Shown in pieces: positions 1 to 64,000 of a stretch of 64,000 nt of DNA. A program made the position numbers and the translations under genes. The notes below the pieces were generated by a model, which saw only the letters and a program-made list of their open reading frames with translations, was not told the DNA's origin and ran no database searches. The DNA is from an uncultured Deinococcaceae bacterium (GTDB taxonomy: Bacteria; Deinococcota; Deinococci; Deinococcales; Deinococcaceae). Each line of letters opens with the position of its first letter. Position 1 is the first letter of the stretch. The stretch spans positions 205,637-269,636 of the forward strand of contig CAVQOU010000001.1 in assembly GCA_963714515.1 (NCBI GenBank). Reading direction: 5' to 3'.

Positions 1-1155
1 AGCGCGGGTTTCTCCTGTCCGATGGCCTTGATCACCGTATCGCATGCAATGACAAACTCGCTGCCCGCCACCGGCTGAGGGCGGGGCCGTCCCGAAGCGT
101 CCGGCGCAGCCGAGGACCATCTTGACGCACCTCAGGCCCGTCACCTGGCCGCTTTGTGACTCAGCACCTCAACCGGCTGCGTCAAAAAGGTAAAGCCGAT
201 GCCCTCGTGCAGCGCGAATTCGTACTCGTGGCGGTAAGCGGTCATCTCGTTCTCGGTGCGGCGGTAGACCATGGTCACGTCCGCTCCGGCGCGGCGGGCC
301 ATGGTGGCGGCGTCGATGGCGGTGTTGCCCGCGCCGATGACCACGGCTTTTTTGCCGGGCTGCAAGCTGGCCGGATCGAGCTTGGCCTGCTCGATGAACT
401 CAAGGCCGTCGATCAGGTGTTCTTCGCCGGGAATGCCCATCGCCGGAACCGCGCCGAGGCCCAGCGCCAGAAACACCGCGTCGTGCTCGGCCAGCAGAAT
501 GTCGAGCTCGGCCGCGCCGCTCAGTTCGCGCCCGGTCTGCACGTCCACGCCCAGCGCCCGCACGGCCTCGACTTCGCGCAGGGCCACCTCGACCGGTTCG
601 CGCAGACTGATGATGCCGTAGGTGCTCAGGCCGCCGCCGAGTTCACGTTTTTCCAGCAGGGTGACGGCGTGGCCCCGTTTGGCGAGTTCGGCGGCGGCGC
701 TCAGTCCGGCGGGGCCGCTGCCCACCACCGCCACGCTGTTTCCGGTGGGCGCTCCCGCCGTAAACAGCTGAAGGCCGCGCTCCTGCACGTGGTCCACGGC
801 GTGGCGCTGCAAGCGGCCGATCTGAATCGGCTTGTGGTCGGCTCCCAGCACGCAGGCCCCCTCGCAGAGTTCCTGCACCGGGCAGACGCGGGCGCAGGTG
901 CCGCCCAGAAAGTTGGCTTCCAGAGATGGTGCGGGCGCTGCCGCGCAGATTGTCGGTGCTGATCTTGCGGATAAAGGTCGGGATGTCGATGTGGGTGGGG
1001 CAGGCGTGCATGCACGGCGCGTCGTAGCAGTACAGGCAGCGGCTAGACTCCACCGCCGCTTCGTGCGCGGTCATCGGCGGCAGCAGTTCTTGCCAGGCGC
1101 TGCCGGACGGTGAGAAATCGGGTGCGGCGTCGGTGGGCGGCGTAAACGTCGTCAT
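1..1155 (-). CDS. preT: Dihydropyrimidine dehydrogenase subunit A / GltD-like Fe-S NAD(P)-dependent oxidoreductase; runs off the window edge; apparent frameshifts near 925 and 150
   Basis: RCLYCYDAPCMHACP cluster motif, CARVCP/LCEGAC split across frames, two Rossmann motifs (GSGPAG, GAGNTAID); AGGAGGT RBS upstream of ATG 1155. Confidence 0.8.
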
Positions 1156-1361
1156 GACAGACCTCCTGAACACGGCGGAGCAAAAAGAGGTCGGTTCACG
1201 CCCTCACAGGAGCCGGATTAACCGATGAGTCAGGGTATGCGCTGCTGCGGCGGGGGTCAAGCTCAGCCCTCAGGTGACCGGCTGGCGCACTGGGGGGATC
1301 AATAAACACTTCTCTGGCGCAGCGCGACGCCGGCCGTTGCCACGCCCGCCACCCTCACGTC

Positions 1362-1389
1362 TTGACCTGACCTAAAGAAAGTGTATACT
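1362..1389 (+). promoter_or_regulatory. Putative sigma70 promoter of xylAB
   Basis: TTGACC-N16-TATACT upstream of xylA. Confidence 0.55.
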
Positions 1390-1400
1390 TCACCCATAGA

Positions 1401-1412
1401 GAAATCGTTTTC
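1401..1412. promoter_or_regulatory. LacI-type operator-like near-palindrome GAAATCGTTTTC
   Basis: One mismatch from GAAAACGTTTTC, central CG, just downstream of the predicted -10. Confidence 0.45.
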
Positions 1413-1551
1413 GTTGTTCTAAAGACCGGACTGCTGGGTACGACTGGCGGTCTTCGCCCTTGCTTTTTCGCCCAAATAGATTGGCGAATTCATTGTTGTA
1501 ATGAAGTTCCACCTTTGTTGACCGGTCTTTTACGCCCCTATAAGGAGACTT

Positions 1552-2716
<1,165 letters not shown>

Positions 2717-2718
2717 GC

Positions 2719-4176
<1,458 letters not shown>

Positions 4177-4277
4177 CAGCGCCCTGAATTCTCCGCACAA
4201 CACCCCCTTTGCCCCCGCGCCCACGAGTAAGCTGGGCTTATGCTTCCCGCCTTCTTCCCTATTCCAGGGCCCCAACC

Positions 4278-5264
4278 TTGACCCGCGTTCTCGTGACCGG
4301 CGCACTCGGCCAGGTCGGCACCGAACTGACCTCGGCGCTGCGCCGCGTTTACGGCGTCTCGGAAGTCCTGGCCACTGACATCCGCACGCCCGCGCCGGGC
4401 CACCCCGCCCTGCTCGGCCCGTTTGCCTTGCTCGACGGGCTGGACGCGGAGGGCCTGCTCAGTACCGTGCAGCGCGGAGGCGTTCAGGAGATTTACCACC
4501 TCGCCGCGCTGCTCTCGGCGGTGGCCGAGGCCAAGCCCGACCTGGCCTGGCAGCTCAATATGCAGAGCCTGATCAACGTGCTGGACGTGGCCCGCCAGAC
4601 CGGGTGCCGGGTCTTTGCGCCGAGTTCCATTGCGGTGTTCGGCCCCGAAACGCCGCGCGACCTCGCCCCACAACTCACCATTCAGCGCCCGACGAGTATG
4701 TACGGCGTGACCAAGGTGGCCGGAGAACTGCTCTGCGACGATTACGCCCGCCGCTACGGCGTGGACGTGCGCGGGCTCAGGTATCCGGGACTGATCTCGG
4801 CCTCGGCCCCGCCGGGGGGCGGCACCACCGATTACAGCGTGGAGATGTACCACGCGGCGGCAAAGGGTGAAGCGTACACCTGCTTTCTCTCGCCGGGCAG
4901 CGCCCTGGAAATGCTGTTTATGCCCGACGCGGTGCGGGCCACCCTGGAACTGATGGCCGCCCCCAGAGAAGGGCTGCGCTACCCCAACGCCTACAACCTG
5001 GCGGGCATGAGCCTGACGCCCGCCGCCATCGCCGCCGAGATCAGGCGGCAGCTGCACCGCTTTGAGCTGCCACATTTTGAGGTGAGCTACGCGCCCGACC
5101 CGCTGCGTCAGTCGATCGCCGACGGCTGGCCGCGCAGCATCGACGACGCGGCGGCCCGCCAGGACTGGGGCTGGCGGCCCGCCTACGACCTGGGGCGGAT
5201 GACCGGCGAGATGCTCTCGGCGCTGACCCACCACCACACCGGAGGACCCACCCATGGCGCTTGA
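4278..5264 (+). CDS. tdh: SDR-type L-threonine 3-dehydrogenase (NAD-dependent epimerase/dehydratase family); start uncertain
   Basis: VTGALGQVG, YHLAALLSA, PSSIAVFG, YGVTK, PGGGTTDY; overlaps kbl. Confidence 0.85.
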   Translation: MTRVLVTGALGQVGTELTSALRRVYGVSEVLATDIRTPAPGHPALLGPFALLDGLDAEGLLSTVQRGGVQEIYHLAALLSAVAEAKPDLAWQLNMQSLINVLDVARQTGCRVFAPSSIAVFGPETPRDLAPQLTIQRPTSMYGVTKVAGELLCDDYARRYGVDVRGLRYPGLISASAPPGGGTTDYSVEMYHAAAKGEAYTCFLSPGSALEMLFMPDAVRATLELMAAPREGLRYPNAYNLAGMSLTPAAIAAEIRRQLHRFELPHFEVSYAPDPLRQSIADGWPRSIDDAAARQDWGWRPAYDLGRMTGEMLSALTHHHTGGPTHGA

Positions 5265-6473
5265 CCGCTTTTCTCAACTCGCCCAGCAAGAACTTGACGC
5301 CCTCAGCGCCGAAGGCAAGCGCAAAAGTGTCGAGGCCGTCGTTGAGCGGGTGATTCAACCAAAAGACGAGCGCGGCCCCCGCGTTCTGTTGCGCGGCGAC
5401 CGCCAGCCGTATCTGCGGATGAACGCCAACAGTTACCTCGGCCTGACGTTTCACCCCGAGTTGATTCGCGCCGACGAGGAAGCGGTGCGGGCGTACGGCG
5501 TCGGCCCCGGCGCGGTGCGCTTTATCAGCGGCACGTACTTGCCGCACGTCGAGCTGGAAGCGCGGCTCGTCGGCATTTCACGGCGCGGGAGGCGGCCATG
5601 ATCTTCAGCTCGGCCTACGCCACCGTGCTGAGCGTGCTGAGCAGCTTGATCACGCCGCAGACGGCCGTCATCAGTGACGAACTCAACCACAACTGCATCA
5701 TCAACGCGGTGCGGTTGTCGCGCCCGGCCAGCAAGGCGGTGTATCCGCACCTGAGCCTGGAGGGCCTGGAGCAGCAGCTCACGGCGGCGCGGGGCGCGAC
5801 GCGGGCGTTGGTGGTCACCGACGGCATCTTCTCGATGCGCGGAGCGCACGCGCCGCTGGCCGAGATCGCGGCCCTTTGCCGCGCCCACGACGCCCACTTT
5901 CCCGAGGGCGTTCTGCTGGTCGTGGACGACTCCCACGGGGTCGGCGCGTTCGGAGAGACGGGGCGCGGCACCGAGGAGTTTACCGGCACGCAGGCCGATG
6001 TCTTGATCGGCACGCTCGGCAAGGCCTTTGGCGTCAACGGCGGCTACGTCACCGGGCCGCAAGTCCTAATCGACTATCTGCGCGAAAAATCGCCCACCTA
6101 CATCTACTCCAACCCGATCACGGCGGGCGAGGCGGCGGCGGCGCGGGCGGCCTTAGACCTGACCGACAGCGCCTGGGGCGTGGAGCGCCTGGCCAAGTTG
6201 CGTGGCCTGACCCAGCACTTCCGCAGCGGCCTCCAGGCGGGCGGCTTTGAAACGCTGGACGGTCATCACCCGGTGGTGCCGCTGTTTGTGCGCGATCAGG
6301 CCAAACTGACGGCCCGCATTGCCGATTTGCGCTCCAAGGGTATTCTCGCCACTGGGATTTCTTATCCGGTGGTGCCGCGCGGCGACGAGAGCGTGCGGTT
6401 TCAGGTTAACGCCGACCAGACGATCAGTGATCTGGACGAGGTCTTGAAGGCGTTGGAAGCTCCCCTTTCTTAA
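5254..6473 (+). CDS. kbl: Glycine C-acetyltransferase (2-amino-3-ketobutyrate CoA ligase, PLP class II); frameshift(s) near 5570-5590
   Basis: ANSYLGL, AVRFISGT, SDELNH, TDGIFSM, DDSHGVG, GTLGKA; linked to tdh. Confidence 0.85.
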
Positions 6474-6554
6474 GGGCAATAGGCTTATGGACAGCGGGTC
6501 TCCTCCGGTCTGATCGTTTCAAACTCAGCCTGGCGAAGACCCGTTCTCGCTCAT

Positions 6555-8257
6555 TCAGCGAAAGGCCCCAGCGCACCAGGCGGTGGTGTCTCCCCAGCCG
6601 CCCGCATTGGTGGCCCAGTGCGCGGCCACAAACCCGGTGCCGGTTGAGCGTCTGACCGTCATGGTGTTGGTGTTGCCGTTGTTCCAGACGGCGGCAATAT
6701 CGCTGCGCTTGTCTCCATCGTAATCGCCCACCACCCATTTGACCGCCTGGCCCTGAATCCAGCCGCCGTCACGCACGCTCCAGGCGGTTGGGTCCGAGAA
6801 GCTCGCTCCTGCCGACAGGCTTACCGCAATGGAGTTCTGTCCCAGATCATTCCACAGCTCGGCCACATCGCTTCTGCCGTCGCCGTTAAAGTCGCCGCTG
6901 GCAAAGACCGAGGACTTTGACCAACTTCCGGCGTCAAGGAGCCAGTGGGCAGGAGCAAAGCCGCTGCCGGTGGACTGCCGAACCGTCAGGGTGGTGCGGC
7001 CACCGTTGTTCCAGGCCGCGCCGATATCGGTTTTACCGTCGCCGTTGAAGTCGCCCGCAAACCACTTGATGGACGCGTCCCAGCCGCCGTCGCGGTCACT
7101 CCACTGGGTCCAGCCGGGAAATTTGCTGCCGTCCGAGAGAAACACCGCTGCCGACGTCTTGCCGCCGTTGTTCCAGACACCCGCCACATCGGCTTTGCCG
7201 TCGCCGTTGAAGTCGCCGGGCAGCCAGACGGTACTGTTGATCCAGCCGCCCGCCTCCGCCAGCCAGTGGACCTGCTGAAACTTGCTGCCGGTGGACTGCC
7301 GCACCGTCAGGGTGTTGTGGCCGCCGTTGTTCCAGGCCGCGCCGATGTCGGTTTTGCCGTCGCCGTTGAAGTCGCCCGCGAACCATTTGACGGAGTCGCC
7401 CCAGCCGCCGTCGCGGTCACTCCACTGCGACCAGGAGAGAAACTTGCTGGTGTCGGAGGGGTATACCGCCACCGAGAGCTGGCCGCCGTTGTTCCACGCG
7501 CCCGCCAGCGACGCCGCAGACCGGGTGGGGGCCGAGGAGCAGCTGTTCTGCGCCGCCACATTGGGAAGGCGAACACCGTACACCGCCTGCACCCCCTCGA
7601 TGTCAATGTCGGTCAGGTTGCCGGTCATATTGCCGTCGCGGTTGCAGTAGTTCATGACCGAGTCGCGGTCATACGGCGTCAGTTGGGTGGTATTGGCCTC
7701 CACGCCCGAAGTCGCGCAGTGGCCGACCCCCGCCTCATTGCCCGGCGCGTCCTGCTCATGGATAAAGCCCAGGACGTGTCCGAACTCGTGCACGGCGACG
7801 TATTCCACCCGGCCCCGGTCGGCGCTGGCGTTCGGAATGAACGAGAGGTTGACGCCCGGATTGTTGTCTGCTGCGCTGCTCAGGGCGGCCATACCCAGGC
7901 GGGCCGACCCGCTCGCGCCCGCATTGTCGGTGCCCTGCGGAGAAATGCGAACGCGGACCTGCCTGAGGGTGGCCGTTGTTGCCGAGTGCCAGTCGTGGGC
8001 GCAAGTGCCCCAGGTGAAATTAAGGTTGGCGTACCGCGCCCAGGTTCCCATCACCGCCTGCCTGTCACGATCTTCTTTTCCCGGTCATAGCCAGGCGTTT
8101 CAAAGCACACCGGAATGGTATTGCCGTTGGCCCGCCAGTCCGGAACGTTGCGGATGGTCAGCGGCTGAGAGGTGCTGCCCACCCGCTCCTGGGCACTGGC
8201 TGCGCCCAACAGCAGACCGCCCAGAATGAAGCCACTCAGCAGGAAAGTTCTTTTCAT
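6555..8257 (-). CDS. Secreted zinc metalloprotease (astacin-like metzincin) fused to an FG-GAP/VCBS repeat beta-propeller; frameshift near 8055 separates the signal peptide
   Basis: Signal peptide MKRTFLLSGFILGGLLLGAASA (ORF 8051-8257), HEFGHVLGFIHEQ, Met-turn SVMNY, five GD(F/Y)xGDxxxD motifs. Confidence 0.85.
6558..7510 (-). repeat. Intragenic repeats: three ~105-aa two-blade units (~52 aa per blade)
   Basis: QWSDRDGGW...KWFAGDFNGDGKTDIGAAWNNGG..TLTVRQSTGS.F twice nearly identically plus a third diverged copy; visible at DNA level. Confidence 0.85.
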
Positions 8258-8538
8258 ACCGACCTCTTGGAAGGAAATGGGTGCAGCCCTTCCTGGCTGT
8301 GAATTCTGGGTTGGTTGGTTGCTGAGCGGCTCTCAGGCAGGCGAACAGGCCCCGCCGGTTTGGTTCCTGAAGCTTCTCCAGCTTAACGAGGCCCGGGTCC
8401 GGTCGTCTTGGAACCGCTTGTCCTGGCGTCTGGGACACGGCGCAGCCCTGAGGGGATCAACGGAACCAAGCCTCGTTCTTCCCCGCTCCTGCTGGACTTT
8501 CATTGTAAGCTTTTTCACCCCAGAGCAACGGAGCTTCC

Positions 8539-9411
8539 TTAGTCCTGGCCGCGCAGCCTCGGGTCGAGGATGTCGCGCAGGCTGTCGCCCAGCAGATTGA
8601 AGCCCAGCGAGGCCAGCAAGATGGCGAGGCCGCTGAACACGGCGGGCCAGGGTTGCAAGGTCAGAAAGCTGCGCGACTCGGAGAGCATCAGGCCCAGGCT
8701 GGGGTGGGGCGGCTGGGTGCCGAGGCCCAGAAACGACAGCGAGGCCTCCACCAGAATGGCCGTGGAGAGCGCCACCGACGTTTGCACCAGAATCACGGCG
8801 GTGAGGTTGGGCAGGATGTGGCGAAACACGATGCGGGCGTCCCTCGCGCCGAGGCCGTGCGCGGCGCTGACATAATCGCTTTCCTTCAAGATCAGCGCCG
8901 GGCCGCGCAGCAGCCGGGCAAACGTCGGGATATAGACGATGCCAATCGCCAGCGCGGTGTTGAGCTGCCCCTGGCCCAGCACCGCCACGATCCCGATCGC
9001 CAGCAAAATCACCGGAAAGGCCAGCAGCACATCCATAAAACGCATCACGATACGGTCAAACCAGCCGCCGAAATAGGCCGCCAGCGTGCCCAGCGTGCCG
9101 CCAATGAGGAGCGCCAGCAGCACTGCCCCCACCGAGACGCCCAGCGAGGCGCGGTAGCCGTAGAGAATGCGCCCGAAGGTGTCGCGCCCGAACTGATCGG
9201 AGCCGAGCCAGTGCTTGGCGGACGGCGGTCCCAGGCGGCCCAGGATGTCTTGCGCCAGCGGCCCCGCCGGAGCCAAGAGCGGCGCGGCGAGGGCCAGCAC
9301 CACCACCAGCACCGTCAGCAGCAAGCCGGTCAGGCCCAGCGGATTGCGGCTCAGCCGGGCCAGCAGACTCTGAGAGCGGCGCGGCGCAGCGGCGACCTCG
9401 GCGGCGCTCAC
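8539..9411 (-). CDS. Peptide/nickel-type ABC permease (DppC/OppC-like)
   Basis: HWLGSDQFGRD, EAA-like loop, EASLSFLGLG, FNLLGDSLRDILDPR. Confidence 0.92.
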   Translation of the reverse strand: MSAAEVAAAPRRSQSLLARLSRNPLGLTGLLLTVLVVVLALAAPLLAPAGPLAQDILGRLGPPSAKHWLGSDQFGRDTFGRILYGYRASLGVSVGAVLLALLIGGTLGTLAAYFGGWFDRIVMRFMDVLLAFPVILLAIGIVAVLGQGQLNTALAIGIVYIPTFARLLRGPALILKESDYVSAAHGLGARDARIVFRHILPNLTAVILVQTSVALSTAILVEASLSFLGLGTQPPHPSLGLMLSESRSFLTLQPWPAVFSGLAILLASLGFNLLGDSLRDILDPRLRGQD

Positions 9412-9421
9412 TGGGCGGCCT

Positions 9422-10372
9422 TCACTGGTACTCCACGCGCGGGTCAACCACTGCGTACAGCAGGTCCACCACGAAGTTGATGACCACGAAGCCCGCCGTC
9501 ACCACCAGAATGGCTCCCTGCACCAGCGCGTAGTTGCGCTCGTTGATGGCCCCCACGATCAGCCGCCCGAAGCCCGGAATGGCAAAGACCTGCTCGACGA
9601 CGATCGCGCCGCCGAAGAGGTAGCCGGCCTGAATGCCCAGCACCGTCAGCAGCGGCACCAGCGCGTTTTTGAGGGCGTGCTTGTAGAGGACTTGCCGCTC
9701 CGGCAGGCCCTTGGCGCGGGCGGTCCGGACGAAATCCTGACTCAGCACCTCCAGGAGAGACGAGCGCAGAATCCTCACCAGGCCCGCCAGCAGCGGCAGC
9801 GCCAGCGCCACCGTCGGCAGGAAGATGCGAGAGAGGTGTCCGGCGGGATTTTCACTGAACGGCACGTAGCCGATGGTCGACCACTTCGGAAACAGCACAA
9901 AGGCCAGGTAGATAAACAGCGTGCCGAGCCAGAAGGCGGGCGTGGTGATGCCGACAATCGTGAAGAAGCGGATCAAGCGCTCTAAGGTGGAGTTTCGCCA
10001 GGCGGCGGTCAGGATGCCCAGCGGCACGGCCAGCAGCGTGGCCAGAATCAGCGGCAGCACCGTCAGTTCGGCGGTGATCGGTAAGCGGGCCAGAATCTCA
10101 CGGCTGACCGGCGCACCGGTCCAGACGCTCTGGCCCAGGTTGCCGCTCAGGGCCGCCGTCAGCCAGCCCCAGTACTGGGTCAGGACCGGCTGATCCAGGC
10201 CCAGTTTGCTGCGCAGCTGGGCGATCTGCTGCGGCGTGACCTCGGTGTTGGCTCCCAGCATGATCTGCACCGCGTCGCCGGGAATCAGGCGAATCATCAG
10301 AAAGACCAGTACCGAGACGCCCAGCAGCACCACCGCCAGATCAAGGGCGCGTTTGGTCAGAAATTGCAGCAT
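9422..10372 (-). CDS. Peptide/nickel-type ABC permease (DppB/OppB-like)
   Basis: LIPGD, GLDQP, DFVRTARAKG, HALKNA, DLLYAVVDPRV. Confidence 0.93.
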   Translation of the reverse strand: MLQFLTKRALDLAVVLLGVSVLVFLMIRLIPGDAVQIMLGANTEVTPQQIAQLRSKLGLDQPVLTQYWGWLTAALSGNLGQSVWTGAPVSREILARLPITAELTVLPLILATLLAVPLGILTAAWRNSTLERLIRFFTIVGITTPAFWLGTLFIYLAFVLFPKWSTIGYVPFSENPAGHLSRIFLPTVALALPLLAGLVRILRSSLLEVLSQDFVRTARAKGLPERQVLYKHALKNALVPLLTVLGIQAGYLFGGAIVVEQVFAIPGFGRLIVGAINERNYALVQGAILVVTAGFVVINFVVDLLYAVVDPRVEYQ

Positions 10373-10425
10373 GGGTGACCTGGTGGGAGCGGGGCAGCAG
10401 TCTGGACGCCCGGCCCGTTCACTGC

Positions 10426-11949
10426 CTACTTCCCAAGCCAGGTGGTCTTGAAGGCCGCCAGCGAGCGCGTGGGGTTGGGCGTGAAGCCGTTGACGTTGTT
10501 CTGGGCCGCCGAGTAAAGCGCACCGTAGGCGAGGAAGGCCACCGGGCCTTTGCAGGCCACCAGCTGTTGCAGCTTGGTGTAAATCTGGATGCGCTTGCCG
10601 GTGGTGGTGGCGCTGCGGCCCTGTTCAAGGAGCTTGTCGACCGCCGGATCAGCGTACTTGAAGACGTTGGTGGAGCCGCCGGAAATCAGCGTGCGGTAGA
10701 GCTGACCGTCGGGGTCCACCGAGCCGCCGTTGAGCGACACGAAGGCGTCGAAGTTGGAGTTGCGCCAGTTCTGCACGAAGCTGCCGAATTCCTGCACGTC
10801 GATCTTGGCGCGGAAGCCCGAGGCGGCGAGTTCGGCTTGCAGCACCTGCGCGGCGTCCGAGACGGTCTTGATGGTGTTGAACGTCAGAATCGAAAAGTCC
10901 ACGCCGTTCGGGTACCCGGCCTGCCTCAGCAGCTCTTTGGCCTTGTCGGGGCTGTAGGTGTAGCAGGCAAAGCTGCTGACCGGCTGGGCGAACTGCTTGA
11001 CGGCCGGCGGAATCGGACCCGCCGGCACCGCGTCACCGAAATACACGCCCTGCACGATCTCGGGACGGTTGATGGCGTAGTTGAGCGCCTCGCGCACGCG
11101 GGCATCGTTAAACGGCTTGCGGGTCACGTTGACGCCCAGCAGGCTGTACGACAGGTCCTGCGACTTGATCAGCTTGACGCCCGCCGCATTCTTGAGGGTG
11201 GCGGCCAGGCTGGCGTCGATGTTCGGCAGAAAGTGGTACGTCCCGCTTTGCAGCCCGATCTGGCGGGTGGAGGCGTCCGGCACGATGGTGTACTTCAGCG
11301 CGTCGAGGTACGGCTGGCCCTTGGCCCAGTAAGTGGGATTCTTGGCGAGCTGCACGTAGGTATCCGGCACCCACTCCTTGAGCGAGAAGGGACCGGTGCC
11401 CACCGCCTTGCGCTGCAAATCGCCGCCGCCCGTCACGTACTTCTTGTCGACGATGGCGATGGTGGCGACCTCGCTCAGAAACGGGGCGAAGGGCTTACTC
11501 AGCACGAAGGTCACTTCCAGCGGCCCGGTCACCTTGATGTCTTTGACGGCGCTGAGGCGGCTGGCCAGCGGCGAGGCGGTCTTGGGGTCCTTGACCCGGT
11601 CCATGCTGAACTCCACGTCGGCGGCGCTCAGCGGATCGCCGTTGTGAAACTTGACGCCGGGGCGCAGGGTGAAGGTGTAGGTCAGGCCGTCTTTGCTCTT
11701 GACATATTTGCTGGCCAGCAGCGGCTTGATCTTGAGATTGGCGTCGACGTCGAGCAGGCCCTCGTAGAGCTGCCCGGTCACCACAAAGGTCGAGAAGGCG
11801 GTGGCCACATGCGGGTCCAGGCCCACCGGCGACTGGTCCACCGCGATCTGCAGGGTGCCGCCGCGCGTGACCGTCTGGGCCTGAACGGACTGGAGTTGCG
11901 TGCCGAGCAGCAGCGCGGCGCAGAGAACCCACTTGGTGGCATGCTTCAT
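10426..11949 (-). CDS. ABC substrate-binding protein, family 5
   Basis: Signal peptide, [44 protein letters not shown]. Confidence 0.93.
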
Positions 11950-12010
11950 TCCTTCCTCCCGGCCCACCGCCTCGGCGGACCCCTGCTCGAGCGTTCAACG
12001 GTCTGGGGGG

Positions 12011-12039
12011 AGTCTAGCTGGACAACTGGTGGTATGCAA
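12011..12039 (-). promoter_or_regulatory. Putative sigma70 promoter for the ABC operon
   Basis: Minus strand TTGCAT-N17-TAGACT. Confidence 0.6.
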
Positions 12040-12047
12040 GTGGTATT
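12030..12047. promoter_or_regulatory. Direct-repeat operator TGGTATG-CAAG-TGGTATT (11-bp period)
   Basis: Overlaps the ABC -35 and the anmK -10 (TATTAT); same pattern at 35325-35342. Confidence 0.6.
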
Positions 12048-12057
12048 ATCGTCGCCG

Positions 12058-13249
12058 ATGGAGAACTCGCCGCAGAGTCGCCCGCCCCGCGGTGCTGGGC
12101 CTGATGACCGGCACCAGCGTGGACGGCATTGACGCGGTACTGACTGAGCTGCCGGGGTATCCGGAACTGGGCGCGTCTGGAACGGCCCCCCCGCTCAGCG
12201 GCCCCGCGCCCCGCGTCACGGTGCTGGAGCACCACTTCACCCCGTTCCGCGACGATTTGCGGGCCGCGCTCCTCGCGGCTGGCCGTAATGAGGCGACCAC
12301 CAGCGATTTGACCCAGCTGGGTTTCTGGCTGGGCGAGGCGCTGGCCGAGGCCGCCGCCGAACTCGCCCGCGACGCCGACCTGATCGCCAGCCACGGCCAG
12401 ACGGTGCACCACATTCCCCACCTGGACGCGGCGCGTGGCTGGCACACCCGCTCCACCCTGCAGATCGGCGAGGCGGCAGTGATCGTGGAGCGTACAGGCA
12501 AGCCGGTCATCTCGGATTTCCGTCCGTCCGATCTGGCCGCAGGCGGGCAGGCCGCGCCGCTGGTGCCGTTTGCCGACCGCATCATGTACGCCGAGGCGGG
12601 GGTGCGCCGGGCCGTGCACAACCTCGGCGGCATCAGCAACCTGACCTACCTGCCGGGGCTGATTGAGTCGGGCGTGGTGGCCTTTGACACCGGCCCGGCC
12701 AACGCGCTGATCGACGAGGCCGCCGAGCTGTTCGGCCAGCGGCGCGACGAGGGCGGGCAGATGGGCGCGGGCGGCCACGTCGCCCAGAGTCTGGTGCAAA
12801 CCTGGCTGGACGATCCGTACCTCCGCGCCGCGCCGCCCAAATCCACCGGGCGCGAGCGCTGGAACTTGCAGGCCTTGCCGGGCGTCTACGAACTGGACGC
12901 GCCGGACATCGCCGCCAGCGTCACCGCCTTCAGCGCCCTGAGCATCGCCGACGCCTACCGGCGCTTCGTGTTGCCGCTGGGCCTCGACGAGATCGTGGTG
13001 GCGGGCGGCGGGGCGTACAACCCCACCCTGATGACCCACCTGCGGGCTGCCCTCTTTCCCATTCCGGTGCTGACCTTCGAGGAGCGCGGCTGGAACTCGG
13101 CGGCCCGCGAGGCGGCGGCCTTCGCGGTGCTGGGCTACTACGCTTATCAGGGCTGGCGCAACACCCTGCCGCAGACAACCGGAGCGCGGCACGCGGTGAT
13201 TGCCGGGAAGCTGTCGCGGCCTGTTGTGGACCAGCGCTCCCAGGGCTGA
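12058..13249 (+). CDS. anmK: Anhydro-N-acetylmuramic acid kinase; likely 1-nt indel near 12090, start uncertain
   Basis: [56 protein letters not shown]. Confidence 0.93.
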
Positions 13250-13329
13250 TGCCCAACTGACCGCTTCTTAAGTCAATCTCATACTTGCTTCAGGGCACGT
13301 CAGCGCCGGGCCCCTAGGCTGAAGTGACT

Positions 13330-14895
<1,566 letters not shown>

Positions 14896-14946
14896 TCAGG
14901 CACTGGCGCAGCCAGCTCTCCGGACACCTGCTTTAATAAGGCCGAT

Positions 14947-15227
14947 ATGGAAAAACTCAGTCTGACCGCCGAGGCCACCACAGGCCACTTCAGCGCCCTG
15001 CCTGCCCAGGTTGGCCGCCTCTTTTTCTCGGCTGGCACGGTGTTGCCGCCCAACAGCCACCTTCAAGACGAGATCTCTTTTATTCACAGCGGTGTCCTGC
15101 GGGCCGTCAGCGGCGGGCAAAGCACCACCCTGCGCGGCGGCGACGTGAGTTTTATTCCGGCGGGCGAACTCCACCAGGCCGAGGTGCTCGAAGACGTGAC
15201 ACTGAGCTATGTGCTGCTGGAACGCAC

Positions 15228-15231
<4 letters not shown>
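14947..15231 (+). CDS. Cupin domain protein
   Basis: SH..DEISFIHSG and GDVSFIPAGELH cupin motifs. Confidence 0.8.
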
Positions 15232-16298
<1,067 letters not shown>

Positions 16299-16362
16299 AA
16301 CGGCAAGATAGCGGCCCCCGGCCCAGAACAGCTTCCCTGGGCACGCTACAATTCCACCCCAG

Positions 16363-17751
16363 ATGACCCTTGCCATGGACACTCAGGCCCACGCCGAACT
16401 GCTTGGTCACTTCGGCGAGCGCTATTCGCACGCCCCCGGCGTCCTGGCGCAGCACGGACAGGACGAGGGCGGGGCCGAAACGCATCTGCCCGAGGCGGTG
16501 GTGTTCGCCCGCAGCGAGGCCGACGTGAAGGTGGTGCTGGAGGTGGCGCGGCGCTTCTCGCTGCCGGTGACCCCGTTCGCGGCGGGCAGCAGCCTGGAAG
16601 GTCAGCTGGCGCCAGTGCGCGGCGGCATCTCGCTCGATGTCTCGCAGATGGACCGGGTGCTGGACGTGCAGCCGCAGGGCTTTCTCGCCACCGTGCAGCC
16701 GGGCGTGACCTACCCGGCGCTCAACAAGCTGCTGCGGCCCCACGGCCTGTTCTTTCCGGTGGACCCCGGCGCTCCGGCCACGCTGGGCGGCATGGCGGCC
16801 ACCAACGCTTCCGGCACTGGGGCGGTGCGCTACGGCACCATGCGCGACAACGTGCTGGAACTGCGGGCCACCTTGCCCAGCGGCGAGTCGCTGCGGCTGG
16901 GCAGCAAGGCCCGCAAGAGCAGCGCCGGGTATGACCTCAAGAACCTGCTGATCGGCTCGGAGGGCACGCTGGGCGTCATCACCGAACTCACCGTCAAGCT
17001 GCACCCGCTGCCCAGCCATCTGGCGGTGCTGCGCGGTCACTTCGGGAGCACCGAACTGGCGGCCCACTGCGCGGCCAGCGTCATGCAGGCGGGGCTTCAG
17101 CCCGAGCGGCTGGAACTGATGGACGAGCGCCAGTTGCGGGCCGTCAATTTGCACGAGGGCACGACTTATCCCGAAGCGCCGACCCTCTGGATCGAGCTCG
17201 CGGCCCCCAGCCTCACGGCGCTCGGCGAAGCGCTCAGCCTCTGCGCCGAGCTGTGCCGGGAGGGCGGCGCCGAGGGCCTGCGAACCGCCCGCAGCGAGGC
17301 CGAACGCGCCCAGCTGTGGGAGGTCCGCCACCACGCCTACTACGCCGCCCGCGCCCTGCACCCCGGCCACCGCCTGCTGACCACCGATCTGTGCGTGCCG
17401 CTGCATCAGCTGGCCCCGGTGATCGCCTTCACCCACCGCCTCTGCGCCGAGCACGACCTGGACGCCAGCTTCGTGGGCCACGTCGGCGACGGCAATTTTC
17501 ATGTGCTGTTTCACGCGCTGCCGGACGACACCGAGACCTGGCAGACGATCCACCACGTCTACGACCTGATGGTCGGCGAGGCCCTGGCGGTGGGCGGCAC
17601 CTGTAGCGGCGAACACGGCATCGGCCTGCACAAACCGCGTCACCTGGCCCGCGAACACGGCGATTTGCTGGCCCTGATGCGCGGCGTCAAGGCGCTGTTC
17701 GATCCGCAGGGCCTGATGAACCCCGGCAAGATCTTTGAGGCTGAGGATTGA
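16363..17751 (+). CDS. FAD-linked D-2-hydroxyacid oxidoreductase (GlcD / D-lactate dehydrogenase family)
   Basis: GSSLEG, FPVDPG, GYDL..LLIGSEGTLG, GHVGDGNFH, GEHGIG, DPQGLMNPGK. Confidence 0.92.
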   Translation: MTLAMDTQAHAELLGHFGERYSHAPGVLAQHGQDEGGAETHLPEAVVFARSEADVKVVLEVARRFSLPVTPFAAGSSLEGQLAPVRGGISLDVSQMDRVLDVQPQGFLATVQPGVTYPALNKLLRPHGLFFPVDPGAPATLGGMAATNASGTGAVRYGTMRDNVLELRATLPSGESLRLGSKARKSSAGYDLKNLLIGSEGTLGVITELTVKLHPLPSHLAVLRGHFGSTELAAHCAASVMQAGLQPERLELMDERQLRAVNLHEGTTYPEAPTLWIELAAPSLTALGEALSLCAELCREGGAEGLRTARSEAERAQLWEVRHHAYYAARALHPGHRLLTTDLCVPLHQLAPVIAFTHRLCAEHDLDASFVGHVGDGNFHVLFHALPDDTETWQTIHHVYDLMVGEALAVGGTCSGEHGIGLHKPRHLAREHGDLLALMRGVKALFDPQGLMNPGKIFEAED

Positions 17752-17860
17752 GGGTGGGGATTGAGAGCGGCGCACCCGTTTGAACTTTTCGGCGGCGGTC
17801 GGCGTACCTTCTTTGCAGGACAGCTCTTCCCTCTCCTTCCCCGCTTATCCTGAGGCTGTT

Positions 17861-18763
17861 TTGATTCCACCGACCACCCCACATCCCGACGACCCGGTTG
17901 AACTGCACTTTGCGCCGCAAGGCCGCGCGGCGCAGCTCAAGTTTTCAGTGTTGGGCCGACCGCTGATCTGGAAGCAGCTGCGCGAGGCCGGGCGCTCGCC
18001 CGCCGATTTGAGCGTGCAGCAGCGCTTCCGGGTGCAGCAGCGCTTCAGCCGCCGCCTGCTGCGTCACCTTCAGGTCAACTTGGAGCTGAGGGGCCTGGAG
18101 CACCTGGGTCAAGGACCGTACCTGATCGCGTCGCTGCACGAGGGCATCGCCGACGTGCTGTGCCTCTTGCAGTTGCCGCTGCCGATGCGTTTCGTGGCGC
18201 GGCGCGAGATCTTCGGCTGGCCGGAAGTGGGACCCGTCATTACCCGGCTGGGCCACCTGTCCATCAACCCCGAGCACCCGCTGGGCGGGTTTCGTGACCT
18301 GTGGCGCGGAGCCGACAGGATTCTGGCGGGCGGCGAGAGCCTGGCCGTCTTTCCGCAGGGGGCCATCGCGGGGATTCAGAGCGACTTCCACCGGGGCGTC
18401 TTTGAGGTGGCGCGGCGGCTGGGCGCTCCCATTCTCCCGGTGGCGATGTCCGGTACCCACCGCGTCTGGGAGCATCCCTTTGCGCCCACGCTGCGCTACG
18501 GCCAGCGGGTGGCCCTGACCGTGCTGCCGCCGATCAGCGTCGGGGAAGTGCACAGCCTCAACCTCGACGCCCTGCGCGTCCGGACCCGCCGGGCCATGAA
18601 GGCGGCGGCCCTGGCCCCCGAATCCGCCGCCCGCCCGCACTTTCGATCCGGACCGCGACGGCTACTGGGACGGCTATCAGTCTCGACATCGACCCCGACT
18701 TTCCCGAACTGGCCCGGAAGATGGCCGAGCCACCGCGCCGCCTTTCTGCGAGGTACCGCATGA
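17861..18763 (+). CDS. Lysophospholipid acyltransferase (PlsC-like); indels near the 3' end, start uncertain
   Basis: HxxxxD (HEGIAD), RFVARREI, FPQG, PILPV; stop overlaps the next ATG (ATGA). Confidence 0.75.
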   Translation: MIPPTTPHPDDPVELHFAPQGRAAQLKFSVLGRPLIWKQLREAGRSPADLSVQQRFRVQQRFSRRLLRHLQVNLELRGLEHLGQGPYLIASLHEGIADVLCLLQLPLPMRFVARREIFGWPEVGPVITRLGHLSINPEHPLGGFRDLWRGADRILAGGESLAVFPQGAIAGIQSDFHRGVFEVARRLGAPILPVAMSGTHRVWEHPFAPTLRYGQRVALTVLPPISVGEVHSLNLDALRVRTRRAMKAAALAPESAARPHFRSGPRRLLGRLSVSTSTPTFPNWPGRWPSHRAAFLRGTA

Positions 18764-19968
18764 ACCGTATTCTGATTCCTGACCGCGCTCCTCGGCCTCG
18801 TGCCTGCCCGCGCCCAGACCACCCAGAGCTGGGCCACCATCCAAAAACAGGCCCAGGGCCAGACCGTCAATTTCTATATGTGGGGCGGCTCGGACGACAT
18901 CAACAAGTACGTGGACACGGTGGTGGCCCCCGCCGCCAAGAAGCTGGGCGTGACGCTGCGCCGGGTGCCGGTCTCGGATACCGTGCAGGCCGTCAACAAG
19001 GTGCTGGGCGAAAAGCAGGCGGGCAAGAACACCGGCGGCAGCGTCGACATGATCTGGATCAACGGCGAGAACTTCAGGAGTGCCGCACCAGGCCAAGCTG
19101 CTCCAGACCGGCTGGGCCGAATCGCTCCCCAATGCCAGGTACGTCAACTGGCAAAGTCCGGCCATCCGCAACGATTTCGGGTTCCCGGTCAACGGCTCGG
19201 AGTCGCCCTGGGGCAGCTCGCAGTGGCAGTACGTCTACGACAGTGCGCGGGTCAAGGCAGCGGACCTGCCGCGCAGCTTTGCAGGCGCTGGCGACGTGGA
19301 TTGAGGCGCATCCGGGCCGCTTCACCTTTCCCGCGCCGCCCAACTTCTCCGGCAACCGCTTTCTGAGGCAGGCCATGTTTGAGCTGGCGGGCGGGCAGGC
19401 GCAGTTCGTGGGGCCGTACAAGCCTGAGCTGTGGGCCAAGACCTCGCCGATACTCTGGAACTATGTCAAGACCATCCAGCCGAACCTGTGGCGGCGGAGG
19501 CCAGACCTTCCCGGCCGACGTGCCGAACCTGTACTCGCTGTTTGCCAACGGCGAGATCGACTTTGCTTTCGTGCAGAACATCGCTGGAATCGCGGCCGAG
19601 GTGAAAAGCGGCGTTCTGCCCACCGACGGCGCGGGTCTTCGTATTCGACGCCGGAACCGTGACCGACACGCACTACGTCGCCATTCCCTACAACTCGGCC
19701 AACGCCGCTGGGGCCAAGGTCGTGGCCAACCTGATGCTGACGCCTGAACTGCAACTCGCCAAGCTGTCGGGCAACCTGTGGGGCGACGGACTGGGCATTG
19801 ATCCCAGTAGGGTCAGTCAACAGCTTCCAGACCCAGGTGAAAGCGGCGCTGAAGGTCGGTCCCTATACCCTGGACCCGGCGCTGCTGAGCAGCAAGGCTT
19901 TCAGCGACGTGGACTCTCAGTACGACAAGAACGTGCAGGACGGCTTCAAGAAGGAAATTTTGAAGTGA
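18760..19968 (+). CDS. ABC substrate-binding protein, YnjB-like; several frameshifts
   Basis: Fragments GQTVNFYMWGGS, GSVDMIWINGENF, ESPWG, HPGRFTFPAPPNFSG, HYVAIPYN..GAKVVAN in successive frames. Confidence 0.8.
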
Positions 19969-19972
19969 GCGC

Positions 19973-20831
19973 TTGAGAGCACGTCCTGCCCTTTCTGCCT
20001 GCGCTGCTCATCACCACCCTGCTGTTCGGCGGCGGGCTGCTGCTGAGCGGCCTGCAAAGCCTGGGCTACTCGCCCGCGCTGGGCCAGACCGCGCTGAGCC
20101 TGAACGCTTACCGTGCCCTGTTCGCCGACCACACCTTCTGGGACGCGCTGGCCCTCACGGCCTGGGTGGCGGCGGGCAGCACGGCGGCGGCGGCGGCGCT
20201 GGGCACGGCCTTTGCGGTTGCGCTGCATAGGGTGGGCCGGCGCTCAGCGGGCGCGGGTGGGCGCTTGCGTTTTCTGTTCGGCCTTACCCTGCCGGTTCCG
20301 CATCTGGTCGCCTCCATCCTGACGCTGCTGCTGATCTCGCAGAGCGGCCTGCTCTCGCGCTTCACGGCGGCGGCGGGCCTCACCGCCGGGCCGCAGGACT
20401 TCCCGGCGCTGCTCTACGATCCGCGCGGGCTGGGCATCATGCTGGAGCTGATCTGGAAGGAAACGCCCTTCATCGGCCTCAACGTGCTGGCGGCCCTGAC
20501 GCAGCTCGACCCGCGCCTCCAGGACGTGGCCCGCACGCTGGGGGCCGGACGTTGGACCCGTTTTGTTCGTGTCACACTGCCGCTGATCCGCCCGGCGCTG
20601 CTCTCCAGCGGCATCCTGGTGTTCGCCTTTACCCTGTCGTCGTTCGAGGTGCCGGCCCTGCTGGGGGCCACCTCGCCCACCACGCTGCCGGTGCTGGCGT
20701 ACCGCGCCTTTACCGACACCGACCTGACGGCGCGGTCTATGGCGATGGCGATCAGCATGCTGGTGGCCCTGCTCGGCGTGGGGCTGGTGTGGGGTTACGT
20801 GCGGGTGCAGGCGCTGGGGCGACGGAATTAG
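19973..20831 (+). CDS. ABC permease (like the N-half of YnjC); indel near the start
   Basis: VPHLVA, WKETPF, ARTLGA EAA loop, FEVPALLG. Confidence 0.85.
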
Positions 20832-21595
20832 CCTTTGCGGGCCGCCACCAGCATGTCATTCATCCGCTGGAAAAAAGCGTCGTACTCGCCGCGCTTCTCG
20901 GCAAAGCGCTGAGCCTGGACGCGCTGCACCAGCACCTCCTTGACGTCCGGCTCCCGGCCCAGAATGTCCATCGTCTCGGCCACGTACTCATCGAGCGGCA
21001 TGGCGTTGGGGTCATTGGCCTGCCGCTCACCCTGCAAGCTTGTCCGCACATACGGCGGCACCAGTTCGATGACCTCCACGTTGGTGTCCGCGAGCTGGTA
21101 GCGCATCGCCTGGGTGTACGAATGAATGGCCGCCTTGGTGGCGCTGTAGGCCGGGTTGAGCGAGAGCGGCACGTAGGCCAGCCCCGAGGTGACAGTCAGC
21201 ACGGCGGCTTTCGGCTGCTCCAGCAGGTGCGGCAGCAGCGCCGAGTTGAGCCGGATGGGGCCGAGCAGGTTGGTGGCAATGTGGGCCTCGGCAATATCCG
21301 TCTCGCCTTTTTTGAGGTCTTCCTCGGCCATCATGCCCGCGTTGTGAATCACGGCGTTGAGGCTGGGGAAGTCGCGAATAAGCTGCTGGGCGACCCGCCG
21401 AATCTCGGCCTGGTCGCTGACATCCAGCTGGACGGCGGCCATGCCGGGATGCGCCGCCACCGTTGCGTCCAGCGATGTCTGGTTGCGGCCCGCGATGATG
21501 ACGGTGTTGCCCAGCGCGTGAAAAGCGGAGGCCAGTCCCTGCCCGATGCCCGAATTGCCGCCGGTGATCAGCATGGTGTTGCCGGTGAGTTGCAT
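20828..21595 (-). CDS. Short-chain dehydrogenase (DltE-like)
   Basis: TGGNSGIG, NAG, YSATK, IELVPPYV. Confidence 0.92.
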   Translation of the reverse strand: MQLTGNTMLITGGNSGIGQGLASAFHALGNTVIIAGRNQTSLDATVAAHPGMAAVQLDVSDQAEIRRVAQQLIRDFPSLNAVIHNAGMMAEEDLKKGETDIAEAHIATNLLGPIRLNSALLPHLLEQPKAAVLTVTSGLAYVPLSLNPAYSATKAAIHSYTQAMRYQLADTNVEVIELVPPYVRTSLQGERQANDPNAMPLDEYVAETMDILGREPDVKEVLVQRVQAQRFAEKRGEYDAFFQRMNDMLVAARKG

Positions 21596-21797
21596 GTCCC
21601 GATGCTAAACTCATCCCTGACTTTTGGGAAGTAAGCTCCGCCAAGTTCCATGCCGCCCAGCAGGAGAGTGAAGTGTGATAAGAAAAAATCTATCCTTCAC
21701 CGCTCCTTATCGTCCGTCCAAGGCCCAGACGGACCCCGCACTTGGCACGCCGGCGCGGCGGGCCTTTGCTGAGCGGGCCGCCGAGTAGCGCCCGGAA

Positions 21798-22580
21798 GTG
21801 ACCTCTTCCCTGCTCAAGTCCAGCCTCACCCTTGGGCTCAGTGTCTCGGCCCTGCTGCCTGCCGCCCTGCTGCTCGTCTGGTCATTCGCGGGCCGCTGGT
21901 ACTATCCGGCGCTCTTGCCCTCCGAGTGGAGTCTGCGGGCCTGGCAATCGGTGTTCGCTCCTACCTCGCAAATCTGGGCGGCGCTGTGGGGCAGCTTGTG
22001 GGTGGCCTCGCTGACGGCCCTGCTGGGCACCTTGATCGCCCTGCCCGCTGCCCGCGCCCTCAGCCTGGGCCGCTTGAAGGCGCGGGGGCTCCTCACGGCC
22101 CTGCTGCTCGCGCCGCTGGTGCTGCCTTCGTTTGCCAGCGTGATGGGCATTCAGGTGGTGTTTATCCGGCTGGGGCTGGCCGACACCCGGAGCGGCGTGG
22201 TGCTGGCCCACCTGATTCCGGTGGTGCCTTACGCGGTGGTGCTGCTCAGCGGCGTCTTCGGCGGCTACGACCCCCGGCTGGAGCAGGTGGCCCGCACGCT
22301 GGGAGCGCGGCGCGGGCACATCTGGTGGCGGGTGACGCTGCCGCTGCTGCTGCCGGGGGTGCTCGTCAGCCTGCTGTTCGCCTTCCTGGTGTCGTGGAGC
22401 GAGTACCTGCTGACGTTGATCGTGGGCGGCGGGCAGGTGCTGACCCTGCCGCTGCTGCTGTTTTCTGCCGTGCAGGGCGGCGACTACGCGATTACCGGTG
22501 CACTCAGCCTCATCTATATCGCGCCCACCCTGCTGATCTTCGCCCTGATCTTGCCGCGCGTGAGGGGGTGGTGCACCTGA
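21798..22580 (+). CDS. ABC permease (like the C-half of YnjC)
   Basis: WYYPALLP, AHLIPVVPY, ARTLGA, FLVSWSEY..TLIVGGG. Confidence 0.9.
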   Translation: MTSSLLKSSLTLGLSVSALLPAALLLVWSFAGRWYYPALLPSEWSLRAWQSVFAPTSQIWAALWGSLWVASLTALLGTLIALPAARALSLGRLKARGLLTALLLAPLVLPSFASVMGIQVVFIRLGLADTRSGVVLAHLIPVVPYAVVLLSGVFGGYDPRLEQVARTLGARRGHIWWRVTLPLLLPGVLVSLLFAFLVSWSEYLLTLIVGGGQVLTLPLLLFSAVQGGDYAITGALSLIYIAPTLLIFALILPRVRGWCT

Positions 22581-23605
22581 CCCGCCTCAAGATCAGCGGC
22601 CTGAGCAAGGCCTACGGCAGCGAGACGGTCCTGAAGGGCATTCATCTGGCGGTGGCGTCGGGCGAGCGCTTCGCCCTGCTGGGCGCGTCGGGCAGCGGCA
22701 AGAGTACCCTGCTGCGCGTCGTCGCGGGCCTGGAGGAGGCCCAGAGCGGGGACGTGCAACTGGACGGGCAGAGCATTCTGAGCATTCCCGCCGAGCGGCG
22801 CGGTATCGGTCTGGTGTTCCAGCAACCGCTGCTCTTTCCGCACCTGACGGTCGAGCGCAACCTCTCGTTCGGCCCGACCCTGCGGGGCCGCTCAGCCAGG
22901 GACACCGCGCCCGCTATTGAGAAGATGCTCGCTCAAACGGGCCTGAGCGGGTACGGCAAGCGCTTTCCGCATCAGCTCTCGGGCGGTCAGGAGCAGCGGG
23001 TGGCCCTGGCACGGGCGCTGATGACCGGCCCCAGGCTGCTGCTGCTCGACGAACCGTTCAGCGCCCTGGACGCGCCGCTGAGACGCAAGATGCGCCGCTG
23101 GGTGGTGGAACTTCAGAAAGCGGCCGGAACGACCTTGCTGCTGGTCACCCACGATCAGGAGGAGGCCCTGGCGGTGGCCGAGCGCATCGGCTTTCTGGAG
23201 GGCGGGCGCTTGCAGCAGGTGGGCGAGCCGGAGGATTTCTTTGCCCGGCCCGCGACGCTCAGCGTGGCCCGCTTCTTCGGCGGGCAGAACTTCGTGGCGG
23301 GCATTCAGCGCGGCCCGCTGGTGCAAACGCCCCTCGGTTCCTTCCAGACGCCCCTCCAGCACAATGGTCCGGTCACCTTGACCTTCCGCCCGGAAGCGCT
23401 GCAACCCGCAGACACGCAGGTCAACACCTTCCGGGTCGTCGTTTGCGCCGCGACGTTTGGTGGGACCTATCGGCACTACGATCTGGAGGCAGGCGGTCTC
23501 AAACTGGTCTGGCACGCCCCACCCACCCTGCGCCTTGAAGTGGGCGAGCGCGTGACACTGCATTGCCCGCCGCAAAGCTGCTGGACCATTCCTGCCGAGA
23601 ACTAA
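22568..23605 (+). CDS. ABC ATP-binding protein (PotA/YnjD-like, C-terminal TOBE-like region)
   Basis: GASGSGKST, LSGGQEQR, LLLDEP, VTHD. Confidence 0.92.
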   Translation: MVHLTRLKISGLSKAYGSETVLKGIHLAVASGERFALLGASGSGKSTLLRVVAGLEEAQSGDVQLDGQSILSIPAERRGIGLVFQQPLLFPHLTVERNLSFGPTLRGRSARDTAPAIEKMLAQTGLSGYGKRFPHQLSGGQEQRVALARALMTGPRLLLLDEPFSALDAPLRRKMRRWVVELQKAAGTTLLLVTHDQEEALAVAERIGFLEGGRLQQVGEPEDFFARPATLSVARFFGGQNFVAGIQRGPLVQTPLGSFQTPLQHNGPVTLTFRPEALQPADTQVNTFRVVVCAATFGGTYRHYDLEAGGLKLVWHAPPTLRLEVGERVTLHCPPQSCWTIPAEN

Positions 23606-24348
23606 CTTCCGCCGAGCGTTTTGAGGCGCTCTCGCACCGTGATTTGATCGTAACGCTGCCAGTACGTCTGCGGCGTCAGGGCCAATGCCGCTTGTAAGAT
23701 GCCTTGAGCCTCGGCCTTCAAAGCGGCAGCCCGGCGGGCGTCATGGTCGGCCAGCAGTAGCAGCCCATCGGCGTAGCTGAGTCGAAAAAAGACCTCATCC
23801 GGCTGCAAGCCAATGGCACGGCGGTAATTCCCCCGCATGGCCGACTCACTGGCCCCGGTGGCCAAGCGCACGAGTGGACCGAGCGCCAGCGCCTGGGCAT
23901 TCCAGGTGCCCAGCCCCACCCAGGCCCGCGCCGCACCCGGATCGAGTTTGACCGCCTGATCAAACAGCCGTTTGATCTCCACTCCCTTCTGGGTGGCTTC
24001 CACCAGCCCCGCGCCCTGAAGCTGCAAGGCCAGCGCATACGCCAGTTCGGTTGGGGCCTCGGCGTTGTTGGCGTCGGCCGCAACTGCCTGACGGGCCGCC
24101 AGTTCCGAGGCCTGATAAAGCCGCTTCTTGTCGGCCAGCGTTTTGACAAACAGCGACTGCCCGACGTAGGCGCGGGCCAGCAGCACCAGCGAGGGCGCAT
24201 CCTGCTTCTCCTTAAGCAGCTTCACGGCGGTGTCCACCTGCCCGGCCATCAGGGCCGTGTAAGCCTCGCTGGTCGGTGCGGCCCTCACGCCCGGCCAGAG
24301 CAGGCTGACACCCACCAGCAGCCACGCGGCCCGGCGATGCAGGCTCAC
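23602..24348 (-). CDS. Exported helical-repeat (TPR-like) hypothetical protein
   Basis: N-terminal signal peptide; AVKLDP and AIGLQP TPR-like helix ends; GTGA-coupled to the FMO gene. Confidence 0.7.
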   Translation of the reverse strand: MSLHRRAAWLLVGVSLLWPGVRAAPTSEAYTALMAGQVDTAVKLLKEKQDAPSLVLLARAYVGQSLFVKTLADKKRLYQASELAARQAVAADANNAEAPTELAYALALQLQGAGLVEATQKGVEIKRLFDQAVKLDPGAARAWVGLGTWNAQALALGPLVRLATGASESAMRGNYRRAIGLQPDEVFFRLSYADGLLLLADHDARRAAALKAEAQGILQAALALTPQTYWQRYDQITVRERLKTLGGS

Positions 24349-25412
24349 CCCGGCCTCCCCAGTGTCTTTGCCAGCTCACCGACGACAAATCTGGCATCCG
24401 GCCCCGCCGCCCGCAGCGTGCCAGACGCGACGGTGCGCTGCCCCGGCAGGCCGACGAAGTAAAGTCCCGGCAGTGTAGTGCTGACACCCGAACGCTGGCA
24501 GGGTTCGCCTTCACTGTCCACCGTCATGTCCGGCAAATAGCTCCCGTTGAAGCCGTACCCGGTCGCAAAAATCACGCTGTCCACCTGCTCACATCGTCCA
24601 TTGGTCCACTCTAGGCCGCCGGGGATGAACGTCCTGAACATCGGCTGAAGGTCGGGATTGCCGCCCGCAAAGGCCGAACGCAGGCCCGGCACGGCGATCA
24701 CCGGCTGCGCGTCCGGTACGCGTCCGAAGCGGCCCAGCGGCAGCCGCTCTACGCCGCTGATGCTCAGCCAGTCGGTCAGGTCCAGGCCCAGCGGGCGCTG
24801 CGGAAAAAGGTACGGCGGGCGGCGCGACGCCAGCGTGACCCGCGCCACCCGGCCCAATTCGGCGGCGATCTGCGCTCCGGAATTGCCCGCTCCGACGACG
24901 ACCACCCGCTGCCCGGCGAATGGCTGGGCGTCTCGGTATTCGGAAGAGTGCAACAGCCTGCCGCCGAACGACGATTGCCCAGGCAGCTCCGGCACCTTCG
25001 GATGCCGGAAAGTGCCGGAGGCGCACACCACCGTCCGCGCGGCCCAGCTCCGGCCATCCTGCGCCGTCACCTTGAAAGTCCCCTCCCCCCGTTCAACCGA
25101 GACGACCTGTGCGCTCCGTTCCACCGGGAAGGCGAAGTAAGCGGCGTAGGCCCGGAGATAGGTGGCCACCTCGTCGCGGCTGGGATAGCGCTGCGGCGCA
25201 CCGGCAAAGGCCAGCCCCGGCAGAGCCGAGTGACGGGCGGGCGTGAAGAGGGTCAGGCTATCGTAGTAGGCAGGCCACGCTCCCTGGGTTTCGCGCTCGG
25301 CCTCCAGCACCGCGAAGCTTAAGCCAGAGCGCTGCATCCAGTAGGCCGCCGCCAGCCCCGCCGACCCACCGCCGATGACCAACGCGTCCAGCACCAGCGT
25401 TGAATTCCTCAA
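24345..25412 (-). CDS. Flavin-containing monooxygenase (ArsO/CzcO-like)
   Basis: GGGSAG, W...YDSL.LFTP, LHSSEY, GAGNSG, DSVIFATGY. Confidence 0.9.
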   Translation of the reverse strand: MRNSTLVLDALVIGGGSAGLAAAYWMQRSGLSFAVLEAERETQGAWPAYYDSLTLFTPARHSALPGLAFAGAPQRYPSRDEVATYLRAYAAYFAFPVERSAQVVSVERGEGTFKVTAQDGRSWAARTVVCASGTFRHPKVPELPGQSSFGGRLLHSSEYRDAQPFAGQRVVVVGAGNSGAQIAAELGRVARVTLASRRPPYLFPQRPLGLDLTDWLSISGVERLPLGRFGRVPDAQPVIAVPGLRSAFAGGNPDLQPMFRTFIPGGLEWTNGRCEQVDSVIFATGYGFNGSYLPDMTVDSEGEPCQRSGVSTTLPGLYFVGLPGQRTVASGTLRAAGPDARFVVGELAKTLGRPG

Positions 25413-26971
25413 GTGACCGCTGCTTGCCCGGATACTTGCTCCTGCGGCGGCTCGGCGGCCCGTCCGGGGCGTCGCCGACCGAACTGCTCACCGTCCGTGA
25501 ACAGGCCCAGGTACGTTTGCCGCACCGCCTCCGAGAAGGTCGGATACGAGACGGGCAGCAGCGCCAGCTTGGCCGGGTGAACGCCCAGGCGACTGGGCAG
25601 GCTGAGCAGTTGAATGAGTTCTCCGGCGCGGCTGCCGACCACCTGCGCCCCGACCACCTGCAGACCCAGCGGTGAGCCAAACCAGCCGCTCAAAGCCACC
25701 AGCTTGACGAAGCCGCTTTCCTGCTCAGTGTGCGCCCGGTCCAGGTGCGAGAAGTCGTAGTCCACGACCATCACCCGCCCCCCGTACTGCTTCACCGCCT
25801 CCGCCTCGGTCAGCCCCCAGTGGCCAATCTCGGGTTCGGTGTACGTCACCCAGGGAATGTTCTCCACCCGGGCCGCCGGAGCGCGGAGGGTCGCCGCCGC
25901 CCTCCCCCACCAGGCCAGCGATCCCAGCCCGGCCAGCGTGCCGCGCTCGGTCGCGCCGTGGGTGAACATCGGGCCGCCCACCACGTCGCCCGCGCCCCAG
26001 AGGTAGTGGCAGGTGGTGGACTGCATGTTGGGGTTGACCTTGAGCCCTTTCTCGTCGTACTCGGCCCCGATAATCTCCAGCCCCAGCTCCCCCACACGCG
26101 GCCGTTTGCCCACGGCGACCAGCAGGTGCGAGCCGTCTACGCTGCCGCCACCTTTGAAGTGGAGGCGCATGCCGTCAGGCTGCCGCTCGGCCCGCACGAC
26201 ATCCGCGTTCAGCTTGACGTCTGCGCCGTCGGCCCGCAGCACTTTGAGCAGCGCCGCCGACGCTTCCGGCTCGTCCTTGTCGATCAGCCGCCCACCCCGC
26301 TGAATCAGCGTTACGCGGCTGCCGAGGCGCACGAACGCCTGCGACAACTCACAGCCAATCGGACCGCCGCCCAGGATCAGCAGGTGTTCTGGGCGCTGCA
26401 GCACATCAAAAATGGTTTCGTGGGTCAGGTAGGGCACGTCCGCGAGGCCTTCAATCTCTGGAATGATTGCCTCCGACCCGGTGGCCATCACAAACTTCTC
26501 GGCCATCACCGTGCGCGTCCCCGCCTCGCTGCGCACTTCCAGCACGTGCGGCGAAACGAAACGGGCCTCACCTCCGATCACCTGCACGCCGCGTTTCTGA
26601 ATGGAGGCGGGCGAGTCGACGTCTTCAAAGCTGTCAATAATGCCGCGCACCTGCGCCTGAATGAGCGCCCAGTCCGGCTCTCTCGAAACAGTCAGCCCCA
26701 GCGCCGCGCTTTGCCGGGCCGCGTGGACCTGTTTGGCGAGGGCCAGCAGCGCCTTGGATGGGATGCAGCCGGTAAAGGTGCATTCGCCGCCGGTTCGCAA
26801 GCGCTCGATCAGCAGCACCCGCTTCTTGGTGGAGGCCGCGACCAGCGCCGCCGTCAACCCGCCGGAGCCTGCCCCGATCACGACGACATCGGCTTTGAGT
26901 GGGGTGGTGCCTGTTGGAGGAACAGCCCAGGCATACTGCTCAGGGCCATCTTGCTGGAGATGCTCGGACAT
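25409..26971 (-). CDS. Pyridine nucleotide-disulfide oxidoreductase (LpdA/MerA-like, no metal-binding Cys pair)
   Basis: GAGSGG, GGECTFTGCIPSK, GGGPIGCE, AGDV, YPTFSE; AGGAG RBS. Confidence 0.9.
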   Translation of the reverse strand: MSEHLQQDGPEQYAWAVPPTGTTPLKADVVVIGAGSGGLTAALVAASTKKRVLLIERLRTGGECTFTGCIPSKALLALAKQVHAARQSAALGLTVSREPDWALIQAQVRGIIDSFEDVDSPASIQKRGVQVIGGEARFVSPHVLEVRSEAGTRTVMAEKFVMATGSEAIIPEIEGLADVPYLTHETIFDVLQRPEHLLILGGGPIGCELSQAFVRLGSRVTLIQRGGRLIDKDEPEASAALLKVLRADGADVKLNADVVRAERQPDGMRLHFKGGGSVDGSHLLVAVGKRPRVGELGLEIIGAEYDEKGLKVNPNMQSTTCHYLWGAGDVVGGPMFTHGATERGTLAGLGSLAWWGRAAATLRAPAARVENIPWVTYTEPEIGHWGLTEAEAVKQYGGRVMVVDYDFSHLDRAHTEQESGFVKLVALSGWFGSPLGLQVVGAQVVGSRAGELIQLLSLPSRLGVHPAKLALLPVSYPTFSEAVRQTYLGLFTDGEQFGRRRPGRAAEPPQEQVSGQAAVT

Positions 26972-27009
26972 GTGGCTCCTCGGCGAGCGACTTGCAGATG
27001 AAGAGCGTT

Positions 27010-27027
27010 CTGAATTACATAATTCAG
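27010..27027. promoter_or_regulatory. 18-bp near-palindrome CTGAATTACATAATTCAG, candidate parS
   Basis: One mismatch to the perfect copy at 28762; just downstream of parB. Confidence 0.65.
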
Positions 27028-27059
27028 GACGAGCGGTGTGGGGCGGAATACCGTCGAAC

Positions 27060-28031
27060 TCAGCTTGAACGACGTTCTTCGGTTTCCTCGCCAAGCAAGG
27101 TGTTGAGTTCGTTCAGCAGGGCCTCGGCGCGTTGACGGCGCTCAGCCGGTAAACGGGACAGGCGGCGGGTGGAGAGTTTTTTTCTGACGCTCATCAGCGG
27201 CGTGGCAGCGGCCTGAAGCGCTGGTTGAAGCTGGGCCACCGCTTCGCGAAGTTGGGCGTGGGTCAGAGCCTGGTTGCTTGCTTTCCTCAGCAGCGCCGCG
27301 TGATGGGCTTTGGGCGCACGGGCAATCAGCAGCGCTTTGCTGTAATCGAGTCGGCCACCTTGTACGGCTTGAACCAGGCCTGACGGCAACCGCAGGGCGG
27401 GAAGGCCATTGGTGACAAAAGAGCGCCACTGCTCGCGGCCGAGTTGGGTGAACAGCTCTTCTAGCTGGGTGACCTGTTCCGGCTGACTGCCGGGCTGGGC
27501 GCGGAGCTGCTTGAGCAACAGCACGGCGTCGTCCGGCGTCGTTTCAAAAAGCTGGGCCACCAGGCGGAGCTTGTAAGTCACCTCGTCGTAGCGGTTGAGA
27601 TCTTCGCGCTGCAAGTTCTCTACCGCCGAAATGACTTCAGCTTCGGCCGCGCTCAGCTCACGGATGATAACTGGAACATCACCCAGGCCGGCTTGCTGGG
27701 CGGCCCGCCAGCGGCGTTCACCGTAGACAATTTCGTATTTATGATCCGCCGAACTGCCGCCGCTCTGCTCAGGGGAAAGCGGCCTCACCATCAGCGGCTG
27801 AAGAACCCCGCGTTCCTTGATGCTCTCGGCGAGTTGAGTAAGCGAGCCCTGGTCAAAGTAGCGGCGCGGCTGGCGTGGGTTGGGGACCAGGGCGCTTATG
27901 GGCAAACGCTGGGTCTCGGCAGCACGGTCGTCAGCAGGGAGGCTGGCTCCCGAAAACTGCAGTGAACGGCTGAGCAAGTTGCCGAGGCCGCCCGAGGGCT
28001 GAGCGGGTTTTTGAAAGCGGTTCTTGGTCAT
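27060..28031 (-). CDS. parB: ParB/Spo0J family partition protein
   Basis: PNPRQPRRYF, GVLQPL, YGERRWRAA, ENLQREDL. Confidence 0.95.
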   Translation of the reverse strand: MTKNRFQKPAQPSGGLGNLLSRSLQFSGASLPADDRAAETQRLPISALVPNPRQPRRYFDQGSLTQLAESIKERGVLQPLMVRPLSPEQSGGSSADHKYEIVYGERRWRAAQQAGLGDVPVIIRELSAAEAEVISAVENLQREDLNRYDEVTYKLRLVAQLFETTPDDAVLLLKQLRAQPGSQPEQVTQLEELFTQLGREQWRSFVTNGLPALRLPSGLVQAVQGGRLDYSKALLIARAPKAHHAALLRKASNQALTHAQLREAVAQLQPALQAAATPLMSVRKKLSTRRLSRLPAERRQRAEALLNELNTLLGEETEERRSS

Positions 28032-28723
28032 GCTTCTCCAAAGGCATCTTTGATTTCCGCCCAGATGGCGGCAAACTGGGTGAGTTCGCTGGGCGTTTGC
28101 CCGAAGACTTTTTCGTAGGCGCTCAACGATTTGATCACGGTGTTCAGACGGGGGTGGGCATTGAGCGCGGCGTTGGCTTCGTGGGCCATGCCCTTGCGGG
28201 CGTCAAAGCGGTTGAGGACAATGGCGTAATTAAAGCTCTCAAGCGCCGCCTCGAGGTCGGCGAGCAGCTCTAAGGTGGTGGCGAGCCGGTCCACATCCAG
28301 CCCGGTCGGCAGCACCGGCACCAGTACCACGTCAGCTACGGTGGCCGCACTCTTGAGCACCTCGCGGTTGTTGGGCGGCGTGTCAATAATAACGGTGTGG
28401 CCCGCCTTGGCCAGCTCGCGGGCTTGCCGCATCAGGGTATTGCGCTCGGCGGCCACCACCCCAAAGGGCAAGCTGATCTGGTCGGCGGCGGCGTGCTGTT
28501 TCCAGCGCATGGCGCTGATTTCCTCGTCGGCGTCCAGCACCACCACCCCGGAGCGCTCCTGGGCGATGGCCGCCGCCAGATGCATCGCCAGGGTGGTCTT
28601 GCCCACGCCGCCTTTTAAACTGGTAAGCGCAATGATCATGCCGGAAGGCGCAGCTGGCGCTGCTGAACTCCGGCTCGGTGCAGCCTTTGATTCTGCGGCG
28701 TTTCCCATTTTTTTGCGGGTCAT
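28028..28723 (-). CDS. parA: ParA family ATPase (short, plasmid-type)
   Basis: KGGVGKTT deviant Walker A, LDAD, IIDTPP; ATGA overlap with parB. Confidence 0.95.
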   Translation of the reverse strand: MTRKKMGNAAESKAAPSRSSAAPAAPSGMIIALTSLKGGVGKTTLAMHLAAAIAQERSGVVVLDADEEISAMRWKQHAAADQISLPFGVVAAERNTLMRQARELAKAGHTVIIDTPPNNREVLKSAATVADVVLVPVLPTGLDVDRLATTLELLADLEAALESFNYAIVLNRFDARKGMAHEANAALNAHPRLNTVIKSLSAYEKVFGQTPSELTQFAAIWAEIKDAFGEA

Positions 28724-28761
28724 GGCTGGAGCGTAGCGAGCTGCGAGGAGAAAGGCAAGCG

Positions 28762-28779
28762 CTGAATTACGTAATTCAG
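28762..28779. promoter_or_regulatory. Perfect 18-bp palindrome CTGAATTACGTAATTCAG, candidate parS or autoregulatory site
   Basis: AT-rich perfect palindrome about 40 bp upstream of parA. Confidence 0.7.
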
Positions 28780-28813
28780 GCCGGAACCCTGAACGAAGAA
28801 GCCGGAGTGCTCC

Positions 28814-29695
28814 TCAGGGCTGTGACCCGTGTTCCACCTGAAGCTCAGCCAATACTGCCTTGAGCAGATCGGGCCGGTCGGTATCGATGCCGTCTATGCC
28901 CATCAGTAGCAGACGGCGCATCTCGGCCGGGTCGTTGATGGTCCAGACCTGCACCGCCACGCCGCGCCGGTGCATCTGGCGCACGAAGCTGGGCGTCACG
29001 ACTTCTATGCCCCCGGAGCGCACCGGCACCTGGGCGGTCTGCCCCGGCGCTCCTGCCAGACCCGCCAGGCCCAGCTTGCTGAGCAGCACCAGCGGGCGAA
29101 GTTCGCTCTCGGTCATGCTGGTGGCGACCTCGGGACAGGCGGCGCGGAAGTCCCGCATGGCCTTGTCGCTGAAGCTGGCGACCATCACTCTGCCGGTCAT
29201 CCCATGCTGCCGGAGGACCGCGCAGAAGGGCTGAGCAATGCTGGGCGTGTCCTGCTTGATCTCAATCGTCCAAGGCAAGTCGGGGTGGGCGCTCAGCGCT
29301 TCATCGAGCGTGGGAATCCTCAGCCCCTGTCCCCGGTACGGGTAAGTCTGCCCGCCGTCGGGGGTGAAGCTGTAGCCGGCGTCGAGGGTCTTGAGCTGCG
29401 CCAGCGTCAGGTCACGGATTGCGCCGTGCCCATCGGTCAGGCGGTCCACCGTGTCGTCGTGCGCGAGCACCAGCGCTCCGTCTTTGGTGGCATGCATATC
29501 GGTGTTGAGCATCTGCACGCCGAGCCTGGCGGCGTTGTCAAAGGCCAGCAGGGTGTTGCTGGGCCACAGGGCCTCGCCGCCCTGATGGGCCAGAATCCAG
29601 GCCGGGGAAGTGATGTAGGGGTTCTCGGCGGCTGGTGTTGGTGAGCAGGCCGAGAGCGTGGCGGTCAGGAACAGTCCAACCCACAGGGAGCGCAT
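28814..29695 (-). CDS. Glycerophosphodiester phosphodiesterase family lipoprotein
   Basis: LSAC lipobox, AHQGG..PSNT, HD.TVDR, IEIK, VWTIND, GIDTDRP. Confidence 0.88.
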   Translation of the reverse strand: MRSLWVGLFLTATLSACSPTPAAENPYITSPAWILAHQGGEALWPSNTLLAFDNAARLGVQMLNTDMHATKDGALVLAHDDTVDRLTDGHGAIRDLTLAQLKTLDAGYSFTPDGGQTYPYRGQGLRIPTLDEALSAHPDLPWTIEIKQDTPSIAQPFCAVLRQHGMTGRVMVASFSDKAMRDFRAACPEVATSMTESELRPLVLLSKLGLAGLAGAPGQTAQVPVRSGGIEVVTPSFVRQMHRRGVAVQVWTINDPAEMRRLLLMGIDGIDTDRPDLLKAVLAELQVEHGSQP

Positions 29696-29738
29696 GCCCC
29701 CAGCATACGGCTTGCGGCTTGCCATTTACCCGGCGGGC

Positions 29739-30122
29739 CTACTCGCGGACGTGGTCCAGGGCGCTGCCGATCAGGCCGTTGACGTGCTGATCGAGCAAGC
29801 GGTAGTAGGCCACCCGGCCCGCCTTACGAAACGTCACCAGGCGGTGCGCCCGCAAGAGCCGCAATTGGTGGCTCACCGCGCTCTCGCTGAGACCCACCAC
29901 CGCCGCCAGATCGCAGACGCACAGTTCGCGGGCGTTCAGGGCGCTCAGCAGCCGCAGCCGGGTGGGGTCGGCCACCACCTTCAGCAGGGCGCTGGCGTCG
30001 TCCACGCAGCCCTGATCCGGCAGAGCGGCGCGGGCCGTCTGCACCGCCTCCGGGTGAACGCAGGCCTCCCCGCACAGATCGTCTGCGGGCAAGGAAGAGG
30101 GAAGTTGAGAAGCGCTTCTCAT
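29739..30122 (-). CDS. ArsR/SmtB (CadC/ZiaR-like) metal-responsive repressor
   Basis: N-terminal C...[23 protein letters not shown], alpha5-type D.H...H..E. Confidence 0.92.
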
Positions 30123-30157
30123 CCCGGCAGTTTAGCGCCTGACGGCGAAAGAGGGCG

Positions 30158-31061
30158 TCAGGGGTGCAGCTCGCCGTGATCGTGGTGGTCCCCGCTCTCC
30201 GCGTGCAACCCCGGCGCTTCAATCTGCACCGTGCTGTGGTCCAGGTCGTACTGCCGGGCCACCGCCTGCACCCGTTCCAGCAGATCGGCGGGCGGAGCGT
30301 CGGACACCAGATGGGCCGTTAGGTTGTGCTGGCCGCTGGTCACGCTCCAGACGTGCAGATCGTGAACCTCGCGGACGGCGGGGAGTTTCTCCAGTTGCGA
30401 GCGCAGGGCGTCCAGGTTCAGCTCTTCCGGCACGCCTTCCATCAGCACATTCACGCTGCTTTTGAGCAGGGTCCAGGTGCGCGGAATGATCCATAGCCCG
30501 ATCAAGGCCCCCAGCACCGGGTCAATCCATTCCAGGCCGGTGAAGCGGATCAGCATTGCCCCCACGATGACCGCCACCGAGCCGAGCAAATCGCCCAGCA
30601 CTTCCAGGTACGCCGACTTGACGTTGAGACTGTCCCCACTGCCCGCCACCAGCAGCCGGGCGCTGATGACGTTCACGATCAGGCCCAGCACCGCCACGAT
30701 CAGCATGGAGGTGGTCTGCACCTTCAACCGGGCTGCGTAGCCGCAGATACGCTTCATAGAGAATGTAGAGGCCAATGGCCAGCAGTGCCCCGGCATTGAG
30801 CGCCGCCGCCAGAATCTCGGCGCGGCGGTAGCCGAAAGTGCGCTGCTTGTCGGCGGGGCGCTGGCCCATCTTGATGGCAAACAACGACAGGGCCAGCGCC
30901 GCCGCGTCGGTCAGCATGTGCCCGGCGTCGGACAAGAGGGCCAGCGAACCGGAGAGAAAGCCGTAGACGACTTCCACCACCAGAAAGGTGCCCACCATTC
31001 CCAGTACGATACTGAGCTGGCGGGCATTGGCGTTCTCGCCGTGGTTGTGGCTGTGGGTCAT
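30158..31061 (-). CDS. czcD: Cation diffusion facilitator (Zn/Co/Cd); frameshift near 30740
   Basis: His-rich termini, SLALLSDAGHMLTD, TFGYRRAE, VHDLHVW, HSTVQIE. Confidence 0.88.
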
Positions 31062-31110
31062 GGAGTGGAGGCTAGCAAGCGGGTGGGCAACGCGGTTCTC
31101 TGAACGGTGG

Positions 31111-33361
<2,251 letters not shown>

Positions 33362-33384
33362 ACCCCAGTCTAACCGAGAGAGGG

Positions 33385-33408
33385 ATATATGAACAGGTGC
33401 TCAGGTGT
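33385..33408. promoter_or_regulatory. SmtB/CadC-type operator (ATATATGAACA-GG-TGCTCAGGTGT)
   Basis: TGAACA-N2-TGCTCA core just upstream of the cadA -10 (TAGACT, 33367-33372, minus strand). Confidence 0.7.
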
Positions 33409-34369
33409 TCTTTGTAGTGCTTTCGTTCAGGGCCGCCCGCGTGTGGCCGCCTGCCGCCGCCAGCCGGATGCGGGCTGCTTCCACCCCGAGCTGGCCGCGC
33501 AGCATCACGACGGCGGTCTTGACCTGCATGTCAGCCCGCTCCAGCGCGGCGAGCGCCTCGGCCTCGCTGGCTCCGCTGGCGTGCTGGGTCAGCCGCACGG
33601 CGCGGCGGCGCAGCTTGGCATTGGTCGCCATCAGGTCCACCATCAGGTTGCCGTAGACCTTGCCCAGCCGCACCATCAAGCTGCTGGAAAAGGTATTCAG
33701 GGCGATCTTCTGGGCGCTTCCGGCCTTGAGCCGGGTGCTGCCGCTGATGACTTCCGGCCCGGTGTCCAGCTCAACCGGGGCGTCCACGGCGCGGGCCAGC
33801 GGGCTGCCGGGGTTGTTGGTGACGCCGATGGTGAGCGCCCCCATCCGCCGCGCCAGTCGCACACAGGCCAGGGCATACGGGGTGGTACCGCTGGCCGCCA
33901 GCGCGATGAGCACGTCATTCGGGGTGAGCTGGGCGTCTTGCAGGTCCGTTTCGGCCAGTGCCTCGTTGTCCTCCGCGCCCTCGGCGGCCCGGAACATGGC
34001 GCTCTCGCCGCCCGCAATCAGTGTCACGAGGCGCTGAGGCGGCCACGAAAAGGTGGGCAACAATTCTACGCCGTCCAGCACGCCCAGTCGCCCGGAGGTG
34101 CCCGCGCCCACGTAGACCAAGCGCCCCTCGCCCGCCTGCAAGCGCTCGTAAGCCAGGTCCACTGCCCGCACGATTTGCGCCTCGGCCCGCGCCACCGCCT
34201 GCGCCGCCTGCTGCTGGTCTTCCGTCAGCGCCCGCACCAGCTCGAAGGTGTGGTACTCGTCCAGGCGCGGGTGCTGGGTGCTGGGCTGCTCGGTGCTGAG
34301 TTGTTCGGGTATGGGTTGTTCAGTGTTGGGCGGCGCGTAGTCGGTGTCGCCGGGCAGTGGAGTCGTCAT
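33401..34369 (-). CDS. murQ: N-acetylmuramic acid 6-phosphate etherase
   Basis: GAGTSGRLGVLD..E..PTF, AASGTTPY, GPEVISGSTRLKAG, GKVYGNLMVD. Confidence 0.95.
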   Translation of the reverse strand: MTTPLPGDTDYAPPNTEQPIPEQLSTEQPSTQHPRLDEYHTFELVRALTEDQQQAAQAVARAEAQIVRAVDLAYERLQAGEGRLVYVGAGTSGRLGVLDGVELLPTFSWPPQRLVTLIAGGESAMFRAAEGAEDNEALAETDLQDAQLTPNDVLIALAASGTTPYALACVRLARRMGALTIGVTNNPGSPLARAVDAPVELDTGPEVISGSTRLKAGSAQKIALNTFSSSLMVRLGKVYGNLMVDLMATNAKLRRRAVRLTQHASGASEAEALAALERADMQVKTAVVMLRGQLGVEAARIRLAAAGGHTRAALNESTTKNT

Positions 34370-35265
34370 CTGGGCACTCCTTCCCGCAGCAAGCCGAGTT
34401 GCTGGGCCAGTGCCGGGCCGCCCAGCAGGGGAGAGGCGCTGGACCTGAACTCGGCGGACGTCCCCAGTGACCTGCGCAGCGCCGCCAGCACCAGCGAATT
34501 GACCGCGCCGCCCGCCGCCGCGACGGGCTTGCCACTCGTGCGCCCCAGCACCACCTGACCCAGCCGCGCCAGTTCCTCTCCGGCGCGGCGCTGGATGTCG
34601 AGGGCGTCAAGGTCGCCGTCCAGGGCCGCCTTATACACGGCGGGTGCCAGGCGGGCGACGGCGGCACGGCCCCCGCCGTACACATATGCGCGGATATCGG
34701 GCCATTTCCGGCTGCCGAGGGCGGCGTAGAGCGCGGCGGCCAGCGGCGTTTCGGGCCGCTGCTCGTCCGCTTGCCGCAAGGCAGTGTTCAGGCTCTCACG
34801 ACCCTGCCAGAACGCGCTGCCCGCGTCGTCAATTAAGAAGCCGTGCCCGCCTGCCCGAACGACCTCGCCCCGCACCGTGCGGTGGTAGGCCATGCTGCCG
34901 GTGCCGGCGTAGATCAGCGTGCCTTCGCCGGGCAAGAAATGAGCGGCGTAGGCCAGATGGAGGTCGTCGGTAACGTAAATGGCGGTGGGGGAGAGATGAA
35001 ACGTCTGGGCCAGTACTTCTCGGACGAGCGGCGCGAACTCGGCCTGCAATCCAGCGATACCAGCCACCAGCGAGCCGGGTTGACCGCCCACGGCGCGGCG
35101 CAGCTCATCCAGCCCGTGTGCCAGTGCTTCCCGCGCCTCGGCAGTATAGAGGTGGCCGGAAATCGGGGCTGCCGAACCGCTGGTCTGCAACTCAGCGCCA
35201 GCAAACACGCCCCACTTGCTGCCGCTGCCGCCCAGGTCAAGGGTGAGCAGGCCGCCCCCGCTCAT
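34366..35265 (-). CDS. N-acetylglucosamine/MurNAc kinase-like (BadF/BadG/BcrA/BcrD family); start uncertain
   Basis: DLGGSGSK, GIAG, AGTGS, AGGHGFLIDDAGSAFW; ATGA overlap with murQ. Confidence 0.85.
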   Translation of the reverse strand: MSGGGLLTLDLGGSGSKWGVFAGAELQTSGSAAPISGHLYTAEAREALAHGLDELRRAVGGQPGSLVAGIAGLQAEFAPLVREVLAQTFHLSPTAIYVTDDLHLAYAAHFLPGEGTLIYAGTGSMAYHRTVRGEVVRAGGHGFLIDDAGSAFWQGRESLNTALRQADEQRPETPLAAALYAALGSRKWPDIRAYVYGGGRAAVARLAPAVYKAALDGDLDALDIQRRAGEELARLGQVVLGRTSGKPVAAAGGAVNSLVLAALRRSLGTSAEFRSSASPLLGGPALAQQLGLLREGVPR

Positions 35266-35324
35266 CACGCGCATTTCTCTGGGTTGACGGTGACCTTCAT
35301 CTGAACTCCTGTGCGGCGGCTGAG

Positions 35325-35342
35325 AGGTATTAGATTGGTATT
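35325..35342. promoter_or_regulatory. Direct-repeat operator AGGTATT-AGAT-TGGTATT (11-bp period)
   Basis: Overlaps the -10 of a minus-strand promoter TTGCAG-N17-CAAAAT (35340-35368); matches 12030-12047. Confidence 0.6.
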
Positions 35343-35375
35343 TTGGCACAGCCGCGACTGGTCTGCAAGAGGTTC

Positions 35376-35414
35376 AAAAAAGCGCGGCGGGCCAGGAGTC
35401 TTGGCCGCGCCGCG
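35376..35414 (-). terminator. Rho-independent terminator after the P450 gene
   Basis: GC-rich stem followed by T6 on the minus strand. Confidence 0.7.
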
Positions 35415-35434
35415 TCAAAAGAAAAGGTGAGCAA

Positions 35435-36694
35435 TCAGCGGGCGGCTGCCCCCGCGCCCAGCGCCACCCGAAAGCCGCGCAACTCGTAGCCCTTGACCAC
35501 TTCGTTGTAGTGCACGCTCGGCGGCATGACGATCCGCAGATCATTCCAGATGAGTAGGCGGCGCAAAAACAGGTCACTTTCCTTAATCGCCAGAAACGCG
35601 CCGGGGCAGCGGTGGTGGCCGTCGCCGAAGGCCAATACCGGGGCCTGAACGCCGCGTGGCAGGCCCCGGCCCGGACAGACTTCCAGCGGGAGAGCGCCCA
35701 CCGTCCGCTCGTCGGTGTTGGCTTCCTGCACGTTGAGCGCCAGCAAGCTGCCCTGCGGCACCTTCACGCCGTCAATGGTAATGTCCTGCTCGGCGCGGCG
35801 GTAAAGCGTGGAGACCACCGGTTCCAGCCGTAAAATCTCGTGCAGGATGGCGTGGCGCTCCCTCTCGGCGACGTGCAGGTATTCGCTTCGGAGTTCTGGG
35901 TTCTTCAGCAGGTGCCAGGCGGCGGCGCTGATAAACTCGCGCGTGGTCACCATCCCGGCGGTGCCGTAGGTGAGGCACTCGGTCAGGATTTCCACGTCGT
36001 TGTAGTCCTTGTCGATCAGGTGGCTGATCAGGTCGTCGCGGCGCTCCTTCTTGCGGGCCTGGATGGCGGGTTTGACGTCCAGGGCAAAGAACAGCGCCAG
36101 GTTGGCCTGCTGCTTGAGGGCCGCGCCCCGGCGGCGATGCTGCGCCGCGCCGGGTTCGCTGTCGCCGCCGCCGTCCACGAAGGCGGTGATGCGCCCCTCC
36201 ATGCCCGGCAGGCGGCTGCTGGTCAGGCCCACCACCTGCGCGGCCACGTTGACGGCCAGTTTGAGGCTCAAATCGTCCAGGTTGACTTCACCTCTGGCGG
36301 CCAGCTCGCCGATCAGGTCGTCGGCCAGCGCGGCGATCATCGGCTGGTAGGCGGCCACCGAGGTCGGGGTGAAGTAGCGGGCGGTGTCGCGGCGCATTGC
36401 GTGGTGCGTCTCGCCTTCGGAGAACAGCACCGGGGCCTGCTTGAGGCCGCCCATCTTGGCGGCCATCTCCGACATGAACCCGGCCTGGCGCACGCCCTCG
36501 TCTTTCAGGACCGCCCGCGCCGCCTGAAAGCTGTGGACGCGGTAGATGCCGCGCTCATCCATCTCAACGCTCGCGCCGGTCTTGGAAAGCTGGTCCTCGC
36601 GGCGGGTCAGCGGCGGAGTCACTGGACGGCCTGGATTGTGAAAGGGGCAGCCGCTCGCGGCGGGAGCGGTTCGGTCAGCAGGATCGTGGGTCAT
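35435..36694 (-). CDS. Cytochrome P450
   Basis: AGMVTT I-helix, EILR (ExxR), [10 protein letters not shown] heme motif. Confidence 0.95.
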
Positions 36695-37209
36695 CGGTGC
36701 TCCGTGTGTTGAAAGTGGGGTGGTGAAGTTGGGCAGCGGCGGCCAGCTGCTCCAGCTGAAGGGTCAGGTCATCCAGCGGCGGCCCGAGCGTGTGAAGGGT
36801 CGGCTGGGTCACGGCCTGAACCGTGGCCAGCGCCGAGGCCCACAGCGCCTGGCCCGAGGCCGTGACGCTCAGGTGCTGGCGGCGGGCGTTGCTGGAGTTC
36901 GATTCGGCGCTCAATCGCCAGCAGGCGGCTCAGGCGGCTAAGGGTGCGCGTCACCTCGTATTTGGGAATCACCATCTGCCGCGAAAGGTCGCTGGGCGAA
37001 CTCAGGCCGCCCTGGAGGTAGCTCAGCGCAATAAACGACCGCAAATCCAGATCGTGCTTCCGGACGAGTTCGGCGTTGACCCGCTCGCTCAGCACCTGCC
37101 ACAGCGTCCAGTAGGTATTCAGGAAACGCAGGGGCTGCTGGGTTAAGTCAAGCGGCGCGGGCTGAGCTCCAGCTTCCGGGGTATGGATTTGTCGTTCTAC
37201 GTCAGCCAC
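36675..37209 (-). CDS. MarR family regulator; frameshift near 36900, ends uncertain
   Basis: Winged-helix pattern SPSDLS...VTRTL..L....IERR then NARR...VTASG in the next frame; precedes P450. Confidence 0.75.
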
Positions 37210-37293
37210 AGTTGCATTCTGCAACCAAAGCATGAGAAGCCCCAACAGGCCGCTCAAATCCACAGCGGCAGAGCAACACCCCGTCACCTTCCG

Positions 37294-37322
37294 TTGACGC
37301 CATGTCGCCCATTCTTTACACT
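37294..37322 (+). promoter_or_regulatory. Sigma70 promoter of the molybdate operon (leaderless)
   Basis: TTGACG-N17-TACACT-N6-GTG(37329). Confidence 0.7.
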
Positions 37323-37328
37323 TCGGAC

Positions 37329-38450
37329 GTGACATCTCAGCAACAACGGATGAGACTCTCGGCGGTTCGGTCGCGCCGCGAGTGCCTGGGCCTCGGGCCG
37401 TCCGAGCTGGCCCGCCGCGCCGGGATGACCCGTCAGGCGCTGCACCGCATAGAGACCGGCGCGTACCTGCCGAGCGTGCTGGTGGCCCTGCACCTGGCGC
37501 GGGCGCTGTCGTGCCGGGTGGAGGACCTGTTCAGGCTGGAGGGGGAAGGAGCGCCGGTTCACCTCATCGGCGAGGCGGTGGTGGGCCAGCGGCTGCAACT
37601 CGCCCGCGTGGGCGAGCGGCTGTGCGCGTATCCGCTGCTGGGAGTGGGGGCCCTCTCGGCGTCGGCCGACGCCCTCTTACAAGCGCCGTTGCCGAATGGT
37701 CTGGCTCAGGTCGAGCCGCTGACGCCCGCGCCGCGCTGGAACGAAACGGCGGTGCTGTGCGGCTGCGATCCTTCGCTGTCGCTGCTCGTCCGCCACGCCG
37801 CGCCCCAGCGGATTTTGCTGCGCTCCGCCGTGAGTGAGCGCTCCCTGGCGGCGCTGGTCAGTGGTGAGGCCCACGCGGCGGGCCTGCACCTTTACGATCC
37901 GCTCAGCGGCGAGTCCAACCTGCTGTTTGTGGCGGCGGCGTTGCCGGGTCAGGTCGTTCACGTCTACCGCCTGTGGAGCTGGGAACAGGGCCTGATCGTG
38001 CGGGCGGGCAATCCGCTAGGTCTTATGGCAGTGGGTGATCTGGCCCGCCCGGGTGTGCGCCTCGCCAACCGTCCTCCCGGCGCAGGCTCGCGGCGGCTGC
38101 TCGACCACTGGCTGGGGGAAGCGGGCCTGAACCCGGACCAGCTTTGCGGTTACGCCTCGCAGTGGGCCACCCCGCTGGACCTCGCGGAGGCGGTGGCGCA
38201 CGGACAGGCCGATGTGGGCGTGGGGCCGCGCTCGGCGGCGCAGGCGCACGGATTGGGATTCGTGCCGCTGCTGCGCGAGCGTTTTGATCTGGTGGTGCCG
38301 GACCTTCACCTCGCGCACCCCGGCGTGCAAGCCCTCTTGCAGGCGGCCCGCTCGCCGACCCTCCGCACCGAACTCGCCGCGCTGGGCGGCTACCATCCGG
38401 CCCAGTCCGGCTCCTTCATTGCCACCCTCACGCCCACAAGGAGCGCTTAA
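37329..38450 (+). CDS. XRE-type HTH fused to a molybdate-binding PBP-superfamily domain (putative Mo regulator)
   Basis: ELARRAGMTRQAL..IETG.Y.PS; GCDP, AHAAGLHL, WEQGL, NR..GAGSR.LLD, GLGFVPL..ERFDLV. Confidence 0.85.
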   Translation: MTSQQQRMRLSAVRSRRECLGLGPSELARRAGMTRQALHRIETGAYLPSVLVALHLARALSCRVEDLFRLEGEGAPVHLIGEAVVGQRLQLARVGERLCAYPLLGVGALSASADALLQAPLPNGLAQVEPLTPAPRWNETAVLCGCDPSLSLLVRHAAPQRILLRSAVSERSLAALVSGEAHAAGLHLYDPLSGESNLLFVAAALPGQVVHVYRLWSWEQGLIVRAGNPLGLMAVGDLARPGVRLANRPPGAGSRRLLDHWLGEAGLNPDQLCGYASQWATPLDLAEAVAHGQADVGVGPRSAAQAHGLGFVPLLRERFDLVVPDLHLAHPGVQALLQAARSPTLRTELAALGGYHPAQSGSFIATLTPTRSA

Positions 38451-38453
38451 CCG

Positions 38454-39212
38454 ATGACCAACCGTTTCTGGCTCACCTTACTGGCTCTGACGCTCCCGAC
38501 AGCGTCCGCCGCCAAGCTCACCGTCTTCGCGGCGGCCAGCCTCACCGACGCCTTCAGCGAGATCGGGCGGCAGTTTGACGCCGCGTCGGGCAACACCACC
38601 GTGTTTCAGTTTGCCGGGTCGCAGGCGCTGCGCACCCAGCTGGAGCAGGGGGCACGAGCCGACGTGTTCGCCAGCGCCAACAGCGCCCAGTACGATCCAT
38701 TGGTGAAGGGAGGTCAACTCGGCCCGGCCCAGGTGTTTGCCCGCAACCGCTTGGTGGTCATTGCGCCCAAACACAGTGCGGCGGTCAGGACGCTCGCCGA
38801 TCTGGCCCGCCCCGGCGTCAAGCTGGTGCTGGCCGACAAAACGGTGCCGGTGGGCGACTACACCCGCAAAACGCTGGACCTGATTGCCAAAGCTGGAACC
38901 TACGGCGCGGACTTCAGCGCCCGCGTCCTGAAAAACGTCGTCAGCGAGGAACCCAATGTGCGGCAGGTGGCGGTCAAGATTCAGCTCGGTCAGGGCGACG
39001 CGGCGGTGGTCTACGCCAGCGACGTGACCCCCAGCCTCAAGCCCGACGTGCGGATCATCGGCCTGCCCACCCGCTTCAATCCGCTGACGAGCTATCCCAT
39101 CGGCGTCCTCAAGGGCGGGAATGCGGCGCAGGGACAGGCCTTCGTGAACTTTGTGCTCTCCAGTGACGGCCAAAAAATCCTGAAGAAGTGGGGCTTCGTG
39201 GGTGCCAGGTGA
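38454..39212 (+). CDS. modA: Molybdate ABC substrate-binding protein
   Basis: VFAAASL, FAGS..L..Q..QGA.ADVFASAN, VPVG.Y, VYASD. Confidence 0.93.
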   Translation: MTNRFWLTLLALTLPTASAAKLTVFAAASLTDAFSEIGRQFDAASGNTTVFQFAGSQALRTQLEQGARADVFASANSAQYDPLVKGGQLGPAQVFARNRLVVIAPKHSAAVRTLADLARPGVKLVLADKTVPVGDYTRKTLDLIAKAGTYGADFSARVLKNVVSEEPNVRQVAVKIQLGQGDAAVVYASDVTPSLKPDVRIIGLPTRFNPLTSYPIGVLKGGNAAQGQAFVNFVLSSDGQKILKKWGFVGAR

Positions 39213-39267
39213 AGGGATGAACGTCAACGCCTCAGCGCAACCCCGCGGGCGACTGGGTCAGTAATCG

Positions 39268-40059
39268 GTGCCCCGCGCCCGCGTCCACCCCCTGCCCCTG
39301 GTGCTCAGCGCCGTGCTGGCGGCTTTTCTGCTGCTGCCGACGCTGACTTTGTTGCTGCGCGGCCTCAGCGCCGACTTTCTCCCCACGTTGCTCAGCCCGG
39401 TGGTCACCGATGCCCTGCGGGTCAGTGTGCTGACTTCTGGAGCCAGCTTGCTGCTGACTGTCCTGTTCGGCACGCCCGCCGCCTGGCTGCTCTCGCGGCG
39501 GCGCTTCAGGGGCCACGCCCTGCTCGAAACGCTGCTCGATTTGCCGATCACCCTGCCCCCGGTGGTGGCGGGCGTGGCGCTGCTGCTGGCCTTCGGCTCG
39601 CGGGGCGTGCTGGGCCGTCCGCTGGAACTGGCGGGCATTGACCTGGCCTTTTCTCCGGCGGCGGTGGTGCTGGCGCTGCTGTTTACCAGCGCTCCCTTTT
39701 ATATTCGCGCCGCCAGAGCGGGCTTCTCGGCCTACGACCCCGACGTTGAGTCGGCGGCGCGGGTGGACGGCGCGGGCGAGCGCGGCGTGTTTTTTCAAGT
39801 CACCTTGCCGCTGGCCCTGCCGTTCCTACTTGAAGGCATGGTGCTGGCCTGGGCGCGGGCACTGGGCGAATTCGGGGCCACCATCTTGTTCGCCGGTTCC
39901 CTTCAGGGCCAGACCCGCACCATCACGCTGGCGATCTACTCCGCGATGGAGAGCGATTTAAAACCCGCGCTGGTGCTGAGCGCCGTCATGGTGGTGTTCG
40001 CCTTCGGGCTGCTGCTGCTGGTGCGCCTGCTGGCGGGGCGGACCCGGCTGGGTTCCTGA
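39268..40059 (+). CDS. modB: Molybdate ABC permease
   Basis: LP..LPPVVAG.ALL, WARALGEFGATI.FAG, T.T..LAIY. Confidence 0.92.
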   Translation: MPRARVHPLPLVLSAVLAAFLLLPTLTLLLRGLSADFLPTLLSPVVTDALRVSVLTSGASLLLTVLFGTPAAWLLSRRRFRGHALLETLLDLPITLPPVVAGVALLLAFGSRGVLGRPLELAGIDLAFSPAAVVLALLFTSAPFYIRAARAGFSAYDPDVESAARVDGAGERGVFFQVTLPLALPFLLEGMVLAWARALGEFGATILFAGSLQGQTRTITLAIYSAMESDLKPALVLSAVMVVFAFGLLLLVRLLAGRTRLGS

Positions 40060-40085
40060 CCTGAGTCTTTGACGCTGCGGCGGGT

Positions 40086-40427
40086 TCAGTCGGCGGCGTG
40101 GCCGAGCAGCTGCGGCGCGGGCCGGGCCGCCCTGCGCGGCTGCCCGAGCGCTTCGATGCCCACCGAGCGCAGGTCGCGCTGCAACTCGGCCCAGTCGCCT
40201 CCGACCAGCGGCAAGGCTTCCAAGGTGGCGTCACCCAGGCGGGCGGTCGTCCACAGGCGGGTGCGCCAGTGGGGCAGGCGGCGGGTCAGATCTGCCGCGC
40301 TCGGCTGGGGCGTGGGCAGCAGCACTTCCACAAACAAGCTGCCGAAGACCTGGCGGAGCTGATCCGGTGAAGGCACCGGGGCCGGGGCCGGGCAGGCCGC
40401 TGTAACTGTAAAAGGCGTCGTGAACAT
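40086..40427 (-). CDS. Small hypothetical protein divergent from LysR
   Basis: 113 aa, AGGAGG RBS, fills the gap between modB and lysR. Confidence 0.6.
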   Translation of the reverse strand: MFTTPFTVTAACPAPAPVPSPDQLRQVFGSLFVEVLLPTPQPSAADLTRRLPHWRTRLWTTARLGDATLEALPLVGGDWAELQRDLRSVGIEALGQPRRAARPAPQLLGHAAD

Positions 40428-40506
40428 GGTAAACCTCCTGCCCTCAGCCTGCGCTTCAGGGGGCGGGTCTGACCATCGGCTGGAACGGGCTCAACGCCGC
40501 TGGGTC

Positions 40507-40521
40507 ATCGGCAAATCCGAT
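40507..40521. promoter_or_regulatory. LysR box ATCGG-N5-CCGAT (T-N11-A)
   Basis: Inverted repeat in the divergent intergenic region next to lysR. Confidence 0.6.
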
Positions 40522-40553
40522 CAAGGGGCGGCGCGGGTGGTTTAGACTGCCGT

Positions 40554-41469
40554 ATGACGCCCCGCCTGACGCTGGCCCAACTTCGCGTTTTTGTCGCTGT
40601 CGCAGAAGCCGGCAGTTTCGGCGCGGCGGCCGCCGACCTGGACATGTCGCAGAGCAGCCTCAGCGAGGGCGTGCAGGGTCTGGAGCGGGTCGTGGGGCGG
40701 CCCCTGCTGCGCCGCACCCCGGCGGGCATTCAGCTCACCGAGGCGGGCGAACGCGCCCTGGAACATGCCCGGCGCATCCTCGGCGCAGCGGGCGACTTGC
40801 TGCTGGCCGTCGACGAGGTGGCCGCCCTGACCGGCACGCTCAAGGTTGCCACCTACCGCAGCCTCGGCGTGCACGTTCTGCCGCCGGTTTTGGCCGCCCT
40901 GCGCCGCCTTCATCCCCAGCTTGACGTGCGGGTCCTGGACGGTGAAAATGACGGCGAGGGCGGGCAGCGCTACGTGCAAGATGGCCGCGCCGACGTGGGC
41001 CTTTTGCAGCTCTCCGAGCATTCTCCGCTGTTGACCTGGCCGCTGCTCGAAGACGAGTATCTGGCGGTGTTTCCCGCCGCGCGGGGCCGCCAGCCGGTAT
41101 CGTGGGCCGAACTCACGGTCCAGCCGCTGCTGTTGCCGCCCTCGTTTCAGAGCTGCTATGTCAATGTCAAGACTTACCTGACCGAGCACATTGAGCCGCT
41201 CGGTCCCATTTCTGAAGGCATTGATGACGACGTGATCTTGTTCGATGGTCGAGCACGGGCTGGGCCTCAGCGTGCTGCCGCAACTGTCCATTGCGCCGCT
41301 GCGGCCGAGTTTGGTGGCGCTGCCGCTGCCGGTGCGCTTGTTCCGGACCCTCGGGGTGGCGGTCAAACCCGGCCGGGCGGGGCTGCCGCACATCCACGCT
41401 TTTATTGAGGCGCTGCGGGCCCACCGCGCTTCGGCGCTGGCGCTGGCGCAAACGGCGCGGTCCGCTTGA
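40554..41469 (+). CDS. LysR family regulator; frameshift near 41240
   Basis: QLRVFVAVAEAGSFGAAA..L.MSQSSLS, LTEAG; MVEHGLGLSVLP in the second frame. Confidence 0.9.
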
Positions 41470-41495
41470 CCACTGGCCTCCGCGTGGGGATGACC

Positions 41496-41522
41496 AAAAA
41501 AACCCCGGTTGAGGTTCCGGGG
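41496..41522 (-). terminator. Rho-independent terminator of htrA
   Basis: CCCCGG-N8-CCGGGG-T7 on the minus strand. Confidence 0.75.
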
Positions 41523-41542
41523 GACTTTCCTGGCCGCTGATT

Positions 41543-42907
<1,365 letters not shown>

Positions 42908-43265
42908 GAGTAAAGCCTCCTGATTCACTGTGAAGCCGTTCGGATGGTGCTGAACCGAAGTGTTGGACCTGACTGTTTAGCTTTTAAAAGGAACTTTAAA
43001 CTACTAAACCGTCTGCTATTACCATTAGATAATATCCGCCGTTAAAATCCAGATGAAAGTGAAGGAACTTAGATTGTGAGTTTATCTCGTAACCGTACAA
43101 ATCTGATGCCCAGATACTGCTCATTCTACGATGGGCTTAAATTGTGAAAACCTTTGCTTTGTTGTGTTCAGCCAATCACAACGAAATTGACTGCGCCTGC
43201 TTTATTGTGAAGCGCCAAAATGAAAGCATCTCAAGAATTGGTTGAGGAAGAAAAGAGAGCACGCC

Positions 43266-43300
43266 AAAATCCCCACTCCAGCGAGAAGCTGAGAGCGGGG
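43266..43300 (-). terminator. Probable terminator after the hypothetical secreted protein
   Basis: CCCCGCTCTCAGC...GCTGGAGTGGGG stem followed by ATTTT on the minus strand. Confidence 0.55.
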
Positions 43301-43319
43301 TATTGAGCTCAGGGCGTGA

Positions 43320-44496
43320 TTACAGTAAGCGCATCACGATGGGGCAGTTGACGATAATGCCGCTGGAGCCGAACTTCGTGCCGGCAGGACCAGTGATAAA
43401 GCCTTTTTGTACCAGCGAGAGGTACTGGAATTCGTTCGATAACCCTTGAGCGGTAGTCTTTGCTCACGGCGTTCGCCGTCCACTCGCCCACATTGACGTC
43501 CCACAGCGGGCTGTAATCGGTGGCGACGGTCGGAATGCCGCCGAGAACATTGAGCGGCCCATCTGGAGCTTTGTCACCCAGAGCGCTGTTCAGGCCCTGG
43601 CGCTGCGGATTGCCCAGGCCCATCGGCCCGTTGACGGTGGTAAAGAGGCGCTCTACCGCGCTGAATGCCCCGTCGTCTCGTCCCACCAGGATATCTTGCA
43701 GGCCCGGCGCGAGCGTCACATTTTCAAGGGACGCCACGGCGGCGTCGCTGGCTTCCAAGCTCAGGTACGACACCGGTTTGCCAAAGCTAAACCCCGGCGT
43801 CAGGGCCAACGTTACGGTTTGGTCGTTGGGGCAAATCTTGAGCACCTTGTCATGCACGAGGTCGTGGTTGACGCCGCCCTCACAGTTGTTGATTTGCTCA
43901 GCCTTGACATCAAAAGCCACGATGGGCGCGTTGTAGATGTGGCCGCCCGCGTTGGTGACTGAGATAATCGGGCTGTAGTCTTGGTCGCCGACGCCGCCGG
44001 GCTGAAAAGCTGTGGGCGGAAAGAAATTCGGCGCGTTGCCGGGGGTGACGGCGTGCTTGGGCGCAAAATCCACCGTGCCGCGTGAAAAGGTCAGGCTGCC
44101 GTCTTTCTCCAGTTTGGCTGGACGGGCCGAGCGTTCCGTATTGCCGTAGGTGAGTTTGGACGAGTAGTTGAGGCCCAGTGCGTTGGCGTTGCCCTGATCA
44201 TCGGTGTCGGTCAGGATGTACCACACCGAGCGTCCATCGTTCATCTGGCCTTTGTAGAGCGGCAAGGTGATGCTCTTGCCGTCGCTGCTGATCTTACCGG
44301 CCCTGAGCAGCAGCAGCGGCCCCACGAGCTCTTTCTGAAAGGTAGAGGGCGCTGGCCCCTGGTAATCCTGGCTGATATTGGAACCGATGGCCGAGGGCGG
44401 CGGCGTGATGTCACTGGCGTTTTGAGCCAAACTGCCGGAAACGGTGAGCGCCAAGCTGACGAGCAAAATACTGGGCAGTCTGGGTTGAATACTCAT
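43320..44496 (-). CDS. Secreted hypothetical protein; frameshift near 43430, probable true end ...IVNCPIVMRLL
   Basis: AGGAGG RBS, signal peptide, long ORF with DYSPI/DYSPLW and NAP/NCP motifs. Confidence 0.75.
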
Positions 44497-44746
44497 GTGG
44501 GGCCTCCTGAAGGCACAGCGGCGGCGTTGTCGGTGCCCCTGGCTGGGGGCGCTCCGACGTTCTGGATGGGCTTTAAGAATTTGTTCTTGACCGGTCTTAG
44601 TGAGAGATACGCAGCTGTTCAGGGGAAAGTTCAAGTTGATTTACTTTTGACCGAGCTTTGACCGGGTGAGTTGCAAGCTAAAAGCGTGCCAGACGCTCCG
44701 CCCAGTTCAGTCCCTCACAGCGGCGCGGCGGCACAGGAGGAACCAC

Positions 44747-44998
44747 ATGTCCAGAACAGAGCAAACCAAGCGCCGTCTCCTTAACCTCGCCACTGCCGCC
44801 GTTCTCGTTTCCAGCTTGAGCATGGGCGGTCAGGTCAGTGCCCTTCCCAACACGGGCGGCGGCACCGGCGGCACCGGCCCGATTGTCATCTCGCCCACCG
44901 GCTGCGAAACCCACTGCTCGTATTTCATCGTGTGGGTGACCTTTGGCGGCTTCCGCTTTCCAGTCCTGAAGAAAGTGTGCAGCCAGGTCTGTTATTAG
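44747..44998 (+). CDS. 83-aa secreted Cys-rich peptide (predicted two-disulfide beta-hairpin)
   Basis: AGGAGG RBS, signal peptide ending VSA, Gly linker, CxxxC-x20-CxxxC, host-like codon usage, own terminator. Confidence 0.8.
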   Translation: MSRTEQTKRRLLNLATAAVLVSSLSMGGQVSALPNTGGGTGGTGPIVISPTGCETHCSYFIVWVTFGGFRFPVLKKVCSQVCY

Positions 44999-45012
44999 GC
45001 CGCCTGACCACG

Positions 45013-45050
45013 AAGCGGGAGCGCTGAGATGATCGGCGCTCCCGCTTTTT
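45013..45050 (+). terminator. Rho-independent terminator after the peptide gene
   Basis: AAGCGGGAGCGC...GCGCTCCCGCTT followed by a T run. Confidence 0.8.
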
Positions 45051-45073
45051 ACGGCTCTTCATGTTGCCCGCCG

Positions 45074-46342
45074 TTACTGCGGGCCGTCTACCCAGCGGCC
45101 TTCTCGCATTACCGCCACCCGGCGACCACCTGCGCTCAGGGCCGTGACCTGAAGCTGCGGCGAGCCCACCATGAAGTCCAGATGCAGCTGGCTGTGGTTG
45201 CCGCCCGCCGCCTGAAACTCGGCCAGTCCCAGCTCGGCTCCGCCCCTGAGCGTCACCGGGTAGGCCCGCCCCAGCGCCAGATGACACGAGGCGTTCTCGT
45301 CGATCAGGGTGCTGTAGAAGGTGCGGTGTTCGCTGGAGACCAGGCTCCCCTCGCTGACCAGTGCCACCTCGCCGAGACGCGCCGCGCCCTCGTCGGTGCT
45401 GAGCAGTTGCCGCAAGGTGGCTTCGCCGCCGGGACAGCGCAGGTCAGTGACCCGCCCTCCTGCAAAGGTCAGGTCCAGTTCCTCGATCAGTTGCCCGTGA
45501 ATGACCAGCGGACGGGTCATGCGCACCCGCCCTTCGGTTAGGAGGCGGTGCGGCAGGGTGGAGATTTCCTCGGTGGGCATGTTGGGAACGCCGCGCAGGC
45601 CGAGCGTGCTGGGCACCAGCGGCCCGAACCACTGGTGGGCGTCCGGCAGACCGACTCGCAAATCGGTGCCGGGACCCTCAAAGTGCAGTTCGCGGATCTG
45701 AAGGGCGTCTAAGGCCGCGCAGCGCTGCATCAACTGAGCCGCGTGGGTCTGCCAGGCCTGCGCCGGATCGGGCGTATCGAGCCGCATCAGCCGCGTCAGC
45801 ACTTCCCAGAGCCACGCCAGCGCCGCCTCTGCCGAGAGGTCGGGGCGCAGCAACTTGGCCCAGGCCGGGGTCGCCACCGCCATGACCGACCAGTTGAACT
45901 GCACCCTTGAGCGCCGCATGCCGTAACTCTCCAGCGCGGCGTTGCGGGCGGCGGCGGCCAGACCCGCCCGCTCGCCCATCTCCCGCTCACCCAGTCCCCG
46001 CTCGCCCAGCCCACTCCCCGCCGAGTGGGGTTGCGGCGCGTGCAGGCTGAGCATCGGCTGGCCCGCCTCGGCGTGGGCATTGAGCGCCTGGGCGGTCCAG
46101 GCCGGAAAGGTGCCCAGGCGCTCCAGCGGGGCGTGCTGCACCTTCAGGCTGCCCGCATAGGCGTCTTCATAGAGGAGCTCCACGTCGGCGGCCCCCACCC
46201 CATAAGCGGCCTGGGCAATGGCCTGGGCGGCCAGGTAAGCTTCGGGCGGGCTGACGATCAGCAGGTGTTGATCCGGCTGAACCGGCACGGCGACCCGCAC
46301 CGCCAACTCGGCGTAGCGGCGGTAAAACGCTTGATCCGGCAT
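45074..46342 (-). CDS. M29 aminopeptidase (AmpS/PepS/AmpT family)
   Basis: NMPTEE, LGEVALV, TLIDENASCHLALG.AY, N.S..HLDFM. Confidence 0.92.
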   Translation of the reverse strand: MPDQAFYRRYAELAVRVAVPVQPDQHLLIVSPPEAYLAAQAIAQAAYGVGAADVELLYEDAYAGSLKVQHAPLERLGTFPAWTAQALNAHAEAGQPMLSLHAPQPHSAGSGLGERGLGEREMGERAGLAAAARNAALESYGMRRSRVQFNWSVMAVATPAWAKLLRPDLSAEAALAWLWEVLTRLMRLDTPDPAQAWQTHAAQLMQRCAALDALQIRELHFEGPGTDLRVGLPDAHQWFGPLVPSTLGLRGVPNMPTEEISTLPHRLLTEGRVRMTRPLVIHGQLIEELDLTFAGGRVTDLRCPGGEATLRQLLSTDEGAARLGEVALVSEGSLVSSEHRTFYSTLIDENASCHLALGRAYPVTLRGGAELGLAEFQAAGGNHSQLHLDFMVGSPQLQVTALSAGGRRVAVMREGRWVDGPQ

Positions 46343-46353
46343 GCGGGGTTCCT

Positions 46354-46944
46354 TTACACCAGTCTCGGCGGCGTGCTCATGGTCAGGATACGGGCGGTGG
46401 CCTTGCCCGCGTTGCCCAGGCGGTGCGGCAGGGCGCAGGGATAATAGGCGCTGTCACCGGAGCGCAGGGTGCGGGTGGGGGCGTCGTGGACGCTGAGCTG
46501 AATCTCGCCCTCCAGGACGTACACGAATTCTTCTCCGGCGTGCCCGGTGTCGTTGCGGTGCTCGGTGGCCGGCTCAAGGGTCAGCAGCACCGGCTGGATT
46601 TTTTGCAGCAAGCTGTTAAACAAGACCTCAACCTGGATGCCGGGGCTGAGTTCCACGGTGCGCGGGGCCTCACCCCGGCGCACGATCTTGAGGAAGTCGG
46701 CGCGGCGCTCGTCCGGCAACAAATCGGCGGCGCTCAGGTGAAAGGCGGCCGCCACCCGTTGCAGCAGCGTGGACGAAACGTCGGTCTGACCGCGCTCGAG
46801 CATGCTCAGAAAGCTGCGCGAGCAGTTGGCGGCGTCGGCCAGTTGTTGCAAGGTCATCCCGCGTGCTTGGCGCAGCGCCCGCAGCCGTTCGCCGAGGTGC
46901 AGGCGTTCGGGGGGCAGACGATCAGGGAGCGCTTTACTGTTCAC
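46354..46944 (-). CDS. XRE-family HTH + cupin regulator (PuuR-like)
   Basis: LRALRQARGMTLQQLA...SFLS.LERG; H.GEEFVYVLEG, GDS.YY....PH. Confidence 0.9.
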   Translation of the reverse strand: MNSKALPDRLPPERLHLGERLRALRQARGMTLQQLADAANCSRSFLSMLERGQTDVSSTLLQRVAAAFHLSAADLLPDERRADFLKIVRRGEAPRTVELSPGIQVEVLFNSLLQKIQPVLLTLEPATEHRNDTGHAGEEFVYVLEGEIQLSVHDAPTRTLRSGDSAYYPCALPHRLGNAGKATARILTMSTPPRLV

Positions 46945-47821
46945 GCGGGTTGAAGGTGTCACGCAGTCCATCTCCTAGAAAGTTGATTGCCAGTACTGTA
47001 CCCAGTATGGCCGCGCCGGACGGCAACCACAGCCACGGCTGGGATTGCAAGACCGTGATGGTGCGGGCGTCCGAGAGCATATTGCCCCACGACGCCACCG
47101 GCTGCTGCACGCCCAGGCCCAGAAACGACAGGGCACTCTCGGTCAAGATCGCCTCGGCCACGCCCAGGGTGGTCTGCACGATGATCGGCGCGGCGGCGTT
47201 GGGCAGGATGTGGCGAAACATGATGCGCGGGTCGCCCGCTCCCAGAGCGCTGGCCGCCTCGACGTATTCCAGGTGGCGCAGCTTGAGCGTCTCGCCGCGC
47301 ATCAGCCGGTAGGTCGGCACCCAGCTCAGCAGCCCGATCACCGTGACGGTCGTGAACAAGCTGGGCTTGACGAAACTGGAGACCGTCAGAATGAGGAACA
47401 AGCTGGGAAAGGCCGCCACCGCGTCGGTAAAGCGCGACAACACAGTGTCGGTCCAGCCGCCCCGGAACCCCGCGATGACGCCCAGCACCACGCCAATCAC
47501 CAGCGCCAGCAGCGCCGCGCTGATGCCGATGGTCAGCGAGACCCGGGTGCCGAACATCAGGCGCGAGAGCACGTCGCGCCCCAGGGTGTCGGTGCCGAGC
47601 CAGAATTCGGCGCTGGGCGGACTGGCAAACTGGATGGTGCCGCTGGGACTCGTCGCCAGATTGTAAGGATCGTAGGGAGCCAGGATGGGCGCAAACACCC
47701 CCACCAGGATCAGCAGGGCCAGCACCACCACGCTGATGACGGCCAGCCGGTGCCGGGTAAAGCGCCCCAGACTGCGCCCACGCCCAGGCCGCAGGCGCGG
47801 TAAGACCGGCGCGGCGTTCAC
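46934..47821 (-). CDS. Oligopeptide ABC permease (OppC-like)
   Basis: WLGTDTLGRD, YVEAASALGA, ESALSFLGLG, NFLGDGLRD. Confidence 0.93.
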   Translation of the reverse strand: MNAAPVLPRLRPGRGRSLGRFTRHRLAVISVVVLALLILVGVFAPILAPYDPYNLATSPSGTIQFASPPSAEFWLGTDTLGRDVLSRLMFGTRVSLTIGISAALLALVIGVVLGVIAGFRGGWTDTVLSRFTDAVAAFPSLFLILTVSSFVKPSLFTTVTVIGLLSWVPTYRLMRGETLKLRHLEYVEAASALGAGDPRIMFRHILPNAAAPIIVQTTLGVAEAILTESALSFLGLGVQQPVASWGNMLSDARTITVLQSQPWLWLPSGAAILGTVLAINFLGDGLRDTFNPREQ

Positions 47822-48783
47822 GCTTCAAACCTGACGCGCGGATCGATCAGTCCGTACAGCACGTCCGCCACCAGGCTGCCGACGATCACCAGCACGGCGG
47901 TGATGGTGTTGATCGCCATCGACACCGGGTAATCGCGGGCGAACACCGAATCGACGAGCAGGCGGCCCATCCCCGGCCAGGCGAAGATGGTCTCGGTGAT
48001 GACCGATCCGGCAAAGAAGGCGGGCAGCGAGAGACCCAGCAGCGTCACCACCGGAATCAGGCCGTTGCGCAGGGCGTGCTTGAACAGAATGCTGCGCTCG
48101 CCCACCCCCTTGCTGCGGGCGGTGCGGATGTAGTCCTGGCGCAGCGCCTCGCTGACCGAGCTGCGGACGTGCCGCAAGATGCCCGCAATGCCGGTCAGGG
48201 TCAGCACGCACACCGGCAGCACCATGTGCCACAGCCGGTCAAACAGCAGCGCCCAGCCCTGGTGGTCGGCACTGTAACTCTCGAAGCCGGAGGTGGGAAA
48301 CCAGCCGAGCTGCACCGAGAAGAGGTAGATCAGGCTGAGGCCAAAAAAGAAGCTGGGAATGCTGATGCCGGCAAACACCAGCGTGGTGCTGAGGTAATCG
48401 ATCAGCGAGTAGGGCCGGGCGGCGCTGTAGATGCCGATGCCCAGCGCGGTTACCACGATCAGCACGAAGGAGGTCAGGGTGAGCAGCAGCGTCGGCCCGG
48501 CCCGCTGCTTGAGCAGGGCCGTGACGCTCTGACCGTTTCTGACCGAGTAGCCGAAGTTGCCCCGCGCCAGATTCGACACCCAAGCCAGGTACTGCACCGG
48601 CACCGGTTTGTCGACGCCCAGGGCAGCCTCAGCCCGGGTGATTTCCTGCGGACTCATGCGCGGATTGATGAACGTCTGCATCGCGTTGCCGGGGGCCAGG
48701 TTCATCACCGCGAAGCTGATAAACGACACCATGATCAGCAGCACGGCACCTTGCAGCCCCCGCTTGGCGATGAACGGCAGCAC
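47818..48783 (-). CDS. Oligopeptide ABC permease (OppB-like)
   Basis: DYIRTARSKG, HALRN, ETIFAWPGMG, DVLYGLIDPRV. Confidence 0.93.
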   Translation of the reverse strand: MLPFIAKRGLQGAVLLIMVSFISFAVMNLAPGNAMQTFINPRMSPQEITRAEAALGVDKPVPVQYLAWVSNLARGNFGYSVRNGQSVTALLKQRAGPTLLLTLTSFVLIVVTALGIGIYSAARPYSLIDYLSTTLVFAGISIPSFFFGLSLIYLFSVQLGWFPTSGFESYSADHQGWALLFDRLWHMVLPVCVLTLTGIAGILRHVRSSVSEALRQDYIRTARSKGVGERSILFKHALRNGLIPVVTLLGLSLPAFFAGSVITETIFAWPGMGRLLVDSVFARDYPVSMAINTITAVLVIVGSLVADVLYGLIDPRVRFEA

Positions 48784-48786
48784 CGC

Positions 48787-50421
48787 TTACTGTACCCACC
48801 AACGCGCCACGTTGACGTTGACGCCCCGGATGTCCGGCGCGAAGTTGTGCAACCGGGTCTGGTTGCCGTAGAGCGCCTGCGCCTGGGTCAGCGGAATCCA
48901 GGGCAACTGGTCACGCATCAGGAGGCCGAACTGGTTGTAGAGCGATTTGCGGGCGGTCTGGCTGACGGTTTCCTGGCCCCTGGTCAGCAGGTTGCCGCCG
49001 GAGGGGTCGGTGTAGCCGGTGAAGTTGTAGCCGTTGGGCGGCTGACCGTCGGCCGTGAAGTACGACAGGTACTCGCTGGGGTCGCGCTCGATGCCGAAGC
49101 CCAGAATAAACAGGTCAAAATCCGTGGCGTTCACGGCGCGGGGCTTGCTTTGCCCGTCTTTGGGCAGCAGGTAGGTCACCAGCGTCGGAAAGTCCATGCT
49201 CTGCAAGTCGACCTGAACGCCGATCTGGCGCAAATTGGCCTGAATCAGCGCCGCGCCGCGCTCGCGCACCGGGTTGCCGGTGGTGTAGAACAAGCGCAGT
49301 TTGAGGGCCTTGCCGTCCTTGCTGCGCACCCCGCCGCTCAGCTTCCAGCCCGCGTCGTCCAGGGTTTTCTGGGCCAGCGCCGGGTCATAGGGAATGGCTT
49401 TAACGTTGCTGGGGTAGGCCCAGTGCGATTTGGGAAACAGGGTGTCGACCACCGTGCCGTAGCCGGACATCAGCCCGGTCACGATGGCCTTGCGGTTGAT
49501 GGCGTAGGCCATCGCCGTGCGCACCGCTTTGTCGGCCAGAACGGGGTTTCTCAGGTTGGTGCCGACATAATCAAAACTCAGCTGGTTGACCACCGTCAGC
49601 TTGACGTTGGCATTGTCCTTGACGCTCGCCACGCTCGGCACCGGCACCGGAGCGGCGTCCACCTCGCCCTTGACCAGCGCGGCCAGCATGGTGTTGGCGT
49701 CGCCGAAGCGCACGATCAAGCGGTCGAGGCAGGGCCGACCCGCAAAATACGTTTTGTTGGCTTCGAGCTCAATGAGTTCGCCGCTGCGGTACTGCTTGAA
49801 CTTGAACGGGCCGCTGCCGACGGGGTTGCGGTTGGTGGCGTCTTTTTGCCAGTTTTCCACCGCGACCTTGCCGTAGATGTGCTGCGGCAAGATCATGATG
49901 CCCGCCAACGTCGCCAGAATCGGAGCGTAGACCTTGTCGGTCGTGAGCGCGATGGTGCGGTCGTCGATCACCTTGATGCCGCTGACCGAGGTGGCCTTGC
50001 CGTCATGGTAGGCGTCCGCGCCGCTGAGCACCTCCACCTGACTGAACGCGCCGCCGTTGTACTTGGGGCTGGCGATGGCGCTGAGGGTAAAGGCCACGTC
50101 TCTGGCGGTCAGCGGCTGGCCGTCGTGCCACTTGACATTGGGGCGCAGCTTGAGGGTGAGGGTTTTCTTATCGGCGGAAAATTTCCATGACTGCGCCAGG
50201 TCCGCTTGGTAGTTGAGGTCGGCGGTGGGTTTGACCAGGGCGTTGAAGACCAGTTCTTCAATGTTGGTGTCATAGGTGGTCGGAAAGATCAGCGGGTTGA
50301 GGTTGCCGGGTTCGCTGTTCTGGGCGATGGTCGCCGTACCGCCGACTTTGGGGCAGGTGGCCGTTTGGGCAGCAGCGCCGGCGAGGAGCAAAGCGGCGGA
50401 CAGGAAAAGCAGTTTACGCAT
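48787..50421 (-). CDS. Oligopeptide ABC substrate-binding protein, family 5
   Basis: Signal peptide, LRPNVKWHDGQPLTARDVAFT, PVGSGPFK, VR.AMAYAINR. Confidence 0.93.
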   Translation of the reverse strand: MRKLLFLSAALLLAGAAAQTATCPKVGGTATIAQNSEPGNLNPLIFPTTYDTNIEELVFNALVKPTADLNYQADLAQSWKFSADKKTLTLKLRPNVKWHDGQPLTARDVAFTLSAIASPKYNGGAFSQVEVLSGADAYHDGKATSVSGIKVIDDRTIALTTDKVYAPILATLAGIMILPQHIYGKVAVENWQKDATNRNPVGSGPFKFKQYRSGELIELEANKTYFAGRPCLDRLIVRFGDANTMLAALVKGEVDAAPVPVPSVASVKDNANVKLTVVNQLSFDYVGTNLRNPVLADKAVRTAMAYAINRKAIVTGLMSGYGTVVDTLFPKSHWAYPSNVKAIPYDPALAQKTLDDAGWKLSGGVRSKDGKALKLRLFYTTGNPVRERGAALIQANLRQIGVQVDLQSMDFPTLVTYLLPKDGQSKPRAVNATDFDLFILGFGIERDPSEYLSYFTADGQPPNGYNFTGYTDPSGGNLLTRGQETVSQTARKSLYNQFGLLMRDQLPWIPLTQAQALYGNQTRLHNFAPDIRGVNVNVARWWVQ

Positions 50422-50466
50422 GGTGAACCTCCGGAGCGAAGCGGGACGACAGGGAAGCGGGGGAGA

Positions 50467-51636
50467 TCAGCGGGCGGTCCAGAGCTGCTGCTGGCGGGTG
50501 CTCAGGTACTGCGGGCCGGCGTGGGTCACCAGCACGTTTTCCTCCACGATCATGCTGGGGTCGGGACTCATCAACACGGTGGGTTCCAGGGTAAAGACCA
50601 TGCCGGCTTCGACGCTCAGGCCAGGAGCGCGGCGTTTGTTGTCCCAGCGCGGGCCGAGCACCGCGCCGCCGTCGTGGACATGCCGACCAATCTGGTGGCC
50701 GGTGGAGTGCTGGATTTCAGGATAGCCGAGGCCCAGCAGGTGCTGCCGGGCGGCGGCGTCCACCTGATGGCCCAGCGTTCCCGGCTGGAGCGCGGCAAAG
50801 GCCGCGTCAATCGCGCCGTAAATTGCGGCAAAGACCTGCTGCTCGCGCTGGGGCGGGGCGTCTTCGCCCTCCTTGAGAAAGTAAACGGTGCGGGCAATGT
50901 CAGAAAAGTAGCCCTCTACTTCCAGCGCGGTGTCCAGAATCAGCAGGTCGCCGGGCACGACGGCCTCGTCGGTGGGCGCGCGGTGCGACATGCCGACCCG
51001 GTTGATCAGCACCAGCGGCCCGCCGAAATCGCCCGGATCGGGGGACGCGCCGAGTTCGGCAGCGAGCGCGTTCATGCGGGCCTGGATCTGGCGCTCGGTC
51101 TGTCCGGCGCTGAGGGTTGGCCGCAGCCGGTCATAAAATTCCACGGTGAGGGTGATGGCGCGTTGCAGGCGGCGCAGTTCTTCCGGAGACTTGATGGCCC
51201 GCACCCGGCCCAGCCGCTCCTCGCTGCTCACGATGTGTACCCTGGGCAGCGCGGCCCGCAGCACTTTTTCAATGAACAGGTATTGCCCGTGGGTCAGACC
51301 GTCGCAGCGCACGTCGTGTTCGCTGAAGTTGAGCAGCACCGTGTGGGGAGCGAGTTCGCCGAGCCAGCCGATCAGGGCCTCGTCAAACGAGGCGGCGTAA
51401 CTGCGCGTTTCTATGAAACCCGAGTGCTGCTCAAAATGCCCGGCGTCGATGCGCGACACCAGCGCTTTGGGGTGGCCGCTGCTCTCCAGCATAAAGGCGG
51501 CCTTGCCCACCGAATTGGTATCGAAGACCAGATTGACGTTGGGATCGCTGCCCTCCTGGGTCACAAACAGCCAGAGTTCACCGGCCTGGAGTTGCTGCGT
51601 GGCCTGCCGTGCTTTTTCTTCGCCCAGTGCTGACAT
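50467..51636 (-). CDS. M24 metallopeptidase (Xaa-Pro peptidase family), paralog A
   Basis: RAIKSPEE, D...EGYFSDIART, HSTGHQIG, LEP, VEE metal ligands. Confidence 0.9.
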   Translation of the reverse strand: MSALGEEKARQATQQLQAGELWLFVTQEGSDPNVNLVFDTNSVGKAAFMLESSGHPKALVSRIDAGHFEQHSGFIETRSYAASFDEALIGWLGELAPHTVLLNFSEHDVRCDGLTHGQYLFIEKVLRAALPRVHIVSSEERLGRVRAIKSPEELRRLQRAITLTVEFYDRLRPTLSAGQTERQIQARMNALAAELGASPDPGDFGGPLVLINRVGMSHRAPTDEAVVPGDLLILDTALEVEGYFSDIARTVYFLKEGEDAPPQREQQVFAAIYGAIDAAFAALQPGTLGHQVDAAARQHLLGLGYPEIQHSTGHQIGRHVHDGGAVLGPRWDNKRRAPGLSVEAGMVFTLEPTVLMSPDPSMIVEENVLVTHAGPQYLSTRQQQLWTAR

Positions 51637-51700
51637 TGCGTCCTCCCGAGGTCTACGGCCCCGTGTATGACTGCCCAAGTCTTAGCATGCTGGCTGACAG

Positions 51701-51716
51701 CAGTCAAGATATTGAA
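51701..51716. promoter_or_regulatory. Operator-like motif CAGTCAAGATATTGAA overlapping the leftward -35 (TTGACT)
   Basis: 14/16 identical to the reverse complement of 51825-51840. Confidence 0.6.
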
Positions 51717-51814
51717 TTTCACTGGGGTTATGCTGGGCTGATTGCACCCCAGGTTTCCGCTTCGGCGTCCAAATAGGCCGGTAGGGAGCTGATCTGACTT
51801 TGCAGGGGCGCTGC

Positions 51815-51840
51815 TTGAACTGTGTTCAATAGATTGACTG
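51815..51840. promoter_or_regulatory. Operator-like motif TTCAATAGATTGACTG plus overlapping inverted repeat TTGAAC-N3-GTTCAA at the rightward -35
   Basis: Inverted copy of 51701-51716; TTGACT followed 19 bp later by TACAAT. Confidence 0.6.
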
Positions 51841-51929
51841 GAAGCCCGCCGCCGTCGCTACAATCGCCGCACGGAAGAGCAGCATAGCAAACCCGCGTTC
51901 GGGCGGCCCAGTCAGCGGGAGGCAGGAGG

Positions 51930-53099
51930 ATGGACACACTCGCGCAGCAAAAAATTACCCAGGCCCAGGGCCTGCTGGGGCCGGATGAAGTCTGGCTGTT
52001 TTTGACCCAGGAAGGCAGCGATCCCAACGTCAATCTGGTCTTCGGCACGGCGCTGAGTGGCCGGGCGGCGCTGATGCTGCACCCCCGGCGCGGCGCACTG
52101 GCGCTGTGCGCCAATTACGACCGGGGCCATCTGGAACACCAGGGCCAGTTTGCCGAACTCCGCGACTACACCCGGAGTTTTGCCGACGCTTTCTGCGATT
52201 GGCTAACCGAACTCGCGCCGCAGACCCTCTGGCTCAACTTCAGCGAACACGATTCGCTGGCCGACGGCCTGAGTTACGGCCAGTACCTGAGTACTCGAGC
52301 GGCTTGATTCACCAGACGCTGCCCGCTGCCCAGCTTCGGAGCAGCCAGGACCTGCTACGCACCGTGCGCGGCGTCAAGACCCCCGAGGAACTGCGCCGCC
52401 TTCAACGCGCCATCGACCTCACGGGCGAGATGTACGACCGGCTACGGCCCACCCTCAGCGCCGGACAGACCGAACGCCAGATTCAGGCCCGCATGAACGC
52501 GCTGGCCGCCGAACTCGGCGCGTCGCCGTACCTGGGGGGTCACGGCGGGCCGCTGGTGTGCATTAACCGGATCGGGCCTGGCGCACCGCGCTCCGACCGA
52601 TGAAGCGCTGCGCCCCGGCGACCTGCTGATCCTCGACGCGGGCCTGGCGGTGGAGGGTTACTTCTCCGACATCGCCCGCACGCTGTATGTTCGGCAGCCG
52701 GGCGAGGACCAGGCCCCCGCCGGGCTTCAAGCGGTCTTTGGGGCCATCTACGCGGCGATTGACGCGGCCTTTGCCGCGCTGAGACCCGGCGTGAGCGGCG
52801 TGGAGGTGGACGCCGCCGCCCGCAGCGCCCTTCGGCAAGCCGGACAGCCCGAACTCAGCCACGCCACCGGCCACCAGATCGGGCAGCGCGTTCACGACGG
52901 CGGCACCCTGCTCGGCCCCGACTGGGAGCGCTACAACGCAGCCTCGCGGGGACGGGTGCAGGCGGGCGAGGTCTATACCCTGGAGCCGACGGTGGTGCAG
53001 TCGCCGCGGCCCAGCATGATCGTGGAGGAAAATGTGCTGGTGACGCCGAGCGGCGCACGGTATTTGAGCCGCCGTCAGGAACAGCTGTGGCTGATCTAG
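51930..53099 (+). CDS. M24 metallopeptidase, paralog B; frameshifts near 52295 and 52575
   Basis: WLFLTQEGSDPNVNLVF, VKTPEELRRLQRAI, EGYFSDIART, HATGHQIG, SMIVEENV. Confidence 0.85.
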
Positions 53100-54154
53100 C
53101 GGCGAGTCGGCTGACCGCCCTGCGCGGGGTGCTGGGGCCAGAGGTGGAGGCGGTGCTGATCACCGCGCCGTCTCAGCTGCGGGCCTTCTGCGGGGTGCAG
53201 GTCTCGGCGGGCGCGTTGGTGCTGACGCCCCAGGACACTGTGCTGCTGCTCGATCCGCGCTACCAGGCCGCCGTGACGGTGCCGAGCGGCGTGACCCTGA
53301 GGCCGTACGCCAACGCCCGACTGTTCTCCCAGGCGGTGCGGGCGGTTCTGACAGACGCCAGACGCATCGGCGTCTACGCCCCCGCGCTCAGTCTGGCCGA
53401 GATGAAGGCGCTGAGTCCCCAGGATGACCTGAGCTTCGTGCCGATCGACGCGGTGATAGACGAACGGACCAGTCTGCTGAACGGTGACGAGTTGGCGGCG
53501 ATGCAACGGGCCGAAGCCCTCACCCGGCGGGCCATCGCGGCGACGTTCGCGGCGCTGCGCCCCGGCATCAGCGAACGCCAGCTCGAGCGGGTGCTGCTGG
53601 AGCAACTGGCTGAGGGCAGCGAAGGGCCAGCTTTTCCCCCGATTGTGGCCTTCGGAGAGCGCACCGCGCTGCCCCACGCCCATCCCGGCGAAGCCCGCTG
53701 GCAGCCCGGCCAGCTCGTTACGGTGGACGCCGGAGCCGTCGTAGACGGCCTGCACGCCGATCTGACCGACACGCAACTGATCGGTGGAGCGCCGCAGGAC
53801 TCCTCACGCGCCCAGGAGCTGCTGTCGCTGACCCGCCGGGCGCTGAGCGCGGCCATCCGCGTGACCCGCGCGGGCGTGCCGGCCAGCCAGATCGACGAAG
53901 CGGCCCGCGCCGTGTTCCGGGAAGCGGGGCTGGACGACCACACCCTGCGCGGCATCGGGCACGCGCTGGGCTACCGAGTCCACCAGTATCCGATTCTGCG
54001 CGAACACGGTCAGGAAACGGTGCAGCCGGGTCAGGTGCTGGCGCTGGAGCCGGGCGTGTACCTGCCGGGCTTCGGCGGCGTGCGGCTGGAGGAGATGGTG
54101 GTGGTCACAGCAGGCGGCGCGGTGCCGATGTCGGCGTGGCAGGCGCGGCCGTGA
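53087..54154 (+). CDS. M24 aminopeptidase P-like protein (third, divergent copy)
   Basis: AFPPIVAFG, ALPH, DAG......D.T, GH.LG, EPGVY.PG.GGVRLEE. Confidence 0.88.
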   Translation: MADLAASRLTALRGVLGPEVEAVLITAPSQLRAFCGVQVSAGALVLTPQDTVLLLDPRYQAAVTVPSGVTLRPYANARLFSQAVRAVLTDARRIGVYAPALSLAEMKALSPQDDLSFVPIDAVIDERTSLLNGDELAAMQRAEALTRRAIAATFAALRPGISERQLERVLLEQLAEGSEGPAFPPIVAFGERTALPHAHPGEARWQPGQLVTVDAGAVVDGLHADLTDTQLIGGAPQDSSRAQELLSLTRRALSAAIRVTRAGVPASQIDEAARAVFREAGLDDHTLRGIGHALGYRVHQYPILREHGQETVQPGQVLALEPGVYLPGFGGVRLEEMVVVTAGGAVPMSAWQARP

Positions 54155-54254
54155 GCCCCGGCGGGTTCCCGCGCCCGTGGCCTGAAGGCGGAGTCGGGGC
54201 CCGCCGCTTGAGGACTCAGCAGGCCACCAACCACCCCATTCGAAAGGAGCTGTC

Positions 54255-55364
54255 ATGAAACAACACGTCTTGGTGATCGGAGCCGGCATTATCGGGGCCT
54301 GCACCGCTTTGGAACTGACCCGTCGGCAGCACCGCGTCACCTTGCTGGAAGCCGATCAGCCGGGCAGCGGCATCACCCGCTGGTGTCCCGGCGGCGTGCG
54401 CCAGCAGTGGGGCAGCGACTTAACCACCCTGCTGGTGCGCGACAGTCTGCCTTTTTTTGAGCGCGTCGCCGACCTGGACCCCGCGCTGCACTTTGAGAGA
54501 TGCGGCTACATCTTCCTGGGTTACAGCGACGCGGGCGAGCAGTACGCCCGGCAGCTGGTGGAGCGCCAGCAGCGCCTGGGGGTAGACGCCCGGCTGATCG
54601 GCGAGGCCGCCATGCGCGAGCTGTGTCCGCAGATCGTCACCGACGGCTTGCAGGCGGCCAGTTACGGCCCGGACGACGGGTTCGTCAACGATCCGGTGCG
54701 CCTGACCCAGGCGGTGGTGTGGGCCGCGCAAGACGGCGGAGCGCAGGTGGTGCACGGACGCGCTGAGGCGCTGCTCAGAGACGGTGAGCGGATCATCGGC
54801 GCTCGAACGAGTGCAGGCCCGATCAAGGCCGACGTGACGGTGCTGGCGGCGGGGCACGGCGCACGCGAGCTGGCGGCCAGCGTAGAGCTTGACTTGCCGC
54901 TGCACGCCGAGGAGCGCCGCCTGCACTACCTGGACGGCGCACCGGCAGGCTACTGCCGCCCGTTTCTGGCCTCGCAGGACAACCGCTGGGCCGGCAAGCA
55001 GCTCGGCGACGCCTTTTATATGAGTTATCTGGGCGAGCTGCCCGAAAGTGACGAGGCCTTCAAAGCGCTGACCTTTGGGCAGGGAGCGCGGGTACTGAGC
55101 GGGCTGGAGAAGCTGCGCAGCACCCAGGTCGTCCACGGCCACTACAGTTCCACCCCGGACTTTCAGGCCATCGTCGATGCGCCGCCGAGTCATCCGGGGC
55201 TGGTGCTGAGCGTGGGGTTTAACGGCAACGGCTTTATGGTGGCCCCGGCCAACGCCCGGCTGGTGCAGGCGCTGGTGGCCGGGGAGAGCCCGCCCTACGA
55301 GTATGCCGAGTACCGGCTTGAGCGCTTCGGCCAGCCGGTGCACATCGAAACGGCGGTGATCTGA
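54255..55364 (+). CDS. FAD-dependent amino acid oxidase/dehydrogenase (DAO/SoxB-like)
   Basis: VIGAGIIG, GGVRQQ, DG.V..P, Y..TPD, GFNGNGF..AP. Confidence 0.88.
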   Translation: MKQHVLVIGAGIIGACTALELTRRQHRVTLLEADQPGSGITRWCPGGVRQQWGSDLTTLLVRDSLPFFERVADLDPALHFERCGYIFLGYSDAGEQYARQLVERQQRLGVDARLIGEAAMRELCPQIVTDGLQAASYGPDDGFVNDPVRLTQAVVWAAQDGGAQVVHGRAEALLRDGERIIGARTSAGPIKADVTVLAAGHGARELAASVELDLPLHAEERRLHYLDGAPAGYCRPFLASQDNRWAGKQLGDAFYMSYLGELPESDEAFKALTFGQGARVLSGLEKLRSTQVVHGHYSSTPDFQAIVDAPPSHPGLVLSVGFNGNGFMVAPANARLVQALVAGESPPYEYAEYRLERFGQPVHIETAVI

Positions 55365-55819
55365 TGCTGGTGTTTGCCTTTGCCAGCGGTGAACTGCACG
55401 CCCAGCTTGACTTTGAACTTGCGCCGAGCACCTGCGCCGCCATCACCCAGGCGCTCACGACGCCGGTCACGCTGCGGGTCAGGCACGCCATGTTCACCGG
55501 CCCGGAGATGTCGATGCAGTTGCCCGCTTCCCAGCACGCCGCGCTGCTGGAGGTGCCGCCGGAAGCCGCCATCATCATGCCGGCCGAAGGCCAGGTGCTC
55601 TTCACGCCGCTGGCCGCCCGCGTCTGGCCGGGAAGCCGCGAGGCCATTTTGGACATCGGTATTTTTTATGGGCCGTATGGCCGCACCTTCTTCCCGAGCG
55701 GCTGGCTGCCCGGCAACGCCTTTGCCCGCATCCTTGCGGCGCATCAGGCCTTGATGAAAGAGCTGGGGCGCTCTCTGATCGAACGCGGAGCGCAGGACGT
55801 GACCCTGAGCATCCTTTGA
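55364..55819 (+). CDS. Hypothetical protein resembling DUF3830 (cyclophilin-like fold)
   Basis: AP.TC.A, HAMFTGPE, P..G, DIGIFYG, GN.FA; TGATG-coupled to the oxidase. Confidence 0.7.
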   Translation: MLVFAFASGELHAQLDFELAPSTCAAITQALTTPVTLRVRHAMFTGPEMSMQLPASQHAALLEVPPEAAIIMPAEGQVLFTPLAARVWPGSREAILDIGIFYGPYGRTFFPSGWLPGNAFARILAAHQALMKELGRSLIERGAQDVTLSIL

Positions 55820-55848
55820 GTAACGCAGGGTCAGGTGTCCGGGCCACT

Positions 55849-56700
55849 TCACTCTGGTAATGGCCGGAAGATAAAGACGTGGCCTTCGGGGTCGCGCACC
55901 GCCAGGCCGCCCTGATAAGGAACGTGGAGCAAGCCCGCCTGACGCACCCTCTCCAGCACGTCCGGAACCTCGGCATAAAACTCAACCAGGGCGTGGTCGC
56001 CGCCCATCATCTGGGCCAGGCCCACCTGCGGGTCCCAGGCGTAGAGCCAGCGCCGGGGCGTGCCGTTGCCGTCTTCTTCGGGCCTCGGTCCCAGGGTGAA
56101 CTGGGCAAAGTCGCGCTCGTCTTGCTCTTTGGCCAGCGCGAAGCCGTAGGCGCGGGGCAAGCGCTCCAGCATGGCCGGGTAATCGCCGAAGGCCAGCGCC
56201 ACCTCGCGCAGTCCGACCACCGGCAGGGTGCCGCCGGGTCTGCTGGGCTGCGGCGAGCGACGAACCGGCAGGCGGGGCCGGCGGACGTCGTCCGGATCGA
56301 CGGCGCGAATCTCCAGACCGTGCCCGAACGGATCAAAGAAATACAGGCCCAGGTCCGGGCGCTCCGGCGTGCCCAGGTTGATGTCTTCAACCGCGCAGCC
56401 GTGCGCTGAGAGCACCTCTCGGCTGAGGTCCAGGTCGCCCAGCAGCACCTGCCAGGCGTAGTGCAGGTGCGCCGCGCCGCGTGGACGAAGCGCAGTGAGT
56501 TCCGGCTTAAAGGGCCGCCGGGTGATAGGCTGCCACAGCGTCAGCGACTGAAATTCGCCGACCTGCAAGCTGGCCCAGCCGTGTTCGGGGTTCTGCTCAC
56601 CGACACTGAGGCCAAACAGACCCTGATAAAACGCCAGCGCCCGTTCCAGATCGTTGACTTCGAGCGTCAGACCGGCCAGATCGATGATTGGAGACTTCAT
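55849..56700 (-). CDS. VOC/glyoxalase family protein (two domains)
   Basis: V.DLERALAFYQ.LFG, HLHYA, YFFDPFGH.LE, RDPEGH. Confidence 0.85.
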   Translation of the reverse strand: MKSPIIDLAGLTLEVNDLERALAFYQGLFGLSVGEQNPEHGWASLQVGEFQSLTLWQPITRRPFKPELTALRPRGAAHLHYAWQVLLGDLDLSREVLSAHGCAVEDINLGTPERPDLGLYFFDPFGHGLEIRAVDPDDVRRPRLPVRRSPQPSRPGGTLPVVGLREVALAFGDYPAMLERLPRAYGFALAKEQDERDFAQFTLGPRPEEDGNGTPRRWLYAWDPQVGLAQMMGGDHALVEFYAEVPDVLERVRQAGLLHVPYQGGLAVRDPEGHVFIFRPLPE

Positions 56701-56828
56701 GCCTTGAGGCTATCCAGGCGCGGGGCAGCGCTTGTTCAGTGGGCCTTCATGCCTTGTCCATCTCCAGGCTTCAGCGCGGCCTGAAAGGAAGTGAGGCCGG
56801 TGTGCTGCTCGTTCGGATCTTCCTTGAC

Positions 56829-58472
56829 TCAGTGGCCCTTGAAGGCTTCCTGCAACCACCACGCCCCGCCGTCTGAGGCGATCTTGGCGTCAATAACCAG
56901 CGGGCGCGGCGGCGGTGCGGCCAGCCAGTCCTGTACGGCCCCCAGGTCGCCGAGGGTCCGTACCGTCACGCCGTCGGCCCCAAAGCCGCGTCCCAGCGCG
57001 GCGATGTCGGTGTCGGGAAAACAGACAGTGGCGTGGTCGTCTCCCACGAAGTGGTGTACCTCCGCGCCGTAGGCGGCGTCGTTGTAAATGACGCACACCA
57101 GCGGCAACTGAAGCCGCACCGCCGTTTCCAGTTCGCTGATCGCCATCAGAAAGCCGCCGTCGCCGCTGCCCAGCACCGGCAAGCGCCCCGGCTGAGCGAG
57201 CGCCGCGCCGATGGCGCTGCCCAGGCCCAGGCCAATGCTCTGAAACGCCTGGGTAAAACAAAATCCGAATTCATCCGGCACCGACAGGTAAGTGCTGGGA
57301 TAGCCCATGAAGTTGCCGGAATCAATCGCCACGACGCGCTCTTTGGGCAGCAGGTCGTCCAGCGCTCGGCTGAGCACTCTGGGGTCAATGCGCTCATTGG
57401 TGGAGAGATCGGGCGTCGGGGTGTCGCGCCAGCGCGAGCGCCGGGCCACCGCCTCCGCGACCTGCGCCGTGCGGTACTTGGTCTGCGGAGCGGAGAACTG
57501 ACTTCGCCACAGACCGAGCACGTCGGCGGCGGTCTGGGCGCAGTCGCCGCGCACGCCCAGCGTGATGGGCCGGTTGCTGCCGAGCGCGGCGTCTTCCACG
57601 TCTACCTGCACCACCCTGGTGTCGGGCCCGATGAGGTGCCCGTGGCGCATTGTCCACATGTTGAGGGTGCAGCCCCAGGCCACGATCAAATCGGCGTTCC
57701 GAATGAGTTCGGCGCTCAGCGGCGAGGAAAACCCGCCGGAGATGCCCAAATTGAACGCCTCGCCCTCGAACAGACCGTGCGCCACGGCAGAGGTCGCCAG
57801 CAGCGCCCCGCACTTGTGCGCCAACGCCCGCAGCTCGGCCTTGGCGTGCCTCGCGCCGCGCCCCGCCACGAACACCGGACGCTCGGCGGCGGCGAGCAAC
57901 TCGGCCAGCGCCTGGACAGAGGCGGCGTCAGGCCGTACCCGCTGCGCCGGCGGCAAGCTCACCTCTTCCTGCAACGCGGGCGCGTCGGCGGCCTGCACGT
58001 CCAGCGGCACCGACAGCACCACCGTGCGCCGCTCGTGAACGGCGGTGCGGTAGGCCCGGACGGTGTCGGCCACCGCGCTGGCCGGTGAGTAGACCCGCTC
58101 GGCCACCGCGCCGATGCTGCGGGCCAGCGCGTCCTGATCGATGCGGAAGTTGGAGCGCACCGCCGCCGCCTGGGTATCGGCGGTCACGGCCAGCAGCGGC
58201 GTGCGGCTCTTGGCCGCCTCGGTCAGGCCGGTGACCGCGTTGGTCAGGCCGCAGCCCTGGTGGGTGCTCAGCACGGCGAGCTGGCCGGACATCCGGGCGT
58301 AGGCGTCGGCCATGCTCGCCGCGCCGCCCTCGTGCCGGGCCGCCGTGAACGGCACGCCGCCGCGCCGCAGGGCATTGGTCAGGTGAAAGTTGCCGCTGCC
58401 CACCACCCCGAAGGCGTGGCCCACCCCCAGCCGCGCCAGGGTCAGGCCCACCGCCTCGGCCACCGTCGTCAT
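56829..58472 (-). CDS. Thiamine pyrophosphate-dependent enzyme (acetolactate synthase-like family)
   Basis: ARHEGGA..MADAYAR, GDGGF...NDAAYG TPP motif. Confidence 0.9.
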   Translation of the reverse strand: MTTVAEAVGLTLARLGVGHAFGVVGSGNFHLTNALRRGGVPFTAARHEGGAASMADAYARMSGQLAVLSTHQGCGLTNAVTGLTEAAKSRTPLLAVTADTQAAAVRSNFRIDQDALARSIGAVAERVYSPASAVADTVRAYRTAVHERRTVVLSVPLDVQAADAPALQEEVSLPPAQRVRPDAASVQALAELLAAAERPVFVAGRGARHAKAELRALAHKCGALLATSAVAHGLFEGEAFNLGISGGFSSPLSAELIRNADLIVAWGCTLNMWTMRHGHLIGPDTRVVQVDVEDAALGSNRPITLGVRGDCAQTAADVLGLWRSQFSAPQTKYRTAQVAEAVARRSRWRDTPTPDLSTNERIDPRVLSRALDDLLPKERVVAIDSGNFMGYPSTYLSVPDEFGFCFTQAFQSIGLGLGSAIGAALAQPGRLPVLGSGDGGFLMAISELETAVRLQLPLVCVIYNDAAYGAEVHHFVGDDHATVCFPDTDIAALGRGFGADGVTVRTLGDLGAVQDWLAAPPPRPLVIDAKIASDGGAWWLQEAFKGH

Positions 58473-59247
58473 GCGCTCCCGACCAAGGCGTAGACCCGCG
58501 CCGGGCTGCCGGTGCCGCCCACGATCGGCAGCGGCGCGACGACCAGCAGTGCGCCGGACGCGGGCAACTGATCGAGGTTGATCAACGAGGTCAGCCCGTA
58601 GCGGTCGTGGCCCAGCAGGTAATGGTGAACCGGAAACGCCGGTTCAAAGCCGCCCGCCGCGCCCGCATCGATGCCCACCGTCTTCGACCCCGAAGCCGGA
58701 CACGGCGGGGTGTTCGGCCAGCCAGCGGGCGCAGGCCACCGAGGGACCGGGGGTGTGCGGGCCGCCCTCGTCGGCGTTCAGAAAGCGCCCGGCGTCGGTG
58801 TTGCGCTCGCTCCAGCCGGTGCGCAGCAGCACCCAGCAGTTGTGCGGGAGGGAACCGTGCTGGGCTTCCCAGGCCATAAGGTGTTCGGGTTCGAGCAGCA
58901 CGTCGGGATTGGCTTTGGCCTCGGCGCTCAGGTTGATCACCACCGCTGGTCCGATCAGGCGGGCCGGCTTCGATCTGGTGCACTGCCTTACCGTCTTTGC
59001 CGGTGATCCAGTGAACCGGGGCGTCCAGGTGGGTGCCGGTATGCTCGCCCATCCTGATGTTGCTCCAGGCCCAGGCGGGCCCCGCCGCGTCGTAAGCGCT
59101 GAGGGTCTCCAGCTGAAAGGTCGCGGTGTTGGCAAACGGCGCGGGCAGTTGCAGCACCGGGGTCTGGGCACTCAGCGGAGCGGTCAGGTCAACGATACGC
59201 AGGCGGCCAGTGGCCAGCTCGGACACAACGTCTTGCAGGATGGTCAT
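58469..59247 (-). CDS. Cyclase family metal-dependent hydrolase (kynurenine formamidase-like); two frameshifts
   Basis: VDLT, EHTGTHLDAP, LLRTGWS, P...GGTGSPARV. Confidence 0.82.
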
Positions 59248-59639
59248 GCGGCTCTCCTTGGGTGATGGTTAGGCGGGGCGGCCCTATGTAAAGTCTGGTG
59301 GACCTCGGTGAAGCGCGGAGACTCTTGGGGCGCGGTCTAGCTTTTGACAAGCAGTTGCCGGTCACTTCTGAGACTTTCTTGAGTGGCCGGCTCGCCGCGC
59401 ACTCGGCCACCCCTGGGCGGTGCAGCAGCGCTGCTGTCCCTTCCGGCGCGGCCATATTGTAGCCGCTGGAGACAACCATGTCGTCGCGGCGGGCCTGATC
59501 CCCCGCTTCAAAATCTTCAGGTTTGGGGCCCGTTGCCTCTGGTCTGAGCGCAGGTGGCCCAACCCGGCAGGCTCGCGGCTCGGGTAGACTCGCCGGGGGA
59601 GGCTGTGGAGGTGGGCTGGCCCACACCGGGACTGGGACG

Positions 59640-59927
59640 CCCGGTGACCTGGATGAGTACGGGCGCGGCCTGCCGGTGGTTCGGGGCGGGGTGAGCCTCA
59701 CTGGCGCTTGCCCACTCGGTTCTGGCCGAGGTCAGCTCGTCGTTCCTGGGCTTTCAGCGGCCTAGACCCAGCTGGGATTTATGCTCAACGCCGCGCAAGG
59801 CTCCCTGACCGAAGTGCGGTGGACGGCGCTGTTTCCCGGCCTCGCTATCTTCCTGGCGGTGCTGGCCTTCAACCTGATCGGCGACGGTTTGCGGGAGGCG
59901 CTCGGCCCGCACAGCCGCAAATCCTGA
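59640..59927 (+). pseudogene. Decayed remnant of an OppC/DppC-type ABC permease
   Basis: DEYGR fragment, then [38 protein letters not shown]; most of the gene missing. Confidence 0.75.
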
Positions 59928-59959
59928 TTCACCATTCACTCTCAAACTCTGAGGTTGCT

Positions 59960-61546
<1,587 letters not shown>

Positions 61547-61607
61547 TACTGAACGTTGCCCGGCCACGGGCTGAGGCACACTGCGCTGCGGACGCTCCTG
61601 GCCTGGA

Positions 61608-62825
61608 TCAGTTGCTGGGCCGGGCGGCCTTGCCGTGGCGAACGTAGAGCATCAGCCCGCAGGCCAACGTCGCCAGCGCCGCGCACAGCCCGAAGACGCT
61701 GTGGTAGCCGAACAGCTGCGCCCAGCCGCCGAACAGCGCTCCGGCCAGCACGCTGCCGGCGTTGCTGGTGTTGGCGAACAAGGTGGTGGACGCCCCGACG
61801 CGCCCCGGCATCAGGTCCTGGAAGTAGGCCATGCCCAGCCCCGCCGAGATGGCAATCGCCACCGCCCTCAGCAGCTGAGCAAGCGCCAGCATCCAGAAGC
61901 TGCCGGAGAAGGCCACCAGCGTCACGTAGCCGGCCAGCAGGCCGAAGCCCACCACCATCATGCTGGCCGGCGACATCCGGCGCGGGCGCAGCACGAAGCT
62001 GAGCATCACCGGAATTTCGATCAGCGCGCACAGCCCCACCAGAAAGCCGACCTGCTGGCTGGTGCCGCCCAGCGTCTGGGTGACGTACAGCGGCAGGGCC
62101 GAGGAGCCCATCGAGAGCGCGGTGGAGTACAGGACGAAGCTCAGGGCGATCAGCTGAAGTTGCCGGGCCGTGACCGGGTTGGCGTGCGGCGCGGCGTGCG
62201 GGGTCTGCTCCGGCGCGGCGTGCGCTTGGGTACGGGCACGCCGGGCGCTCCCGAGCAGCACCGGCAGGGCACCGAGCCCGAAGGCGGCGGCAGTAAAAGC
62301 GAACAGGCCGCCGAAACTGTAGGCCCCCAGCAGCGCCGCGCCGAGCAGTGGCCCGCCCACCCAGGCCAGCGAGAACATTGAGCGCAGGGTGGTCAGGCCG
62401 TGCTGGGTGGCCCCGGGCCCGGCGGGGGAGAGCTGCACCCGGGCGTAGGCGAACAGCTGCGGAAACGCCGAGGCCCCGGTACCGAGCAGCAGGCCGCCGA
62501 TGAGCAGCAGCAGCGGATAACTGGTGGTGGTGGTCAGCAGCAGGTAAGCGCACATGGCGCTCAAAAAGCTCAGCAGCACCAGCGGCCGCCGGCTCGGCAG
62601 GCGGTCGGACCAGCGGCCGATCAGGGTGCTGATCAGGATGCTGCACAGCGAGTTGCTGGTCAAAAAGAGGCCCAGCTGGAGCGGCGTCATGTGCGCGGCC
62701 CTCACCGCGAAGAGCGGCAGGTAAGGCAGCGCCGACGAGGACGCCACGCCCAGCGCGAAAATTGCCGCCGCCATGCGCGGCACTGCCGGAATCCGCCACA
62801 GCGTCCGAAACGAGGCGGCCTGCAT
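61608..62825 (-). CDS. MFS transporter (sugar efflux SetA-like)
   Basis: G.WSDR, PQLFAYAR, LRS.FSLAWV.GP, EIPVM, YFQDLMPGR.G. Confidence 0.88.
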   Translation of the reverse strand: MQAASFRTLWRIPAVPRMAAAIFALGVASSSALPYLPLFAVRAAHMTPLQLGLFLTSNSLCSILISTLIGRWSDRLPSRRPLVLLSFLSAMCAYLLLTTTTSYPLLLLIGGLLLGTGASAFPQLFAYARVQLSPAGPGATQHGLTTLRSMFSLAWVGGPLLGAALLGAYSFGGLFAFTAAAFGLGALPVLLGSARRARTQAHAAPEQTPHAAPHANPVTARQLQLIALSFVLYSTALSMGSSALPLYVTQTLGGTSQQVGFLVGLCALIEIPVMLSFVLRPRRMSPASMMVVGFGLLAGYVTLVAFSGSFWMLALAQLLRAVAIAISAGLGMAYFQDLMPGRVGASTTLFANTSNAGSVLAGALFGGWAQLFGYHSVFGLCAALATLACGLMLYVRHGKAARPSN

Positions 62826-62850
62826 CAGCGCTGGTAGGGCACTTGGCGCT

Positions 62851-63852
62851 TCATTCCGGCGCTCCGGCGAGAATCTGCTCGATCATCTCCAGCTCACCCG
62901 CCTCAAACGCTGGAGCGCTCAGCGCCCCCAGAGCGTCAGTGATCTGGGCCGGGCGGCTCGCGCCGATCAGCGCCGAGGTCACTTCCGGGTGGCGCAGCAC
63001 CCAGGCCAGCGCCATCTGCGCCAGCGTCTGCCCGCGCTGTTGGGCCAGATTATTCAAGCGGTGGATCTGCTCCAGTCTCCCGGGCGTCACCTGATCGGCT
63101 TTCAGGAAGGTGCCGGGGGTGGCGGCCCGCGAGCCTCCCGGGATGCCGTTCAGGTACTTGTCGGTCAGCAGGCCCTGGGCCAGCGGGCTGAAGACGATGC
63201 TGCCGATGCCCTCCTCGCGTAGCACGCCCAGGAGGTCCGGCTCGATCCAGCGCTCGTACATGCTGTATTTGGGCTGGTGAATCAGGCAGGGGGTTCCCAG
63301 CTCGCGCAAGATGGCCGCCGCCTGCCGGGTCAGTGCCGCCGGGTAATTGCTGACACCCACGTACAGCGCCCGCCCGCTGCGAACAATCTGATCGAGCGCC
63401 CCCATCGTTTCTTCCAGCGGCGTTTGCGGGTCGGGACGGTGGTGGTAGAAGATGTCGACGTAATCGAGCTTCATGCGCCTCAGGCTCTGGTCCAGACTCG
63501 ACACCAGGTATTTGCGGCTGCCCCCGTCGCCGTAGGGCCCCGGCCACATCCCGTAGCCCGCCTTGCTGCTGATAATCAGCTCGTCGCGGTACGGCAAGAA
63601 GTCCTGCTGGAGCAGGGTACCGAACGTTTCCTCGGCGCTGCCGGGCGGCGGGCCGTAGTTGTTGGCGAGGTCAAAATGGGTGACGCCGCCGTCGAAGGCC
63701 GTTCTCAGCATCTCGCGGGCGTTTTCCAGTCGGTTCACGCCGCCGAAGTTATGCCACAGCCCCAGCGAGATGGCCGGGAGCTTGAGGCCGCTGTGGCCGC
63801 AGCGGCGGTAGGGGAGGGTGTCGTAGCGGTCGGGCCGGGGTTGATAGGACAT
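62851..63852 (-). CDS. mgrA: L-glyceraldehyde 3-phosphate reductase (YghZ/Gpr-type aldo-keto reductase)
   Basis: YRRCG.SGLKLP.ISLGLWHNFG, HFDLANNYGPPPGSAE, SKAGY.MWPGPYG, YVDIFYHHRPD. Confidence 0.92.
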   Translation of the reverse strand: MSYQPRPDRYDTLPYRRCGHSGLKLPAISLGLWHNFGGVNRLENAREMLRTAFDGGVTHFDLANNYGPPPGSAEETFGTLLQQDFLPYRDELIISSKAGYGMWPGPYGDGGSRKYLVSSLDQSLRRMKLDYVDIFYHHRPDPQTPLEETMGALDQIVRSGRALYVGVSNYPAALTRQAAAILRELGTPCLIHQPKYSMYERWIEPDLLGVLREEGIGSIVFSPLAQGLLTDKYLNGIPGGSRAATPGTFLKADQVTPGRLEQIHRLNNLAQQRGQTLAQMALAWVLRHPEVTSALIGASRPAQITDALGALSAPAFEAGELEMIEQILAGAPE

Positions 63853-63881
63853 GCGGTCTCCAGGCGGTGAACGCCAGATCA

Positions 63882-63895
63882 TGTGAACGTTCACA
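63882..63895. promoter_or_regulatory. Perfect LacI-type palindrome TGTGAACGTTCACA
   Basis: 14-bp palindrome with central CG about 30 bp upstream of the AKR start. Confidence 0.65.
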
Positions 63896-64000
63896 GCGCA
63901 GCGGGTTCAGCTCCAGCCTAACCCTTTTTCTGTGCCCTGCCTACCGGAGCTGGCCACGCTCAGGAGCGGTTGTCCAGCCAGCGCCGGGCGTACTTTTCGG

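Follow-up and report, generated by a model that had tools for sequence, protein, structure and literature searches.

A predicted secreted disulfide hairpin peptide of Deinococcus, its uncatalogued family and the probable SARP-type operator upstream of its genes

The window gene and its predicted product

The window, a stretch of 64,000 nucleotides from an uncultured Deinococcaceae bacterium (assembly GCA_963714515.1), lies on the smaller of the two contigs of a 3.1-Mb assembly (65% GC, 77.6% complete). The genome carrying the window gene is referred to as G000; G012, G066, G087 and similar labels denote other genomes, P denotes protein homologues and L denotes loci. The gene encodes a peptide of 83 residues (Table 1), and its translation and strong ribosome-binding site are as given in the preliminary description of this DNA. 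In a single soil DNA run (n=1; 0.06 share), the ORF was without coverage.

Table 1. Positions of the hairpin peptide genes and of the predicted signals around the window gene.
Feature	Position	Strand	Basis
Secreted hairpin peptide precursor, 83-aa ORF	44747-44998	+	Translation, purifying selection, homologues
Ribosome-binding site AGGAGG	44735-44740	+	Sequence; 6 nt before ATG
Predicted Sec signal peptide, residues 1-32	44747-44842	+	Basic N-region, hydrophobic core; read by eye
Mature N-terminal X-Pro-x-x-Gly-Gly segment and flexible linker, residues 33-52	44843-44902	+	Alignment, low pLDDT
Predicted beta-hairpin, residues 53-83; predicted cross-strand disulfides C57-C78 and C53-C82	44903-44995	+	Alignment, AlphaFold2
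Intrinsic-terminator-like stem-loop (GC-rich stem) and U-tract	~45013-45050	+	Folding
Predicted SARP-type operator, two direct repeats at 11-bp period	44644-44665	+	Common to all five G000 peptide genes
Operator core TTTGACC, two copies	44646-44652, 44657-44663	+	Sequence
Predicted -10 hexamer CAAGCT	44674-44679	+	Fixed distance at all sites of this repeat
Intact paralogue: signal peptide, X-Pro-x-x-Gly-Gly arm, Cys-closed hairpin	G000 C2:390858		
Intact paralogue: signal peptide, X-Pro-x-x-Gly-Gly arm, Cys-closed hairpin	G000 C2:880728		
Intact paralogue: signal peptide, X-Pro-x-x-Gly-Gly arm, Cys-closed hairpin	G000 C2:900109		
Fifth hairpin gene, frame-broken in the assembly, 8-residue loop	G000 C2:615594-615742		

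Comparison of the window gene with its G087 orthologue over the last 42 codons gives 15 identical, 19 synonymous and 8 non-synonymous codons, and third positions carry 23 of the 36 base changes; the gene is coding and under purifying selection. The signal peptide noticed earlier ends in an alanine, Ala32, that is invariant in all nine aligned members, and cleavage is predicted after this residue, a position placed by eye. The KRR of the signal peptide does not correspond to a conserved twin-arginine motif across the homologues, so that export by Sec is more likely than by Tat, and a Tat reading was rejected on this ground. A sortase substrate of the LPXTG type was also rejected, as LPNTG stands directly after the signal peptide and its Leu, Asn and Thr vary. 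Pro34 and Gly37 are invariant in the alignment. The folded region 3′ of the ORF reaches -35.3 kcal/mol (z -5.65; none of 200 shuffles was as good), which agrees with the dedicated terminator described before, although the stem-loop is absent from the list of a simple terminator scanner.

The cysteines of the mature peptide, at residues 53, 57, 78 and 82, form nested pairs whose index sums are both 135, with Gly67-Gly68 at the centre, and the hairpin that had been proposed from this symmetry is borne out by the homologues. P0004 has lost both outer cysteines together, and the inner loop of the G012 copy is 7+GG+7 residues as against 9+GG+9 in the window peptide, a symmetric 2+2 deletion; the paired loss and the symmetric deletion support the hairpin register. 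AlphaFold2, with a nine-row alignment, places strands at residues 53-66 and 69-82, with pLDDT of 80-90 over residues 51-80, and in the paralogue at C2:900109 it places strands at residues 34-47 and 61-74, with Cys38 and Cys70 in register. The two independent models are long hairpins with cysteines in cross-strand register, in an output that gives no disulfide geometry. In a 2:2 hairpin, the Cys pairs of the window peptide would fall on non-hydrogen-bonded positions. The window gene product is thus predicted to be an exported peptide that folds into a disulfide-stapled hairpin, and the genes for DsbA- and DsbB-family proteins, which lie side by side in G000, make disulfide formation available.

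Conservation of the cysteines and of the Gly-Gly turn, which had been proposed as a check, holds in part. The C57-C78 pair is invariant, but the outer C53-C82 pair is dispensable, with a single pair in 5 of the 10 aligned members, and Gly-Gly is not invariant, the turn being GG, NG or HG in the close clade and of a D-x-x-G type in most paralogues. Among the orthologues, the hairpin is the best-conserved part of the peptide, and the Gly linker varies in length and sequence. A proline in strand 2, which would cap one edge of the hairpin, is retained in nine of ten members. Over these ten members, the net charge of the hairpin ranges from -1 to +3 (+2 in the window peptide) and its GRAVY from -0.68 to +1.07, the lowest value belonging to a paralogue that is both acidic and hydrophilic. 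The hairpin tip is hydrophobic on both faces, the G087 orthologue has no tip arginine, and Lys-Lys stands near the C-terminal strand in four of five close orthologues.

The neighbours of the window gene encode a DUF7482 protein, HtrA, an M29 peptidase, an XRE-cupin protein and an ABC transporter, and no modifying enzyme, dedicated exporter or immunity gene was found beside it, in keeping with the unmodified peptide proposed earlier. Other copies of the hairpin gene have unrelated neighbours. The DUF7482 protein is secreted, and its gene (43309-44497, minus strand) is divergent from the peptide gene and lies between it and htrA as an insertion relative to G012. The plasmid sequences closest to this htrA are from Deinococcus in all four records. 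An HtrA activator is a minor possibility for the role of the peptide: its gene is divergent from htrA in G000 (with one gene between) and in G012, but this arrangement is missing in G087, and two plasmid htrA loci have no annotated peptide. On the other side of the gene, positions 45074-54154 hold a family-5 peptide ABC transporter, an XRE-cupin regulator, an M29 aminopeptidase and several M24 peptidases (Xaa-Pro type), and several ORFs of this region appear frame-broken. Frame breaks in the G000 assembly also hit conserved genes (serA, SerRS, regulators) and are probably sequencing indels, and calls of small genes in it need care.

Paralogues, relatives and distribution of the family

Three homologues were found by protein search among five candidates, and a search of 1.84 billion representatives gave four matches, one of which, a long Gly-rich protein, was discounted. 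Genome searches added the orthologues from G012 and G087, and a profile search found full-length members in 4 of 111 genomes of the genus (G000, G012, G066 and G087); in seven further genomes, the weak profile matches are short Gly-rich peptides or unrelated secreted proteins. Among 1238 protein candidates, the profile picked out nine family proteins. In an order-wide profile search of 251 genomes, two weak matches were obtained outside G000, and the one inspected is spurious. A plasmid search with the peptide gave no match. Single-peptide scans of genome, metagenome and viral contigs confirmed no relative and also missed the known G087 orthologue, so that such scans are insensitive or leave out near records.

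Neither a family match nor a fold match of significance for the peptide came up in Pfam, NCBIfam, PHROGs or PDB. At E<=0.001, Foldseek retrieved nothing from PDB, and the PDB sequence search gave only noise at E 0.7-0.9. A match to an already characterised family, which the preliminary description had named as evidence against its proposal, was not obtained from these libraries, which contain no model for bacterial unmodified disulfide hairpins of this kind. The hairpin peptides form a genuine family, so far uncatalogued, of bacterial peptides that are secreted and closed by disulfides.

Five hairpin genes are present in G000, and they are scattered and monocistronic-looking, each with a stem-loop behind. 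Their inner loops are of 8, 20, 21, 30 and 31 residues; across the family the hairpin loops are of 16-31 residues, with the 8 of the frame-broken gene apart. Because frame breaks are frequent in this assembly (14 of 65 orthologue-like queries, some of them counted twice), the break of the fifth gene is plausibly an error. The near-identical P0002 stops after strand 1, which is a variant or an assembly error. The G087 orthologue of the window gene lies, with its operator, within a prophage-like element at tRNA genes. Elsewhere in G087, at L079:6900-7049, the orthologue of a different paralogue shows an in-frame loss of the hairpin core, and its operator is degenerate; it retains the signal peptide, the N-terminal motif and a C-terminal C-x3-C.

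The shared upstream repeat and its candidate activator

Before each of the five G000 peptide genes, TTT[AGT]AC occurs twice at a period of 11 bp, and an x-A-x-x-x-T hexamer stands 10 bp after the second 7-mer; the boundary of the 11-nt repeat unit is the analysts' choice, and the period and the distance from core to hexamer are observed. A single extra TTGACC half-site lies near 44587, upstream of the window gene. In SARP promoters, as given in the accessible portion of PMC10936776, the direct repeats are 11 bp apart and the 3′ repeat is 8 bp from the -10. The repeats of the hairpin genes match this geometry in period and in distance to the -10. There is good support for the repeat being a SARP operator, and since one repeat is common to all five genes, they are likely to be switched on together. 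OmpR-type activators can use the same repeat geometry.

The broad operator pattern has 11 exact sites in G000 and none in each of six simulated genomes, and genus-wide it has 66 matches in 18 of 111 genomes as against 6 control matches. In G000, 14 sites differ from the pattern by no more than one base; the second repeat has C or T as its seventh base in the five peptide promoters and G in the other nine, and over the 3.1 Mb of this genome the C/T subtype stands at the five peptide genes and nowhere else. Genus-wide, the C/T subtype has 15 matches in 10 of 111 genomes (2 in the control): five at the peptide genes of G000, one at the G087 orthologue, six next to the six best homologues of the regulator and three elsewhere, two of which look like chance; this pattern was tuned after the survey of regulator loci, and the counts therefore show specificity and are not an independent discovery. 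Of the three other genomes with a homologue of the window peptide, G087 has the operator, and G012 and G066 do not. A metagenome scan with the operator gave family members at none of 118 loci among the matches listed.

Three regulators of the domain order AAA-TPR-wHTH-BTAD, with BTAD, TPR and AAA matches in profile searches, are encoded in G000, and in each case a repeat site lies no more than some 1.2 kb from the 3′ end of the gene. One of them, at G000:C2:896677-899721, is tail-to-tail with the paralogue at C2:900109, and another lies two genes upstream of the fifth peptide gene; a TPR regulator adjoins two of the five peptide genes, the window gene not being one of them. When 17 loci of regulator homologues were surveyed, C/T-subtype sites flanked all five of the best C-terminal matches, whose recognition-helix motif is similar to that of the G000 regulator, and none of the 12 weaker ones, one of which has a G-subtype site. 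The C/T subtype beside the six closest regulator homologues, together with the tail-to-tail paralogue, points to the protein of C2:896677-899721 as the likely activator, and, as far as such gene and site arrangements can tell, it quite probably activates the peptide genes. The linkage of a wHTH-BTAD activator to repeat sites is found in G000 and in the best homologues, but G087 is a counter-case, as no regulator of the AAA-TPR-wHTH-BTAD type was detected in that genome though it keeps the operator; the close homologue of L177 (48% identity overall) also has no site nearby. Elsewhere, the closest regulator homologues appear to control genes for an SCO4226-like protein, a methyltransferase and a hydrolase and have no peptide gene in their vicinity, and the hairpin peptides therefore look like outputs of the activator and not like its inputs.

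The arrangement resembles that of AfsR and afsS and other SARP promoters of Streptomyces, where, according to PMC10936776, 11-bp repeats overlap the -35 at a fixed short distance from a weak -10, and a small gene is the target of a large activator that combines wHTH, BTAD, NTPase and TPR domains. Unlike in AfsR, the domain order of the G000 regulator is AAA-TPR-wHTH-BTAD, with a C-terminal DNA-binding part, and the operator core is TTTGAC; the NCBIfam AfsR model scores 38.7 on this protein against a cut-off of 1430. Whereas SARPs of Streptomyces act on biosynthetic clusters, the targets here would be scattered genes for secreted peptides. A literature search, mostly of open-access main texts, found no description of small secreted cysteine bacteriocins of Deinococcus, of Deinococcus quorum-sensing peptides with TPR proteins, of Deinococcus proteins with BTAD and TPR, or of a SARP-driven secreted regulon. 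Hairpins of this fold and promoters of this logic are both known; neither the libraries nor this targeted search showed the two combined. The preliminary description was sound in its observation and incomplete in its context, missing the paralogues, the shared SARP-type promoter and the link to the Gly-rich cassettes considered below.

Clade-wide, most genes of the wider TTTGAC regulon encode secreted proteins, membrane proteins or Ig-like lipoproteins, and a SAM methyltransferase is also among the products. In one Deinococcus clade, TTTGAC[G/A] repeats with an 11-bp period stand before genes for Ig-like lipoproteins, secreted proteins, proteases, a SAM methyltransferase and a membrane protein of 134 residues (for example L032:1568-2866, L014:1540-1941 and L019:1567-2385), a conserved regulon that is apparently undescribed. 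The idea of C-terminal-BTAD regulators governing all of the TTTGAC regulon was rejected, as they were not found in G003, G087, G032 and G119. A candidate activator for the G-subtype sites is an AfsR-like SARP-AAA-TPR protein encoded beside serA (L113:2448-5765, minus strand; G000:C2:526579-523384). At least three exact sites are present in seven of eight genomes with a close AfsR-like orthologue and in 3 of 103 others, a contrast between close kin and so not an independent test; judged by this co-occurrence, the protein likely drives the G-subtype sites.

Glycine-rich cassettes and the possible role of the hairpins

TPR-wHTH-BTAD regulators without an AAA domain are encoded in 38 of the 111 genus genomes, G000 not among them. 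Of 64 matches, 30 loci were fetched (L135-L164), and at 21 of the 27 informative ones the regulator gene has a divergent neighbour that encodes a small secreted Gly-rich peptide and stands behind 11-bp repeats (for example L142:1169-1327 for the peptide and L142:1501-3381 for the regulator). These peptides begin with D/E/N/Q-P/G-x-x-x-x-G-G/P-G, and two have only 11 mature residues; the cassette is a candidate for peptide signalling. In hhalign (99.4%), the alignment between the cassette regulators and the homologous TPR-wHTH-BTAD portion of the AAA type spans 547 columns. The N-terminal motif is present in all four intact hairpin paralogues as against 8 of 445 other signal-peptide-like ORFs, for which the p of 3e-7 is an overstatement because the motif was written after the peptides had been inspected. 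When a profile made from the cassette peptides alone was run over 449 signal-peptide-like ORFs, the hairpin paralogues ranked 1, 2, 20 and 41, the window peptide being 20th and the regulator-adjacent paralogue 41st. A complex prediction for a cassette-type TPR region (400 aa) and its divergent Gly-rich peptide scored 0.02. The mature N-terminus of the window peptide resembles the Gly-rich peptides of these SARP cassettes, and the hairpin precursors probably owe their design to such peptides of the genus.

The reading favoured here, tentatively and with somewhat less than even confidence, is that the peptides are a SARP-induced set of secreted, target-binding effectors. After export by Sec, one or two disulfides would hold the window peptide in a beta-hairpin, and a STAND-type SARP activator would switch on its gene together with the four paralogues. 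Outside the cell, the hairpin would act without lysis and dock on a protein that neighbouring microbes secrete or carry in their envelope. Contact might be made through the free edge of a strand or through the hydrophobic tip, in the manner of thanatin on LptA; the conserved proline of strand 2 might cap one edge and stop endless growth of the sheet, and the five divergent hairpins might form a small arsenal against different targets. Thanatin, in the available parts of PMC7237710 and PMC11573584, is likewise a disulfide-closed beta-hairpin with an N-terminal arm, and its binding of an envelope protein is the model for the proposed action, but it is an insect peptide of 21 residues with a shown target, and the hairpin family has no sequence likeness to it. 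Selection on the hairpin, paralogues that differ in loop and surface, and activator homologues without a peptide suggest that the peptides are outputs of a SARP programme, and the low and variable charge fits target binding better than lysis. Among the roles suggested earlier (bacteriocin, membrane insertion or beta-augmentation), target binding of the beta-augmentation kind is predicted to fit best. Several findings are at odds with an effector: no copy has an immunity gene next to it, a lack that counts as neutral only where the producer is without the target; the operator is kept in one of three other homologue genomes, that genome having no detectable regulator; the L177 homologue is without a site; and P0002 and the G087 copy of another paralogue have no complete hairpin. 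The N-terminal motif held in common with signalling-type peptides favours a signal instead.

In that alternative, which is possible but rather unlikely, the peptide is a signal precursor whose X-Pro-x-x-Gly-Gly piece, once trimmed off, would be taken back up through an oligopeptide ABC transporter and bind to the SARP activator's TPR sensor, in a positive feedback like that of PlcR-PapR, with the hairpin as a protease-resistant carrier or surface anchor. The frequency of the divergent cassettes, the homology of their regulators to the AAA type and the two top ranks in the cassette profile argue for it, as do the family-5 ABC transporter, M24 peptidases and M29 aminopeptidase that adjoin the window gene. 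The precursor also resembles RRNPPA systems (in the accessible text of PMC9765709) and the Deinococcus TPR-SARP cassette in its Sec-type propeptide, its TPR-bearing cytoplasmic regulator, its secreted-protein regulon and, as predicted here, a peptide gene under the regulator's promoter. In this family, however, a hairpin domain is appended and is the best-conserved part, the genes are dispersed and not divergent from the regulator, and the regulator has an AAA domain and a SARP output; an RRNPPA receptor has an N-terminal HTH or three-helix bundle and belongs to Bacillota, whereas here a TPR is present but the output is a C-terminal wHTH-BTAD, in Deinococcus. RRNPPA systems are described for Firmicutes, and Deinococcus is not mentioned in the accessible text of PMC9765709. 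The low profile ranks of the window peptide and the regulator-adjacent paralogue also speak against a signal, as do a hairpin that orthologues keep better than the N-terminal piece (the Gly motif is reduced in P0004 and P0005), the absence of the divergent-cassette type of regulator from G000 and the activator homologues without a peptide partner. It would be strange for one receptor to have five dissimilar signals, the other copies do not share the transporter neighbourhood, and Gly-rich segments can converge. It is improbable that the hairpins are surface or matrix material, self-associating or coating the surface as hydrophobic adhesive or surfactant units that are expressed alongside the Ig-like and collagen-like lipoproteins of the regulon. 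The doubly hydrophobic tip and the long two-stranded sheets with free edges would suit such a role, and the co-regulated genes do include those for Big_5 lipoproteins and other surface proteins, but the proline of strand 2 would be expected to hinder endless sheets, the operator subtype of the peptides differs from that of most lipoprotein genes, and a distribution as patchy as 4 of 111 genomes is unlike that of a core structural unit.

A cationic, membrane-lytic peptide of the tachyplesin or protegrin type, freed by removal of the linker, is less probable still. As far as PMC10608444 describes them in its accessible part, animal hairpin peptides (tachyplesin, polyphemusin, arenicin) have two antiparallel strands, a tight turn and one or two disulfides and come from a secreted precursor, and the nested two-disulfide topology predicted here from covariation and AlphaFold2 is that of the tachyplesins. 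SARP activators typically drive antibiotic output (accessible part of PMC10936776), and the Lys-Lys of the close orthologues would also suit a lytic peptide. The animal peptides are, however, short (about 17-21 residues; same part of PMC10608444), strongly cationic and amphipathic, whereas the window hairpin is of 30 residues at +2 with a tip that is not facially amphipathic, and the family, which is bacterial and without sequence match to them, has hairpins of 10-33 residues, a low and variable charge with one acidic member, and a Gly-rich N-terminal arm; the missing immunity gene counts here as well. The antimicrobial-like architecture of the preliminary description is therefore retained for the topology, and not for the charge, the faces of the tip or the loops of 16-31 residues. 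That the ORF has no function, being a chance or decaying reading frame, is hardly credible: the distribution is narrow and two natural copies are truncated, but the synonymous excess, the paired Cys loss, the symmetric deletion, the ribosome-binding site, the terminator and the shared operator all contradict it.

A wider picture, speculative and rather doubtful as a whole, would be a SARP-based system of peptide communication and attack in Deinococcus, in which a precursor design of signal peptide and X-Pro-x-x-Gly-Gly arm gained disulfide-stapled beta-hairpins, a STAND-type activator induces a dispersed arsenal of five unmodified hairpins that hit envelope proteins of competitors, and the N-terminal arms may feed back. 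If true, it would be a bacterial counterpart of the hairpin host-defence peptides of animals, one that cluster-based mining would overlook and that its operator would reveal. The paralogues have diverged too far for ordinary searches but are picked up by the operator, so that it offers a mining route for cluster-free peptides, and the predicted activator, operator and targets make a testable SARP regulon outside the actinomycetes. Hairpins that bind envelope proteins would be natural, easily made scaffolds for protein-binding or antibacterial leads; signal precursors, if that is what they are, would extend peptide signalling to STAND-type regulators.

Two further loci were noticed in the genus. 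At L076:4897-5180 (minus strand), two tandem tiny secreted peptides have C-terminal Cys-x8-Cys and Cys-x12-Cys loops, with a thioredoxin-like ORF behind; their contig is small and bears a TPR-SARP cassette as well. At L078:5815-12707, a gene for a Gly-rich secreted peptide stands at the head of one arm of a divergent, biosynthetic-looking cluster with, by eye, a monooxygenase, an ATP-grasp-like protein, a tRNA-synthetase-like protein and an MFS transporter, and a TPR-SARP regulator ends the other arm.
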